A stretch of DNA of 64,000 nt, from assembly GCA_964576115.1 (NCBI GenBank), contig CAZNUA010000013.1, positions 1 to 64,000 of the forward strand, read 5' to 3'. Shown one piece after another: positions 1 through 64,000 of the stretch. The stretch comes from an uncultured Gemmatimonadota bacterium (GTDB taxonomy: Bacteria > Blakebacterota > Blakebacteria > Blakebacterales > Blakebacteraceae). The notes beneath the pieces are model-generated. The model saw only the letters and a program-made list of their open reading frames with translations. It searched no databases and had not been told where the DNA came from. Position 1 is the stretch's first letter. Each line of letters starts with the position of its first letter. Both the position numbers and the translations under genes were made by a program.

Positions 1-63
1 AATCCGATCGCACTCCGGCGTAATCCGATTGCACTCCGACTCAAAACGATCGTCATCCGGCGC
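1..63 (+). repeat. Degenerate 21-bp tandem repeat (3 units)
   Basis: aatccgatcgcactccggcgt / aatccgattgcactccgactc / aaaacgatcgtcatccggcgc. Confidence 0.55.
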
Positions 64-1399
64 AACCCTCTGTTCGATCTCCCGCACGGCGAAGCGCAGT
101 TTCTTTCTGCCCTTCCTGGGAGCGCTTGTCGTCATCGCGATATCCGGATCCTCCACCCTTCAGGCCCAGGAGCGGGGAGCCGTGGTCGAGAACGGTACCA
201 TCAAGGTTTTCCTCGACGGTAACTACCGCATGCTCGGCGAGGATTTCATCCGCACCGAGATCGACTACGTGAACTGGGTGCGTGACCAGGCCGATGCCGA
301 CGTGCACCTCATCATTACCTCGCAGTCGGCCGGCAGCGGCGGTCAGGCCTACACGGTGGATTTCATCGGCATGGGGGAGTATGAGGATCGGACCGATCGG
401 CTGGTGCACACCTCGAGTCAGACCGACACCCGCGACGAGGTCCGCACCGGGGTGGTGCGGGTCATCCAGCTCGGTCTCGGTCCCTACCTGCTGCGCACAC
501 CCGCGGGGCGTAACCTGGTGCTCTCGATGGCCCGGAGCCGGGGCCGGGAAGAGAGGCCGGCCCTGCCCGAGATCGATCCATGGAATTTCTGGGTCTTCCG
601 GACCAGTCTGTCGGGCAATATCGAGGGGGAGAGCAGCCGGAAGAACCGCTCGGTCAACGGTTCCTTTTCGGCTCGCCGCATCACGGCCGACTGGAAGACC
701 GAGTTCGAACTCAACGGAGATTACCGCGAGAGCGAATATGAATTGACCGATTACACCATTCTGAATTTCAGGCACACCCTGCGTGGCGAAGCCTCGGTGA
801 TCAAGAGCCTCGGGGAGCATTTCGGGGCCGGTCTGCGTTTCAACGCCAGTTCCCAGACCAGATTGAATCAGCACCTCGATACCCGCCTCTCGCCGGCGGT
901 CGAGTACAGTTTCTACCCTTACAGTGATTTCACCCGCCGCCGGCTCACCCTGCAGTACTCCATCGGGGCTACCTGGGTCGAGTACGAGGAGAAGACTCTC
1001 TACGGCAAGATGAGCGAGATGCTCTACAATCAATCCCTGCGTCTGACTCTCTCGGTCACCCAGCCGTGGGGAAACGCCATGGGATCGATCGAGGGAGCTC
1101 ACTATTTCCACGACCTCGATCTCTATCATGTGAACGCCAACATCTGGTGCGACATCCGTCTCTTCCGGGGCTTCTCGCTCAACTTCAACGGTCGCTACGG
1201 GCAGGTGCACGACCAGCTCTATCTGGCTGCCGGTGGTGAGAGTGACGAGGATATCCTGCTGGAGATCAGGAAGCTTCAGACCAGCTTCGAGTACGAGGTC
1301 CGGTTTGGCTTCAGCTACACCTTCGGCTCGATCTTCAACGCCGCCGTGAACCCGCGTCTGTCGAGCGGCGGGGGGATGGAGCGGATGTTCCGCCGGTAA
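29..1399 (+). CDS. Hypothetical secreted/outer-membrane protein (beta-barrel-like C-terminal region); frame is open back to the window edge, so the start is uncertain
   Basis: 456-aa ORF; hydrophobic signal-like segment (FFLPFLGALVVIAISGSSTLQA); alternating aromatic strands; ends ..FGFSYTFGSIFNAAVNPR. Confidence 0.7.
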   Translation: MHSDSKRSSSGATLCSISRTAKRSFFLPFLGALVVIAISGSSTLQAQERGAVVENGTIKVFLDGNYRMLGEDFIRTEIDYVNWVRDQADADVHLIITSQSAGSGGQAYTVDFIGMGEYEDRTDRLVHTSSQTDTRDEVRTGVVRVIQLGLGPYLLRTPAGRNLVLSMARSRGREERPALPEIDPWNFWVFRTSLSGNIEGESSRKNRSVNGSFSARRITADWKTEFELNGDYRESEYELTDYTILNFRHTLRGEASVIKSLGEHFGAGLRFNASSQTRLNQHLDTRLSPAVEYSFYPYSDFTRRRLTLQYSIGATWVEYEEKTLYGKMSEMLYNQSLRLTLSVTQPWGNAMGSIEGAHYFHDLDLYHVNANIWCDIRLFRGFSLNFNGRYGQVHDQLYLAAGGESDEDILLEIRKLQTSFEYEVRFGFSYTFGSIFNAAVNPRLSSGGGMERMFRR

Positions 1400-1429
1400 C
1401 CGACCGGCAGAGAAACCGACGGGAACGTC

Positions 1430-2596
1430 GTGATGACATCACGCGAACGGCTGCTGACAGCCCTCGACGTCGGGATTCCCGACCGGCTTCCCGTCACGAC
1501 CCACCATCTGATGCCCTCCTTTCTGTCGCAGACCTGCGGCGGAATCTCTGCCCTCGATTTCTTTGACCGGTACGGCCTCGATCCCATCCTCTGGATCGCC
1601 GCCCACCGCCCCGACCAGGGGCGCGGGCACGTCTTCAGTCCCTCACAACCCGAACCGGGTTACCTCGATCCCCGCTGGATCGAATCAGAGCAGTGGCGGA
1701 TCGAGATCGAGCCGCTGTCCGACAATAGCTGTCGCACCGACCTGTTCCGCATCCATACTCCCGGCGGCCAGCTGCAAATGGCCACGCGGGCCTCACCAGA
1801 AACCGCCTGGGTTGTCGAACGTCTCGTCAAGGAAAAGGGCGATATCGATCTCATCGCCCGCTACGCTCCGGCTCCGCTCTGCGACACCGAAGCGGTGAAC
1901 GAAGCCGCTGAAGAGTTCGGCGATCAGGGTATGGTGCGCGGTACCGTGCCCGGCTTCGATATCTACGGTCAACCCGGCTGCTGGCAGGATGCGGCCGTTC
2001 TGGTGGGAACCGAGCGTCTCATCATGGAAACCTTCGACGACCCGGTCTGGGTGCGGACTCTGCTCGACATCGTGCGCGAACGCAAGCTGGCCTGGATCGC
2101 CTCGTCCGCCGGAGCCCGCTTCGACCTGCTCGAGCTGGGCGGGGGTGATGCCAGCTCGACCGTCATATCGCCCGACATCTTCGAGTCGTTCGTGGCCCCC
2201 TGGGATTGTGAACTGATCGCGGCCGCTCATGCGGTCGGGCAGCGGGTGGTCTACCACACCTGCGGGGGGATGATGCCGTTGCTCGAACTGATCGCGGCCA
2301 CCGAACCCGACGCCATGGAAACCTTTACCCCACCCTCGCTCGGCGGCGATGTCGACCTGGCCCGGGCCCGCGAGCGGCTCGGGAACCGGGTCTGCATGAT
2401 CGGCGGTTTCGACCAGGCACGGTTTTTCACCGGATGCACTCCGGCCGAAACCCGCCGCGCGGTCCGGAGCTGTTTCGAAGCCGCCGGGGCGCAGGGGGGC
2501 TACATTCTGGCGCCCTCCGATCATTTCTTCGAAGCCGAACCGGAGCTCATCGAAGCCTTTGCCGATGAAGCCCGGTCGTGTATCTATCCGGCCTGA
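1430..2596 (+). CDS. Uroporphyrinogen decarboxylase family (MtaA/CmuA-like) protein
   Basis: MTSRERLLTAL..PDRLP N-terminus, ISPDIFESF, YHTCG, GGYILAPS motifs. Confidence 0.85.
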   Translation: MMTSRERLLTALDVGIPDRLPVTTHHLMPSFLSQTCGGISALDFFDRYGLDPILWIAAHRPDQGRGHVFSPSQPEPGYLDPRWIESEQWRIEIEPLSDNSCRTDLFRIHTPGGQLQMATRASPETAWVVERLVKEKGDIDLIARYAPAPLCDTEAVNEAAEEFGDQGMVRGTVPGFDIYGQPGCWQDAAVLVGTERLIMETFDDPVWVRTLLDIVRERKLAWIASSAGARFDLLELGGGDASSTVISPDIFESFVAPWDCELIAAAHAVGQRVVYHTCGGMMPLLELIAATEPDAMETFTPPSLGGDVDLARARERLGNRVCMIGGFDQARFFTGCTPAETRRAVRSCFEAAGAQGGYILAPSDHFFEAEPELIEAFADEARSCIYPA

Positions 2597-2694
2597 TACA
2601 AAGACATTCAGAGACAGGCTCGGGCGGCCGGAGACAGAACGCCGGTCCGGCCGCAACGGGATGGTGTGAAAGGGAGGAGAACGGGATTCGACCG

Positions 2695-3393
2695 ATGAGC
2701 GGGGCGGTGCAGAGAATATTCAGCGGTATCGAGGATACCTATGAGGGGATCAATCACCTGCTCACCTTCGGGCTCGATATTCTCTGGCGCCGGCGGGCAG
2801 TGCGGCTGGCGGTTCGTGCCGGCGGGCGGCGCTGGCTCGATGTCTGTGCCGGCACCGGCGAGACCGCCTGCTACCTGAAGCGACGGGCCGGACCGGATGT
2901 CGGTGTGACGGCGGTCGATTTTTCGGCTCCGATGCTCCGGACCGCGGCCCGCAAACCCGCCGCTGCGGGGATCCACTTTACCCTGGCCGACACCGGCCGG
3001 CTCCCCTTTGCCGACGGGACATTCGACCTGGTCACCCTCTCCTTCGCCACCAGGAACCTGAAGACGGGATCGCAGGCGCTCCCGACCGTCTTCGCCGAAA
3101 TAATCCGGGCGTTGCGTCCCGGCGGCCGCTTCGTCAACCTCGAGACCAGCCAGCCCCGCCGGCGTCTGCTGCGAACTCTCTCTCGCGCCTATGTCGGTCT
3201 GGTCGTGCGGCCGGTGGGGCGGTGGATTTCGGGCTCTGATGCCGCCTATGCTTACCTGAGCAGTACTATTCCCCGCTTCCACGGAGCGGAGGAACTGGCG
3301 GCGATCCTCGGCGCGGCCGGCTTCGAAAAGGTCGAGTACCGGTCTTTGCTGGGTGGTGTGGCGGCCATCCATATCGCCCGCAAAACCTGCTGA
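2695..3393 (+). CDS. UbiE/MenG-like ubiquinone/menaquinone biosynthesis SAM methyltransferase
   Basis: YEGINHLLTFGLDILWRR, LDVCAGTGE, LPFADGTFD, AYAYLSSTI; ATG at 2695. Confidence 0.85.
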   Translation: MSGAVQRIFSGIEDTYEGINHLLTFGLDILWRRRAVRLAVRAGGRRWLDVCAGTGETACYLKRRAGPDVGVTAVDFSAPMLRTAARKPAAAGIHFTLADTGRLPFADGTFDLVTLSFATRNLKTGSQALPTVFAEIIRALRPGGRFVNLETSQPRRRLLRTLSRAYVGLVVRPVGRWISGSDAAYAYLSSTIPRFHGAEELAAILGAAGFEKVEYRSLLGGVAAIHIARKTC

Positions 3394-3506
3394 CAGGATA
3401 GGAATCGGGGAGATCGGGACCGCTGAAGGTCGGGAATACGGCGGGGAAGGAATCCACGAAGGACGAAGTCCGGGAGGGAAGAACTCGGGAAAGAAAGGGG
3501 CGGGGC

Positions 3507-4667
3507 GTGCAGTACCGGCAGCTGGGACAGACCGGCGAAGAGGTTTCGGTTCTGGGATTCGGATGTATGCGACTGCCGGTGATCGATGGTGATGAGACCT
3601 GCATCGACGAGCCGCAGGCCACACGCATGCTCGATCGGGCCCTGGAGCTGGGGGTGAACTACGTCGACACCGCCTGGCCCTACCACGGCGGCCACAGCGA
3701 ACCGTGGCTGGGGCGGGCACTGGCCGCCGGGGGACGGCGCGAGCGGGTTCTGATCGCCACCAAGCTGCCGGTCTGGGATCTGAAGCATCCCGATGACTGC
3801 GAGCGGATTTTCACCGAACAGCTCAGACGCCTGCAGACCGACCGGATCGATTGTTACCTGCTGCACAATCTCAACCGCCGCAACTGGCGCCGGGCCCGCG
3901 AGAAGGGCGCCCTCGACTTTCTCGACCGCCAGCTGGCACAGGGGAGGATCCGGTACGCCGGATTCTCTTTTCACGACGATCCCGATCTCTTTGCTGAAAT
4001 CGTCGCGGCCCGGGAGTGGTTCTTATGCCAGATCCAGCTCAACTATATGGACGAGCGCTATCAGGCGGGTACCGAAGGCATGCGTCTGGCGGCCGGGCGC
4101 GGTCTCGGGGTGATCGTGATGGAACCGCTGCGGGGGGGCAAGCTGGCGGCGTTGCCCGATGATATTCAGCGCCTTTTCGCCACCTCCGGGATCGAACGCA
4201 CCCCCGCCGCCTGGGCCCTGCGCTGGGTCTGGGATCAGCCCGAGGTATCCCTGGCTCTGAGCGGCATGGGCGCCCCGGCCGAGCTGGAAGAGAATGCGGC
4301 TACGGCTTCAGCGGCCGTGCCGGGCGCGCTGACGGCCGCCGAGTATGGGGTCATCGATCGGGTGCGCACCAGGCTGCGCGAGCGGATGCCGGTTCCCTGT
4401 ACGGTCTGCCGCTACTGCCTGCCCTGTCCCGAAGGAGTCAACATCCCCAAGATCTTCAATCTCTATAACAATGCCGCTCTGTACCAGGATGTGAAAGAGC
4501 CGGCGGGCTATTACACTATGATCATGCTCTCGTCCGAGCGGGCCGACCGGTGCGTGGAGTGCGGCACATGCGTCGAACTCTGTCCGCAGCAGATCGACAT
4601 TCCGGCCGAACTGGCCCGGGCTCACGAACTTTTCACGAAGGCCTCGCAACCGGCTGAAGGGGACTGA
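3507..4667 (+). CDS. Aldo/keto reductase with C-terminal 4Fe-4S domain
   Basis: VSVLGFGCMRLP, NYVDTAWPYH, IVMEPLRGGKL; CTVCRYCLPCP and CVECGTCVELCP. Confidence 0.9.
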   Translation: MQYRQLGQTGEEVSVLGFGCMRLPVIDGDETCIDEPQATRMLDRALELGVNYVDTAWPYHGGHSEPWLGRALAAGGRRERVLIATKLPVWDLKHPDDCERIFTEQLRRLQTDRIDCYLLHNLNRRNWRRAREKGALDFLDRQLAQGRIRYAGFSFHDDPDLFAEIVAAREWFLCQIQLNYMDERYQAGTEGMRLAAGRGLGVIVMEPLRGGKLAALPDDIQRLFATSGIERTPAAWALRWVWDQPEVSLALSGMGAPAELEENAATASAAVPGALTAAEYGVIDRVRTRLRERMPVPCTVCRYCLPCPEGVNIPKIFNLYNNAALYQDVKEPAGYYTMIMLSSERADRCVECGTCVELCPQQIDIPAELARAHELFTKASQPAEGD

Positions 4668-4711
4668 CCGTCCGGCGATCCGGGAAGCCGGAGGCAAGGA
4701 GGATTATCCGC

Positions 4712-5074
4712 ATGTCACGTTTTCTGTTCATCGCCACCCATGGAACCGACGATCCCGCCCGGGCGACCTGGCCTTTCGAGATGGCCCTGGGAGCGGTCGG
4801 GGAAGGGCACCAGGCTGCGGTTGCCCTGCTCGGTGAGGCGGTCGTGACGATGCGCGACGAGGTCGTGTCCGAACTGCACGGCTTCGGCACGCCGCCGCTG
4901 GCTGAGATCATGGCCGGGATCTCCGAGCATGCGATTCCGGTCTATGTCTGAGGCTCCTGCGCGCGGACCCGTGGGGTCTCGGAAGAGGATTTTGCAGACA
5001 AGCGGGGACTTTGGCTCAACACCGGGCTCTTCATGGAGCTGATCGACACCTACGACCGGGTGATCACCTTCTGA
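4712..5074 (+). CDS. DsrE-family selenoprotein (in-frame UGA at 4949-4951 read as Sec, U-G-S-C), 120 aa
   Basis: Frame continues after TGA: IPVYV-U-GSCARTRGVSEEDF...DRVITF*, giving a full-length DsrE-like protein with UxxC at the family CxxC position. Confidence 0.8.
4952..4990 (+). promoter_or_regulatory. Putative bacterial SECIS hairpin
   Basis: Stem GACCC(4966-4970)/GGGTC(4974-4978) with GTG loop beginning 19 nt after the UGA. Confidence 0.55.
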
Positions 5075-5168
5075 TCCGGATCCCGGTCTGGCTTTGTAAA
5101 CGGTTGTTCCACCTGTATCCGCGAGAGCATTTGGTGGTGCCCGGTAGTGATTCTGAACCAGCTGTCCG

Positions 5169-6449
5169 TCAGGCGATGATCTCGGTCCCGTCGGGCAGAG
5201 CGACACCTTTCGGGATGACGACGATACCGTCCCGTACATAGTATCCCTCGCCCTCGGTGTCTTCGGCACCGGACCGTCCCTGCAGGACGACCCGGCGTCC
5301 GAGGCGGGCATTCTTGTCGATGATGGCCCGCTCGATCCGGCTGCCTTCTCCGATTCCCAGCGGCGGATCCCCCGGCCGTTCGTTCGGATAAAAGTCGGCT
5401 CCCATCATGACCGTATCGCGGATCTCGCATGCCGAGCGGATGATCGAGCGGACTCCGATGATGCTGTGCTCCACGGTGCACTCGTGCAGGCCGCATCCAT
5501 CGGCCAGCAGAGTATCCTGCACCCGGGCGTTCCCTATCCGTACCGGCGGCAGGTAGCGCGGGTGGGTGTAAATCTGGGCGTCGCGGTGCTTGAATTTAAA
5601 GGGGGGATCGGGTTCGGCCAGGGCCAGGCTGGCCTCGTAATAACTTCCGATCGTCCCGATGTCCTCCCAATAACCGTCGAAGAGATAGGCAAAGGCGTTC
5701 CGCTTGCCGATTGCGGCGGGGATGATCTCGTGCCCGAAATCGGTCGTCCCGGGATTGGCATCAAGAGCCTCGCGCAGGGCCTGCAATTCCCAGACGTAGA
5801 TCCCCATGCTGGCCGCCCACGGTTTGACCTCCGGAGTGCTGCCCTCTGGATAGAGTTCGGTCGGAACCTCGAACCCGGCCAGTTCCTCGATCCGGTCGGG
5901 CTTCTCCACGAATCCCGCGATCCGTCCGCCGGGCTCGATCTGCATGATGCCGAGCCCGCTGAAGGCGGTGCGCTCGATCAGGTTCCCCGCCACGGTGACC
6001 TCGGCCTCCCGCTCGCGGTGCTGTGCCAGCACCTCTCTGAAATCCATGCGGTAGAGCTGGTCGCCGCTCAGGATCAGAACCCGTTCCGCTGCCCAGTCGT
6101 CGAGCCGTTCGAGGGTTTTGCGTACGGCATCGGCGGTGCCTTCGTACCAGTCGGTGCTCTCGCCCAGGGTCTGGCTGGCGGCCTGGATTTCCACAAAGCC
6201 GTCGCTCAGATGCCCGAGGGAATAGGTACTGCGGATATGCCGGTGCAGGCTGGCGGAATTGAACTGGGTCAGCACGTAGATCCGGTCGAGCCCGGCATGC
6301 AGGGCGTTACTGATCGGCACGTCCACCAGCCGGTACTTGCCCCCCAGGGGAACGGCCGGCTTGCTGCGCACCCGGGTCAGGGGAAACAGACGGGTTCCCC
6401 GCCCGCCGCCGAGAATCAGAGTCAGGATTTTCTGCACGGCCACCGGCAT
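5169..6449 (-). CDS. glgC: Glucose-1-phosphate adenylyltransferase
   Basis: ILGGGRGTRLFPLT..RSKPAVP, WYEGTADAV, SGDQLYRMD, YWEDIGT. Confidence 0.95.
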   Translation of the reverse strand: MPVAVQKILTLILGGGRGTRLFPLTRVRSKPAVPLGGKYRLVDVPISNALHAGLDRIYVLTQFNSASLHRHIRSTYSLGHLSDGFVEIQAASQTLGESTDWYEGTADAVRKTLERLDDWAAERVLILSGDQLYRMDFREVLAQHREREAEVTVAGNLIERTAFSGLGIMQIEPGGRIAGFVEKPDRIEELAGFEVPTELYPEGSTPEVKPWAASMGIYVWELQALREALDANPGTTDFGHEIIPAAIGKRNAFAYLFDGYWEDIGTIGSYYEASLALAEPDPPFKFKHRDAQIYTHPRYLPPVRIGNARVQDTLLADGCGLHECTVEHSIIGVRSIIRSACEIRDTVMMGADFYPNERPGDPPLGIGEGSRIERAIIDKNARLGRRVVLQGRSGAEDTEGEGYYVRDGIVVIPKGVALPDGTEIIA

Positions 6450-6535
6450 CCTTTTTCAGGTGAAGGGGTCTTTCGGGAAGGGTAGGTTGGGGTCCGAAGA
6501 CTGTCAATGCACCTGCCGCCGTGACGGGAGGTTCC

Positions 6536-7735
6536 ATGCGCTTCACCTTTCACAACCCGGTCAAGGTCTATTTCGGTCCCGGCGAGTTCGACCGGGCCGG
6601 CGAACTGGCCGCCCGGCTCGGGAGTCGGGCCCTGGTCGTAACGGGGCAGGGGAGCGCCGATCGGCACGGGTACCTTACCCGCCTCACCGAACGGCTCGAA
6701 GCGGCCGGTGTGGACCGGATTCACTTTCCCGGCATCGAACCCAATCCGCACCTCGAGACCTGCCAGTCGGCGGCGTGGGCCGCCCGCCGGGCCGGGTGCG
6801 ACATGGTTCTCGGCCTTGGCGGCGGATCGGTCATGGATGCCTGCAAGGCGATCGCGGCCGGCGTCTATCATCTCGAGGATCTCTGGGATTTTCACGATCA
6901 CGGTCAGGAGACCGTGCGCCGTGTGGACCGGGCCCTGCCGATCATGGTGATCCCGACTCTGGCTGCTACGGGTTCCGAGATGAACGGCAACGCGGTCATC
7001 ACCCGCTGGGCTACGCGCGAGAAGTGCGTTCTCAACTCCCCCCTGCTGGTTCCCGACCTGGCTCTGATCGACCCCGGACTCACCCTGACCGTTCCCCTCG
7101 ACTATGCCCTCGACGGCGTCTATGACATGGCGATCCACGTTATGGAGAGCTACTTCAACGGCGATCCCGAAGCCCTCCTGCAGGGTCGCATCATCGAGGG
7201 CTTCCTGCTCACCGCCCTGGCCGAAGGGACGCGGCTGTATGCCGATCCGCAGGATCTGGCGGTGCGCGGTAATGTGCAGTGGGCCAGCGCCCTGGCCCTG
7301 TCGGGTTTCTTCACTGCCGGACGGGGGGGGCCCTATCCGGTGCACAAGCTCGAGCATCCCCTCTCGGCCCATTGGGATATCAGCCACGGTCGCGGCCTGG
7401 CCCTGCTGATGCCGCGCTGGATGTGGTACGTCTGCCCTTCTGCGCCGGCGCTTTTCGCCGCCTTCGCCCGACGGGTCATGCAGGTGGCCGATTCGGGCGA
7501 TGACCTTGCCGACGCTCGGGCTGGAATCCGGGCCCTGGTCCAGTGGCAGGCGAGCGTGGACCTGCATTTCACCCTCGCCGATCTGGGACTGGAGGACGAG
7601 GCGACCCTGCAGCGGGCCGCCGCCGACTGCCTCAGGCTCTACGGTCGCAAGGGGCGGATAGACGGAATTCGTCCGCTCGAACAGGAAGATGTGCTGGCGA
7701 TCTATCGGCTCTGCGCCGACCGCGTACTTCTATAG
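6536..7735 (+). CDS. Iron-containing alcohol dehydrogenase (butanol dehydrogenase-like)
   Basis: FHNPVKVYFG, GGGSVMD, PTLAATGSE, HKLEH..SHG. Confidence 0.9.
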   Translation: MRFTFHNPVKVYFGPGEFDRAGELAARLGSRALVVTGQGSADRHGYLTRLTERLEAAGVDRIHFPGIEPNPHLETCQSAAWAARRAGCDMVLGLGGGSVMDACKAIAAGVYHLEDLWDFHDHGQETVRRVDRALPIMVIPTLAATGSEMNGNAVITRWATREKCVLNSPLLVPDLALIDPGLTLTVPLDYALDGVYDMAIHVMESYFNGDPEALLQGRIIEGFLLTALAEGTRLYADPQDLAVRGNVQWASALALSGFFTAGRGGPYPVHKLEHPLSAHWDISHGRGLALLMPRWMWYVCPSAPALFAAFARRVMQVADSGDDLADARAGIRALVQWQASVDLHFTLADLGLEDEATLQRAAADCLRLYGRKGRIDGIRPLEQEDVLAIYRLCADRVLL

Positions 7736-7737
7736 AA

Positions 7738-8718
7738 CTAGAGCTTACCCACCAGCAGGGCTTTCGCGAACCGGCCATGCAGGCGGCCGAGCCAGCGGGC
7801 CAGATGCAGGGTGACGATGATGAGCAGGGCTCCCACGGCCAGCAGGAACGGGAAGAGCCAGATATCCACATAGAGGCTCCAGCCGTCGAACCAGAAGACC
7901 GGATCGGCCACGAAGATCTGAACGATGGGAGCGGCGGCCAGCGCCAGAGCGATAGTGACACACACCATCGCGAGCGTGAAGTAGATCACTCCCAGGGGCA
8001 GCATCAGCAGCATGTACAGCAGGGTTGTCCAGGTACGCCGGTCCGACAGCCAGTATTTGATGCGGCCGGTCAGCCGGCGCGTCTCGGCCGGCAGGCGCGG
8101 TCGGCGGGGCATGCGGACTCCCAGCAGTGCTTCCACCATCCAGCCTTCCACCAACGAGATCGCCCGGGTCGAAGCCAGGAAGATCAGGATGAAGGGAATC
8201 CCGATGATGAGAATGATCAATCCGACCGAGAGACTGAGGCCGGTTATCGCCCAGGTGAAGTAGAGAATTCCGGTGATGATCGCCAGGAACATGTAGAAGA
8301 GCGAACCGTAGGCGTGCGGGTCCACCAGCACTCCGAAGAAGGGACCCAGAGTCGTGTGTTCGGGCAGAGCGTACCACGGTTTGTCCTCGGCGACTGTCCC
8401 CGTCTCGCCGACCCTTTCGCGCTTTCCGGACCTGGCGAGAACCGCGGCCGCCGCCTCCCGGCTTTCGGCGCCGGGTAGACGCGCTGTGGGGGTGCGCGGG
8501 GCGGCGGCCGCTGCCCGGTAGGCCCGGGCGATTTCCTCGGGGGTGCCGTAACGTTCGATCGTCGCGGCGAGTTCCTCGGCCAGCTCGTCGGCGGGCACTC
8601 CGGCCAGCTCGCTGCGCAGGTATTCGTCGGCGTCGTAGAGCGCGTCCTGTCTCACGGCCGGGTCGGTGCCGGCCAGTTCGCGCCGAAGGTAGTGCAGGTA
8701 TTCCTCAATCGACCGCAT
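7738..8718 (-). CDS. Membrane sensor-domain protein with N-terminal DUF1700/HAAS-like domain
   Basis: EEYLHYLRREL..DADEYL..YGTPEEIARAY, followed by several TM helices; overlaps the PadR stop. Confidence 0.75.
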   Translation of the reverse strand: MRSIEEYLHYLRRELAGTDPAVRQDALYDADEYLRSELAGVPADELAEELAATIERYGTPEEIARAYRAAAAAPRTPTARLPGAESREAAAAVLARSGKRERVGETGTVAEDKPWYALPEHTTLGPFFGVLVDPHAYGSLFYMFLAIITGILYFTWAITGLSLSVGLIILIIGIPFILIFLASTRAISLVEGWMVEALLGVRMPRRPRLPAETRRLTGRIKYWLSDRRTWTTLLYMLLMLPLGVIYFTLAMVCVTIALALAAAPIVQIFVADPVFWFDGWSLYVDIWLFPFLLAVGALLIIVTLHLARWLGRLHGRFAKALLVGKL

Positions 8719-9121
8719 CGCTGTAATCCCCCTCAAGAACCGCGTCCACGAAATTGCGGATCTCACTCCACGCCGTCCGCCACTCGGTCAGTCCCGCCCG
8801 CCCGATGGCCGTGACCTGGTAGTAGCGGCGCGGAGGGCCCGAGACCGACGGCTCCACCCGGCTGGCGAGCAGGCCGCTGCGTTCCATGGAGCGGAGCACC
8901 GGATAAAGGGTTCCCTGCTTGATCTTGGCCAGTTCGGTCGAAAGCGATTCCAGCAGTTTGGCGATTTCGTAACCGTACATCGGTCGTTCGGCCTGCTCGA
9001 GGACCGCCAGCAGGACCAGGCTGACAGTGCCGGCGTTCATCTCGCGCATGAATTTGCGCATGTACGGTGCGACCGGGTCGTCGGATCCGCCGCCGGCGAT
9101 CTGTCCCTTCTCGTCCGTCAC
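8705..9121 (-). CDS. PadR family transcriptional regulator
   Basis: MYGYEIAK, GTLYPVLRSME, GPPRRYY; GTG start after an AAGGAG RBS. Confidence 0.9.
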   Translation of the reverse strand: MTDEKGQIAGGGSDDPVAPYMRKFMREMNAGTVSLVLLAVLEQAERPMYGYEIAKLLESLSTELAKIKQGTLYPVLRSMERSGLLASRVEPSVSGPPRRYYQVTAIGRAGLTEWRTAWSEIRNFVDAVLEGDYSDAVD

Positions 9122-9178
9122 CCCTGTACTCCTTCGTTGCGCGTGCACCAGATGATACGACTCCGGTACATGCTGAGT

Positions 9179-9194
9179 TTCATAATAGTATGAA
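9179..9194. promoter_or_regulatory. Palindrome upstream of padR (candidate operator)
   Basis: TTCATA-atag-TATGAA in an AT-rich patch. Confidence 0.4.
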
Positions 9195-9489
9195 CTACAC
9201 AATAGCGAGAGCTGTCCGGAAACCCGGCCCGGTCGAGGCTGCGGGGAAAGAGGGGGAAAGAGACTGTATCCCCTCGCCCCGATTCATGTAGATTCGTCTG
9301 ATCGGGGTTGCCTGGTCGGGGGTATCCGGTCGGGGGCAGGGGGTGACGGGTAAAGGGTGCGGCACCGGTACCGTCTGTATCGGATACAGCGGGGCAGGGT
9401 CAGCGTGGCGGGGTCAGCGGGGTGCATGGTAATCGGGGTCGGCAATCGGCCTCGCCGGCACCGGGACATGACGGTTGAGAGAGGTATTG

Positions 9490-10890
9490 ATGACAGTGGA
9501 ACGGGAACGCATCAACGCACGGCTCTATGCCACCCTGAGCTCCGAATATCTGGCGGCCTTCCCCGGTACTGCCTCGCACCAGGAGCGGGCCGAACGGTCG
9601 CTGATCAAAGGCGGCAGCCATTCCCTGCGTCTGTTCGATCCTGCCCCTCTGCGCATCCGTCGGGCCACCGGCGCCACCGTCGAAGATGTCGACGGCAACA
9701 CCATCCTCGATTTCTGGCAGGGACACTACGCCAATATCCTCGGTCACAATCCTCCCCTGCTCACCGGTGCTCTCTCGGCCGGGCTGGGCGAGGGAATCGG
9801 GCTCCAGACCGGGATTGTCGACACCATCGAGATCGAGTACGCCGAGCTGCTTCTCTCGCTGACCGGTCTGGAGCGGCTGCGTTTCACCACCAGCGGCGCT
9901 CTGGCCAACCTGTATGCCGTCATGCTCTCGCGCGCCTACACCGGACGGGACATCACTCTGAAGGTCGGCGGCGGCTGGCAGGGCGCTCATCCCTTCGCGC
10001 TCAAGGGGGTGAGTTTCCGTGACGGGTACGATCATCCCGAAACCGAGGGTCTCTCCGAGGATGTCATGAAACGGGTTCTGCTGGCCCGTTACAACGATCC
10101 CGAAGACCTGCGGGCTGTTTTCGAGAAGCTCGGAGACCGCATCGCCTGCTTCATCGTCGAACCGTGGCTCGGCATGGGCGGCTTCATTCCGGCCGATCCC
10201 GAATACCTGACCGCCGCCCGCGCCCTCACCGAGCGGTACGGAGCCATGTTGATCTTCGACGAGATAATCTCGGGCTTCCGCTTCTGTGCCGGCGGAGTCG
10301 CACGTCTGTACGGCATCAAGCCCGATCTGACGACCTTCGCCAAGATTGCGGGCGGGGGACTGCCCCTGGCCGTGGTGGCCGGCCGGGCCGACCTGCTCGC
10401 ACTCTGCCATCCCGACAGTCCCCGGCGGGTCAAGTTCGATGGAGGAACATTCAGCGCTCACCCCGCCGCCCTGCTGGCCGGCCGGACCCTGGTCTCCTGG
10501 CTGGCCGAGCACGAGAGTGAGGTCTATCCCCGGTTGGGCGAACTGGGGCAGAAGATGCGCCGGGGCGTGGAGGAGGCGTTCGCCGCCGAAGGAGTGTTCG
10601 TACGCTGTACCGGCTACGGCAACCGGATCGCTCCCCACAGTTCGGTTGCCATGGTCAATTTCCCCTACGATGAGACGTGTGCTCTGAATCGTCCCGACCA
10701 GGTCTGGAATCCCGCGGTCTGCGATGTCGAACGGCGCGAACGGCTCCTGAAACTGGCCCTGCTTCTGGAACGGGTGCATGTCATGCACGGTCTGGGCACC
10801 CTCTCGACCGCGCACACCGAGGCCGATCTCGACTGGCTCTTCGACGCCTGCCGGGCTGCTGCCCGGCGGCTGAAGGAGACTCCACGGTGA
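9490..10890 (+). CDS. Class III PLP aminotransferase (glutamate-1-semialdehyde aminomutase-like)
   Basis: DVDGNTILDF, LIFDEIISGFR, TFAKIAGGGLP, GGTFSAHP. Confidence 0.85.
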   Translation: MTVERERINARLYATLSSEYLAAFPGTASHQERAERSLIKGGSHSLRLFDPAPLRIRRATGATVEDVDGNTILDFWQGHYANILGHNPPLLTGALSAGLGEGIGLQTGIVDTIEIEYAELLLSLTGLERLRFTTSGALANLYAVMLSRAYTGRDITLKVGGGWQGAHPFALKGVSFRDGYDHPETEGLSEDVMKRVLLARYNDPEDLRAVFEKLGDRIACFIVEPWLGMGGFIPADPEYLTAARALTERYGAMLIFDEIISGFRFCAGGVARLYGIKPDLTTFAKIAGGGLPLAVVAGRADLLALCHPDSPRRVKFDGGTFSAHPAALLAGRTLVSWLAEHESEVYPRLGELGQKMRRGVEEAFAAEGVFVRCTGYGNRIAPHSSVAMVNFPYDETCALNRPDQVWNPAVCDVERRERLLKLALLLERVHVMHGLGTLSTAHTEADLDWLFDACRAAARRLKETPR

Positions 10891-11392
10891 CCCGACCGCA
10901 GCCGGTCCTGCTGCCGGCCCTCGACCTGCTGGCCCTGATCCTCGGTCTCTGCCTGCTGCACTACCATCCCTCACGCCCCCTGCCGGCCGACGCACCCGCT
11001 TCGGTGGCGATCATGCTCGAAATCGCCCGGATGCTCGCCAGTGAATCATCCCTGCCGAACGATGTCGTCTTCCTCTTCACCGACGCCGAGGAGATCGGAC
11101 TGTGGGGCGCTCGCGGGTTCGTGCAGGATCATCCATGGGCCGGAGAGGTCGGTGCGGTGATCAACATGGAGGCCCGCGGCACATCGGGCCCGAGCCTGGT
11201 CTCCTGTTCTCCCTGCTCACCCTCGTCGTACCGGCCCTGATCTGGTTCGAGGTCGAACTGCTCTTTTACGATGCCATCGGTTTCAGCTGGCCGCCGGTTC
11301 TCGCCCTGCGGGCCGCCCTCTTCGCCACTCTGCTCCTGCCCGCCGCCGCCCGCTCCTCTCAGCCATTGCCAGATACTTCTTCGGAGTATTGA
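10887..11392 (+). pseudogene. Eroded membrane-associated M28 peptidase (internal deletions plus frameshift)
   Basis: PLPADAPA joined directly to SVAIMLE..FLFTDAEEIGLWGA..INMEARGTSGPS; a TM segment then continues in another frame. Confidence 0.7.
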
Positions 11393-11472
11393 TTACTCCT
11401 CGTGCCTCAAGGCACGAGCGCGGGCTTCGGGCGGAAAACAACTGCATCTCCCACTCACAGAGGGCGAAACCG

Positions 11473-12498
11473 ATGAATATCGATGAGCTTGTACAGACAG
11501 CAGAAGCCATGGTCGCACCCGGCCGGGGAATCCTGGCGGCCGATGAAAGCACAGGCACGATTACCAAGAGACTGGCGGGTATCAATGTCGAGAGTACCGA
11601 AGAAACCCGCCGGGCCTACCGCGAACTGCTCTTCACCACCGCCGGTGCCGAGGAATATATCAGTGGTGTGATCCTGTTCGATGAAACCATCCGCCAGGCG
11701 ACCGCCGACGGCGTTCCCTTCCCCGAAATACTGAGTTCGAAAGGCATCATTCCCGGGATCAAACCCGACAAGGGGGCCAAGCCGCTGGCCGGCTTCCCCG
11801 GCGAGAAGATCACCGAGGGGCTCGACGGCCTGCGCGAGCGCCTGCAGGAGTACTACGAACTCGGCGCCCGTTTCGGCAAGTGGCGGGCGGTCATCACCAT
11901 CGGTGAGGCCATCCCCAGCCGGTTCTGCCTCGAGGCCAACGCCCACGCCCTGGCCCGCTACGCCGCCCTCTGTCAGGAGTCGGGTCTGGTACCGATCGTC
12001 GAACCCGAAGTGCTCATGGACGGAGATCACACGCTGGAACGCTGTGAAGAGGTGACCGAGCTCACCCTCCGGTTTCTGTACGAGGCTCTGGCCGAGCACC
12101 ATGTGATGCTTGAGGGTACCATCCTCAAACCCAACATGGTCATCTCGGGCAAGGAATGTCCGGTCCAGGCCGCTCCCGGGCAGATCGCCGAAGCCACCAT
12201 CCGTACCTTCGCACGAGCCGTTCCGGCCGCCGTACCCGGGATCGTGTTTCTCTCCGGCGGACAATCCCCGGTCCAGGCCACCGAGAACCTGAATGCCATG
12301 AACGCCCTCGGTCTCGATCTGCCGTGGGAACTCAGCTTTAGTTATGGCCGGGCCCTGCAGGAGCCCGTGCTCAAAGCCTGGCTCGGGGAGGCCGGGAACG
12401 TCCCGACCGCCCAGGCGGCCTATCTGCACCGGGCCAGGATGAACGGCGCCGCCCGCACCGGCACCTGGACGCCCGAGACCGAAGGCGAGGCAGCCTGA
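11473..12498 (+). CDS. Fructose-bisphosphate aldolase class I
   Basis: GILAADES, VPIVEPEVL, LKPNMV, FLSGGQ, SFSYGRALQ. Confidence 0.95.
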   Translation: MNIDELVQTAEAMVAPGRGILAADESTGTITKRLAGINVESTEETRRAYRELLFTTAGAEEYISGVILFDETIRQATADGVPFPEILSSKGIIPGIKPDKGAKPLAGFPGEKITEGLDGLRERLQEYYELGARFGKWRAVITIGEAIPSRFCLEANAHALARYAALCQESGLVPIVEPEVLMDGDHTLERCEEVTELTLRFLYEALAEHHVMLEGTILKPNMVISGKECPVQAAPGQIAEATIRTFARAVPAAVPGIVFLSGGQSPVQATENLNAMNALGLDLPWELSFSYGRALQEPVLKAWLGEAGNVPTAQAAYLHRARMNGAARTGTWTPETEGEAA

Positions 12499-12581
12499 CT
12501 CCACGACATCCGGGGCCCCGTCAGCCAACCGGGACCACAGGCTGTCGATCGTACAGCATCCTGCCCGAGGTATCGCCGCCG

Positions 12582-13256
12582 CTACGGTTCCGGTTCGATC
12601 CAGGGTCGGGCGAAGCGGTCTTCATACGCGTCGTTCCGCTTCAACTGCATATCCCAGTAGAAGTTGCCCACTCCAATCCGTTGCAGCAGGGCGAAGATGG
12701 TCCGGCGCAGCGGTGACATCTTCTCCCGCGGCGCCAGCCGGCGCAGCACACCGGGGTCGAAACCGCTGGTTTCGGACAGGGTCATTCCCAGTTCCCGCAT
12801 CAGGGCGTAGAGTCGGCGGGTCATCCACGGCGGACGCGCCTGGATGCCCTCGACTCCGCCGCGTACCGTCGTGCCCAGATAGCGGCAGCCGAGCCGGCGG
12901 GTGAATCGGGTCAGGTACCGCTCGACCGGTCGCGAGTGAGCCGCCTCGGGAAAACCGGACTGCACCAGGAAGGCCAGGGGCGGGTGATGCGTCTGGTCCG
13001 GCAGGGCGGCCAGATCCTCGAAGAACTGCTTGACCAGGCCGGGCATGGCGTCGGTGTAAAGGGGAAAGGCGATCAGAACGGCATCGGCGGCGGTGATGAG
13101 CTGCAGCTGCCGCTCCCGTTCCCGCGAACGTACCAGATAAAGGATGTCGACCACCTCGCGGTCGGTTGCCTCGAGCCCGGCGGCGATATGCCCGAGCAGG
13201 ATCCGGGTGTTGCTCTTCGGACCGCGCGGCGAGCCGTTACAGAGCACCCAGCGCAT
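12582..13256 (-). CDS. Flavodoxin-fold NAD(P)H-dependent oxidoreductase
   Basis: NGSPRG..SNT, AFPLYTDAMPG, QSGFPE. Confidence 0.8.
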   Translation of the reverse strand: MRWVLCNGSPRGPKSNTRILLGHIAAGLEATDREVVDILYLVRSRERERQLQLITAADAVLIAFPLYTDAMPGLVKQFFEDLAALPDQTHHPPLAFLVQSGFPEAAHSRPVERYLTRFTRRLGCRYLGTTVRGGVEGIQARPPWMTRRLYALMRELGMTLSETSGFDPGVLRRLAPREKMSPLRRTIFALLQRIGVGNFYWDMQLKRNDAYEDRFARPWIEPEP

Positions 13257-13788
13257 CGGCCACCTCCTCGGGAGCGCACGACGTGGTCTCGATGAAGGGG
13301 ACCGTCGTCTTCATGTTCAGGGCGAACCGCCGGAAGAGCGTGGCGGTGATCTCGACGTCTTCAGCCCCGGTGTCGGGCTCGGGGGAGAGGACCAGGCTGA
13401 AGAGCGGGTAGCCCTCGTACCTGGCCCGGTGATGGTTCTCACCCTCGACGAACTCGAAGTAGGGATGCACCAACGGGATCATCCGGTCCCAGGTCATTTT
13501 CGTCAGGGCGTTGACGAAACCCGCGACCAGGGGGGCCGCGAAAAGGGTCAGGTCCGAATGCAGGATCCGGGTCAGGATCTCGTCCATGTCGTCGCGGAAC
13601 ACACACCGGCCGGGGGTTTTGACCCAGCAGTCCCAGCAGCCGGTGCAGTGGTTGATCTCGCTCTTCCGCAGGGCGACGGTGTCGGTCTCCGAACCCCGTT
13701 CGTGCAGGGCGGCGGCCAGACGTTCGAGCCAGCCCATAGCGGGGGCGAGGGATGGTTCGGGATGACCATCGAGGATCAGAATGTGCAT
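13237..13788 (-). CDS. Flavodoxin family / iron-sulfur flavoprotein
   Basis: CTGCWDCW..TPGRC..DDM; paired with the downstream flavodoxin-fold gene. Confidence 0.85.
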   Translation of the reverse strand: MHILILDGHPEPSLAPAMGWLERLAAALHERGSETDTVALRKSEINHCTGCWDCWVKTPGRCVFRDDMDEILTRILHSDLTLFAAPLVAGFVNALTKMTWDRMIPLVHPYFEFVEGENHHRARYEGYPLFSLVLSPEPDTGAEDVEITATLFRRFALNMKTTVPFIETTSCAPEEVADALGAL

Positions 13789-13990
13789 GCCATCATCCTC
13801 CCGTGAGGAACTGCTGCGGGCTTCACGGGAACAGTACCACATTTCGCCTTGCTCACCGTGATGAAATCGGCGGGATATCGCTGGCGGGCAGGGAAACCTG
13901 CCGTCGGTGTCCTGCGTAGTATGAAGTGTACAATAGCAGGTGCCGTGTGGGGGGCACTATTACCGGGGATCGATCGACGGGAGAATCCAC

Positions 13991-16453
13991 ATGGTCACGC
14001 TGCTCCAGGACCTGCGTTTCGGCGCCAGACTGCTCCTGAAAGAAAAGGCTTTCACGATCACGGCCCTGCTGACCCTGGCGGTCTGCATCGGGGCCAACGC
14101 GACCATCTTCAGCGCCATCAACACCATCCTGCTGCGGCCGCTGCCCTTTGCCGACGCCGACCGGCTGGTGACCGTCTTCAATTCGTATCCTGGCGCCGGG
14201 GCACCGATCGGCTCGAACGCCTCAGCCGACTACTTCTTCCGCCGCGAGGCGGTCGAGGCCTTCGCCGATCTGGCCCTGTACCAGAACTACGCCAACACCA
14301 TCGGGGAGGGAGAGAGCCCGGTCCGGGTCATGAGCACCCGGATCACCCCCTCCTTCTTCACCACCCTCGGGGTCGAGCCGGCCCTGGGGCGCACCTTCAC
14401 CGACGAGGCCATGGACATCGGCAGGCAGTTCGAGATCGTCCTCGACCACGGTTTCTGGCAGGAACGCTTCGCGGCCGACCCCGGAGTGCTGGGACAGGAG
14501 CTGCGCGTCGACGGCACCGACTACACCATCGTCGGGGTCATGCCGGCCGACTTCAGGTTCGGTGATCGGGAGACGAGTTTCTACCTGCCGATTCCCCTCT
14601 CCGAACAGGAGCGGGGGCTGGAGAACCTGCACAGCAACAGCTACGAGATGATCGCCCGGCTGGCACCGGGATCCTCTGTCGAGCAGGCGACCGAGCAGAT
14701 CGAGGCGCTGAATGCCTCACTCACGGCGCAGTCCCCGATTCCCGATGCCGCTCGGCTCCTGGCCGACACCGGCTTCCACACCGAGGTCCACCCAAGGCAG
14801 GATTTTCTGGTGCGGGACATCGCTCCCTCCCTCTACATGCTCTGGGCGGGTGTCCTGCTGGTGCTGCTGATCGGCTGTGTCAACATCGCCAATCTGCAGC
14901 TGGCCCGGGCCCGGGCCCGGCTGGCCGAGGTAGCGACCCGTTTCGCGATCGGAGCCTCGCGCGCCCGCCTGACCCGTCAGCTCCTGAGCGAGAGTGTCCT
15001 GCTGGCCGTGGCGGGCGGCGGACTCGGTCTGGGTGTGGCGGCCCTGGGGCTCAAACTTCTCGAAGTGCTTGGTGCTCAGCAGCTGCCGCGGGGAACCGAT
15101 ATTGGTCTCGATACGACGGTGCTCCTGTTCACCCTCATCCTTGCTGTCGGCTCGGGCGTCATCTTCGGTGCCATTCCCCTCTTCAGCCTCTTCCGAATGG
15201 ATCTGAGCACCGTTTTCCGGCAGGAGAGCCGCACCGCGACAGCCGGGCGCCGAACCCTGCTGCTGCGCGACGCCCTGGCTGTGGTCCAGGTGGCGGTCGC
15301 CTTCGCCCTGCTCGTCGGTGCCAGTTTGCTATTTACCAGTTTCCGCCGGATGCTCGAGGTCGAGCCGGGCTTCGAACCCGAGAACGTGCTGACCGGTATG
15401 GTCATGCTCCCCGAGGCCCGTTATCCCGACGGGGCCAGCCTGCGCAGCTTCACCACCCGTCTGCTCGACGAGGTCCGCTCCATACCGGGCGTCGAAGCGG
15501 CGACGGTGACAGACATGCTTCCCTTCGGCGGCAACAACAACTCGAGTGTCATCTTCCCCGTCGGCCATGAATTCGCCGAAGGTGAGTCGATCCTCTCACC
15601 ATTCCGGACGCGGGTGACGTCGGGCTACTTCGAGACCCTGGGCATTCCCATCCTGCAGGGACGGGGGATCGAGGCCACTGACACCGGCTCATCGGAGCGG
15701 ATCGTGGTTATCGACGAGTGGCTGGCCCGGCGCTACTGGCCCGAGGAGAGTCCCGTGGGCAAGCTCATGCTGCGCGGCGCGCCGGGCATGGAGGAGGATC
15801 CCAGCCTGATCCACCGCGTGGTCGGGGTGGTGGGACAGATCCAGCAGAACAGTCTATCCGAGACCGAACACTCCGGCGCCTACTACCTGCCCATGATGCA
15901 GGGGATCGGGCGGTTTCACCGTCTGGCGGTACGCACCCGGGTCGAACCGGTCTCGCTCACCCGGCCGATCCAGGCGGCGATCGTGCGCATCGATCCCGAT
16001 CTCCCCTTCTCGGGAGTGCAGACCATGACCGGGATGATCGAGGGCTCAATGCAGGCCCGGCGGGCAACGATGCTCCTGCTGATCGTCTTCGCGGGAGTGG
16101 CACTCTTCCTGGCGGCGGTCGGGATCTACGGCGTGCTGGCGTATGTCGTGAGCCAGCGCACCCGGGAACTGGGGATCATGCTTGCTCTGGGCAGCGGGAC
16201 ACAGCGTGTCTTCGGGCTGGTGCTGCGGCAGGGACTCATCGTGCTCGGTATCGGGCTCATGGTCGGTCTGGGGCTCACCCTGGGTATCCTTGCCGGTCTG
16301 GTGCGCACCCTGCTCTTCGGGGTTCAGCCGCTCGAACCGGCGGTGTACGTGATCGTCATCGCGATCCTGGGGGCCATCGCGATCCTCGCGGCCTTCTTTC
16401 CGGCCCGGCGGGCGACCCGGATCGATCCTGTTTCGACGCTGAAATACGATTGA
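13991..16453 (+). CDS. ADOP-type (duplicated MacB/FtsX) orphan ABC permease
   Basis: QDLRFGARLL, LLIGCVNIANL, GFEPENVL, QRTRELGI, ARRATRIDP. Confidence 0.9.
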   Translation: MVTLLQDLRFGARLLLKEKAFTITALLTLAVCIGANATIFSAINTILLRPLPFADADRLVTVFNSYPGAGAPIGSNASADYFFRREAVEAFADLALYQNYANTIGEGESPVRVMSTRITPSFFTTLGVEPALGRTFTDEAMDIGRQFEIVLDHGFWQERFAADPGVLGQELRVDGTDYTIVGVMPADFRFGDRETSFYLPIPLSEQERGLENLHSNSYEMIARLAPGSSVEQATEQIEALNASLTAQSPIPDAARLLADTGFHTEVHPRQDFLVRDIAPSLYMLWAGVLLVLLIGCVNIANLQLARARARLAEVATRFAIGASRARLTRQLLSESVLLAVAGGGLGLGVAALGLKLLEVLGAQQLPRGTDIGLDTTVLLFTLILAVGSGVIFGAIPLFSLFRMDLSTVFRQESRTATAGRRTLLLRDALAVVQVAVAFALLVGASLLFTSFRRMLEVEPGFEPENVLTGMVMLPEARYPDGASLRSFTTRLLDEVRSIPGVEAATVTDMLPFGGNNNSSVIFPVGHEFAEGESILSPFRTRVTSGYFETLGIPILQGRGIEATDTGSSERIVVIDEWLARRYWPEESPVGKLMLRGAPGMEEDPSLIHRVVGVVGQIQQNSLSETEHSGAYYLPMMQGIGRFHRLAVRTRVEPVSLTRPIQAAIVRIDPDLPFSGVQTMTGMIEGSMQARRATMLLLIVFAGVALFLAAVGIYGVLAYVVSQRTRELGIMLALGSGTQRVFGLVLRQGLIVLGIGLMVGLGLTLGILAGLVRTLLFGVQPLEPAVYVIVIAILGAIAILAAFFPARRATRIDPVSTLKYD

Positions 16454-16488
16454 AAGACAGGCCCTCGACCCCTGGCACATGCACTTCC

Positions 16489-16526
16489 CGCGGAGTTCCG
16501 GACGCGATCGCGTCCGGATCTCCGCG
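16489..16526. terminator. GC-rich palindrome between convergent permease genes (probable bidirectional terminator)
   Basis: cgcggag-t-TCCGGACGCGATCGCGTCCGGA-t-ctccgcg; perfect 22-bp core at 16497-16518. Confidence 0.55.
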
Positions 16527-16535
16527 AGGAGGGAT

Positions 16536-19256
16536 TTATTCTTCTCTGACTGCGTCCACCGGATTCACACCGCGGGCCCGCCGGGCGGGCAGCCAGGCCG
16601 CCGTGAGTCCGATGGCCAGCATCAGAGCGGCTACTCCCAGCGGCAGAATGACGGTCGGTTGAGCCAGGCCGAAAAGCAGGCTGGAGAGGGCGAACATGAT
16701 GCCGATCCCCACCAGGCTGCCGATCAGCACGCCGGTCAGTGTCATGCGGCCGATCCGGACCAGAACCAGACGGGTGATGTCCGACGGGGCGGCGCCCAGC
16801 GCGAACCTGATGCCCATCTCACGCATTCGCCGCGAGACGGTGTACGAGATGACGGCGTAAATTCCCACCGCGGCGAGAATGAGCGCTATCGCGGCGAAAA
16901 CGACGAAGGCCCAGGTTCCGATCTCGATCGGCCAGAGATCGCGTCTGAGGAGCTCCTCCATGGTCGCGATCTCGAAGAGCGGCAGGTCGGGATCGATCGA
17001 CCCGAGGATTTCCTTGAGCGGCTCCACCACTGCGAGCGGGTCGCCGCCGGTGCGCGTGACCAGGTGCATCCGGTCTAAAGGAAGGGCTCCGGTCGGAATA
17101 TAGCACCCCGCCTCAGAGGAACTTTCCGGGTCGAGTCCGGTGATGTCGGCCACCACGCCGACGACTTCGATCCAGGGCCGGTCGGCCTCGACACCGCCCC
17201 AGTGCAGGCGTTTACCCAGCGGATTTTCTCCGGGCCAGTTCTGCCGGGCGAAGGTCTCGTTCACGATCACCACCGGCGGCGACCCGATGGCCTGCTCGGC
17301 GGCGGTGAAATCCCGTCCCTGGAGAAGAGGTGTCCCGACGGCGCGGAAATATCCGGATCCGATCATCCAGAAGAGGGTTATGTCGGCCGGCTCCCCCGGT
17401 TCGGTGACCCGGCCTTCGATGGTGAAGCTCCGCCCCCGGAGCGAATGTCCCTCCGGCAGACCGGTCGTGACCGAAGCGCTGATCACATCGGGCACTGCCT
17501 GCAGGCGTTCCTGCAGGGTGGTGAAGAAGGCCATTTTCTCTTCATCGGTCGGATAGGCGAAGGAGGGCAGGAAGATCGTTGCGGTGAGAAGGTTCTCTTT
17601 CTCGTAGCCGGGATCGATGGCCCGGAAGCTCAGGTAGCCCTGCATGATCAGTCCGGTCGTGGCCAGCACGATCACGGCCAGGGTCACCTCGGCCGTGACC
17701 AGGGTGCGTCGCAGGCGGCCCTCCCGCCGGCCGCTCGAGGAGGTTCCCCCCCGGGCCAGGAGCCGGGCGGGATCGGCCCGCGTTGCTCCCAGAGCCGGAG
17801 CGGTACCGAAAACGATGCCGGTCAGCACCACCAGGGCGAGGATGGCGATGAGGATGCCGGGATCGGTGCGGAAGGAGAGGTACGAGGGCAATTCGATCGG
17901 CACCCCGGCGAGAAGCAGGCGCCGGCCGGCTTCGCCGATCAGATAGCCCAGGACACCGCCCCCCAGAGCGAGCAGCAGGCTCTCGGTCAGGAGCTGGCGC
18001 ACGAGACGGCCCCGACGGGCCCCGAGCGAGGAGCGTACGGCCAGCTCGGTCTGCCGGGTGCTGTAGAGCGCCAGCATGAGATTGGCGGTGTTGGCGCAGG
18101 CCAGCAGGAGGACCAGGCAGACGACGGCGTAGATGATCAGCAGGGGTGCCTGGATATCGCGGTAGAGCCACTGGCGCAAAGGCATCACCCCGGCTGTGAT
18201 ACCCTCGTAGTCCTCGGGCCTTTCGGCCGCGATGGCAGCTGTGATGGTGGCCATCTCGGTTTGAACCGAGGTCAGGGACACATCTTCTGCCCGCCGGCCC
18301 ACCACCCAGAGAAAGTGGGCGTCCCAGAGGCTCTCGCCCTCCGGAGCCTGGATCCGGAGGGGAATATAGAAATCGGCGTTGTCGGGGAAGCGGAATGCCT
18401 CGGGGGCGATCCCGATCACTTCATAGTGTTCTTCATCCAGGGTAACGGTCCGACCCACGAGGTCGGGATCGGCTCCCCAGCGACGGTGCCAGAGACTGTG
18501 AGAGACCACGGTCACGGCCGGAGCGTCGGGATCGAAATCGTTGGTGGCCATGAACCGGCCGCATGCCGGGGCGATCCCGAGCACACCGAAAAGATCACCC
18601 GCAAACCGCGCGACGCGCAGTCGCTCCGGCTCGCCCGCCCCGGTGAGGTTGCGGTCGTCGGCATGGTAGGCGGCCAGGTTCTCGAAACTGCCGGCCCGTT
18701 CCCGCCAGATCTCGTAGGCGGGAGGGGAGATCCCCATGCGGGAGCCGCCGTACTCGGCGCTCCGTTCGCAGAGAAAAAGCAGACGATCGCCTTCGGCGTA
18801 GGGCAGGGGGCGCATCAGCACGGCATGCAGCAGGCTGTAAATGGTGGTATTGGCGCCGATCCCGACCGCGATGGTGAGCAGGGCCGCCACGGTGAAGGCG
18901 GGCCGCTTGAACAGGGTACGCAGGCCGTGCCGCACGTCGTGACGCAGGGCGGTTGTGAAGCCGTCCCGCTCGCGGCTCTCCCCCCAGCCGTGCGATGACC
19001 TGCGGTAACGCCGGGCGGCCAGGATCACGTCGGCGTCGCGGCTGCGGCCCCGTCTGAGAGCGGCGGCGAGGAAAGCCGCCCCCAGGGCCAGGCATTCGCG
19101 CCAGTACCAGAGTCGGGCCCGGGTCGGGCCGAGACGGGGCACGATCTGGTCGACATACTCCTCGGCCAGTTCGGCTGAAACGACCGGGCGGGCCGTGCGC
19201 GGCAGGACGAGGCGCAGCAGGGCCGTCGGCAGGCGGGGCAGGTCGAGGCCGGCCAT
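16536..19256 (-). CDS. ADOP-type orphan ABC permease with permease-prefix domain
   Basis: ARLWYWRE prefix, HDVRHGLRTL, LLACANTANL, REMGIRFALGA; coupled to padR. Confidence 0.9.
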   Translation of the reverse strand: MAGLDLPRLPTALLRLVLPRTARPVVSAELAEEYVDQIVPRLGPTRARLWYWRECLALGAAFLAAALRRGRSRDADVILAARRYRRSSHGWGESRERDGFTTALRHDVRHGLRTLFKRPAFTVAALLTIAVGIGANTTIYSLLHAVLMRPLPYAEGDRLLFLCERSAEYGGSRMGISPPAYEIWRERAGSFENLAAYHADDRNLTGAGEPERLRVARFAGDLFGVLGIAPACGRFMATNDFDPDAPAVTVVSHSLWHRRWGADPDLVGRTVTLDEEHYEVIGIAPEAFRFPDNADFYIPLRIQAPEGESLWDAHFLWVVGRRAEDVSLTSVQTEMATITAAIAAERPEDYEGITAGVMPLRQWLYRDIQAPLLIIYAVVCLVLLLACANTANLMLALYSTRQTELAVRSSLGARRGRLVRQLLTESLLLALGGGVLGYLIGEAGRRLLLAGVPIELPSYLSFRTDPGILIAILALVVLTGIVFGTAPALGATRADPARLLARGGTSSSGRREGRLRRTLVTAEVTLAVIVLATTGLIMQGYLSFRAIDPGYEKENLLTATIFLPSFAYPTDEEKMAFFTTLQERLQAVPDVISASVTTGLPEGHSLRGRSFTIEGRVTEPGEPADITLFWMIGSGYFRAVGTPLLQGRDFTAAEQAIGSPPVVIVNETFARQNWPGENPLGKRLHWGGVEADRPWIEVVGVVADITGLDPESSSEAGCYIPTGALPLDRMHLVTRTGGDPLAVVEPLKEILGSIDPDLPLFEIATMEELLRRDLWPIEIGTWAFVVFAAIALILAAVGIYAVISYTVSRRMREMGIRFALGAAPSDITRLVLVRIGRMTLTGVLIGSLVGIGIMFALSSLLFGLAQPTVILPLGVAALMLAIGLTAAWLPARRARGVNPVDAVREE

Positions 19257-19588
19257 CAGAGATCCCCCAGAACCGGCTCGAGCCCGGACCACATGCTCTG
19301 CAGGGCGGTACGGGCTGCGGCCAGCGCCTCGATACCCTCGGGCTCGACCGCGTAGTACCGCCGCACCATGCCGGTCCGGGGCCCCGGGGAATCGGCCTTG
19401 GCCGAACTCAGCACGCCTTTTTCTTCGAGCCGGTCGAGAGTGGTGTAGACGGCGCCGCGGGAAACACTGCGCCCGGTGCACTCCTCGATCTCGCGCCTGA
19501 TCGCCACTCCGTAGGCTTCTGTCTTCAGACGCAGGATGGCCAGCAGGACGAGCTGTTCGAATTCTCCGATCGGGGCGGCATTGCCCAC
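19256..19588 (-). CDS. PadR family regulator (ADOP-associated)
   Basis: IGEFEQLVLLAIL, AYGVAI, GAVYTTLDRLE; GGAGG RBS before GTG. Confidence 0.9.
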   Translation of the reverse strand: MGNAAPIGEFEQLVLLAILRLKTEAYGVAIRREIEECTGRSVSRGAVYTTLDRLEEKGVLSSAKADSPGPRTGMVRRYYAVEPEGIEALAAARTALQSMWSGLEPVLGDL

Positions 19589-19607
19589 GGCAAACCTCCA
19601 GAACAGG

Positions 19608-19690
19608 GGAGATGACACAACGATCATCTCCATGATGACAACATTGTGGTGACGACTACATTGTGTTCATCACGATGACGACAATGTATA
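19608..19690. promoter_or_regulatory. Direct and inverted repeat array upstream of padR (candidate operator)
   Basis: gatgacaACATTGTG / gacgactACATTGTG 17 bp apart; TACATTGT..ACAATGTA inverted pair; ggagatga..tcatctcc hairpin. Confidence 0.55.
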
Positions 19691-19762
19691 CGTCCCGGGG
19701 CGGACTGAAGTTTCAGCCGGATGATCGGGAAGTGCCGGACGATAGGGAGAAGACCGATCCAC

Positions 19763-20392
19763 TCATTCGGATGGTTCGGATAACCTGTCGGGCAGACCGG
19801 GCGTAGTCTCGTGCAAACCGGGCGTAGTCTCGGGCAGACCGTCGGGGGCGTTCCGGCGCAGCACCTCGTAGCCGACCACGGCCACGGCGGTGGCGACATT
19901 GAGCGAGTTCTTGTAACCGAAGGTCGGGATGTGCACGCAGCCGTCGCAGAGTTCGAGGACAGACCGGTCGACCCCCAGGGCTTCGTTGCCGAACACCAGG
20001 GCTACCGGCTCGGGATAGTCGGTCCGGTCATAAAGCACCGCGTGCGAGGTGGTCTCGACCGCCCAGACCGGCAGGCCGTTCTGCTGCAGCTCCCGGACGG
20101 CGGCACGGGTGTCGTCGACATGCCGCCAGGGCACGTACGCGATGGTGCCCAGCGAGGTCTTCTCGAGTTTGCGGTGAGGGGGGTGGGCGGTGTAGCCGCA
20201 GAGGACGAGTTCGGCCGCCCGCATGGTGTCGCACAGGCGGAAGATCGCTCCGACATTGAAAGCGCTGCGCAGATTGTCGAGGACGATCGTCAGGGGTGCC
20301 CGGGGCAGGCGCCGGTAGTCGTCGAGGGGCAGGTCGCGGTCGAAACTGCGGACCTCGAAATTGGTTTCCATGTCGCCGCGCTCGCGGGCCAT
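19763..20392 (-). CDS. SpoU/TrmH family RNA methyltransferase
   Basis: LDNLRSAFNVGAIFR, VFGNEALGV, SLNVATA; C-terminal 21-bp repeat encoding (L.ETTPG)x2. Confidence 0.9.
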   Translation of the reverse strand: MARERGDMETNFEVRSFDRDLPLDDYRRLPRAPLTIVLDNLRSAFNVGAIFRLCDTMRAAELVLCGYTAHPPHRKLEKTSLGTIAYVPWRHVDDTRAAVRELQQNGLPVWAVETTSHAVLYDRTDYPEPVALVFGNEALGVDRSVLELCDGCVHIPTFGYKNSLNVATAVAVVGYEVLRRNAPDGLPETTPGLHETTPGLPDRLSEPSE

Positions 20393-20492
20393 TCCGCCTC
20401 CGATCCCGTTCTCCGGAATCCGCCTCGAAGAAACTCCGGGCGGCGTTTCATCAGCATCGGCCAGCGGCGGCTCGAGACCGGGGGTGTCTCGA

Positions 20493-22361
20493 CTACCGGC
20501 CGGTTATTTTCACCAGACAGACATCCAACGATCCCCGGCCGGCCGAAGACGTCTGGCCGGCCAGCACGACAGAGCCGTCGGCGGTCACGACCACCGCCGC
20601 GGCCCGGTCCGAACCCGCTCCGCCGAACCGTCTCTGCCAGAGGATATCGCCCCCGGCGGACAGTTTCACCAGCGCGATTTCGTTGTCGTAGACATCTTCA
20701 CCGGCCCGGGGAGCATCGTGCATCCGCTTGCTGAGGCCGGCCACCACGAAACCGCCCCCGGGCGTCGGGGCGGCCGAGAAGCCGTAATCGTAAAAGGGAT
20801 TGGCACCGTAGTACCTCTGCCACAGTTCGTCACCCTCCGATCCGGCCCGGATTACGACCGTATCCATGAGATCGTTGCAGTCGGCATAACCGACCAGCAG
20901 GACACCGTCGCGAGCATCGGCGGCCGCCGCGCGGCACCAGTCGAAAGCGTGGCCCGCCGGGCCCCGGGCCGGATAGTGGCGGGTCCAGAGAGTGTCGCCC
21001 TCCGCATCGGTGCGCAGGAGCCAGAAATCGCTGTTGGGCCCGCCGTAGGTCAGAGTGGTTCCCGCGATCAGCAACCCGCCGTCTGAAGCGGGCAGGACCG
21101 TGCTGCCGATCTCGATCCGCTCGCCGCCGTAGGTGCGGGACCGGATCTGCTCGCCGTCGGCCCCGAGTTCGAGCAGCCAGAGGTCTTCCTCCCCGGCGCC
21201 GAAGCTGTGCGTGGAACCGCAGACGACGATATGGCCGTCGGGGCGGGGCAGGACCGAGGTCCCCATCTCCCAGCTCGGGCCGCCGAAGGTGCGCGACCAC
21301 TGCTCGTGTCCCTCCCGGTCGGTCCGGATGACCCAGAGATCCCGCGAGCCCGCGCCGAAGGAAGTCGTGAATCCGGTCACCAGATAACCGTCGGCGACCT
21401 CGGCACAGGCGTTCCCGTATTCCGAACCCGTGCCCCCGAAGGAGCGCGACCACTCGATCTGTCCCTCGGCATCGGTCTTGACGATGAGCAGGTCGGCGTC
21501 ACTGGCACCGGGGGGAAAGGTGTATCCGGTGAGCAGGAAGCCGCCGTCGGAAGTTGCGATCAGATCGCGGGCTCCGTCGGCACCGGAACCGCCGATGGTG
21601 CGCGACCACACCATCCCCTCGGCTGCGAAGCCGGCTTCGGCGGTCCCGATGTGATCGGTCCGCCCCGACCGTCGACCGCCCCGGGGCTGGCGGTCCTCGA
21701 TCAGGGTGGCGATCGCCCGGGCCTGGGCAAGGTTGTAGGTCTGCCCCCGGGCGCTGGTGATGATGTTGCCGGAGATGCAGGGCGGGGTGTCGTTACGCTC
21801 GTTGCCGACGTACTCGGCGCCGGCCGCTTCATATTCGTCCCGGAAGCGGGGCGTGCCGACCACCCGGCGGCCCCTCAGAACATCGGCCGCGGCCAGAACC
21901 CGGGTGCCCGAACAGGTGGTGAACACCGGCAGACCGGCCGCAACCGCGGTGCTGATCAGCTCGAGCGCCGGCGGACTGGCGATGATGTCCCCGTATGGAT
22001 CGGGGACGGGATTGGCGTTGCCGGGCGAGGCAGCGAGCACGAGACAGTCGAAGGCCGTGATATCGTCGATGGCGGACAGCGGCTGATCGGGAAGCAGCGG
22101 GATCGCTTCGTCGAACCGGCCCCAGAAACCGCAGGGAGTGATACGCTCGACCGCGGCCGTCTGCGTGACCTCCCAGCCGTACTCTTCGACGGCATCACGC
22201 AGCAGGAAGTAGTTGGCTCCCAGGGTTTCGGGCAGCAGAAACAGGGCCCGCAGACCGCCCTCGTCGCTTTGTGCCTGAGTGGAGCGAGGGAAAACCGGCA
22301 GGCAGAGAAGAATCGAGAGGCTGAGCCAGATGCGCTGCGGAAACAGACGAATGATCGGCAT
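20493..22361 (-). CDS. Secreted DJ-1/PfpI-like domain fused to ~50-aa W.RTFGG beta-repeats
   Basis: Signal-like N-terminus; VFTTCSG..LAAADVLRGRRV, SGNIITS; about 6 repeats of WSRTxGG..DGGxLLxG..DxWLL. Confidence 0.75.
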   Translation of the reverse strand: MPIIRLFPQRIWLSLSILLCLPVFPRSTQAQSDEGGLRALFLLPETLGANYFLLRDAVEEYGWEVTQTAAVERITPCGFWGRFDEAIPLLPDQPLSAIDDITAFDCLVLAASPGNANPVPDPYGDIIASPPALELISTAVAAGLPVFTTCSGTRVLAAADVLRGRRVVGTPRFRDEYEAAGAEYVGNERNDTPPCISGNIITSARGQTYNLAQARAIATLIEDRQPRGGRRSGRTDHIGTAEAGFAAEGMVWSRTIGGSGADGARDLIATSDGGFLLTGYTFPPGASDADLLIVKTDAEGQIEWSRSFGGTGSEYGNACAEVADGYLVTGFTTSFGAGSRDLWVIRTDREGHEQWSRTFGGPSWEMGTSVLPRPDGHIVVCGSTHSFGAGEEDLWLLELGADGEQIRSRTYGGERIEIGSTVLPASDGGLLIAGTTLTYGGPNSDFWLLRTDAEGDTLWTRHYPARGPAGHAFDWCRAAAADARDGVLLVGYADCNDLMDTVVIRAGSEGDELWQRYYGANPFYDYGFSAAPTPGGGFVVAGLSKRMHDAPRAGEDVYDNEIALVKLSAGGDILWQRRFGGAGSDRAAAVVVTADGSVVLAGQTSSAGRGSLDVCLVKITGR

Positions 22362-22636
22362 GAGTGTGACTCCCGGCGATTGAATTTCACTCCCGGCAAT
22401 TCGGGTCATATCGGGGTGCGACGTTCGAGGTCTGCTGTTTTCGTCGGGCTGTGCCATGCCCGGTGGTGATCGAAGCGCACCGGCACCGTTCATGATGCAA
22501 TACGGTCGACAGCGGGGAATTGATTACTCTGAAGTGGCGCCGATTGTGCGAAGGGTCTCATATCCGCTTTGTCGGCCGGGAGCGCGGAATCATATTGAGT
22601 CCGTACGATCTGTGTGCGATCCCGAGGAGGACATCG

Positions 22637-23332
22637 ATGTGTGACGATCACGACCACGGCCACGACCACGGTCATACTCACATCCACGTGCACGAGCCGG
22701 TCACGGCTCTGCCCCGTCTCGGCCTGCCCGCCCCGCGGTTCGAGGCCTCCACGACTCACGGTCCGCGACGGCTCGAGGATTACGCGGGCTCATGGCTGAT
22801 CCTCTTTTCCCACCCGGCCGACTTCACTCCGGTCTGTACCACCGAGTTCATGGCCTTCGCCGGCATCCATGAAAAGCTGCGCGGGATGAACTGCGAGCTG
22901 TTGGGTCTGAGCATCGACAGTGTGCATTCCCACATCGCCTGGGTGCGGAACATCGAGGCGAAGATGGGGACAAAGGTCACTTTCCCCGTCATCGCCGATC
23001 TGAACAAGGATGTCGCGACGAAGTACGGAATGATCTCACCCGGCGAGAGTACGGTCGAGACCTCTCGCTGTGTCTTCATCATCGATCCCGAGCAGGTCCT
23101 GCGGGCGATGATCTACTATCCCATGACGACCGGTCGCAGCAGCGACGAGATCCTGCGCGTGCTGTCTGCCCTGCAGACGGCCGACGAACACGGGGTGGCA
23201 ACCCCCGCCGACTGGCAGCCGGGCGAGCCGGTCATCCTGCCTCCACCGCCGACCCAGGCGGAAGCCGAGGAGCGGATGCAGACCGGGGAGGCGGAGTGCA
23301 CCGACTGGTATTTCTGTAAAAAAACCCTCTGA
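22637..23332 (+). CDS. Peroxiredoxin (Prx6-type) with His-rich N-terminus
   Basis: FSHPADFTPVCTTE, ATPADWQPG, C-terminal CTDWYFCKK; GAGGAGG RBS. Confidence 0.92.
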   Translation: MCDDHDHGHDHGHTHIHVHEPVTALPRLGLPAPRFEASTTHGPRRLEDYAGSWLILFSHPADFTPVCTTEFMAFAGIHEKLRGMNCELLGLSIDSVHSHIAWVRNIEAKMGTKVTFPVIADLNKDVATKYGMISPGESTVETSRCVFIIDPEQVLRAMIYYPMTTGRSSDEILRVLSALQTADEHGVATPADWQPGEPVILPPPPTQAEAEERMQTGEAECTDWYFCKKTL

Positions 23333-23397
23333 GAGCGGTAGGGCGTTCATCATGACCGGGTGAGATTCCATCCGGTCGCAGTGACGGTGGTGAGAGC

Positions 23398-24177
23398 GTG
23401 AGCGAACTCACCCGGGATCAGTTCCGGGCTTTCCTGAAAGATTCGATCCGCAAGCGGATCGATTTCCGCCGGACCGACCAGCGCCGGGGGTTACCCCCGC
23501 CCCCGCTGCAGAAGCCGGTACCGGCCGGAAGCGAGCTGATTGCTCTGCCCCGCCGCGACGCCTGGGAGCGTTTCGATTCCGTGAGTCTGCTCGAGGCCGT
23601 CGGCCGCCGCGAGAGCCGGCGCGACTATCTGCCCGAACCCCTCACCCCGGCCGAACTCGGGTTACTGCTCTGGGCCACCCAGGGGATCCGGCAGGTCGTC
23701 AATCCCGCCACCGCCCTGCGTACCGTCCCCTCGGCCGGCGCCCGGCACGCGCTGGAGACCTACCTGGGCATCGTCAACGTCGACGGTCTTTCCCCCGGGC
23801 TCTACCGCTACATTCCGCTCGAACACGCCCTCCTGCTGCTTGATGAAGATGACGCCATCGGACCCCGGCTGGTCCGGGCCACCTTCGGGCAGAGCTTCCT
23901 CGCCGCCGCCGCGGTCGTCTTCATCTGGACGACGATCCCCTACCGCATGGAGTGGCGCTACGATCTGGCCGCCCACAAGGTGATTGCACTGGATGCCGGT
24001 CACGTCTGCCAGAACCTCTATCTGGGGTGCGAGGCGATTTCGGCGGGCACCTGCGCCATCGCCGCCTATGACCAGGAGGCGGTCGACACTCTCCTCGGCG
24101 TGGACGGCGAGGACGAATTCACCCTGTACCTGGCTCCGGTAGGAAGAGTCAGAAAGAGCGAGACCGACCGAGACTGA
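23398..24177 (+). CDS. SagB/ThcOx-family nitroreductase
   Basis: RRESRRDY, RTVPSAGARHALETY, LDAGHVCQNLYL. Confidence 0.88.
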   Translation: MSELTRDQFRAFLKDSIRKRIDFRRTDQRRGLPPPPLQKPVPAGSELIALPRRDAWERFDSVSLLEAVGRRESRRDYLPEPLTPAELGLLLWATQGIRQVVNPATALRTVPSAGARHALETYLGIVNVDGLSPGLYRYIPLEHALLLLDEDDAIGPRLVRATFGQSFLAAAAVVFIWTTIPYRMEWRYDLAAHKVIALDAGHVCQNLYLGCEAISAGTCAIAAYDQEAVDTLLGVDGEDEFTLYLAPVGRVRKSETDRD

Positions 24178-24190
24178 GAGGAGTAATTCC

Positions 24191-24712
24191 GTGTCAGGCA
24201 GCGACCTTCTCGAGACCATCCGCACGCGCCGCAGCATCCGGTCCTACACCCCTGAAGAGATTCCGGAGGAGCTCGTCGATGAGCTGATCGAGGCCCTCAT
24301 CTGGGCTCCCAGTTCGGGCAACTACCAGTGTCGCAAGTTCTTCTTCGTGCGCCGTCCCGAGGTGCGCCGGCAGCTCGAGGACGCCTGCTTCAATCACGAC
24401 TGGATCGCCCAGGCGCCGCTGGCGGTGGTCTGCTGTCTGGACCGCAAGATCGAGGAACACTACGGCGAGGGGGCCGCCCCCTTTGCGATTCAGGATGTTT
24501 CCGCCTCGATCGAGAACATGCTCCTGCTTGCCAACGACCGGGGGCTGGGATCGTGCTGGGTCTGTGCCTGGGATACCGAACGCGTGCGCGAGATTCTGCA
24601 AATCGGCCCCGAGCTCGACTTGGTGGCGCTCGTCACGGTCGGATATCCGGCCGAGAGCCCCGCACCGACCGAACGGGTGAGCCGCGACGAGGCGGTGACT
24701 TTCATCGACTGA
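24191..24712 (+). CDS. Nitroreductase family protein
   Basis: RRSIRSY, APSSGN, ENMLL..GLGSCW. Confidence 0.9.
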   Translation: MSGSDLLETIRTRRSIRSYTPEEIPEELVDELIEALIWAPSSGNYQCRKFFFVRRPEVRRQLEDACFNHDWIAQAPLAVVCCLDRKIEEHYGEGAAPFAIQDVSASIENMLLLANDRGLGSCWVCAWDTERVREILQIGPELDLVALVTVGYPAESPAPTERVSRDEAVTFID

Positions 24713-24724
24713 CACCGCGCTTAT

Positions 24725-26386
24725 TCAGAGCAGGGCTTCGAGTTCGCTCTCGACCACTTCGAGCCCGGCCTCGGGCTCGGTTCCCAGACTGACGCGCACG
24801 ACCCGCCGCTCGCGCTGCCGCAGGGCCAGATAGTCTCCCCGGGACTGGGCGGCGATCAGGGTGCGGAAATCGAAATCGGTCTCGGGGACAGGCAGAGCCT
24901 CGGCCGGTTCATCGACCAGCTGCAGAAAGAGTCCGGCGTTCGGACCTCCTTTGTGCAGCTGACCGGTCGAGTGCAGGAAGCGGGGCCCGAAACCGGTGGT
25001 TGTCGCCGCCCCGGTCGCGTCCCGCAGCCGGCCGGCGAGGTCGTGCAGCCGGTCGCTCACGGCCGGGTGGGGGGCCAGGTAGGCCTGCAGACCGAGATAG
25101 TCGCCCGTCGCGAGCGAACCGAGCCACGTGTCCAGGGCCGAGCGCAGGGCTGCGGGATTCCCGGTCGTCTCCTCACAGATTTCACCGCTGCCTTCGAGTT
25201 CACCGGCCATGGCCCGCCGGGCGAGATCCTTGGCCAGCTGCACATCGGGTTGGTCGAAGGGGTTGATATGAAGCACCGCGCCGGCGGCAGCCACGGCGAA
25301 CTCGAAATCGAACATGCTCCCCGCCAGTTCCTCCTTCCCGTCCAGCCGGATCCGGACCACCGGATGACCGGCCGCGACCAGTTCGTTCAGCCGGCGATCG
25401 AGTTCGGCGTCGCTCTCGCCGGCCAGCTCGATGGCGACGAAGAAACGGTCGGAGCCGTAGGTGTCGAGCTCCCCGGGCGGTTCGCCGGCCACCGGAACGA
25501 TTCCCCGGCCCTGCTTGCCGGTGCTCTCGGCGATGAGCTGCTCCAGCCAGTCGGGATAGGCCGCCAGCGAGGGGGAGGTGAAGAAGGTGACCTTGTCCCG
25601 CCCGGTGAGCGCCATTTCGCCCAGGGCGGCTCCCAGGGCCAGGGCGTCGCCGCCGATCCGGCCGTTGTCGCTGCGGGTCAGGGCGGCCGCGTCGGCGGCC
25701 CGTTCGAGCAGGCGGGCGGGATCGAGCCCGATCAGAGCCGCCGGGACCAGACCGAAGTAGGTCAGGGCCGAGAAGCGGCCCCCGACATCGGCCGGAGCGT
25801 TGAAGACCCTCTGGAAACCCCGCTTGACGGCCAGCTCCTCCAGAGCCGAACCGGAATCGGTGATGGCCGCGAAGCGGTCTCCCGGTTCGGCGAGTGCCCG
25901 GGCGGTAAGCTGCCAGAAATAGCGGAAGAAACTCAGGGTTTCGAGGGTGGTGCCCGATTTACTGGCGATCAGAAAGAGGGTGCGCCCGGGCTCGATCGCG
26001 TCGCTGACGGCCCGGACGGCTCCCGGATGGGTCGAATCGAGAACGAGCAGGCGGGGAAAGCCCTCGCGCGGTCCGAAAACCGCCGCAAAGGTCTCGGGGG
26101 CCAGGCTCGAGCCCCCCATGCCGCACAGCACGATCGTCTCGATCCCGCTTCCGCGTGTCTCCTCGGCAAAGTCTGTCAGGAGTCCGGTCACCTCGGGCAT
26201 CGAGTGGGGCAGATCGAGCCAGCCCAGGCGGTCGGCGAGTTCGGGCCGGGGTTCGGACGACCAGATGGTGTGATCGTTCTGCCAGAGACGATCGGCGAAC
26301 TCCTCGGCGGTCCAGCCGGCGAGGCGGCGGGATACGGCCCCGGCATCGGCTGTGAGCTCGAAGGTCCAGGCATCGGGACGGGGCAT
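24725..26386 (-). CDS. pgi: Glucose-6-phosphate isomerase (stand-alone, Tal-Pgi C-terminal type)
   Basis: GMGGSSL, SKSGTTLE, VGGRFSAL, EQLIAESTGK, NPFDQPDV, HSTGQLHKGG. Confidence 0.85.
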   Translation of the reverse strand: MPRPDAWTFELTADAGAVSRRLAGWTAEEFADRLWQNDHTIWSSEPRPELADRLGWLDLPHSMPEVTGLLTDFAEETRGSGIETIVLCGMGGSSLAPETFAAVFGPREGFPRLLVLDSTHPGAVRAVSDAIEPGRTLFLIASKSGTTLETLSFFRYFWQLTARALAEPGDRFAAITDSGSALEELAVKRGFQRVFNAPADVGGRFSALTYFGLVPAALIGLDPARLLERAADAAALTRSDNGRIGGDALALGAALGEMALTGRDKVTFFTSPSLAAYPDWLEQLIAESTGKQGRGIVPVAGEPPGELDTYGSDRFFVAIELAGESDAELDRRLNELVAAGHPVVRIRLDGKEELAGSMFDFEFAVAAAGAVLHINPFDQPDVQLAKDLARRAMAGELEGSGEICEETTGNPAALRSALDTWLGSLATGDYLGLQAYLAPHPAVSDRLHDLAGRLRDATGAATTTGFGPRFLHSTGQLHKGGPNAGLFLQLVDEPAEALPVPETDFDFRTLIAAQSRGDYLALRQRERRVVRVSLGTEPEAGLEVVESELEALL

Positions 26387-26497
26387 GAGACACTCCCTGC
26401 TTCGACTCCGCGGGTGGTGGAAACGCTCGACAGGGTATAGTGTAGTGGGCCTGAGGAAGAATGCAGAAGCCGAACCCGATCGGGAGGAGCCAGCCTG

Positions 26498-27925
26498 GTG
26501 AGGGAAAACCGGCGGACCAAAATCGTCGCCACCATCGGTCCCGCCTCGAGCGGGACGGAGGTGCTCGAGGACATGATCGGAGCGGGCCTCGATGTGGTCC
26601 GGCTCAACTTCTCGCACGGCACCCACAGCGAGCATGCCGAAACGATCGAACGGGTGCGGGAGATCGCCGGGCGTCTCGGGCGCCCGATCGCGATTCTCCA
26701 GGATCTCTCCGGACCCAAACTGCGCCTGGGAGAGATCGCCGGCGGCACCGTCACGCTGGATACGGGCGCGGACGTCATTCTGACCGCCCGCCCCGTGCCG
26801 GGTTCGGCCCGCGAGGTGTCTGTCGCCGATCCCGGCCTGCCCGGTCGCGTCCGACCGGGCGATTCGATGCTGCTGGCCGACGGTGCTCTCGAACTCGAAG
26901 TGATCGAGGCGGGGGAGACCGATATCAGGTGCCGGGTCATCGTCGGCGGACAGCTCGGCTCGCAGAAGGGGATCAATCTGGCCGGTGAGGGGCCCGCAGA
27001 ATCGGGGCTGACGGAAAAGGACCGGGTCGATCTGCGCTTCGGGCTCGAGCACGGAGTTGATCTTGTCGCGCTCTCCTATGTGCGTTCGGCGGCCGATATC
27101 GACATTGCCCGTCAGATCGCCGGGCAGACGGGAGCGGGGGTTCCGATCGTCGCCAAGATCGAGAAGTACGAGGCGCTACAGAGGATCGATGGCATCGTAG
27201 CCACTGCCGACGGGATCATGATCGCCCGCGGAGATCTGGGAGTCGAGACACCACTGGAGCGGATCGCGCTGGAACAGAAGGATCTCATCCGGCGGGCCAA
27301 CGCCGCCGCCATACCCGCCATCACGGCCACCCAGATGCTTCGTTCGATGGTCGAGAGCCCGCGCCCCACCAGGGCCGAGGTCAGTGATGTGGCCAATGCC
27401 ATCCTCGACGGCACCGATGCCGTAATGCTGTCCGAAGAAACCGCCATCGGGGCCTGGCCGGTCGAGGCGGTAGCCATGATGGACCGTATCGCGGCCCAGA
27501 CCGAGGCGGCCTTCCCCCACGATCTGTGGAGCGAGCGCCTGCGCGAGTACGAACCCGCCGGCACTCCCGGCGCGGTGGCCCACGCCGCCTGCGATCTGGC
27601 CCGGAGAATTGAGGCCCGCTGTATCGTATGTTTCACGTATTCGGGCTCGACTGCCCGGCTGGTGGCCAAGTACCGCCCCGCCCAGGACATCATCGCCGCC
27701 ACGCCCGAGGCCGCCACCGGTCGGCGTCTGGCCCTGGTCTGGGGGGTCGAACCGTGGGTGATCGAGCGTGAAGTGGAGGGCGAAGAGGTGGTTGCCTGCG
27801 CGATCGAGGCCGCCCGGAACATCTGCGGTGTGACTGTGGGCGACCGTCTGGTCGTGACCGCCGGCCTGCCGATGGGCACCCCGGGGGGCACCAACCTGAT
27901 CCGGGCCGTCACCGTTCCCGGTTGA
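26498..27925 (+). CDS. pyk: Pyruvate kinase
   Basis: TKIVATIGPAS, RLNFSHG, MIARGDLGVE, PTRAEVSDVANA. Confidence 0.95.
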   Translation: MRENRRTKIVATIGPASSGTEVLEDMIGAGLDVVRLNFSHGTHSEHAETIERVREIAGRLGRPIAILQDLSGPKLRLGEIAGGTVTLDTGADVILTARPVPGSAREVSVADPGLPGRVRPGDSMLLADGALELEVIEAGETDIRCRVIVGGQLGSQKGINLAGEGPAESGLTEKDRVDLRFGLEHGVDLVALSYVRSAADIDIARQIAGQTGAGVPIVAKIEKYEALQRIDGIVATADGIMIARGDLGVETPLERIALEQKDLIRRANAAAIPAITATQMLRSMVESPRPTRAEVSDVANAILDGTDAVMLSEETAIGAWPVEAVAMMDRIAAQTEAAFPHDLWSERLREYEPAGTPGAVAHAACDLARRIEARCIVCFTYSGSTARLVAKYRPAQDIIAATPEAATGRRLALVWGVEPWVIEREVEGEEVVACAIEAARNICGVTVGDRLVVTAGLPMGTPGGTNLIRAVTVPG

Positions 27926-28081
27926 TNNNNNNNNNNNNNNNNNNNNNNNNNNNNNNNNNNNNNNNNNNNNNNNNNNNNNNNNNNNNNNNNNNNNNNNNNN
28001 NNNNNNNNNNNNNNNNNNNNNNNNNNATGGGCACCCCGGGGGGCACCAACCTGATCCGGGCCGTCACCGTTCCCGGTTGAT
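27872..28081. other. Scaffold gap (100 N) flanked by a duplicated 55-bp overlap (assembly artefact)
   Basis: 27872-27926 is identical to 28027-28081 on either side of the N run. Confidence 0.9.
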
Positions 28082-28180
28082 TGCACTCCACCCCGAGCAC
28101 CTTTTCCTTGTGTAACTGCTCCGGTTTCGGTTTATTGTCGAGAAATTATTAGGACTCCACACGACGATCCGGGGGTTTCC

Positions 28181-29248
28181 ATGCAGGTTCCTCTCAGACA
28201 CTCGATCACCATCGCCGCCACCGCCCTTCTCATCATCTCGAGTGCCGGCTGTGCCCGCGCCCAGCAGTCGGGCGTCATGCTCGACGTGGGCGATCGGGCC
28301 CCGGCCCTGTCGATCGGCACCTGGGTCAAGGGTGAACCGGTCGAGGCTTTCGAAACCGGCCATATCTACGTGGTCGAGTTCTGGGCCACCTGGTGCGCTC
28401 CCTGCCTGACCTCGATGCCGCACCTGAGCCAGATCCAGCGCGAGCTGGGCGAGCAGGGGGTGACCGTTATCGGCGTGACCAGCCCCGATCCGGGGAACAC
28501 TCTCGAGGCGGTCGAAGAGATGGTGGCCGAGAAGGGCGACGTGATGGGCTACACCGTGGCCTGGGATCCCGAGCGCAGGACCAGTACCGACTGGATGCAG
28601 GCCGCCGGTCAGAACAGCATTCCCACCTCTTTCGTGGTGGACGGTGAGGGCCGGATTGCCTACATCGGCCACCCCATGTGGCTCGATATGCCCCTGCACG
28701 CCCTGCTCGAGGGAACCTGGAACTACCGCACCGGTCCAGCCGAGGTCGCCGCGGCTGAAGAAGAACTGATGGGGATTTATCAGTCGGCCGGGAGCGATCC
28801 CGCCGGCTCCCTGGCCGGTTTTCTTTCCTTTGAAGAGCGCTACCCGGCCGTTGCCGGAGGCATGCAGGACATGAAGCTGCAGCTCCTGCTCATCAGCGGG
28901 GAGTTCGAGGCGGGGTATGCTCTCGCTGCCCGCATGACCGATGAGGCGGTCGAGAAAGGCGACAGTACCGTCCTCGGCATGATTGCCTGGCTGATCGTGG
29001 ATCCCCGAGCGCCCTTCGAGGAGCGCGATCTCGAACTGGCCCTGCGCGCGGCCGAGGCCGCGGCCGAGCTGACCGGACGTGACGATCCAGACATCCTCGA
29101 CACGCTCGCCCGCGTTCACGCCGCGAAAGGTGATTACCGGACCGCCGTCTCGATCCAGACCCGGGCCGTCGAACTGGCCGCCGGCACCCGTCTCGAGAGC
29201 AACCTGCGCGCCACCCTCGAGGAATACCGGGAACACATCCGAGGGTAG
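28181..29248 (+). CDS. Exported TlpA-like thioredoxin/disulfide reductase with C-terminal TPR-like helices
   Basis: VVEFWATWCAPC; signal/lipobox-like SSAGC; DILDTLARVH..GDY..AV..Q. Confidence 0.85.
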   Translation: MQVPLRHSITIAATALLIISSAGCARAQQSGVMLDVGDRAPALSIGTWVKGEPVEAFETGHIYVVEFWATWCAPCLTSMPHLSQIQRELGEQGVTVIGVTSPDPGNTLEAVEEMVAEKGDVMGYTVAWDPERRTSTDWMQAAGQNSIPTSFVVDGEGRIAYIGHPMWLDMPLHALLEGTWNYRTGPAEVAAAEEELMGIYQSAGSDPAGSLAGFLSFEERYPAVAGGMQDMKLQLLLISGEFEAGYALAARMTDEAVEKGDSTVLGMIAWLIVDPRAPFEERDLELALRAAEAAAELTGRDDPDILDTLARVHAAKGDYRTAVSIQTRAVELAAGTRLESNLRATLEEYREHIRG

Positions 29249-29438
29249 CGCCGGAGTTCGTCCAGCAGTTCGCCGTCCTGCGGTTCGCCACGGCGGTTCA
29301 GAACCTGGTGGCGGGATGTACACTGTTCACGTGCTCAAGTGAGATCGCGCGGGCCCTCTCGCTGCGACCCTGATAGACTCTGCTCCGGCTCTCAGACGCA
29401 TTTCCTTGTGATCAACTACTGCGCCGGGAGGTCTGCGC

Positions 29439-29570
29439 ATGCGGTACTCCAGGATCCTTCCCGCTTTGGCCGGGAGCATCGCCCTGCTTGCGCTGATCGC
29501 CCCTGCCTTCGGGCGGATCCCGGTAGCGGCGTCAGAGCCCCAGCTCATGCCGATGGACAGAGCCCGGTAG
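29439..29570 (+). CDS. 43-aa small ORF that is mostly signal peptide (small protein or gene remnant)
   Basis: GGAGG RBS 7 nt before ATG; MRYSRILPALAGSIALLALIAPAFG... Confidence 0.4.
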   Translation: MRYSRILPALAGSIALLALIAPAFGRIPVAASEPQLMPMDRAR

Positions 29571-29726
29571 AAGCCCTCGTCCGGCTGCTCCGGTCACAGG
29601 CTGTTACATCAGATGCAACCCGGGCTTTCTTTCCGACGTATATACATCACAGATATATCGCTCATCGTTATAGTTGAGGACACCGGGTCTCATCGCCCGA
29701 GCCACGTGCTGACCGGAGACAAGAGC

Positions 29727-30092
29727 ATGACCCGCAATCGATCCGACATCCTCCAGATGCTACCGCTCACCCACCTGAGCTACCTGATCCTGCTGATCCT
29801 GCACGAGGAAGCCCGGCACGGTTATGCCATCATCCAGGCCGTGGAGGCGCGTCTGGGCAGCGAGCGCAGCCCGGGAACCGGGACCTTCTATACGGCCCTG
29901 AAACGGATGCGCCGTGAAGGGCTGGTGGAAGAAATCGATCCTCCGGCCGAAGTCCGTCGTGATGACTCCCGCCGTCGATACTACCGGCCGACTCTTTTCG
30001 GGCGGGAAGTGCTGGCGGCCGAAACCGTCCGGCTGGCCGAGCTGGTCGAGACCGCCCGCTCGCTATGCCTGATCCCGGCCAGACAGTCATGA
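29727..30092 (+). CDS. PadR family regulator (ADOP-associated)
   Basis: RHGYAII, GTGTFYTALKRM, RRRYY; ATGA overlap with the permease. Confidence 0.88.
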   Translation: MTRNRSDILQMLPLTHLSYLILLILHEEARHGYAIIQAVEARLGSERSPGTGTFYTALKRMRREGLVEEIDPPAEVRRDDSRRRYYRPTLFGREVLAAETVRLAELVETARSLCLIPARQS

Positions 30093-32788
30093 CCATCCGC
30101 CGGACCAGACTCTACCGCCTGTTGCTGCGGCTCGCCCCGCCCGATTTCAGAGGCGAGTGCAGCCCCGAGATGATCCGCACTTACCGGGCGAGGCTGGCGG
30201 TCATGCGTTCCCGGAGCGGTTCCCGCAGGCTCTGCTTCCTGCTATCGGAATACCTCGATCTGCTGCGCACTATCGCCCGGGAGTGGTGGCACTATCTGCA
30301 GCCCGCCCCGCTCTTCACCACCCGTCAACCGGATGACCCCCGGCCCCGAAGGGAGCCCGAACTCATGACCTCCTTTTTCGCCGACCTGCGATTCAGCCTG
30401 CGCACCTTTCTCCGCCGCCCGGGTTACTCCCTGGTCGTGGTCCTGACCCTGGCCATCGGTATCGGAGCCACCACGGCGGTCTTCAGCCTCATCGATACGG
30501 TGTTGCTCCAGCCCTTGCCGTTCGCACAGTCCGATCGCCTCGTCGCGGTGCAGAACATGAGGATCGATCAGGGGAACCGGTTCAACACGACCTGGAACGA
30601 TTACGTCACCTGGCGCCAGGAGGGGGTTTTCGAAGACGTGGCCCTCTACAACGTCAGGACGGTCACGATCATGGGGATCGATCAGCCGGTGCAGGTCAGG
30701 GCGGCGCAGATCACCGATCAGTTCTTCAGCGCTCTGCAGATCGAACCAGCCGCAGGCCGGTTCTTTTCAGAAGACGAGATCGCTCCCGGAGCTTCGCCGT
30801 CGCCGGTCGTGGTGATCGGCTACAGCTTCTGGCAGCGGGCCTTCGGCGGGGAGGCGACGGCGGTCGGCAGCACTATCACAGTCCTGGAAACCACCTTCCA
30901 GATCGTGGGGGTCGTGCCGGTTGAAACCGAGGTCCTGCGAGGAATCGAGCTCTGGGCCCCCTATCCCCGACCGCTGGCAATCAACGAAACGGAATGGGAC
31001 AACGGCGCCTGGCAGTGTCTGGCCCGTCTCAGGGCGGATACCGATATCCAGAGCGCGAATGCCGCCCTGGAAACGATCGCGATCAGACATGAAGAAACCC
31101 ACCCCGGCGTGCGCCAGAACATGCGCTCAGTAGCCTCCCCCCTGCTCGACTTCATGCTCGGTCCGCAGACTCAGGGAACCCTCTGGCTCGTGCTCGGTGT
31201 GGTTGTCTTCGTGCTCCTGGTGGGGTGCGTGAATATCGCCAACATGCAACTCGCCCATGCTTCGGAACGGGGGCACGAATTCGCCGTACGCAGGGCAATG
31301 GGGGCGGGGCGACGGCGCCTGCTGCGACTGCACCTCACCGGGAGCCTCCTGCTGGCGCTCGCCGGCGGAGCGGTCGGCACGTTGCTGGCGGGCGTTCTGA
31401 TCAGGATCATGATCGGGGTCATGCCCCTGAATGTGCCCCGGATCGCGGAGGCGGCTCTCAATCCGCAGGTTCTATTCTTCACCCTGGCCGTGAGCCTGGG
31501 AGCGGCTGTTCTCTTCGGTCTGCTGCCCGGCCTGCGCGCCACCTCTGCGGGGCAGCAGGGTCTGGTGGACCAGGCCGGCTCGAGAATGACCGCCGGACGC
31601 CGGCAACGTCTGGGTCGTAACCTCCTGGTCGGATTCGAACTCGTTCTCTCGGTCGTGCTCCTGGCCGGAGCCGGTCTGCTCCTGCGCACTCTCGGCAATC
31701 TCTACCGGGTCGATCCCGGCTTCGAGCACGAAAACCTGCTCACTGTCAGCCTGGCTCTGCCGCAGAGCCGTTACCCCGATCCGGATGAGAGCGTCAGGTT
31801 CTACGAACGGCTTCGCACCGACATGGTGCGTCTGCCGATGGTCGAGGAGGCCACCGTGCGCTCGATGCTGGCCCTCGGCGGCGGGGGCTTCAATCTCTGG
31901 CGGGCCTACCTGGCTGAGGGATGGGAAGAGCCCCCGGCCGGGATCGAACTGATGGGCCCCTGGGTGGTGGTGGGGGACGAGCATTTCAAGACCGTCGGGC
32001 TTCCCCTGCGACGCGGCCGGACCTTCACCACGGCCGATGACAGCGACAATGTTCCGGTCATGATCATCAACGAGGCCATGGCAGAAGAGATGTTCGGTGA
32101 CGAAGATCCGATCGGCAAGCGGGTCCGCTCGTGGCGCGATGAGAACCTCTACCGCGAGATCGTGGGGGTGGTGGGTAATGAGCTGATGACCGGGGCGGCC
32201 GATATCGAACGTAATATCGTGTATGTCCCGCACCGGCAGAATCAATGGCGGAACATGACCTTCATCATCCGTACCCACGGCGATCCCTACGCCGCCGTCG
32301 AGAGTGTCCGGGGGGTGATCGGGGAGTTCGATCCCGAGCTGCCGGTCATGGGCTTCAGCACGATGGAGCAGGCCCTGACCAACTCGGTGATTCTGACCGC
32401 GACCCTGACCCGCCTGCTGAGCGCCTTCGCCGCTGTGGCCCTGCTGCTGGCCGCGGTCGGTATCTTCGGGGTTCTCTCCTACGTCGTCTCCCTGCGCCGC
32501 CGAGAGATCGGCATCCGGCTGGCGGTGGGCGCCGACGCCGGACGGATCAGCCGCATGCTCCTGGGCGAAACGTTCCGGATCGTGATCGTGAGCCTGGTTC
32601 TCGGCCTGGCCGGGGCGCAGGTGCTTGGTTCCCTGCTCCAGGGCCAGCTCTTCGGAGTCACTCCCCTCGACCCGATCACCCTGCTCGGGGTGGCTGTCAT
32701 GATCGTCGTGACGACTGTCGTCGCCACCCTGGTTCCGGCCCGGCGTGCCCGCCGGACCGACCCGGTGGAGGTGTTGCGGATCGAATAG
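30089..32788 (+). CDS. ADOP-type orphan ABC permease
   Basis: LYRLLLRL prefix, DLRFSLRT, LLVGCVNIAN, REIGIRLAVGA, ARRARRTDP. Confidence 0.9.
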   Translation: MTIRRTRLYRLLLRLAPPDFRGECSPEMIRTYRARLAVMRSRSGSRRLCFLLSEYLDLLRTIAREWWHYLQPAPLFTTRQPDDPRPRREPELMTSFFADLRFSLRTFLRRPGYSLVVVLTLAIGIGATTAVFSLIDTVLLQPLPFAQSDRLVAVQNMRIDQGNRFNTTWNDYVTWRQEGVFEDVALYNVRTVTIMGIDQPVQVRAAQITDQFFSALQIEPAAGRFFSEDEIAPGASPSPVVVIGYSFWQRAFGGEATAVGSTITVLETTFQIVGVVPVETEVLRGIELWAPYPRPLAINETEWDNGAWQCLARLRADTDIQSANAALETIAIRHEETHPGVRQNMRSVASPLLDFMLGPQTQGTLWLVLGVVVFVLLVGCVNIANMQLAHASERGHEFAVRRAMGAGRRRLLRLHLTGSLLLALAGGAVGTLLAGVLIRIMIGVMPLNVPRIAEAALNPQVLFFTLAVSLGAAVLFGLLPGLRATSAGQQGLVDQAGSRMTAGRRQRLGRNLLVGFELVLSVVLLAGAGLLLRTLGNLYRVDPGFEHENLLTVSLALPQSRYPDPDESVRFYERLRTDMVRLPMVEEATVRSMLALGGGGFNLWRAYLAEGWEEPPAGIELMGPWVVVGDEHFKTVGLPLRRGRTFTTADDSDNVPVMIINEAMAEEMFGDEDPIGKRVRSWRDENLYREIVGVVGNELMTGAADIERNIVYVPHRQNQWRNMTFIIRTHGDPYAAVESVRGVIGEFDPELPVMGFSTMEQALTNSVILTATLTRLLSAFAAVALLLAAVGIFGVLSYVVSLRRREIGIRLAVGADAGRISRMLLGETFRIVIVSLVLGLAGAQVLGSLLQGQLFGVTPLDPITLLGVAVMIVVTTVVATLVPARRARRTDPVEVLRIE
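32719..32788 (+). repeat. 70-bp direct repeat, left copy (3' end of the permease gene; attL-like)
   Basis: cgtcgccaccctgg...gcggatcgaatag, identical to 42258-42327. Confidence 0.9.
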
Positions 32789-32882
32789 GAGGGCGCGGCG
32801 GTAACTTCAGCGATTCATGATCGAGTAGAGAAAAACAGGGTCTCATAAAAAGGCACAGAGCTGGAAAGTAGCAATGTATCCT

Positions 32883-34739
32883 TCATTCGGTAGGTGGAAT
32901 GATCTTGTCCAGGTTCAGAAGCCCTATCTTGCGGCTCCCGAATTCCCCCCCCAGACCCCAGAGGAAGAGAGTTGAATAGTCAATAAACCAGTGCGCTCCA
33001 AAGCTGGCTCCATTGAGGACATAGATGAAGCCGAAGCCTGAGACCCATGTGACCAGGAAAAGGAGCAGCAGAATCCAGCTGCGTGACCGGGCCAGTTTTC
33101 CAAAGCGGCAGGTTTCCGGCAGCCCCATCCGCTTAATTGTCCTCCCTGTCTTCAGACTTTTTTCCAGCAGGTCAAGACTGGTACTGACACGCCTGTTCTT
33201 GGCAGCTCTGTGGGCCTTATAAGAGGCCTTGGCCCAGTTGATTCTGGCTGTACTCTCAAGGTGGAAAATATCTGACGTCGGTGACCGTTTCAGTTCCTCC
33301 TGTAGTGCTCTCGCCGCGTCTTCGTCCTTCTCACTCTTCAGGCAATCCTTCGCCTCATTAAGGGTGTGAAGTAGTTTCGTTATTGTCTTCTGTTGTTCTT
33401 GGAATTCTGCTTCTTTCTGGCTCGGCGGCTTTGAACCTGTTTCCCCCGCCTGCAGTATGACTTTGTGTATTTCACTTTCTATTTCTTGATTCTGTTGGTT
33501 CAGATCTGCACTGACTTGATCTAGCAGTTCCTGGGACTGGAATCGTGCTTCAATCGCAGTTACCTGCAGGCGGCCCATTTCGGAACTCACGGCGTAATTC
33601 AGATGTTTGGCAACCTCGAGCATGTCGAGAAAGGATGGAGTGAAAGGTGGTTCATTGCTCGTTGGCGGTGACTCTCCTCCCGCTCGCTGAGCTGCTACTT
33701 CTTTCTTCTTCTTCTTCAATTGTTTCAGGCTGTACTTGTTACTAGAGTTCACCTTCTGGCTCAGGGTGTTGATTCTGTTGATTACATCATTCGGTTTATC
33801 CGGTCTCTTGAAACATCTTTGAATAAAGAACCGGGCAATGATAGCAATCAGGAGCACAAGGAAGACGAGGAGGGCTCGATCCCGCATATTGATCTCGATC
33901 GGTATCCCCAGCCGGTCCTCACGTCCATCCAGACGGAGATAGAGATGACCTGTGTATCTGTCAGATCTTATCAATGAGCGGTCAATTGTGAGACTGTACC
34001 TTTCAATCTCACCGGGTGAGAAAGTTAGTTCTTTCGGCTTAGCATAAAGAGCTGTGTCTGGCAGACACTCGCCGCGCTTTCCACCCCGGACATCAAGCAT
34101 GGAATCGAGGATTCTGACCGTATCGTCAACACTGTTTTCCAGGGTGAGATCGATCCGATCAAGAAATGCGCCACGCGGGAGCACCAGGCTTTGCAGGGTT
34201 GGAAGGTTGTTCATTAATACTGAGCTGCGTCTTTGACCGCGGACGAGCTTGAGATTGGTTGCATCGGGAGTGAAGAGAGGAGAAAGAGCCGGGGTTATAT
34301 GAGCCATAATCGTGACGGGAATCACGATCAGGCTATTGCCGCGATCGGCCTTAGCGATCTCCAGGTATCCACGGTAACTGCCACCCGCCTCAATACCGAT
34401 GGCTGACAGTTCATAGAAATGAGGATTTGAATCAGTAATAAGGAGTGGTCCAGTAATGGTAACCTTGGAGGGTAATATTGTGTGGTTATTCTGTTCATGA
34501 GTCAGCTCGGAGAGAATTATTCTTATTGCAGTAGTATCTTCAACATCTGGTAATGACAGATAAAATGATCCTTCCAGAGTATCTTGTTCGTCATTTATCC
34601 AGCCTTCGATACATATTTCATCTCCAATAGAGATGGCAGTTCCACCCGTTGTTTGCGCGGATATAGATCGCGGCGGAGTGGGGAGACAGATGCCAGCACA
34701 TAGGAGCAATACTCCTGAATAGATATTGAGCTTCAGCAT
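32883..34739 (-). CDS. Hypothetical membrane protein (signal peptide, beta-rich extracytoplasmic part, TM, helical region, C-terminal TMs)
   Basis: 618-aa ORF with AGGAG RBS; hydrophobic segments ALLVFLVLLIAIIA and WILLLLFLVTWVSG..DYSTLFLWGLGG. Confidence 0.75.
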   Translation of the reverse strand: MLKLNIYSGVLLLCAGICLPTPPRSISAQTTGGTAISIGDEICIEGWINDEQDTLEGSFYLSLPDVEDTTAIRIILSELTHEQNNHTILPSKVTITGPLLITDSNPHFYELSAIGIEAGGSYRGYLEIAKADRGNSLIVIPVTIMAHITPALSPLFTPDATNLKLVRGQRRSSVLMNNLPTLQSLVLPRGAFLDRIDLTLENSVDDTVRILDSMLDVRGGKRGECLPDTALYAKPKELTFSPGEIERYSLTIDRSLIRSDRYTGHLYLRLDGREDRLGIPIEINMRDRALLVFLVLLIAIIARFFIQRCFKRPDKPNDVINRINTLSQKVNSSNKYSLKQLKKKKKEVAAQRAGGESPPTSNEPPFTPSFLDMLEVAKHLNYAVSSEMGRLQVTAIEARFQSQELLDQVSADLNQQNQEIESEIHKVILQAGETGSKPPSQKEAEFQEQQKTITKLLHTLNEAKDCLKSEKDEDAARALQEELKRSPTSDIFHLESTARINWAKASYKAHRAAKNRRVSTSLDLLEKSLKTGRTIKRMGLPETCRFGKLARSRSWILLLLFLVTWVSGFGFIYVLNGASFGAHWFIDYSTLFLWGLGGEFGSRKIGLLNLDKIIPPTE

Positions 34740-35161
34740 GGCATCTCCTTCGTGCGATGAAATGCTGACGCTGAGGGGAATATTTCTCCGAATATTGGAT
34801 GTGATCCTATCGGATTATCAACAGCGGGACAACCATCTTATCTACCATGCAACTTCAGTCAGTTTGAAGAAGAAATGGTAACTGTAATCAGGATGACAGC
34901 GAGCGTTGATATGTCGTGATCTGGAGCCACGATCCTGCACATCTTCCTGTTCCTGAAAAGCACTCCCCATGGGTTTTTAACTGAAATGGGATCCTCAGAC
35001 CTGTAATAACTTGAGTTCTGTATTCCTCTTCGTTACAGTCTCTGCATTACAACCAGTGGGAACTGCTTCTGCAGAACTGTACCTGACTACCCCTCGCATT
35101 CTCTGTCGAAGTTACATGAGAGTTCTTCCAGGTCCTGCACACCATTGAGAGGACTTGATCC

Positions 35162-38100
35162 ATGCTTGTTACCGCCCGGGTGTATTACGGCGCCGATCGA
35201 GCAGCTGCTCTGGCGTGGTTGAGCAGTCAGCACCTCCAGATCATCCAGGACTACGGCAGCTTTGCACTGATCAGAATTGATCAGGCTGACCTGGTATCCA
35301 TTCATTACCGGGTGAGAGTTCTGAACCTGCCGCCTGACATCCCGTACGGAGCGTTCCAGTACGATACCAGTGACCCGAATAGTTCTACGACCCCGGCCAA
35401 TGTGCATGATGGTGATCTGCCTTCCGGACGCAGCCATCATATATTCCGCATGTACGGACCGTTACATCGGGACTGGAGAACGGAACTGCAACACTTTGGT
35501 GTCTCCCTCATCGAGCACCTGGGCAGTTATCACTTTCTGGCCGAGTTCCCCAGCGATAACCTGGTTGATATCAACAACAGGCCATATATCGAGGCGATCT
35601 GTCCCTTTCAGCCAGTGTTGAAAATCCACCGCACGCTTCTTTCACAGTATCTGATTTCACTTTTATCACTTCCTGCTCAGATAACGATCACGACCCGACC
35701 CTGGCGAGCGCGCTTTCCCCGGGGGCCCGAAGCACGGCAGGAAGGCAATGTAGAGCTGGTTCTGCACCAACCGAATCCCGATGCTGCAACCCTGAACGCT
35801 GTCAGGAGTGCCGGTGCCACGCTCATCGGGATCTATGACCGGCTGATCAGGATATACACGAATTTGAATACGGTCCCGGATCTGGCTGAAATTCCATCCC
35901 TCCGTCAGGTTGCCCTCTTCAGCCCGATCGATGTATGCAATGACAAGGCAGCCGAGATCACGAAGGTCAGTATTACCCGCCCGGCCTTGAATCTGGATGG
36001 ATCGAATCAGGTCATCGGCATCTCAGATGGTGGTCTGGACAATGGGAACCAGGGTGATCTACAGGCCGATCTGCCGGCAGATGCGCTCCTGGTCCCTTTC
36101 AATCCCGCAAACAGCACCGCTGATCCTGATGGACATGGGACTCATGTCGCCGGTTCCGCGTTAGGGAATGGCACTCTTTCCAATGGTAAGGTCAAAGGTA
36201 TGGCCCCCGGAGCGAACCTGGTCTTCCAGGCTCTCGGGGATGATCTTCAGGCGGCTGTTGACGACCAGTCCTCCGGTGCATCGCTATTCGAACATGCCGC
36301 CCAGAATGATGTTTCGATCTACTCGATTTCCTGGGGGAAGGAGTACGGCGGCGGTTATGGTTTGACCTCCTGGAGAGCGGATACGTTCACTTTCGATCAT
36401 CGTGAATTCCTGATCGTAGCCGCGGCCGGAAATGTGACTGACGCTGACCTGGTGCTCATTCTGGATGCTGACCCGAACAATGACTCCCTGGCGAGTACGG
36501 AACATGTCTTCACGCCGGGGACGGCCCGGAATGTTCTGACAGTCGGGATCAGCGAGAATCGCCGACCTGAGCTGCCGGTCAAGATCACCTGGACCACGCC
36601 TGAAGGCGTTTACATGGATAGGGACGGCATCCGTGCTGAGGCCGATGATCCGGACCAGATCGGCAGCAGGAGCCCCTGGAATCCCGATATAGAGGGTCGG
36701 GCTCACAAGCCGGATGTCGTTGCTCCAGGTACCTGGGTGCTGTCCACGATGCCTCTGGATACCACTACTTCACCTGTTTCACCTGGTTGTGATATTGAAA
36801 ATCTCAGTCGACCGGGAAGGTCGATTTTCGGATTTGCCAATCAACTTGCCCCCTGTGGACCTTTTGGACCGTACGACAACAGCGCCGGTCAGTGTACCGA
36901 CGATGCCTGGCAGTACTATCGCTACGCTACCGGTTCGAGCATGTCGACTCCGATTGTGGCGGGTCTCTGTGCCCTTCTGCGCCAGCAGCTTGAAGAACGG
37001 GTCGGGCACGTCCCCTCAGCCGCCCTGATCAAAGCCCTGGTGATCAACGGTGCTGTCCCTGTCAGTGAGGCGATGATGACATATCCCGGCCCGCGCGGCG
37101 GTTGGGGGCGGGTTGATATCCAGCGCTCCCTCCAGTACTGCTCGGATTACCGGGTTCAGTACATCGATGATCTCGAACAACCGGTGACATTGGAGACACC
37201 CCTTACCTTCGATGTGTTCGTTTCTTCCTCCGGCGTATTGACGGTTACTCTCGTCTGGCGTGATCACGTAGGGTTAGCTCTCCAGAATGTGCTTCTGGTT
37301 TCAGCCTGTCACATGGAATCCCAGAGCGTCAGGTATTCGGCGGAATTCGATGATGGTACCGGTTCACTTGCTGCCACCGACAACCCTTCGATCATCACCA
37401 ACAATGTCCAGAAGATACCGTGGGATAATCCAGCCCCCGGGCATTATCGGATCGAGATTGAAGCCATGTTGATCTCTCAACCGATTCCCGACTCTCCCGC
37501 GACTGATCCGGAGTGCCAGGATTTCGCGCTGGTTGTGTCAGGTGCGCACGGATTCTCGTGTAATCCATCCGATATCGTCCAGATCATCGATCGTTCAGGA
37601 AGCATGCAGTCATCGGGCTACATCGAACCCGCCAAGCAGTGTGCCGAACAGCTCGTCGATCTGCTCCAGATCAATGATCGGACGGGGATCGTTTCGTTCA
37701 ATGATCAGGCTTCAATCGATTATGCCCTGACCCGTACTGATAACCAGAGCGTGAAAGAAGCCATGAAATCCCAGATTGCACAGCTTCAGGCAGGTGGCCT
37801 GACCGATCTGCGACTGGCCCTGGAAACAGGAGTGACCGCACTGGGGGACAACCCGGAACAGCAACGGGCTCTCATATTCCTCTCCGACGGAAAGCACACG
37901 ACCACCACTCCCCCAATCGATTCCGGATTCCTCGACGAACTGGCTGAATCAGGGATGAAGGTGTATACGATCGCGCTGGGACCTGCCAGCGATCTCGAAG
38001 TCTTGGGCGAGATCTCCGCTCGGACCGGAACCGGATCACCCTACTACATCACCTCCGGTGCCGAGGCCAATAAGATGCAGGAGATTTACTACGATATCGC

Positions 38101-39052
38101 CGGCGATCTGGACTGCGGGGGGCTGGCTTATCTGGAGACAGAGGTGATTGGTGATTCGAATCCGTGTGAGATAGAAGTCGATATCGACAGTACCGTTGAG
38201 GAAGCGGGTTGCGGGGCATCATGGGAGGATGAAGACGATTCCTTCGAAATGGAACTCGAGGATCCCGATGGGAATCGCTCGACTCCGGATACCAGTGACA
38301 TCTTTCAGTGCCGAGGGAAAACGCACCTGCTGATCCGCTGGTTCTCGCCCCGGCCGGGAAAATGGAAGGTGCGGATCAGCAGGGAGTCACCATCACAGGG
38401 AAAGAGCTGGCTGGTGCTGGCAGCCTGGACCGACTCACGCATCAGGCACAATCTCCACATCAACCGCCAGTACCTCCAGCAGGGTCAACTGGCGATCGAA
38501 CTCAGGCCGGTTCTGAACGAGAACCCCCTCACCGGGGGACGGGGTATCGTCAGCATCACCTTCCCGACCTGTTCGGTTGAGACTTTGATAGAAACCTACC
38601 GGGAGCAGCTCGATGCAATAGCGCATACCAGTAACTGGCAGCATGGGGATGCGGATGATCGCTGGAGGGTCGCACTCGATCAGTTTGCCGCCCTCAAGCT
38701 TCGGGAAGACAGTGAAGATATCTTCCGCCGCGCGAGAACCGACATCGAATTCCGGGAAGTACGAAAAGAATCCGGGGTCTTTGCCGGGTGTCTGGTATAT
38801 CAGGCGATGGTGGATCTGGCGGCCTTTGACATTAAGGGCCCGATTGAGGCACGACTCTACTTCAGCCTGGAGTCGCCTGAGTTAGGGCCCCATGCATTCC
38901 GCAAACTCATTCCCATCACTTTACCGGGCAGGGCACATCCTGATCCGGAGAATACTACCTCATCGATCCATGCTCGGACTAGAGAGTCGCAAGACCGTAC
39001 GAAGGGGCTGGCAGCCCCACGTTCTTCTGATGAAGGAGGCAACGATGTGTGA
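35162..39052 (+). CDS. S8 subtilase (KP-43-like) fused to a vWA domain and a C-terminal domain
   Basis: IGISDGG (Asp), GHGTHVAG (His), AAAGN, GSSMSTP (Ser); vWA MIDAS IDRSGS..LSDG. Confidence 0.88.
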   Translation: MLVTARVYYGADRAAALAWLSSQHLQIIQDYGSFALIRIDQADLVSIHYRVRVLNLPPDIPYGAFQYDTSDPNSSTTPANVHDGDLPSGRSHHIFRMYGPLHRDWRTELQHFGVSLIEHLGSYHFLAEFPSDNLVDINNRPYIEAICPFQPVLKIHRTLLSQYLISLLSLPAQITITTRPWRARFPRGPEARQEGNVELVLHQPNPDAATLNAVRSAGATLIGIYDRLIRIYTNLNTVPDLAEIPSLRQVALFSPIDVCNDKAAEITKVSITRPALNLDGSNQVIGISDGGLDNGNQGDLQADLPADALLVPFNPANSTADPDGHGTHVAGSALGNGTLSNGKVKGMAPGANLVFQALGDDLQAAVDDQSSGASLFEHAAQNDVSIYSISWGKEYGGGYGLTSWRADTFTFDHREFLIVAAAGNVTDADLVLILDADPNNDSLASTEHVFTPGTARNVLTVGISENRRPELPVKITWTTPEGVYMDRDGIRAEADDPDQIGSRSPWNPDIEGRAHKPDVVAPGTWVLSTMPLDTTTSPVSPGCDIENLSRPGRSIFGFANQLAPCGPFGPYDNSAGQCTDDAWQYYRYATGSSMSTPIVAGLCALLRQQLEERVGHVPSAALIKALVINGAVPVSEAMMTYPGPRGGWGRVDIQRSLQYCSDYRVQYIDDLEQPVTLETPLTFDVFVSSSGVLTVTLVWRDHVGLALQNVLLVSACHMESQSVRYSAEFDDGTGSLAATDNPSIITNNVQKIPWDNPAPGHYRIEIEAMLISQPIPDSPATDPECQDFALVVSGAHGFSCNPSDIVQIIDRSGSMQSSGYIEPAKQCAEQLVDLLQINDRTGIVSFNDQASIDYALTRTDNQSVKEAMKSQIAQLQAGGLTDLRLALETGVTALGDNPEQQRALIFLSDGKHTTTTPPIDSGFLDELAESGMKVYTIALGPASDLEVLGEISARTGTGSPYYITSGAEANKMQEIYYDIAGDLDCGGLAYLETEVIGDSNPCEIEVDIDSTVEEAGCGASWEDEDDSFEMELEDPDGNRSTPDTSDIFQCRGKTHLLIRWFSPRPGKWKVRISRESPSQGKSWLVLAAWTDSRIRHNLHINRQYLQQGQLAIELRPVLNENPLTGGRGIVSITFPTCSVETLIETYREQLDAIAHTSNWQHGDADDRWRVALDQFAALKLREDSEDIFRRARTDIEFREVRKESGVFAGCLVYQAMVDLAAFDIKGPIEARLYFSLESPELGPHAFRKLIPITLPGRAHPDPENTTSSIHARTRESQDRTKGLAAPRSSDEGGNDV

Positions 39053-39443
39053 AGATCCCCAGGGCACAACCACAGATTCCGGTGAGACCACAACGAGCAA
39101 TTACTGCGATGACACGAGAATCGCGAATCTCATCATCGGCTTCGAGGGATTCATCGAAAGCGAGAAGCATCTTTTATTTTCGGAAATGAGGCAGGCGGAT
39201 AAGGTGGGTGACGTAGTCTGTGCAGTTACCAAGTTCCTGCATCGTCTGCTCAAGCAGTTCGGGCCATTTGTCTCGCAGTGCAAGGACCATTATCACGAAG
39301 TAGCCAAGGGCAAGCTTGATACTGCTGTCGAGATAGGTGGTTACAAGGAATTGTCCACTATCGGTGATACCGAAGACTACTTCTGCATCTACACGGGTAC
39401 CTACGTTGACAGCAAGGACGACTGCAAACCGATAATGGATTAG
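39045..39443 (+). CDS. Small hypothetical protein (132 aa, 6 Cys), overlapping the protease stop
   Basis: AAGGAGG RBS before ATG at 39045; 8-bp overlap with the upstream gene. Confidence 0.7.
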   Translation: MCEDPQGTTTDSGETTTSNYCDDTRIANLIIGFEGFIESEKHLLFSEMRQADKVGDVVCAVTKFLHRLLKQFGPFVSQCKDHYHEVAKGKLDTAVEIGGYKELSTIGDTEDYFCIYTGTYVDSKDDCKPIMD

Positions 39444-39465
39444 CGAACGCGTCCGGTACTGACAC

Positions 39466-42123
39466 TCAGTACCGGAACATCAGGGCTCCGGCCCGGTGCT
39501 CAGTCAGGCTGATGTAGATAGCCCGGCGGCCGACGGTGAAGGTGCGCCTGAGGCCGTCGGGTACAGCCTGGGGGGGAAGGGAAGTGACGAATTCCGCCGG
39601 AGCGGAGCCGGAGACTGATGTCCCCCAGTCGCCGATGCGATAGATGGCATCCCCGCGCAGAAAATAGACGTCGCGGTAATCCGGGGAAGGAGTCGGCATC
39701 GTTCCCGGACCGAGCGTGTGCCTGCGGCTGGTGGCAAGCTCGTAAATCTCGAGATAGCTGTCATTCCCGTCACTGACCTGGTAGAGCAGCACGCGATCGG
39801 TGGGATCGGGCATCGGAGCCGCCAGGATCCCTCCGCGCGTGATCACCCTCTCGCCGATGATAGAGATCGCACCGGGAGCGAGTTCGAGTTGGATACGCCG
39901 TAACTCGTACTCTACGGGATTGAGACGCAGGGCAACGTAATAGAGATATCGCCCATCCAGCGACCAGAAGGGATCCCATTCCTGGATGAATTCATCGGTC
40001 GGATCGGTGGTGAGCCTTGTGTGCTGCCCCAGGACAGTATCGTAGAGATACAACTCGAATGATTCCTGGCTGAAAGCCTGATAAACGATGTAACGGTCTT
40101 CGTTGGGGTGGGGGACAGGCAGCCATTCCGTGCGGATGAGCAGGTTCTCGGTAAACAGATCGGCCGGTTTTCCACCCGGGATATTGCATGATTTCAACCT
40201 GACACCGGCATCGCAGGTGAGGGCGGCGAATAAGAGCGTATTGCTATCGCGCGACATTGCCGGGGTATAGGTATCCTGAAAGCCCGAGATTATCTTGCGA
40301 GCAGGCTGGGGATTCGAACCGATCGGAAGGCTCCAGATATCTGCGAGCCAGGATGAGGTCAGAACGACAAGGTTCCCGGTGTCCGGGTGGAGTTCGAAAT
40401 CGTCGAGATATGAATTGATATGCAGCGGTTTCGGGCGACTCAGTGACTCTCCGGTCTCACTCACCCGCAGGCGGTAGACATCAGGTCCCAGACGGCTGTA
40501 GTACATGATTTCCCCGTGCGTTCTGTCCCATTCGAGGTCCTGGGGACATTGGGAGCCGTCGACCAGCAGGCTCAGGGAATCACCATTCGCAGTCATGCAC
40601 CAGATCCCGAGGTTCATGCCCCGCCGGTCCGCCATAAAGGCGATGTGCGAATCATTCAGAAGGTACATCGGGTGATATAGGTTCACCTGCCTGTCCAGAA
40701 CCGAGATGTCCTGGTAATCGATATCTGATACGGGGATCACCGGCCAGGAAGGATCGTCCGGGGCTGGCAGCGGCCCGGCTCTCTTGAGACAGGACTCACC
40801 GGCCCGGCGTCCGGCGGAACGGCGGAACAGCAGGTAACGACCGTCTGAGGACCAGGCCGGGTGTTGAGTGCTGTAATCGACGACCTGTTGAAAGGTGGCT
40901 GTCTGCGGATCGACCAGGAACAGTCCCGATGAACCGGCGATGGCGATCCATTCTCCGGTTGGCGACCACTTGGCCCGGCGGAGCTCCAGATCGCCCGGTA
41001 TAGGGATCGGACGGGGATCCCTCGAACGGCTGTTCAGATCAAGGATCTGCAGGTTTGGACCGCCGAGATCGGACAGGTAAGCTACCCTGTGGCCGGTAGG
41101 ATCCAGGGTGGGGGATTGCTCACCGGCTGAAGCCGGGATTTCCAGATCGAATCGGAGCGTTCTCGTCGGCAGCATAAGAGCTATGCTGAGACCGATTCCA
41201 ACTACGCCGGAGAGAATCAGGGCGTTTCGCCAGGCCCGGAGACGTCGACGTCGGCGGGAATATTCTGAGAGGCGGGAAAGAGATGGATCACTGATACCCG
41301 CCGCCTCGCCGATCCGCGCCAATTCGTGAAAGAGTACCCCTCCGTGATTGATCCTGTCTTCGGGCTGTTTCTGCAGGCAGCTGTCGATCAGGTGCGATAT
41401 GCCCGGGAATTCGCTCTCGCATCTTTCGGGTAATGAAGGGTGGGGTACGTTGATGGTCTGGTATCCGATGGCTTCGAAGGACGTGCCCTGGAATGGGTGC
41501 TCTCCAGTCAGGACCTCGAAGGCGAGAACTCCGAAGGACCAGATATCAGTTGCGCGATTGAGTTCACGACCGAGAAAAGCCTCAGGCGCGAGATAACGAG
41601 CGGTTCCCTTCACTATGTCGGCTGTTGTCTGAGTACTCTGATCAAGGGTCTTGGCCAGCCCGAAGTCTGTTACTTTTGCCGTCCCATCCTCGGATACAAT
41701 GATATTGGACGGCTTTATATCCCGATGGATGATTCCAACGGAATGAGCGGCTTCGAGGGCTGAGGCAATCTGCAGCAGAAGTATTAACCGGTATTGCTGG
41801 GGAAGGGCTTCTTGAAGCAAGATGTCGAGGCTTTTCCCCTCGACGTATTCCTGAACGAAGAAGATAAACTCCTCATCGAACTCTATCGAAAGCAGGGCTG
41901 CGATATTGGGATGCGACAGCTTTGCCTGGGTGCGGGCTTCATTTAAGAACTGCTGCATGACTATGCTTCGTTCAGCTGCTGTGAATCTGACGAACTTCAA
42001 TGCCCGGAAGGTTTCGAGGTATGTATCTAGGGCTTTGAATACATCACCCATGGCACCACTACCCAGAAGTTCAATGATCTGGTAGTGCCCGATCTGCTTA
42101 TTCAATAACGGATGGTCGTTCAT
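39466..42123 (-). CDS. Membrane Ser/Thr protein kinase with TolB/PD40-like beta-propeller
   Basis: LGSGAMGDV, ALK, HRDIKPSN, DFGLA, YLAPE; TM; P.WS.DG repeats. Confidence 0.9.
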   Translation of the reverse strand: MNDHPLLNKQIGHYQIIELLGSGAMGDVFKALDTYLETFRALKFVRFTAAERSIVMQQFLNEARTQAKLSHPNIAALLSIEFDEEFIFFVQEYVEGKSLDILLQEALPQQYRLILLLQIASALEAAHSVGIIHRDIKPSNIIVSEDGTAKVTDFGLAKTLDQSTQTTADIVKGTARYLAPEAFLGRELNRATDIWSFGVLAFEVLTGEHPFQGTSFEAIGYQTINVPHPSLPERCESEFPGISHLIDSCLQKQPEDRINHGGVLFHELARIGEAAGISDPSLSRLSEYSRRRRRLRAWRNALILSGVVGIGLSIALMLPTRTLRFDLEIPASAGEQSPTLDPTGHRVAYLSDLGGPNLQILDLNSRSRDPRPIPIPGDLELRRAKWSPTGEWIAIAGSSGLFLVDPQTATFQQVVDYSTQHPAWSSDGRYLLFRRSAGRRAGESCLKRAGPLPAPDDPSWPVIPVSDIDYQDISVLDRQVNLYHPMYLLNDSHIAFMADRRGMNLGIWCMTANGDSLSLLVDGSQCPQDLEWDRTHGEIMYYSRLGPDVYRLRVSETGESLSRPKPLHINSYLDDFELHPDTGNLVVLTSSWLADIWSLPIGSNPQPARKIISGFQDTYTPAMSRDSNTLLFAALTCDAGVRLKSCNIPGGKPADLFTENLLIRTEWLPVPHPNEDRYIVYQAFSQESFELYLYDTVLGQHTRLTTDPTDEFIQEWDPFWSLDGRYLYYVALRLNPVEYELRRIQLELAPGAISIIGERVITRGGILAAPMPDPTDRVLLYQVSDGNDSYLEIYELATSRRHTLGPGTMPTPSPDYRDVYFLRGDAIYRIGDWGTSVSGSAPAEFVTSLPPQAVPDGLRRTFTVGRRAIYISLTEHRAGALMFRY

Positions 42124-42257
42124 AGCCCCGGCAACGGTATCTGGTGATTGCCGTTCTGGCGGGTAATCTGCTGTCAGTGTAACTGATGAAGGTGATTTCT
42201 GGGAAGTGTAACTCACACGGGTACTTAGGAAGCAGGAATAGAACCTGGAGCCAGTAC

Positions 42258-42327
42258 CGTCGCCACCCTGGTTCCGGCCCGGCGTGCCCGCCGGACCGAC
42301 CCGGTGGAGGTGTTGCGGATCGAATAG
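42258..42327 (+). repeat. 70-bp direct repeat, right copy (attR-like)
   Basis: Identical to 32719-32788, 9539 bp downstream. Confidence 0.9.
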
Positions 42328-42346
42328 TATCCAGAATGGCTGTAAA

Positions 42347-45199
42347 TCAGCGGTGCTCGTGGAGCGTGAAGGAGTACTCCCCCGAACCGAGGGTGAATCT
42401 GACTGCCTGATTCTCCCGCCGGGCGTTGCGGATCCCGGCCGGACCGCTCTGGAACCGGCCGGACTCCCAGACCACTGCCTCGCTTTCCATGATCGTGCAT
42501 TCGTTCAGCTCACCGACCGGCAGATAGAGAGTCGCGATCGTATTGGCCGGGACGGTGAGCGCGAGCGTGAGAAGGGCTCTGTTGGCATTGATGGAGGGAT
42601 TCTCTGCAGGCGCGCCGGTCACCGATTCCGCGGCGCGGGGATTCAGGAAAGAGACATCTTTCTCCCACCGGACACCGATCTCGCCCCGCACAGTCGGTAC
42701 GACGGTCTCCACGAAGGAAAGCTCGCCCTCGACAATCGGTCGGACGTCGAAGGTCGAGAAACCGGGCCCGGTGGGGGCGATCCCGCCGAGGTATTTTGGC
42801 AGGAAACTTCCCGGGGACGAGGACCAGGCATGGTTCCATTCGCCCGTACCCCAGTCCTCGGTACAGACCCGGCCGTTTGTGCGAGCCATCCACTCCCAGC
42901 GTCCGCAGCCTGTCTCGGTGAGCAGCCCGTGCAGATACGCCCCCTCGCCGGCCGTATAGAGGGCGTCGAAGAAGCAGTCGGCCCCGTAGACATGCGGCTC
43001 GAAGGGCCGGCTCGTGATGTGGTCCACCACTGCCGCCCGGTACCGCTCGGGAACGATGTCGAACCGCAGGGCCCAGGCCGAGGGGAGCTGATGCCAGGCC
43101 TCGCGGTCGAGGCTGTCGCGATAGCGGCTCCGGCCGTCGAAGAGGTGGCGGTTGATACCCTGTCTGACCTGTCGGGCCAGCCGGCGCCAGCGGGCTGCCT
43201 CGCGGGTTCTCTCGAGTACTCCGGCCACCTCGGCGGCAATCTCGAGCACCCGGCAGTACTGACAGTTCTGGGCGGTCAGGGCGGCTCCGCTCTCGTCGAT
43301 ATAGTCTCCTCGGGGCAGGTCGGTGATCTCCCAGACGGCCGTGTCGTGCAGCAGGTGCGTGCGCCGGTCGCGCCACTGCTCGTAATATGAGATCAGCCGC
43401 TCGAGATTGCCGTAGACCTCGCGCAGCAGGACTTCATCGCCGGTGAAGAGGTAGTACTGCCAGAGCATCATCGGCCAGGAGAAGGCCCATTCGGGGATCT
43501 TGTTTTTCGCGCCGGGACTGCAGGCGTAGAGATCGCCGTTGTCCAGCTGCTCGGCGGCATAATCGCGGATGGTTTTCCGCACCACCTCTGCAGCACCATG
43601 GTTGTACAGCAGGACGTTGCCCACGATCCAGGCGTCGGCGGTCCAGGTGGCCTGCTCCCGGTTGGCGTCCACGCTCACCACCCCCGACTGCACCGCCTGC
43701 CGGGCCGAGCGCTCGCACATCTCGTGGATGGCGTTCAGGATCGGTTCGGAAGAACGGAAGCTGCCCCGCACGTCGAGGTCGGTGTGGGCCCGCACTCCCC
43801 GCACGTTTTCCGGATCCAGCCGGTCGGTATACCCCGAGATCCGCAGGAAGCGGAAACTTCCGTAGCCGATATCGGGCTCGAACGATTCCCGGCCTCCCCG
43901 GCAGAGATAGCGGTCCCAGCCCGAGGCCCCGGTCAGGCCGTCGGCCTGGAAATAGCGGATCGTGATCGTGTCGCCGGGCGCGTTGGCGGTCATGGTCAGG
44001 ACCGGCCAGCCGCTCAGGCACTGCCCGAAATCCACGATCCAGTCTCCGCTGGTACGGTCGTGCTGTACATTCACCGGGTTCAGCCGCTCCCATGCCCGCT
44101 GCTCGCCCACCAGCTGGGGATAGAACCGGTACTGTCCGCGGCGCACGACCCCGGCCGCCGCCCACTGCTCGTCGTCGAAGCCGGGCTCAGTCCAGCCCGC
44201 TGGTTCGAGCCGGCCGTCATAGATCTCGGCGCAGCGATTGCGGGCTCCGTCGGCACCCCCGAATGAGGTGTAGGGAACCTCCCGCCAGGGGGTGGCGGCC
44301 AGGCACCGCCACGAGGCATCAGTGGCGATCAACACCTCTGATGACCGATCACCGTCGGTCAATTCGATCCGGGCCTGCAGGATGAAGGCCGGATGACCGT
44401 TGACGCCCGAGGTCCTGAACAGACCGTGCCAGTGGGCCCTGGCGGCGATGACGTTCGGACCCGCCTGCAGGGCGTCTGCTATATCCCGGGCGTTGTACTG
44501 CCCGTAGCGGTAGGGATCGCTGCGGGCCGGACCGCGGCCGATCTCGCGTCCATTTATATAGAGGACGTAGTCGTCGTGGGCCGAGACGAAGACCCGGGCC
44601 CGGGCGGGGGCGGCCGGCAGGGTGAACTCCCGGCGGAAGAACGCGACGTTGTTGACGTTGTCGGTGCCGTCCCAGATGAAGTCGGCCGTCCATTCATTGC
44701 CGGTCAGGCCGGTATCGAAGCGGGCCGGCGCGCTCCAGGCTCCGGTCAGGCCCTGCCGGTCCCGGGTTCGGACTTTCCACCAGTAACGGGTGGCTCCGGC
44801 CAGCGGTGCGCCCGCATAGACCACCGCCGTCGAAGCCGGACCGGACAGCCACCCGCTATCCCACATGTCACCGATATCGTTGGTCAGCAGATCGGGTTCG
44901 GAGGCCACCAGGATCCGGGCGGCGGTCTGGATCTCGTTCCGGTCACTATCATTCACCTGCCAGGTGAAATGAGGGGTCAGTGAGCCGGTCAGGAGCGGCT
45001 CGGCGACGCCATCGGTCAGCAGACGAGTCGGCACCCCCGGCGGGGTCGAGGGGCCCTGGTCGGGAGTCCGGGCGCACCCGGCGAGCAGGAGGCCGGAGAG
45101 AACCGGTGCGAGTAACAGGGAGAGACAGAAAGAGAGGCAGAAAGAGAAGCAGAGAGAGAGGCGGTGAGAGAGGCAGGGGGGACAAAAATGATGCTGCAC
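42347..45199 (-). CDS. GH78 alpha-L-rhamnosidase-like lipoprotein
   Basis: MWDSG, Y.G.PL...TRYWWKVR, FFRREF, VDFGQ, REQATWTAD, WNHAW; lipobox LLAGC; start approximate. Confidence 0.85.
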   Translation of the reverse strand: MQHHFCPPCLSHRLSLCFSFCLSFCLSLLLAPVLSGLLLAGCARTPDQGPSTPPGVPTRLLTDGVAEPLLTGSLTPHFTWQVNDSDRNEIQTAARILVASEPDLLTNDIGDMWDSGWLSGPASTAVVYAGAPLAGATRYWWKVRTRDRQGLTGAWSAPARFDTGLTGNEWTADFIWDGTDNVNNVAFFRREFTLPAAPARARVFVSAHDDYVLYINGREIGRGPARSDPYRYGQYNARDIADALQAGPNVIAARAHWHGLFRTSGVNGHPAFILQARIELTDGDRSSEVLIATDASWRCLAATPWREVPYTSFGGADGARNRCAEIYDGRLEPAGWTEPGFDDEQWAAAGVVRRGQYRFYPQLVGEQRAWERLNPVNVQHDRTSGDWIVDFGQCLSGWPVLTMTANAPGDTITIRYFQADGLTGASGWDRYLCRGGRESFEPDIGYGSFRFLRISGYTDRLDPENVRGVRAHTDLDVRGSFRSSEPILNAIHEMCERSARQAVQSGVVSVDANREQATWTADAWIVGNVLLYNHGAAEVVRKTIRDYAAEQLDNGDLYACSPGAKNKIPEWAFSWPMMLWQYYLFTGDEVLLREVYGNLERLISYYEQWRDRRTHLLHDTAVWEITDLPRGDYIDESGAALTAQNCQYCRVLEIAAEVAGVLERTREAARWRRLARQVRQGINRHLFDGRSRYRDSLDREAWHQLPSAWALRFDIVPERYRAAVVDHITSRPFEPHVYGADCFFDALYTAGEGAYLHGLLTETGCGRWEWMARTNGRVCTEDWGTGEWNHAWSSSPGSFLPKYLGGIAPTGPGFSTFDVRPIVEGELSFVETVVPTVRGEIGVRWEKDVSFLNPRAAESVTGAPAENPSINANRALLTLALTVPANTIATLYLPVGELNECTIMESEAVVWESGRFQSGPAGIRNARRENQAVRFTLGSGEYSFTLHEHR

Positions 45200-45204
45200 G
45201 GCCT

Positions 45205-46938
45205 TCAGTACCCGACCGCCATCCCGTCCTTGCGGGGATCGGATCCGGCCACCCAGCCGGCCTCGCCCCGCATGACGGCCTGACCGCCACCGAAGGAAGT
45301 GCCGCGTTCGTTCCCGATGATGTGTCCCAGCCTCTCCAGGGCCCGCCGGACCTCCTCGTCGATGGGGGCTTCGAGCACGATCCGACTGCCGCTCAGGTGA
45401 CGGAAGCGGGGCGCGTCGATGGCGGCCTGCACGTCCATGTCGAAGAGCAGGATGTTCAGCAGGACCTGGACGTGCCCCTGCGGCTGCATCGAACCGCCCA
45501 TGACCCCGAAGGCCAGCCACGGCTCGGGCTCGCCGTCGGGCCCGGGCCGGGTCGCGAATCCGGGGATGAGGGTGTGGAAGGGACGCTTACCCGGCGCCAC
45601 GGTGTTGGGCCGGTCGGGGGTCATGGTGAAGCCCACCCCGCGGTCCTGCAGTTCGAAGCCGGTCCCTGGCACCACCACCCCGGAGCCGAAGTAGTCGTAC
45701 ACGCTGTTGATGAAGGAGATCATGTTCCCCTCGGCATCTGCGGCCGAGAGGTAGATCGTCTCGCTGGCCGTGACCGCCTCACCCGGTTCGGCCCGCTCGG
45801 CCGCCCGGCGGGGATCGAGCCGGGCGCGGCGGGCGGTAATGAAGGGCTCGGAGAGGATCTGGGCCGGGGTGAGCTCGAGGTGGTCGGGATCGCCGATCCA
45901 GCGGCCCAGGTCGGCGAAAGCCAGTTTCTTGGCCTCGATCAGGTGGTGGAGGTAGTCGGGGGAGTTGTGGCCCATGGCCTGCAGATCGAAGGGCTCGAGA
46001 ATACGCAGCATCTCCAGGGCGGCGATCCCCTGGCCGTTGGGGGGCAGTTCCCACAGGGTGGCGCCACCGTAGTCGACCGCCAGCGGCTCGACCCACTCGA
46101 CGGTGTGGTTGCGCAGGTCATCGAGAGTCAGGAAGCCGCCGACTTCCTCAAGATGGGCGACGATCCGCTGACCGAGTTCGCCGCCGTACAGGGCCTGCGG
46201 TCCGCGGCGGGCGAGCAGGCGGTAGGAGGCGGCCAGGTCGGGATTGCGGAAGCGCTCGCCGGGGCGGGGGGCGCGCTCGCCGTCGATCAGATAGGTGGCC
46301 GCCGCCCCCTCGTCACGCTGCAACTTGCGGGTCTGGGCCGCCCACTGCCGGGCGATGATCGGCGAGACGGGAAAGCCCTCTTCGGCCAGCCGGATGGCCG
46401 GGGCCAGAGCCTGGGCCAGGGTCAGGGTGCCGTGCTCGGCCAGCAGGGCCGCCCACCCGGAGACCGCTCCGGGCACGGTGACCGCTTCAGGCCCGCTCCT
46501 GATCCGCTCCCGTCCGCGGGCCAGCAGTTCCTCCCGCGTCATCAGCGCACCCGCCCGGCCGCTGGCGTTCAGGCCCACCAGGCGGTTCTCGCGGGCCGAC
46601 CAGAGAATGGCGAAGACATCGCCCCCCGGTCCCGTCATGTGCGGTTCGACCAGGGCCAGCACGGCCGCCGCCGTGACGGCGGCGTCGACCGCGTTCCCGC
46701 CCTGTTGAAGTACCGCCAGACCGGCGCTCGAAGCCAGCGGCTGGCTGGTGGCCACGGCGCCGTGCGGGGCGTGCACCGCCGAGCGTCCGGCCAGGGTGGT
46801 GGGACGTTCAGGTTCCGGTTCGCGGCTGCAGCCGGTGGGCAGCAGTGGCAGCAGGATGAGAGTTGTGAGCAGAACCAGGGACAGTCCGGGGAACAGGGCG
46901 AAAGCAGTGGCGGTGGAAGAAGCGGTCATGGAGCGCAT
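45205..46938 (-). CDS. ggt: Gamma-glutamyltransferase
   Basis: GGNAVDAA, ELPPNGQG, ETIYLSAAD, PGKRPFHT, GGSMQPQG, SDPRKDG. Confidence 0.92.
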   Translation of the reverse strand: MRSMTASSTATAFALFPGLSLVLLTTLILLPLLPTGCSREPEPERPTTLAGRSAVHAPHGAVATSQPLASSAGLAVLQQGGNAVDAAVTAAAVLALVEPHMTGPGGDVFAILWSARENRLVGLNASGRAGALMTREELLARGRERIRSGPEAVTVPGAVSGWAALLAEHGTLTLAQALAPAIRLAEEGFPVSPIIARQWAAQTRKLQRDEGAAATYLIDGERAPRPGERFRNPDLAASYRLLARRGPQALYGGELGQRIVAHLEEVGGFLTLDDLRNHTVEWVEPLAVDYGGATLWELPPNGQGIAALEMLRILEPFDLQAMGHNSPDYLHHLIEAKKLAFADLGRWIGDPDHLELTPAQILSEPFITARRARLDPRRAAERAEPGEAVTASETIYLSAADAEGNMISFINSVYDYFGSGVVVPGTGFELQDRGVGFTMTPDRPNTVAPGKRPFHTLIPGFATRPGPDGEPEPWLAFGVMGGSMQPQGHVQVLLNILLFDMDVQAAIDAPRFRHLSGSRIVLEAPIDEEVRRALERLGHIIGNERGTSFGGGQAVMRGEAGWVAGSDPRKDGMAVGY

Positions 46939-47173
46939 GCGGTTCCTTTCGGGGATCGGTATCCGTATGAAGCACCCCGTCGGCAAGGTGTTTCAGTCGG
47001 ACCGCGGCCCGTCAGTCAACGATCCGGTGTTTCCCGTTTTCCCGGCACGATGCAGCCGGAAACGGGTCTCGACTGCGATGGTAGGCTCCGGACGCAGAGA
47101 GGGCAAGAGCGCCGGTCGGAGCCGGGCGGGCGGATGACATCTGAGTGCGGGTGAGATCGGGTTTGACCGGGCG

Positions 47174-47959
47174 TCAGTCGCCCCGCATCAGGACCTCGTC
47201 GGCGTATTCGGACATCATCGCCTCGACCTCGCGCAGGCGGTCGGGGGAGGTGCGGGGGTAGGTCGTGAAAACCGGGTCGGGCATCTCGTCGCGGGGGATG
47301 AAAGCCTGCAGGACGTAGCGGCGGGCGCCGCGGATCATCTCGCCCATATCGCGCAGTTGCTCATCGTCGTGAAAGGGTTCGATCAGTGTGGTGCGCAGTT
47401 CGTAATCGGTCTGCCCCGCGCGCAGGATCTCGATGCTGGCGGCGATCTTGGCCGCGTCGGCGAATCCGGTCAGCTCCCGGTATCGTGCGGAGCTTGCCTT
47501 CACATCCATGGCTACATAATCGACCAGGGGCAGGACGGCCTCGAGCACCTCGGGACGCGAGCCGTTGGTGTCCAGCTTGAAGCGCCAGCCGCGCTCGGTG
47601 AAAAACGTGATCAGTTCACCCAGATCCCCGGCCAGGGTCGGCTCCCCTCCGGTCAGCACGGCCGCGGTCGTCCACTCGGCTTCGAAACGCGTGCAGACCT
47701 CGCCCAGGCGTTCCCAGGTCAGGCCTTTCTGGCGGGTCCGCAGCAAGTCGGGATTGTGGCAGAAGCCGCAGCGCATGTTGCACCCGCTGGTGAAGAAGAC
47801 GGCCGCCATGTGGCCGGGGAAATCCACCAGGGTGGGGTTGGAAAGAAAAGCGTAGATCGAGGTCTCGCCCTGTCGGGCAGGCGCTGCCGGGGATGATGAG
47901 TCGGGTGCGGGCGCCTCGTCGACAGCCCGCCCGCCAGTCATGTCAGGAGCGGGCTTCAT
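47174..47959 (-). CDS. nrdG: Anaerobic ribonucleotide reductase activating radical-SAM enzyme (start may be 47941)
   Basis: CNMRCGFCHN, TGGEPT, LDTNGS; in operon with nrdD. Confidence 0.9.
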   Translation of the reverse strand: MKPAPDMTGGRAVDEAPAPDSSSPAAPARQGETSIYAFLSNPTLVDFPGHMAAVFFTSGCNMRCGFCHNPDLLRTRQKGLTWERLGEVCTRFEAEWTTAAVLTGGEPTLAGDLGELITFFTERGWRFKLDTNGSRPEVLEAVLPLVDYVAMDVKASSARYRELTGFADAAKIAASIEILRAGQTDYELRTTLIEPFHDDEQLRDMGEMIRGARRYVLQAFIPRDEMPDPVFTTYPRTSPDRLREVEAMMSEYADEVLMRGD

Positions 47960-48338
47960 TGAGCACGCTCGTGATCATCTTGGGGGAAATGACACCCCGG
48001 CCCGTACCGGAGTAATCGGTCCGCAGACCCAGGTACTGGTAGAGCCGCGATTTCTTGCAGACCTTGTCGAAGTCCCCCGGGCGGGGATTGGTCAGGGGAT
48101 CGTAGTGGCCTGAATCCTCGTCCCGTCGGGTCAGGAGCAGGGCCGGAATCTGCTGGGGGTTGATGCACTCGGCGTTGGCAAAGGCGACCAGCCCCTCTTC
48201 GGTCTCGACGTCGCAGTACTTCTTCTCGAAATCCTGCCACTCATCCTGTTCCAGCAGGTCGTCGATGCGCTGGTTCAGGATGGTGCATTTGTCGCAACCT
48301 GGTTTTCCGAAAACGAGGATTCTGAAGGGCTTGGACAT
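47943..48338 (-). CDS. Thioredoxin/glutaredoxin-like CxxC protein (NrdH-like)
   Basis: VFGKPGCDKC, cis-Pro-like QIPALL; lies between nrdD and nrdG. Confidence 0.7.
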   Translation of the reverse strand: MSKPFRILVFGKPGCDKCTILNQRIDDLLEQDEWQDFEKKYCDVETEEGLVAFANAECINPQQIPALLLTRRDEDSGHYDPLTNPRPGDFDKVCKKSRLYQYLGLRTDYSGTGRGVISPKMITSVLNEARS

Positions 48339-51046
48339 TCCGCCTGCTCCGTTCCTGCCGTAACGAGCGCGCTGTCATCGGCGGTCTCGACCGCATAGCG
48401 GCCGTTCTGACGATCCGCCAGTTCGCCGTATCGTTTCGATTTGTTCCAGTTCCGGATCTTGCTGAAGTACCCTACCACGCGGGTTTCGCCGTAGACGTTC
48501 TCCGAACCGCACTTGGTACAGGTCTCGATCAGCCCCCGCATGCTGTGGTGGCAGTCCTCGCAGAAGGTGAACTCGGGGCTGATGGTGACCTGCGCGGACT
48601 GGGTGCGATAGAAGACATCCTTCATCAGCTCGGCAATGGCGCCGGCCGAGGGGCGCTCCTCGCCCACGAAGGCGTGGGTGATGGCGCCCGATTCGATGAG
48701 GCTGTGATACTTGGCCTGCTCGCGGATGCGCTCGACTAAAGAGACAGGAGCGTTGGCCGCCAGATGGACCGAGTTGGTGTAATAGGCATAGTCCTCGGCG
48801 TCGCCCTTGACAACCGGCAGGGCTTCGTCGCGGAAATAGACCAGGTCGGTCTTGGCCAGCCGGCGGGCCGCGCTCTCGGCCGGGGACTCCTCGAGGGTGA
48901 AGATCAGGTTGTGCTTCTTCGAGAGTTTCTTGGCCTTCAGGAACATGTGGGCGATGACCTTCAGACCCAGTTGACGGGCTTCGGCGCTCTCATGCAGTTC
49001 CTTGCCGATCAGGAAGTCGATGGCGTCGTTCAGGCCGATCAGACCGATGATGTAGGTGCTCTGGTCCAGATCGACGTACTGCTTGCTGTCATTGGATTCC
49101 TGTCCGATCTGCCAGAGCGGGTGTCCGGGAGCCGACATCATCTCCGCGATCTTGGCCCGCTTCTGCAGGTGCGCCTCGGCGGCCAGTTCCATGGTGCGGT
49201 CCAGCTCTTCATACAGCGCGGTCAGGATCTCCTTGTGGCCCGAGCGCGAAGCCCGGTACGCCGCCTGGGGAATGTTGACGGTCACATTCTGGAAGCCGCA
49301 GAAGCGCATATTCTCGGGGTGCCGGAGCATCCGGTTGCTCTGGATGGTGGTGCGCAACCGGCAGCAGGCCGAAAGGGTGACCTCGTCGCGGTCAAACACG
49401 AAGTAGGTCGAACCGTTCTGGCTGGCCAGTTCGCAGGCGCGGGCGAAGACCAGGTACTGTTCGGGATCCTCGAAGGTCTCCTCGCTGATGTGGAAATCGC
49501 ACTTCGGGAACTCGAAGACGCGGCCCAGTGAGTCCCCCTCGCTCCAGACCTCGAGCAGAGCCAGACAGAACTGCCGGGCCTCGGTTTCGTAATCGCCGTA
49601 GGTGACGATCTCTTCCCCCCGTTCGGCCAGGACCATCGCCACGCTCTCGTCATACACAATACCGGCGTTCGGGTCGTAGAGCTCGCGCAGGACCAGCCGC
49701 CGCTCCCCCGGTTCTTCCTCGTAGAACAGATCCATCAGACGGTAACCGTCGGCGTCGGTCTCCGAGCGCAACACCTCGACGAGCGGCACCTTGGTCCCGT
49801 CGGCCAGTCGGAGCATGTAGGCCCCGCCCGGGCCGATGGCGGGCACGCTCTTCAGGTAAGAGGGAATGCCGGTGTGGATGTTGAAGTCCAGGAACAGCGT
49901 CTGCCCGCCGCGGCTGAAAGCGTTCTGGGAGCCGTTGAAGATCAGTTCCTGGGCGATCTGCTTGTATTCCGTCCAGCTCATTCCCTCCAGCAGAGGGGCA
50001 TAGAGGATGTTGATGTAGGCGATCCCCAGCGCTCCGGCGTAGTTGGCCTGCATCGAAGCCAGGAAGGTGTTCAGATGGCCGGTCAGAACCGAGGCGGAAC
50101 GGGCCGGTTTCGAGGTCGTGCTCAGGTTCGCCAGCCCCTGCAGGCCGTACTTCTTCACGTACTCGATCGAATGCGAGGAGCAGTAGACCCGGTGGGGATA
50201 ACCGAGATCGTGCAGGTGGATGGCCCCGGTATCGTGAGCCCGCTTGATCTCGGGGCTGAAAATGGTGTCCAGGGCCCACTGTTTCAGGATCAACTCGGCC
50301 AGACCGAGGTTCACCGCCTCGGGGTTGTTGTTGACGATGTTGGAGTTTTCGGTCGACTTCGTGTTCATCAGGCTTTCGACGAAGTCTTTCGGTACGCCGT
50401 AGAGCGAAAGGTCGCGGAGCTGATCCTGATAGCCGCGTTCGGTCAGTTCGTTGTTGACCAGTTCCCGGATCAGGGTGGTGTTGACGGTCCGGATGTTACT
50501 GTCGATGATCCGGTTCTCCACACTCTTGGCTACGGCGATGGCGACCTCGGCCGAAAGATCGGTGTTCTGGATGATGGCCTGCACGATCCGGCGGTGATCC
50601 CAGGGCAGGGTGATGTTGTCGGAGGTGGATTCGACCAGGAGCAGGCTGGCGTCGGTGACGTCCACTTCGCCGTTCTGGCCCTCGTCGCGGACCCGGATGC
50701 GTTTGCGGGCGACCTCGCGCTTGCGCCGATAGCGCTTGTAGGTGGCCACGACCAGGGTCTCGTTGGCCTCGGCCAGCAGAACTTCGACCAGATCCTGGAT
50801 GTCCTCGATCTTCGGAATGCGCCGGTCGTCCTCATCGGGATAGACGTAGTACTCGCTCTGGCGCAGGTTCATCTGCTCGATGACATCGTCTGTGATCGAC
50901 ACGGGCAGGTCGGCCGCTGGAGAGTAATCGGAATCGCGCGCGACCGCCTCGCAGGCGGCCCGGATGGCATTTTCGATCTTGTCTCTGCGGAAAGGGACGA
51001 TGAGTCCCGAGCGTTTGCGGAATCCGTCGAAACCACCTTCGCTCAT
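48275..51046 (-). CDS. nrdD: Class III anaerobic ribonucleoside-triphosphate reductase with tandem ATP-cones
   Basis: IHLHDL, LSACCRL, EESPAES, YYTNS, CxxC..CxxC, RVVGY glycyl-radical motif; AAGGAG RBS. Confidence 0.95.
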   Translation of the reverse strand: MSEGGFDGFRKRSGLIVPFRRDKIENAIRAACEAVARDSDYSPAADLPVSITDDVIEQMNLRQSEYYVYPDEDDRRIPKIEDIQDLVEVLLAEANETLVVATYKRYRRKREVARKRIRVRDEGQNGEVDVTDASLLLVESTSDNITLPWDHRRIVQAIIQNTDLSAEVAIAVAKSVENRIIDSNIRTVNTTLIRELVNNELTERGYQDQLRDLSLYGVPKDFVESLMNTKSTENSNIVNNNPEAVNLGLAELILKQWALDTIFSPEIKRAHDTGAIHLHDLGYPHRVYCSSHSIEYVKKYGLQGLANLSTTSKPARSASVLTGHLNTFLASMQANYAGALGIAYINILYAPLLEGMSWTEYKQIAQELIFNGSQNAFSRGGQTLFLDFNIHTGIPSYLKSVPAIGPGGAYMLRLADGTKVPLVEVLRSETDADGYRLMDLFYEEEPGERRLVLRELYDPNAGIVYDESVAMVLAERGEEIVTYGDYETEARQFCLALLEVWSEGDSLGRVFEFPKCDFHISEETFEDPEQYLVFARACELASQNGSTYFVFDRDEVTLSACCRLRTTIQSNRMLRHPENMRFCGFQNVTVNIPQAAYRASRSGHKEILTALYEELDRTMELAAEAHLQKRAKIAEMMSAPGHPLWQIGQESNDSKQYVDLDQSTYIIGLIGLNDAIDFLIGKELHESAEARQLGLKVIAHMFLKAKKLSKKHNLIFTLEESPAESAARRLAKTDLVYFRDEALPVVKGDAEDYAYYTNSVHLAANAPVSLVERIREQAKYHSLIESGAITHAFVGEERPSAGAIAELMKDVFYRTQSAQVTISPEFTFCEDCHHSMRGLIETCTKCGSENVYGETRVVGYFSKIRNWNKSKRYGELADRQNGRYAVETADDSALVTAGTEQAECPSPSESSFSENQVATNAPS

Positions 51047-51196
51047 CAAGTTCTCCTTCAGGCTTCCGGATTCGGGTTGCCACGTGCGCAGGCGATGGTG
51101 GAACCGAGGTGTCGTGCACGCGGCATGGGAAAGATCCCCCCCTGAAAAGCAACGCGACCGATTGTACGCCCCGCGAATCGGCTTGTCAATTCGCAA

Positions 51197-51244
51197 ACGC
51201 AATATTTTGTAGTATTTCGTCTTTTTTCGCCCCATATGTTGATT
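51197..51244. promoter_or_regulatory. Tandem NrdR boxes
   Basis: acgCaAtATtTtGtag (51197) and gccCcAtATgTtGatt (51229) fit acaCwAtATaTwGtg; 32-bp spacing; upstream of nrdD. Confidence 0.7.
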
Positions 51245-51569
51245 ATTGTGTGTAGAAACATGTTGATAAGTCCTGTGAATAGTCTGTCCGGCATCCTTGA
51301 ATTCCTATAACTCTTTGTTTACAAACAGATTACGACGATTACGTGAAATCCGGGCGACGGGAGTGTGGCGGTGTTGACAGGTGGACACTGCGTAGGTTGT
51401 TCGAGTGTGCCGGCGGGAAAATATCCCGGTGCTTCCCGCTCCGGTGGACCGGGAGCGCCTCACCTTCGCCGGGGTGCTCGAGAAGCACGGGGCGGAGCGA
51501 AAAGCGAAGCGGCGGAGAATGACCCGGGAACAGCCCGGTGCCGGACCGGATCTGACGGGGACAGGGTAG

Positions 51570-51680
51570 TGATGCATATGATGCAATTAATGCAAATTTC
51601 TGCAAGATACGCCCCGAATACACTTGACTGATGATGCATATGATGCATTTTTCTTTTATGTCTGCATCAAATGCAACTTA
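51570..51680. promoter_or_regulatory. Phased TGCA repeat arrays (candidate operator of the downstream regulator)
   Basis: TGCA at 51573, 51582, 51591, 51601, 51635, 51644, 51663, 51672; tgatgcatatgatgca occurs twice. Confidence 0.6.
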
Positions 51681-51702
51681 ACGATGTACTGAGGGGCTTG
51701 CC

Positions 51703-52533
51703 GTGCAGGATCTGTTGACCACCCGCCAGCTGCAGGACGTTCTCAAGGTCGATCGCACCACGATCTATCGGATCGTGAAGCGGGGGGAACTGCCCGCCAT
51801 TCGGGTGGGCAATCAGTGGCGCTTCCCGCGTCGCGAGGTCGAGGCCTGGCTGCACGAACACGCCCTTCTCGAAGCTCCGGCCGGGGCGGCCGGTACGGCA
51901 GCGAACGGCGCCTTTGCAGAGCTGTCGCCGCCTGATACGGCCGCCGGCAGCGGAGTCGCATGGGACTCCTCAAACGCCCATTTCATCTTTCCGATCGAAT
52001 GCGTCCAGCGGATCCAGGACGCCTTTGCCGAGATCCTGGGCGTGACCATCCTGGTCACGAATACCGAGGGCGATGAGCTCACCCGCTCGAGTCATTCCGG
52101 GGGATTGTGGGATCTGGCTCGGACCGCCCCCGAAGTTCGGGTTGCCTACCGGGCCTTCTGGCGCGACCTCGGCCGGCAGGCCGCTCCCGATGAAGAGCTG
52201 CAGGCTGATCCGGTACTGGGTCTGCTCTGGTGCGGAGCTCTGATCCGGACCGGTGACGAGGTCAGAGCGCTGGTCGTGGTCGGAGGGCTCGTTCCCCGCG
52301 AGTGGCCGCCGAGCGAGGAGAGAGTCAGCGAACTCGCCGTCAGGATGGCATTGCCCGAAACAACCTTGAGGCGTACAATCGACCAGGTACATCGCCTCGA
52401 AGAGGCAGGAACCGCCTACTTATTGCCCTTCAGTCGCCGGCTGGGTGACATCCTCGAACATATCGTGGCCGAGCGGGTGGAGATCGTCGACCGGATGGAG
52501 AGCATCGCTGAATTGACTCATCTGGACACGTAG
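51703..52533 (+). CDS. Excisionase-family HTH (HTH_17) plus PocR-like sensor domain regulator
   Basis: LLTT..L.V...TIYR..GELPA.RVGNQWRF; CVQRIQDAFAEILGVTILVTNTEG. Confidence 0.8.
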   Translation: MQDLLTTRQLQDVLKVDRTTIYRIVKRGELPAIRVGNQWRFPRREVEAWLHEHALLEAPAGAAGTAANGAFAELSPPDTAAGSGVAWDSSNAHFIFPIECVQRIQDAFAEILGVTILVTNTEGDELTRSSHSGGLWDLARTAPEVRVAYRAFWRDLGRQAAPDEELQADPVLGLLWCGALIRTGDEVRALVVVGGLVPREWPPSEERVSELAVRMALPETTLRRTIDQVHRLEEAGTAYLLPFSRRLGDILEHIVAERVEIVDRMESIAELTHLDT

Positions 52534-52579
52534 ACAGGCATCTGCTCAACAGTATCCCCAACATGATAAAGAGGCTGTC

Positions 52580-53815
52580 ATGAAGAAACTGCTGATCCTC
52601 GGCGGTGGAACCGCCGGTACCATGGTCGCCAACCGGCTGGGCCGCGAACTCGATCCCGACGCCTGGCAGATCACCATCGTGGATTCCGATCCGGTCCATT
52701 ACTACCAGCCGGGTTTCGTTTTCGTTCCGTTCGGGATCTACAAGAAACGCCAGGATGTCATCAAGCCGCGCCAGGGACTGTTCGATCCCAACGTGCGTTT
52801 TATCCTCTCGGATATAGAGTTGATCGAACCTGACTCCCGGCAGGTCCGGCTCGCGAAAAACGATCTGGTCCTGACCTACGATTTCCTGGTCATCGCGACC
52901 GGAACCCACATGCATCCCGAAGAGACTCCGGGTCTGCTCGGCGATGAATGGCACCGCAGTATTTTCGATTTCTACACCCCCGAGGGAGCTTTCGCGCTGG
53001 CCCAGAAGCTGCGTACCTGGGAGGGGGGACGGCTGGTTCTGAACATCGCCGACACACCGATCAAGTGTCCGGTCGCTCCGCTGGAATTCCTCTTTCTGGC
53101 TGACTGGTTTCTGCACGAACAGGGTATCCGCGACAAGGTCGAGATCGCTTTTGCCACACCTCTGCCCGGCGCCTTCACCAAGCCGCGCGCCTCGGCCTTT
53201 CTCGCCGACCTGCTCGAGGAGCGCCGGATCGAGGTGGTGCCCGAGTTCCTGATCGAGGAAGCCGATTCAGAGAAGAAGATGATCCGCTCCTTCGATGGCC
53301 GGGAGGTGCCCTTCGACCTGCTCGTGACCGTTCCGCTCAACATGGGAGCGGAAGTGATCGAACGCTCCGACATGGGCGATGACCTCAATTACGTGCCGAC
53401 CGAAAAGCATACTCTGCGGCACAAGACCTTCGAGAATATTTTCGTGCTCGGCGACGCCACCGATCTGCCGACCTCGAAGGCCGGCTCGGTGGCTCACTTC
53501 CAGTCCGATGTTTTCGTCGAGAACTTCCTGCGTTACATCGACGGCCTCGAACTGCTCGAGACCTTCGACGGTCACTCCAACTGCTACATCGAGACCGGTT
53601 ACGGCAAGGGCACCCTGATCGATTTCAACTACGATGTCGAACCCCTGCCGGGCCGCTTTCCCCTGCCCGGTCTGGGACCCTTCAGCCTGCTCGAGGAATC
53701 CCGGGTCGATCACTGGGGCAAACTGATGTTCCGCTGGATCTACTGGCACCTGCTTCTCAAGGGTACCGAACTCCCCATCCCGGTCCGGATGAGTATGGCC
53801 GGCAAGCGGGCCTGA
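52580..53815 (+). CDS. Sulfide:quinone oxidoreductase-like FAD-dependent oxidoreductase
   Basis: ILGGGTAG, HYYQPG, KCPVAPLE, GDATDLPTSKAG, DGHSNCYIETG. Confidence 0.85.
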   Translation: MKKLLILGGGTAGTMVANRLGRELDPDAWQITIVDSDPVHYYQPGFVFVPFGIYKKRQDVIKPRQGLFDPNVRFILSDIELIEPDSRQVRLAKNDLVLTYDFLVIATGTHMHPEETPGLLGDEWHRSIFDFYTPEGAFALAQKLRTWEGGRLVLNIADTPIKCPVAPLEFLFLADWFLHEQGIRDKVEIAFATPLPGAFTKPRASAFLADLLEERRIEVVPEFLIEEADSEKKMIRSFDGREVPFDLLVTVPLNMGAEVIERSDMGDDLNYVPTEKHTLRHKTFENIFVLGDATDLPTSKAGSVAHFQSDVFVENFLRYIDGLELLETFDGHSNCYIETGYGKGTLIDFNYDVEPLPGRFPLPGLGPFSLLEESRVDHWGKLMFRWIYWHLLLKGTELPIPVRMSMAGKRA

Positions 53816-53828
53816 AAGGGGGACGATC

Positions 53829-54569
53829 ATGGTGACCGGAACAACCGAAGAGAGCCTGAAACAGATCCAGATTCAGCTGGCTCGCCTGACCGAGCAGATC
53901 GAATACCTGCACGCCGAATCCCGCCGCGATGCCGAGCGCTGGGAGACAGTCGAAGATCTGGCCGCCGATCTCAAACTGGTCGGTCAGGCCGCTTTCGAGG
54001 GGGCGGTCGAAGAACTCGCCGCTCTCGATCCGCATACCACCTTTGCCGATGCAACCCGGCTTCTGCGCCGGCTCGTCGAGAACGCCGATAACCTCGACTG
54101 GACCCTGCAGCAGCTCGAAAGCGTACGAGATTTCACCCGCGATGCAGCCCCGATCGCGACCTTCGCTTTCGAGACCCTGACCGAACGGCTCGAGGAACTC
54201 GATGAGCAGGGAGTCCTGGAATTCGTGAAGGAAGCCTGGCGCATCATGCAGATCATCCTCACCAGCTTCACCCCCGAGGATGTCCGTCTGCTGGGCGACA
54301 ACATCGTTCTGATCCTGAACACGGTGAAGGAGATGACCCAACCCGAGATGATGCGGATGATGCACAACCTGACCAGTGCCTGGCGTGAGGCCGAGGCCGC
54401 GCCCGAGGCCCTGAAGACAGGAACCCTGGCACTTCTCAGGCAGATGAGAGATCCGCAGGTCCGGCGCGGACTGGCTGTGACCATGCAGATGCTCAAGACG
54501 GTGGCGGGTAATCGGGAGCTTGCCGCCGAGGTGGAGCAGAGAACCGATTCCTCACCGAATGGTGAATGA
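53829..54569 (+). CDS. DUF1641 domain protein
   Basis: Coiled-coil body; C-terminal LLRQMRDPQVRRGL. Confidence 0.75.
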   Translation: MVTGTTEESLKQIQIQLARLTEQIEYLHAESRRDAERWETVEDLAADLKLVGQAAFEGAVEELAALDPHTTFADATRLLRRLVENADNLDWTLQQLESVRDFTRDAAPIATFAFETLTERLEELDEQGVLEFVKEAWRIMQIILTSFTPEDVRLLGDNIVLILNTVKEMTQPEMMRMMHNLTSAWREAEAAPEALKTGTLALLRQMRDPQVRRGLAVTMQMLKTVAGNRELAAEVEQRTDSSPNGE

Positions 54570-54585
54570 CGAGGAGACTGAGACA

Positions 54586-54900
54586 ATGGCAAACCTGCAG
54601 ATCGACACGCGAACACTCGAACTCGACGAGGACCGCTTTCTGATCAACCCCGAGGAGTGGGATCGAGAGGTGGCTGCCGCTCTGGCTGAAGAGGACGACA
54701 TCGTCCTGACCGATCGGCACTGGGAAGTCATCGAGTTCGTTCGTTCCTACCACGCCGAGAAGGGGGAATCCCCGACCCTGCGCAAGATCACCAAAGTGGG
54801 TGGGATCCCGACCAAGGAACTCTATCAGCTCTTCCCCGGCGGTCCCGGCAAGAAAGTCGCCCGCATTTCGGGTACGCCGAAGCCCGAGGGCTGTGTGTGA
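54586..54900 (+). CDS. TusE/DsrC/DsvC family sulfur carrier (single C-terminal Cys)
   Basis: LTDRHWEVIEFVR, LYQLFPGGP, PKPEGCV. Confidence 0.88.
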   Translation: MANLQIDTRTLELDEDRFLINPEEWDREVAAALAEEDDIVLTDRHWEVIEFVRSYHAEKGESPTLRKITKVGGIPTKELYQLFPGGPGKKVARISGTPKPEGCV

Positions 54901-54970
54901 AAACCGGTGAATCCGGTGAGGATGGCATGGAAAACGGATCCGATGAGGATCTGCACAACGGGAGGAAAAC

Positions 54971-55444
54971 ATGGGTGAGAACAACGGCCCCCGAAAGCTC
55001 GCCATTATCTGTTCCAAGGGAACCCTCGATATGGCGTACCCCGGTCTGGTGCTGGCCAACGCCGCCCGTCAGGCCGGAATCGAGGCCTTTATCTTCTTCA
55101 CCTTCTGGGGCATGGACATCATTACGAAAAAGAAGATGAACCGGCTCAAGGTCACCCCGGTCGGCAATCCCGCCATGGGTATGCCGAACCTGGTGGGGAT
55201 GCTCCCCGGGATGACCCCGATGGCGACGGCGATGATGAAGAAGAAGATCGACGACATCGACATTCCGCCGGTCGATGAATTCCTCGATATGATCCACGAT
55301 GCCGGCGCGAAACTCTATGCCTGCCGCATGGCGGCCGACATGATGGGGCTCGAAGAAACCGACCTCATCCCGCAGATCGAGGGCATCATCAGCGCCATGG
55401 ACTTTATGGACCTCTCCGAGGACGCGCAGACGATTTTCATCTAG
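54971..55444 (+). CDS. DsrE/DsrF/DrsH-like (DsrE2) sulfur-transfer protein
   Basis: IICSKGTLDMAYP, FFTFWG, YACRM, TIFI. Confidence 0.88.
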   Translation: MGENNGPRKLAIICSKGTLDMAYPGLVLANAARQAGIEAFIFFTFWGMDIITKKKMNRLKVTPVGNPAMGMPNLVGMLPGMTPMATAMMKKKIDDIDIPPVDEFLDMIHDAGAKLYACRMAADMMGLEETDLIPQIEGIISAMDFMDLSEDAQTIFI

Positions 55445-55614
55445 CCTGTCGGAGTAACCGGTGATCGTGAGGTTTGTGCTGGCGCCGGCCGACAAGGCGA
55501 CTGAGCCGGAGGCCCGGAAACGTCGTCACTGTGCTATGTTGAGGACATCCGGTGAAAGTCAACGTGTCGGCCGGATGCAAGCGTGGACCGTAGCCGGTGG
55601 ATTACTCCGACAGG
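55445..55614. mobile_element. MITE-like element with 13-bp terminal inverted repeats
   Basis: cctgtcggagtaa (55445-55457) / ttactccgacagg (55602-55614); inner IR ccggccgaca / tgtcggccgg. Confidence 0.6.
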
Positions 55615-55798
55615 ACTCCCAGGAACCGATTACTCCTGAACCGATCGTCGGGCACGGCCGGTATCCCCCCGGCGGGAGTCCCGTGAGCATTATAGTATCA
55701 TAATGACATTATATAGGTCCCCTAGGGAAACCTTTCCACTTCCTCTACGTTGTATAGCGGGACAACCCGACCTTCGAATCGTGAGAGGAGTTCTGCCG

Positions 55799-56455
55799 AT
55801 GAAGATCCCCGGTCGCATTGCCCTCGGGCTGCTCTGCCTGCTCCTGAGCGTGCCTGCTCTTCAGGCCCAGGAGCAGAGCCAGTTCTCGCTGGCTCTCGGC
55901 GGCGCCTACAACCTTCCCCTGGGTGTGTTTTCAGAGACCGACGGGGCCATTTACTCCTGCCCCGAAACGGGTTTTGCCACCGATGGTTCCACCTGGCAGG
56001 TCAAAGGTTACTTCCATATGAGCGACAAACTGGCCCTCTACGGGTACTATGCCAAACCCCGGTTCAATGTCGACAACGCCGCGGTCGAGGCACAGCTGCT
56101 CGAACAGGGCAACCCCTGGTCGTACGAGGCGGAATACAACCTGACGGTCATCGGTTTCGGCGCCCGGCTTACACCGCTCCGGATCGCCATGGTCGCGCCG
56201 TACGTGCAGGCCGGTCTGGCCCAGTACACGACCGAGATCGTCCAGCGGGTTGCCGACACCGAGGAAATCATGAAATCCGACGGCGCCAATGCGGTCAATT
56301 TCGGTGCCGGCGTGCAGGCCTGGATCGGCCCGGTGGGAGTCGATCTCGGGGCCGTCTATCACTCCGCTCCGCTCGTCATCGAAGGCCATGAGTGGGACTA
56401 CGAGACAAGCTGGCTCGAGATCGGACTCTCCCTGTTCTATACCTTCGGCGGTTGA
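55799..56455 (+). CDS. Outer-membrane beta-barrel protein (small, OmpW/OmpA-like)
   Basis: Signal peptide (..PALQA); amphipathic strands, PYVQAGL, C-terminal YTF; GAGGAG RBS. Confidence 0.75.
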   Translation: MKIPGRIALGLLCLLLSVPALQAQEQSQFSLALGGAYNLPLGVFSETDGAIYSCPETGFATDGSTWQVKGYFHMSDKLALYGYYAKPRFNVDNAAVEAQLLEQGNPWSYEAEYNLTVIGFGARLTPLRIAMVAPYVQAGLAQYTTEIVQRVADTEEIMKSDGANAVNFGAGVQAWIGPVGVDLGAVYHSAPLVIEGHEWDYETSWLEIGLSLFYTFGG

Positions 56456-56493
56456 GACCGGTTCGTAGTCCCTTCGGCGGCTGAAACCGGTTC

Positions 56494-59160
56494 TCAGTCG
56501 CTCTTGAGAGTATCCACGGGGTCGACCCGGGTGGCCCGCCGGGTCGGCACCCAGCAGGCCGCCGTCGCCACCACCAGGAGCAGGGCCGCCACCGCTGCGA
56601 ACGTGAGCGAATCGGTCGGCTCGATCCCGAAGAGCAGACCGCTCATGACCCGGGATAGAAACAGCGCCGCGATCAGTCCGAGCCCCAGGCCGATCCCGGC
56701 CAGCTGCAGGCCCTCCCACATGAAGAGCCCGACGATACCCGACGGTCCGGCCCCCAGGGCCATGCGGATGCCGATCTCGTGATGGCGCTGGATCACTGCC
56801 CGGGAGAGCACTCCGTAGATCCCGACCGCGGCCAGGACCAGGGCGATCCCGGCATAGAGGCTGAACAGGGTCATGGGAAATCGGCGGGCGGTGATCGATC
56901 GCTCCAGACCCGTGTCGAGGGGGCGGAAACTGAAGGCCGCTTCGGAGGTGTGCGAACCGACCAGGTCTCGGACCGCTGAGGCGGCGGCGAGCGGATCGTC
57001 GCCGGTGCGGATGACGAAGGTCCCGTACGGCCAGGTCTGCTGGGTGCAGGGGACGTACATGCAGGGCAGGGGTGCGGCGTCGAGATCGGAATCGGCCACG
57101 TCCCCCACGATCCCGATGATCTCCATCTCGGTCGGATCCAGGGAGGTAATATCCACTTCGGGGTGGATGTGCTGACCGATCGGATCGGAATCGGGCCACC
57201 ACATCCGGGCCGCGGTCTGGTTGATCAGGATCACGCCGGGTGTCTCCCGGCTTTCATCACCTGTGAACATCCGCCCCCGTATCAGAGGGATCCGCAGGGT
57301 TTCGAAGTACGACGGGGTGACCGAGTAGTAGAGGGTGCTCGGCCGCTCGCCCGACGGAATCTCATCCTGGCCGGCTTTCAGGAAGGTCGTGCGGAAGCCT
57401 CGCTCCAGGGGGATGTGCGAGCCCGCTCCCGCCGCCCGGATGCCGGGCAGGGCGGCGATCTGTTCGGACATCGAGAGGTAGAATTCCCCCCGGCGGATGA
57501 CGTGATAATCCTGCCAGCGCTGCGACATCGAGAAAGTGAGTACGTTCTTGGGATCGAACCCGGGATCAACCTCCATCATGTTCCGGAAACTCCGGATCAG
57601 CAGGCCGGCGCCGATCAGCAGGATCAGCGCCAGGCCGGTCTCGAGCACGATCAGGCCCCGCCGAGCCAGCCGCTGAACCGGGGCGCTGGTGTGCCGGCCG
57701 GCATCGCTCAGGGCGCTCGAGAGGTTCACCCGGGCGAACTGCCAGGCCGGGAGCGACCCGAAGATGAGACCGGTGGCGACCGCGATACCGAGCGAGAAGA
57801 TCAGGACGGGAGTGTTGACGGCGATCTCCCCCAGACGGGGGAAGTCGGCCGGGATCAGAACGGTCAGGATCCGGGTTCCCCACCAGGCCAGCACGATGCC
57901 GAGGACGCCACCGAGCAGGCCGTAGAGGATGCTCTCGGTCAGGACCTGCCGGACGAGGGCGCTGCGACCGGCTCCCAGTGAAGCCCGTACTGCCAGTTCG
58001 CCCCTCCGCCCGCTCCGGCTCAGGAGCAGGTTGGCTACGTTGGTGCAGGCGATCAGCAAAACCAGCAGGGTCGCCCCGCCGAGCAGGAAGAGCAGGGTGC
58101 GCACCCGGCTCGATGTCTGAGAGTGCAGGCTCACGAGGTTGAAACCATGCTCGGTATTCGTTTCGGGGAACTCCGCGGTGAGCTGTTCGGCGATTGCCTC
58201 CATGTGGGTCTGCGCGGTGGCCAGGTCGATTCCCTCGTTCAGGCGGCCGACGGCGAGCAGGACCGGCCATTCCCGGTGCTGGCGTTCGTTCTGTTCCCGG
58301 GCGGTGGCTGTCCAGACTTCGGCGCCGGCGACAGCGACGGGGAAATCGAATTCGGGGGGCAGGATCCCGATCACGGCATGAGTGATTCCGTCGAGTTCGA
58401 CGGTCCGTCCGATCGCATCGGGATCGGCTTGCAGGTAACGTTGCCAGAAGCCATGAGAGACAACGACCACGTCGGCCGCTCCGGCCACGTCGTCTTCTGC
58501 GGTCAAGAGGCGTCCCCGGGCGGCCGGAACGCCGAGGATTCGGAAGAACTCGGCGTCGGCCCGGCCGCCGTGAATGCGCTCGGGCAGGTCGATTCCGGTC
58601 AGGGTGTGCCGGGTCGGGTGGAAACCGCCGATGCCTGCGAATACCCGGTTCTGCGCCCGCCACTCCTCCAGGTTGGGATAGGAACAGGCACCCTCGGTCA
58701 TGTTGCGCGTGCGGAAGGTTTCCCAGACCATGACCAGACGGTCGGGATCACCGAAGGGCAGGGGTTTGAGGATGACGGGGTGCAGTACGCTGAAGATCGA
58801 GGTCGTGGCCCCGATGCCCAGAGCCAGGCAGGTGATGACCACGAAGGTGTGACCCGGCCGGCGGGCCATGCCGCGCAGGCCGATCCGGACATCTCTGGTC
58901 AGGGTGGAGAAGAAGCGGCCGATGCCCTCGCTGCGCAGGCGTTTTTCCCCCAGGTCCCGGCATCCATCGCGGGCCTTTTCGGCATCGCCGAACTGCGCCC
59001 GGGCCCGGGCCCGGGCTTCATCTTCGGACAGACCTTCGGCCATGAGCCGGTCGGTGAGTTCCTCGAGGTGAAAGAGGAACTCCTCGCTGATGTTTTCCTC
59101 CAGGTGGCGGTGGTTCTCCTCCCGCCGGAAGAGACGTTTCCATCCAGGTGCAGGCGTCAT
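56494..59160 (-). CDS. ADOP-type orphan ABC permease with permease-prefix domain
   Basis: EEFLFHLEE..ARAQFG, LLIACTNVANL, GFDPKNVL, EIGIRMALGA. Confidence 0.9.
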   Translation of the reverse strand: MTPAPGWKRLFRREENHRHLEENISEEFLFHLEELTDRLMAEGLSEDEARARARAQFGDAEKARDGCRDLGEKRLRSEGIGRFFSTLTRDVRIGLRGMARRPGHTFVVITCLALGIGATTSIFSVLHPVILKPLPFGDPDRLVMVWETFRTRNMTEGACSYPNLEEWRAQNRVFAGIGGFHPTRHTLTGIDLPERIHGGRADAEFFRILGVPAARGRLLTAEDDVAGAADVVVVSHGFWQRYLQADPDAIGRTVELDGITHAVIGILPPEFDFPVAVAGAEVWTATAREQNERQHREWPVLLAVGRLNEGIDLATAQTHMEAIAEQLTAEFPETNTEHGFNLVSLHSQTSSRVRTLLFLLGGATLLVLLIACTNVANLLLSRSGRRGELAVRASLGAGRSALVRQVLTESILYGLLGGVLGIVLAWWGTRILTVLIPADFPRLGEIAVNTPVLIFSLGIAVATGLIFGSLPAWQFARVNLSSALSDAGRHTSAPVQRLARRGLIVLETGLALILLIGAGLLIRSFRNMMEVDPGFDPKNVLTFSMSQRWQDYHVIRRGEFYLSMSEQIAALPGIRAAGAGSHIPLERGFRTTFLKAGQDEIPSGERPSTLYYSVTPSYFETLRIPLIRGRMFTGDESRETPGVILINQTAARMWWPDSDPIGQHIHPEVDITSLDPTEMEIIGIVGDVADSDLDAAPLPCMYVPCTQQTWPYGTFVIRTGDDPLAAASAVRDLVGSHTSEAAFSFRPLDTGLERSITARRFPMTLFSLYAGIALVLAAVGIYGVLSRAVIQRHHEIGIRMALGAGPSGIVGLFMWEGLQLAGIGLGLGLIAALFLSRVMSGLLFGIEPTDSLTFAAVAALLLVVATAACWVPTRRATRVDPVDTLKSD

Positions 59161-59519
59161 GAGCTGGTTCCCTTTTCATCTCCCCAGGAGATCTCGAGAA
59201 CTTTGCAGACGGCGCCGGCATGATGTTTCCAGGCTTCAACGGCCCGGGCGAGTTCCTTCCGGCCGGCGGGGGTCAGGTCGTAGAATTTGGCCCGGCGCCG
59301 CTTCTCCGAGATCTGCCACTCGCTGGTGAGAAGGCCCTCCTTCTGGAGTCGATGCAGGGCGGGGTAGAGGGCGGCATCTTCGACCTGGAGGTAGTCGTCG
59401 CTGCGCTGCCTGATCTCATCGAGGATGGCCAGGCCGTGCAGGGGACCGTGGGAACTGATGATCTTGAGGATCAGCAGGTCGACTGTCCCGTAGAGGTGGC
59501 GGGCCATGATGCGGGGCAT
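59157..59519 (-). CDS. PadR family regulator (acidobacterial ADOP type)
   Basis: GTVDLLIL, LHGLAI, LYPALHRL, RRRAKFY. Confidence 0.92.
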   Translation of the reverse strand: MPRIMARHLYGTVDLLILKIISSHGPLHGLAILDEIRQRSDDYLQVEDAALYPALHRLQKEGLLTSEWQISEKRRRAKFYDLTPAGRKELARAVEAWKHHAGAVCKVLEISWGDEKGTSS

Positions 59520-59534
59520 CCGGGGCTCCTTTTA

Positions 59535-59562
59535 CCTAAGATATTTATATCAATTGTTTAGG
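59535..59562. promoter_or_regulatory. AT-rich inverted repeat upstream of padR (candidate operator)
   Basis: CCTAA-gatat.tt.atatc-aattgt-TTAGG. Confidence 0.45.
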
Positions 59563-59837
59563 CATACGTGCTTTCCCGATCGATGTTCCCGGGGATGACG
59601 AGTTTTTCCTGACGGGAGAAATTGTGTCGTAGCAGAGCCCATTGTACATCAGGTGATACCGCTCGGGAGACTGCCGGGAGGGAGCGGGATGATTCGGGGT
59701 TGTCACGTCCGGGTCGGCACGGGATACTCGATGCGGTTTGAAGATTGTGACATGGCATGACCTGTGACACGGTATGACTACAAAAGCATCACGGAAAGAG
59801 CGTCAGGGCACAGCACGACGGGCAGAGGAGACAGGTC

Positions 59838-61349
59838 ATTCAGATCGGATTCGACAACGACAGATATCTCAGCGAGCAGAGTGCCGCCATCCGCGAGCGG
59901 GCCGCGGGATTCGAGAACAAGCTCTATCTCGAATTCGGCGGCAAACTGATCTACGACTTCCATGCCGCCCGGGTTCTCCCCGGCTTCGAGCCCACGGTGA
60001 AGATGCAGCTTCTCAACCGGCTCAAGGATCAGGTCGAGGTCCTGCTCTGCATCTATGCCGGTGACATCGAGCGCAAGAAACTCCGGGCCGATTTCGGGGT
60101 GACGTACGATCTGGACGCCATGCGTCTGATCGATGAGCTCCGCGAGTGGGAGGTCATGGTCCGAGCGGTGGTCGTGACCCGCTTCGACGGTCAGCCGGCG
60201 GCCCAACAGTTCATGAACCGGCTCGAACGGCGCGGCATGAGGGTATATGTCCATGCGGCCACCGAAGGGTATCCGACCGATGTGGACACGATCGTCAGCG
60301 AGCGGGGGTACGGCGCCAACGAGTACATCGAGACCGAACGGCCGATCGTGGTCGTCACCGCACCCGGGCCGGGCAGCGGCAAACTGGCTACCTGCCTCTC
60401 CCAGCTCTACCACGATCACCTGCGGGGGATCCGGTCGGGGTACGCGAAATTCGAGACTTTCCCGATCTGGAATCTGCCTCTCAAACACCCGGTCAATATC
60501 GCCTACGAGGCCGCCACCGCCGATCTGGGCGATTTCAATCAGGTCGATCCCTTCCACCTCGAAACCTACGGGCAGACGGCGATCAACTACAACCGGGATG
60601 TCGAGGTCTTTCCGGTTCTCAAGCGGATTCTGGAGAAGATCACCGGCGAACGGTCCCTCTATGCCTCTCCGACCGACATGGGCGTGAACCGGGCCGGCTT
60701 CGCGATTTCCGACGACAGTGTCGTCCAGGCCGCCGCCGTTCAGGAAATCATCCGCCGGTACTTCCGGGCCGGGTGCGAGTACGCCATGGGCATCGCCGAG
60801 GCCGAGACGGTCCAGCGGGTCGAACTGCTGATGAAGGAGGTCGGGGTCGAGCCCCGCGACCGACCGGTGGTCGTCCCCGCCCGCCGGGCCGCCGAGGAGG
60901 GCGAGCAGCAGGAGAGGGGCAGCGAAGGGGTGTATGTCGGAGCGGCACTGGCTCTGCCCGACGGCACCATCGTGACCGGCAAGAACTCCCCCCTGATGCA
61001 CGCCGCCTCGGCCCTGATCCTGAACGCCATCAAGCAGCTGGCCGGGCTGCCCGACAGCCTGCCCCTGCTGCCCGAGAACGTCATCGCCTCGATCGAACGG
61101 CTCAAGTCCGACGCCTTGAACTCAGAGCGTCTCAGTCTCGACCTCGACGAAACCCTCATTGCCCTGAGTATCAGCGCCACCACCAATCCCGCCGCCGAGG
61201 TCGCCATGGACAAACTGGGCGAACTGCGGGGCTGCGACATGCATCTGACTCATATGCCGACCCCGGGTGACGAGGCCGGTCTGCGCCAGCTCGGTATCAA
61301 CCTGACCAGCGACCCCGGCTTCGCTAGCAAGAGTCTGCTGATATCCTGA
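59838..61349 (+). CDS. DUF1846 (UPF0371) protein with a probable ATT start codon
   Basis: Conserved N-terminus QIGFDNDRYL..KLYLEFGGKL..HAARVLPG lies upstream of the tracked GTG; GAGGAG RBS 7 nt before ATT; P-loop-like APGPGSGKL; YAKFETFP. Confidence 0.85.
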   Translation: MQIGFDNDRYLSEQSAAIRERAAGFENKLYLEFGGKLIYDFHAARVLPGFEPTVKMQLLNRLKDQVEVLLCIYAGDIERKKLRADFGVTYDLDAMRLIDELREWEVMVRAVVVTRFDGQPAAQQFMNRLERRGMRVYVHAATEGYPTDVDTIVSERGYGANEYIETERPIVVVTAPGPGSGKLATCLSQLYHDHLRGIRSGYAKFETFPIWNLPLKHPVNIAYEAATADLGDFNQVDPFHLETYGQTAINYNRDVEVFPVLKRILEKITGERSLYASPTDMGVNRAGFAISDDSVVQAAAVQEIIRRYFRAGCEYAMGIAEAETVQRVELLMKEVGVEPRDRPVVVPARRAAEEGEQQERGSEGVYVGAALALPDGTIVTGKNSPLMHAASALILNAIKQLAGLPDSLPLLPENVIASIERLKSDALNSERLSLDLDETLIALSISATTNPAAEVAMDKLGELRGCDMHLTHMPTPGDEAGLRQLGINLTSDPGFASKSLLIS

Positions 61350-61354
61350 CCGGG

Positions 61355-62281
61355 ATGGGAAGAGTGAGGAATACATCTCTGGCAATCACCGGTCTGCTCC
61401 TGATGTGTACGGTTCTGACCGCCTGTCAGGGAGAAGGGGCCATGGAGGAAATCGCCCGGAACATACCCACCGAAGTCGGAGGCTGGACGGCCGCCGGATC
61501 CGATCGGACCTATGACCGGGAGACCCTGTTCGATTACATGAACGGCGGGGCGGAGATCTACCTGGCTTTTGATTTCCGCGGCGTGTTGACCAGACGCTAT
61601 CACGCTGAGGACGCCGGAGATCCGGCCCTGACCGATGAGATCGTCCTCGATATCTACGATATGGGCTCCTCGGCCGAAGCCTTCGGGGTTTTCAGCTGCG
61701 ATGTCGAAGACGAACCGGCCGGGATCGGTCAGGGTTCGGAGTACGGGTACGGACTGCTCCGCTTCTGGCAGGGAAGGTTCTTTGTTTCGATACTCACCTC
61801 GGGTAGTCTCGAAACCGCCGAAGCGGCCATCCTGGAACTGGGACGGACCGTTGCGGACGTCCTCGGCCCGACCGGTCCGGAACCGGAGCTGCTCGCTCTG
61901 CTGCCCTCCGTCGGCCGGCTCGACAACCGGACCGGCTACTTCCACGGCAATGTCACGCTGAACGTCCGCTTTTTCATCGCCAGCGATAACATTCTCGGTC
62001 TGGACCGTGATACAGATTGCGCCATCGCCGAGTACGAGCGTGGCGAAACCGGGAAAGTCACGCTTCTGATCGTCCGCTATCCGGATCCCGACCGGGCCGC
62101 GGCGGCGGAGAGCACGTTCCGGACAATATACCTCTCGGCGGCCGGTGAATCGGGCGAGGAACAGATGGACGACGGTGGCTGGACCCGGGTGATGAGAGAG
62201 GAGACCGTTCTCGCCCTGGTCTTTGATGCTCCGACGGTAGAAATCGCCCGGGAGCTGCAGGCAGAAATCCGCTTCCCCTGA
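61355..62281 (+). CDS. Putative lipoprotein (DUF6599-like)
   Basis: Lipobox LTAC; LFDYMNGGAEIY, IYDMGS..AFGVFS. Confidence 0.7.
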   Translation: MGRVRNTSLAITGLLLMCTVLTACQGEGAMEEIARNIPTEVGGWTAAGSDRTYDRETLFDYMNGGAEIYLAFDFRGVLTRRYHAEDAGDPALTDEIVLDIYDMGSSAEAFGVFSCDVEDEPAGIGQGSEYGYGLLRFWQGRFFVSILTSGSLETAEAAILELGRTVADVLGPTGPEPELLALLPSVGRLDNRTGYFHGNVTLNVRFFIASDNILGLDRDTDCAIAEYERGETGKVTLLIVRYPDPDRAAAAESTFRTIYLSAAGESGEEQMDDGGWTRVMREETVLALVFDAPTVEIARELQAEIRFP

Positions 62282-62324
62282 CAGGGGAAGCGGAATGCAA
62301 CCCTCGCAACGGGGAGAGCCGCTG

Positions 62325-63218
62325 ATGACTCGCCTGATCGTTCGTCGAGATTTTTTGAAAGAGAGCACCTGCGCCGCACTCGGCACCGCGGTGGGATTGA
62401 GCCCGCGTACGGAATCGCGGAACCAGGCTGGAGACACAACCGCCCGGGTGGTTCTGATCAGGCACCCCGAGGCGGTCGTGGCCGGCTCGAATTTCAACGC
62501 TCCGGTCATCCGGCAGATGCTCGACGAGGCGGTCGCCGCTCTGCTCGGGGCTCCAGACGGCGCCGCCGCTTTCGGCGCTCTGATCAAGCCTGGCGAGGTG
62601 GTGGGGATCAAGACCAACGTCTGGTCGTATCTACCCACCCCGGCCGAGGTTGAGGAGGCGTTGCGCGAGCGGGTGCTGGGCGCCGGTGTGGCCGAGGACG
62701 ATCTCGCCATCGACGATCACACCTGCCGGACCAATCCCGTCTTCAAGCGGGCCACGGCCCTGATCAACGTGCGTCCGATCCGGACCCACTACCTGGCCGG
62801 TATGAGCGGCTGTATCAAGAACTACATCATGTTTGCCGCTTCGCAGCCGGCTTTGCATCCCGACAGCTGTGCCGATCTCGGTTCGACCTTCAACCTGCCG
62901 ATCGTTCGGGGGAAGACCCGGCTCAATATCCTCTGCTGTCTCACCCCGCAGTTTCATGGACGGGGGCCGCACCATTTCAGCCGCCGCTACGTCTGGGACT
63001 ACCGGGGTATTCTGGTCGGGCGGGATCCGGTGGCGGTGGATACGATCGGTCTGGAACTGATCAAGGCCAAGCGTCGGGAAGTGCTGGGTCCCGGACAGGA
63101 ACTGCCACCGGTGCCCAAGCATATCCAGCTGGCCGATACCCGGCACGGGATCGGCACGAGCGATCTGAACCGCATCGAACTCATCCGACTGGGCTGGGAA
63201 GAGGGTATTCTGATCTGA
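62325..63218 (+). CDS. DUF362 domain protein with Tat-like signal
   Basis: RRDFLK; VGIKTN, THY..GMSGCIKN, DPVAVD. Confidence 0.75.
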   Translation: MTRLIVRRDFLKESTCAALGTAVGLSPRTESRNQAGDTTARVVLIRHPEAVVAGSNFNAPVIRQMLDEAVAALLGAPDGAAAFGALIKPGEVVGIKTNVWSYLPTPAEVEEALRERVLGAGVAEDDLAIDDHTCRTNPVFKRATALINVRPIRTHYLAGMSGCIKNYIMFAASQPALHPDSCADLGSTFNLPIVRGKTRLNILCCLTPQFHGRGPHHFSRRYVWDYRGILVGRDPVAVDTIGLELIKAKRREVLGPGQELPPVPKHIQLADTRHGIGTSDLNRIELIRLGWEEGILI

Positions 63219-63271
63219 GCGGCCCGGCCTCCGGATAATTGCAGGGCAGGCTTGCTGCCGGGAGAGGTGAT

Positions 63272-64000
63272 ATGAAGAACCACAGTCGGTTCAAGACCGC
63301 CGCCGGCTGTCTGATGGTCGTTCTGCTGACTCTGGGGTCGGTGCCGACCGTCATGAACGCCCAGACTCCATCCGCTCTGACCTATGAGAGTTCCCTGCTC
63401 TGGTCGAAGGCCTACGATATCGCCCTGACCGGTGATCTGGCCTGCTGCGCCTTCCTCAACGGGCTGGTGATCCTCGATATCAGCGATCGATCCGATCCGG
63501 TTCTGCTCTCCCGGCTCTATCTGGGCGGAGGAAACGCCGTCGCCGTCGAGGGTTCGTACGCCTATCTCGCGGCCGGACGGGAGGGCCTGCAGATCGTGGA
63601 CATCTCNNNNNNNNNNNNNNNNNNNNNNNNNNNNNNNNNNNNNNNNNNNNNNNNNNNNNNNNNNNNNNNNNNNNNNNNNNNNNNNNNNNNNNNNNNNNNN
63701 NNNNNNATCCGACGGCACCGACAGCGGTGGCGACACTGACCACCTCGGGCTATGCCCACGGGATCGCAGCAGCCGGCGACCGGGCGTATGTCGGCGGCCT
63801 CTATGACGGCGGGATTCAGCTGGTGGACATCGGCGATCCGGCGGCACCGGTCGAAATCTCGGTCACGAAGTACACCATGTACAACGAGGCCTGGGAGGTG
63901 GCGGTCGATGAAACCGATGTCTTCGTGGTGGACTATTTCGCCGGGGTCTTCATCCTCGAGCGGGGCGATCCGGTCCGGCTGCGGACGAGGGGACACTACT
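63272..64000 (+). CDS. Secreted LVIVD-repeat protein (interrupted by N gap 63607-63706, runs off the window)
   Basis: GLVILDISD..P, YAYLA..GLQIVDI, and after the gap GIQLVDI.DP..P. Confidence 0.75.

Follow-up and report, generated by a model that had tools for sequence, protein, structure and literature searches.

According to the accessible text of four publications, DsrE-like selenoproteins have been in print since 2005 (PMC1088965, PMC1794560, PMC9312934, PMC13188914), in agreement with an earlier note on the DNA studied here, which had stated that such proteins were predicted before. Two Sargasso Sea sequences with a UxxC motif, in which U is selenocysteine (Sec), were described together with predicted SECIS elements (PMC1088965), and one DsrE-like selenoprotein was reported in Desulfovibrio vulgaris (PMC1794560). 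Two reviews list the family as PF02635 with the UxxC motif and give WP_014524487.1 as its exemplar (PMC9312934, PMC13188914). The text seen of the more recent one, from 2026, calls the functions of DsrE-like selenoproteins largely unknown (PMC13188914).

Other DsrE-like proteins carry Cys in place of Sec. YedF (TIGR03527) combines a SirA-like and a DsrE-like domain, has a C-G-x-C motif in the latter and, in the available sections of its description, is tied to selenium metabolism (PMC5322559). SaoD, another DsrE-like family with a CxxC motif, is never a selenoprotein according to the accessible part of the preprint that describes it (bioRxiv 10.1101/2022.07.06.499078). YchN of Escherichia coli (1JX7) and the DsrE/DsrF-like protein 3MC3 of Sulfolobus solfataricus are stand-alone proteins of about 120 residues. 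DsrE of DsrEFH (2HY5) and TusD of TusBCD (2D1P) are sulfur-relay subunits with partner subunit genes.

We compared these systems with a gene at positions 4712-5074 of the window, by which we mean the whole 64,000-nucleotide stretch of DNA that was analysed. The gene has the following features.

4712 to 5074, + strand: full coding sequence of a predicted DsrE/YchN-like selenoprotein; the translation gives 120 residues and a terminal TGA stop.
4696 to 4702, + strand: Shine-Dalgarno sequence AAGGAGG, seen in the sequence 9 nt before ATG 4712.
4949 to 4951, + strand: in-frame TGA, codon 80, probably read as Sec (U80) in the motif VYV-U-G-S-C, from orthologue conservation and the Cys column of homologues.
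4958 to 4960, + strand: TGC, codon 83, the predicted Cys partner in the UxxC motif, from orthologues, the homologue column and the structural model.
4955 to 4989, + strand: SECIS-like element, from the minimum-free-energy fold; its apical helix is also given by RNAalifold on eight genes.
5072 to 5074, + strand: terminal TGA, the true stop according to the translation.

Reading from ATG 4712, there are 79 sense codons up to the TGA at 4949-4951. The frame then continues for 40 sense codons, GSCARTRGVSEEDFADKRGLWLNTGLFMELIDTYDRVITF, before it meets the TGA at 5072-5074. GC3 peaks in one and the same frame before and after TGA 4949. All that the earlier note had described at this locus was found in the sequence: the 79-residue open reading frame, the 40 codons open beyond TGA 4949 and a hairpin on the 3′ side. 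Its prediction that standard gene callers would cut the gene short also held, as the database entry for the protein is a 79-residue stub. In a word-index search, two relatives with 84-85% identity were likewise stored as 79-residue entries. A promoter and terminator scan of positions 4400-5400 returned no + strand element near the gene, and no RNA runs were listed as containing its sequence. We conclude that 4712-5074 on the + strand is very probably a single gene whose product, a DsrE/YchN-family selenoprotein of 120 residues, would have Sec at UGA codon 80.

To compare the TGA among orthologues, we examined the gene at the DNA level. Among 41 genomes, four matches contained exactly one in-frame TGA, and two remoter homologues had no stop. 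These four matches came from the source genome, a congener (75% identity) and two genomes of another family (47% and 41%). A scan of species-representative genomes added genes from Acidobacteriota, Acidimicrobiaceae and unclassified metagenome-assembled genomes (MAGs). The TGA was codon 80 in all eight genes examined at the DNA level, each of which is 120 codons long and free of indels and of any second stop. Since one of the eight (L027) lies on the congener's contig, they represent seven distinct orthologues. The record labels of the eight are Gemmatimonadota, Acidobacteriota and Acidimicrobiaceae. The motif reads V-Y-V-U-G-x-C or I-Y-V-U-G-x-C in every one of them, and Cys83 is invariant among the four closest TGA-bearing orthologues. 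Two Actinomycetota genes have V-C-E-P-S-G at the site. Within the phylum-level group, which comprises 10 genomes with completeness from 63% to 96%, four have the TGA form, one has a Cys homologue and five have no match.

The read-through product was then compared with family models. Pfam DsrE (PF02635) matched residues 3-120 with 51.4 bits, where the cut-off is 22.7, and the match extended over profile positions 2-116 of 116. As it covers the whole profile, the DsrE domain is continuous across TGA 4949. With a score above the gathering threshold, the read-through product is a member of the DsrE/DsrF-like family. No NCBIfam family model, TIGR03527 (YedF) included, matched the read-through protein at an E value of 0.01 or below.

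An AlphaFold2 model of the 120-residue product, built on an alignment of 51 sequences, had a mean pLDDT of 97.2 and a pTM of 0.90. In this model, position 80 closes the strand formed by residues 77-80 and caps helix 81-86, and Cys83 lies within the first turn of that helix, one helical turn beyond position 80. The top Foldseek matches in the PDB were DsrE (2HY5_A), TusD (2D1P_A), YchN (1JX7) and 3MC3, with TM scores up to 0.83 and a probability of 1.00. The predicted fold is thus of the DsrE/TusD/YchN type, and the model places the conserved Cys position at the end of a strand and the N terminus of a helix. The two best matches, DsrE and TusD, share the fold at approximately 20% identity, and the stand-alone YchN and 3MC3 share it with TM scores of 0.80-0.83. 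A profile search of PDB sequences had 3MC3 as its best match (E = 4.7e-18), followed by YchN (E = 2.3e-8), and it placed column 80 on the Cys of YVC in 3MC3, of KLC in YchN and of YAC in 3PNX. The stretch aligned with U80 to C83 reads C-K-T-C in YchN and C-V-Q-S in 3MC3, with Cys and not Sec at the first position. Against TusD, column 80 fell on the Cys of N-I-C-V-A-A, in a weak single-sequence alignment (E = 0.52) with a profile E value of 4.3e-4. The TusD segment C-V-A-A has no counterpart to C83 of the UxxC pair. We take the Cys at the aligned position of DsrE and TusD to be the active-site residue that carries the persulfide.

The same column was examined in a wider set of homologues. A HMMER scan of 1.84 billion representative sequences gave 363 matches at an E value of 0.001 or below, of which the best 150 were used. 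These are representatives of clusters at 50% identity, and 148 of them were aligned, the other two exceeding 300 residues in length. Among these 148, drawn from the best 150 of 363, column 80 is Cys in 55, Ser in 15, another residue in 18 and a gap, from truncated and partial forms, in 60. Cys at the UGA position in homologues, which the earlier note had named as a check, is therefore what these 55 sequences have. Column 83 is Cys in 65 of the same 148 sequences (best 150 of 363). The Cys forms read VCTPC, VCSPC or VCEPSG at the site of U80. An alignment of 13 sequences shows no variation at column 80, with U counted as C, and has C at column 83 in 12 of its rows. In addition, 48 of the 148 (best 150 of 363) break off precisely at residue 79 of the query, in most cases in the motif (I/V)P(I/V)(Y/F)V. 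By their length and C-terminal motif, these 48 stubs among the 148 (best 150 of 363) look like truncated Sec forms. We built a quick tree of Sec and Cys forms on 79 columns from 121 of the 148 rows, namely those with an N-terminal coverage of at least 70 of 79 residues and a classifiable end. The rows labelled as Sec do not form one clade, and the starred branches force at least four changes in this quick tree, in which 67 of the 118 inner branches lack resolution.

The surroundings of the gene were also compared. An aldo/keto reductase gene with Fe-S domains ends 45 bases before gene 4712-5074, and glgC faces it. Only the congener shares part of this arrangement, with a URO-D-like gene upstream and glgC downstream. 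It has no aldo/keto reductase at this spot, and remoter orthologues have unrelated neighbours. No DsrE-family gene was found among 21 flanking open reading frames from nine related loci, and no dsrF/dsrH-like or tusC/tusB-like genes lie beside gene 4712-5074, which in this respect differs from the DsrEFH and TusBCD systems. Gene 4712-5074 does not belong to a cluster of the DsrEFH/TusBCD type, and its neighbourhood is no guide to function.

According to our model, Sec80 would occupy the conserved Cys position of the family and form a U-G-x-C pair with Cys83. Sec80 could serve as the nucleophile to which sulfane sulfur, or a different chalcogen, is transferred, with Cys83 resolving the adduct as a selenenylsulfide; we put this chemistry forward tentatively. 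The protein would then be a small stand-alone carrier of sulfur or selenium, or a persulfide-type oxidoreductase, rather than a DsrEFH/TusBCD subunit.

A different role for the same selenoprotein would be the handling of selenium itself, that is, delivery or detoxification of selenide for SelD, in place of sulfur chemistry. The U-G-x-C motif common to all eight TGA genes speaks for such a role, with the CGXC domain of YedF as the parallel. However, the protein differs from YedF in two respects: it consists of a DsrE domain alone with no SirA/TusA-like N-terminal domain, and TIGR03527 is among the NCBIfam models that failed to match it. The YedF model gave only a sub-threshold match of 23.5 bits in the source genome, at another locus. 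Moreover, gene 4712-5074 adjoins no sel gene; selA, selB, selD and selC are all on other contigs. We consider the selenium-handling role unlikely. An extension of it, drawn by analogy with YedF, is similarly doubtful: the stand-alone U-G-x-C proteins might be a large and almost wholly mis-annotated selenoprotein clade of sediment, soil and marine bacteria, and might serve as dedicated chalcogen carriers that supply or buffer selenide or persulfide for the selenium pathway of the cell. If this were true, it would provide a first function for the long-uncharacterised YchN branch.

To return to a Sec-containing product of gene 4712-5074, we searched for the Sec machinery in the source genome, a MAG of 3.96 Mb in 144 contigs that is 93.66% complete. 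The genes selA (478.9 bits), selB (320.1 bits) and selD (330 bits) all scored above the curated cut-offs, as did the tRNA-Sec gene selC (66.2 bits), for which ARAGORN gave the anticodon TCA. The selB open reading frame has 648 residues and contains the Pfam domains GTP_EFTU, SelB beta-barrel and the SECIS-binding SelB-wing_3. The earlier note had supposed that the organism uses Sec, and this complete set in a 93.7% complete genome is in agreement with it. In the mechanism we propose, SelB with GTP and Sec-tRNA(Sec) (anticodon UCA) would use its C-terminal winged helix to bind the mRNA hairpin and would deliver Sec to UGA codon 80. At the second UGA, at 5072, which has no hairpin, a release factor would end translation.

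The hairpin comprises 6 to 7 bp, begins about 12-13 nt past the UGA and has the loop G(U/G)G. In gene 4712-5074, the apical stem GGACCC (4965-4970) pairs with GGGTCT (4974-4979) around the loop GTG (4971-4973). The single-sequence fold adds the pairs C4962-G4981 and G4963-C4980, with C4964 bulged, and a lower stem of TCCT (4955-4958) and AGGA (4986-4989). Compared with dinucleotide shuffles in three windows, the hairpin alone gave z values of +0.71, -0.44 and -0.09, which is not above chance in this DNA of 64% GC. Since its single-sequence stability resembles that of the shuffles, the significance of the hairpin comes from the comparison across orthologues only.

For this comparison, we took 50 bases of each of the eight genes, beginning with the UGA, and aligned them; the alignment has no gaps, and columns are counted from the U of the UGA. 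Columns 16-22 and 26-32 form a helix in which 94.6% of the 56 cells pair. Three of the seven pairs show changes on both sides: 16-32 (GC/AU), 17-31 (GC/AU/GU/UA) and 18-30 (GC/CG). The observed covariation score was reached by 1 of 500 column shuffles, and sliding the 3′ partners by 1 to 3 columns lowered pairing to 18-70%. RNAalifold, with the alignment of the eight genes as its sole input, predicted the identical helix. As a control for coding constraint, we used four Cys-form genes, which pair at 4, 3, 1 and 3 of the 7 positions; the eight Sec-form genes pair at 6 to 7. None of the four Cys forms has the helix. The three innermost C-G pairs are uninformative, because they are invariant and overlap with the conserved codons for R-G-V; the covariation consists of the three outer pairs and stems from few independent lineages. 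The outermost pair is broken in three of the eight genes, gene 4712-5074 among them, and the lower stem changes register across orthologues and has no comparative support. Rfam gave no family for the whole window at the gathering score. Between 4900 and 5060, no Rfam SECIS family appeared at an E value of up to 10, where the two matches, MS2 and ALIL, are due to chance. The predicted SECIS hairpin, which the earlier note had placed immediately downstream of the UGA and with an early G in its loop, is thus backed by compensatory changes and is missing from the Cys forms.

We also considered that the UGA might be read through or reassigned with no Sec involved, as Trp, Cys or Arg or through a change of code, or that the 79-residue product might be the main functional form. 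Termination competes with Sec insertion at UGA codons, and for this reason some 79-residue product is likely, above all at low selenium. However, such a fragment would be without the motif Cys, and two of the helices and two of the strands in the predicted fold would be missing. A change of code is rejected because TGA is the commonest stop in the source genome, where it ends 2188 of 3192 long open reading frames, and because it also ends gene 4712-5074 itself; these counts make TGA an ordinary stop here except ahead of a SECIS. Against any reading that leaves out Sec, the hairpin is peculiar to the TGA forms and keeps a fixed distance, and the genome has the full Sec machinery. Taken together, we regard these alternatives as very unlikely, and Sec at codon 80 is the reading that we retain.

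The codons downstream of the TGA were then examined for selection. Among three Acidobacteriota-type genes, the 40 downstream codons gave dN/dS values of 0.21, 0.14 and 0.19 in pairs in which synonymous change is unsaturated. The corresponding value for an unsaturated pair of genes from the other Gemmatimonadota family was 0.28. In these four close and unsaturated pairs (dN/dS 0.14-0.28), the 40 codons after the TGA are under purifying selection. Between gene 4712-5074 and the congener (G000-L027), dN/dS was 0.65 downstream, where there are only 40 codons, and 0.13 upstream, with an amino acid identity of 0.57 downstream of the TGA and 0.84 upstream.

This faster downstream evolution relative to the congener, together with the fact that gene callers stop at 4951, would suit a nonsense pseudogene, in which a change of TGC or TGT to TGA had inactivated a DsrE-like gene and left the downstream frame as a decaying remnant. 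On the other hand, a decaying remnant would have to account for the same TGA codon in eight of eight genes, in records that carry the labels of three phyla, with neither an indel nor a second stop. The low downstream dN/dS of the four close pairs and a GC3 that is still highest in frame also argue against decay, as does the fact that both the Pfam profile and the confident fold require the C-terminal 40 residues. A pseudogene is, in our judgment, extremely improbable.

Although the source is a MAG in 144 contigs, a sequencing or assembly error that concealed a TGC or TGT is a negligible prospect, given that contigs from three assemblies (word depth 29-48, possibly of the source samples) show 0 differences over 4650-5150, that a variant contig of another, fourth study, with 5 differences between 4858 and 5008, has none listed at 4949-4951, and that orthologues in other assemblies carry TGA. 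The sole change listed near codon 80 in the variant contig is a C>T at 4954, which is silent by the codon table, with Gly81 unchanged. The earlier note had asked for the TGA itself to be verified; independent assemblies read TGA, and the seven other genes (six distinct orthologues) all keep it.

As a predicted DsrE/YchN-family selenoprotein, gene 4712-5074 is an added member of a family known since 2005, and the result is a correction of annotation, not a new system. We count it as an added member and not as a new family because DsrE-like UxxC selenoproteins are already in print, as far as the accessible text of the publications goes (PMC1088965, PMC1794560, PMC13188914). The published proteins, in the descriptions available, likewise combine PF02635 with a UxxC in which Sec comes first; the comparison with the exemplars AACY01486889 and WP_014524487.1 is by description only. 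The published counts, in the portions accessible, were two Sargasso Sea sequences and one genome in 2006, compared with 48 likely Sec stubs among the 148 aligned homologues (best 150 of 363) here. Regarding hosts, the available text of the two reviews names no Gemmatimonad* (PMC9312934, PMC13188914), and that of the 2026 review names neither Acidobacteri* nor Actinomycetota (PMC13188914). The genes compared here add members with the labels Gemmatimonadota, Acidobacteriota and Acidimicrobiaceae to the family. Relative to the accessible published record, what goes slightly beyond the known family is the apparent abundance of Sec stubs, their scatter among Cys forms, these host labels and the missing NCBIfam model.

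The practical point is one of annotation, as the gene and its nearest relatives are stored as 79-residue stubs. Because no NCBIfam model recognises these proteins, pipelines will probably go on truncating them. The SECIS-like element, compact and comparatively supported, is a possible seed for a search model. With a Sec/Cys pair predicted at the active-site position of DsrE, and as a member of a family whose function is largely unknown according to the available text of the 2026 review (PMC13188914), the protein is a reasonable target for biochemistry.

Finally, we carried out a crude genome-wide scan for further TGA codons of this type in the source genome, which used the coding score before and after the TGA, together with a hairpin, as criteria. 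It gave 188 candidates and recovered gene 4712-5074; most of the 188 are adjacent genes in the same frame. We tested 20 of the 188 with Pfam, picked by a redox-type motif. Three of these 20 were clear false positives, namely Map with infA after it, an aminotransferase end, and LolA with a further gene behind it, and 12 had no Pfam match or flanking matches only. A Sec-type formate dehydrogenase was not found in the source genome, where the one molybdopterin match has no stop, and neither was a SelW-like protein, there being no Rdx match. In an HdrA-like flavoprotein gene (C23:41277-42329, DCSIUILGP), domains lie on either side of the TGA. In the 20 candidates tested, at least three other genes of the source genome have a Pfam domain that runs across the TGA. 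These encode a peroxiredoxin (C66:13080-13790, FTFVUATE; AhpC-TSA, 124.2 bits), a thioredoxin-like AhpC/TSA protein (C50:17847-18758, WUPPC; 77.4 bits) and a second AhpC/TSA protein (C40:20484-21392; 45.5 bits).

We checked in-frame-TGA candidates from a scan of the source genome (G000, 144 contigs) for Pfam domains, covering 20 of the 188 scan candidates. Four genes besides the DsrE-like Sec gene are selenoprotein candidates; they lie on G000 contigs outside the window.

C66:13080-13790, reverse strand: peroxiredoxin candidate (FTFVUATE), Pfam domain across the TGA
C50:17847-18758, forward strand: thioredoxin-like AhpC/TSA protein candidate (WUPPC), Pfam domain across the TGA
C40:20484-21392, forward strand: second AhpC/TSA protein candidate (TDTULPS), Pfam domain across the TGA
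C23:41277-42329, forward strand: HdrA-like flavoprotein candidate (DCSIUILGP), Pfam domains flanking the TGA

All of the selenoprotein candidates identified to date in G000 are thiol-oxidoreductase types. In this genome, which uses Sec, searches detected neither a SelW-like protein nor a Sec-type formate dehydrogenase, the sole molybdopterin match having no internal stop; since G000 is 93.66% complete, the absence of these types is unproven. For the Sec machinery, the match to selD (locus L009) is partial.

G000:C45:1973-2665, forward strand: selD match, model positions 1-234 of 311 only

This match is enclosed by a 918-codon open frame, and the arrangement may represent a fusion, a split match or a plain long open frame in high-GC DNA.

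Sequencing runs X1 and X3 point to a possible second DsrE-like TGA gene. In both, 151-base contigs matched a 42-base segment of the window at the TGA and hairpin (4937-4978), with three differences. Because the match was confined to this segment and the flanks were unrelated to the window, these samples are suggested to hold another, distinct DsrE-like TGA gene from a different organism.

The window (1430-4667, forward strand) and a congener carrying the TGA form (L027, 756-2127) differ in the genes that precede the DsrE-like gene. In the window, two genes separate the DsrE-like gene from a URO-D-like gene.

Window 2578-3393, forward strand: UbiE-type methyltransferase
Window 3507-4667, forward strand: aldo/keto reductase with a fused 4Fe-4S dicluster domain

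In the congener, neither occupies this interval, and about 200 nt separate the upstream URO-D-like gene from the DsrE-like gene.

Among the Cys forms, an Actinomycetota gene (L033) folds to a weaker hairpin, offset roughly as in the SECIS-like helix, and pairing is kept at four of the seven hairpin positions (L033 3238-3287). This hairpin may be a relic of an earlier SECIS, or it may arise incidentally from the codons for R-A-L-G-V. A distant Cys homologue (VCSPC, 29% identity; L026, genome G034) lies between two ORFs with CxxxxL..PAWCR-type segments.

L026 644-1417, reverse strand: flanking ORF
L026 1886-2398, reverse strand: flanking ORF

By eye, these segments resemble TusA/SirA-like domains. 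If the neighbours are of that type, they would hint at a sulfur-relay setting for the Cys branch.

Elsewhere in the window, two further genes look like a conventional Cys-based sulfur-relay pair, unconnected with the Sec gene.

Window 54520-54900, forward strand: DsrC-like gene (PF04358, 115.5 bits), C-terminal end ...PKPEGCV
Window 54971-55444, forward strand: DrsE_2/DsrE-family gene with one Cys (YACRMA), downstream of the DsrC-like gene
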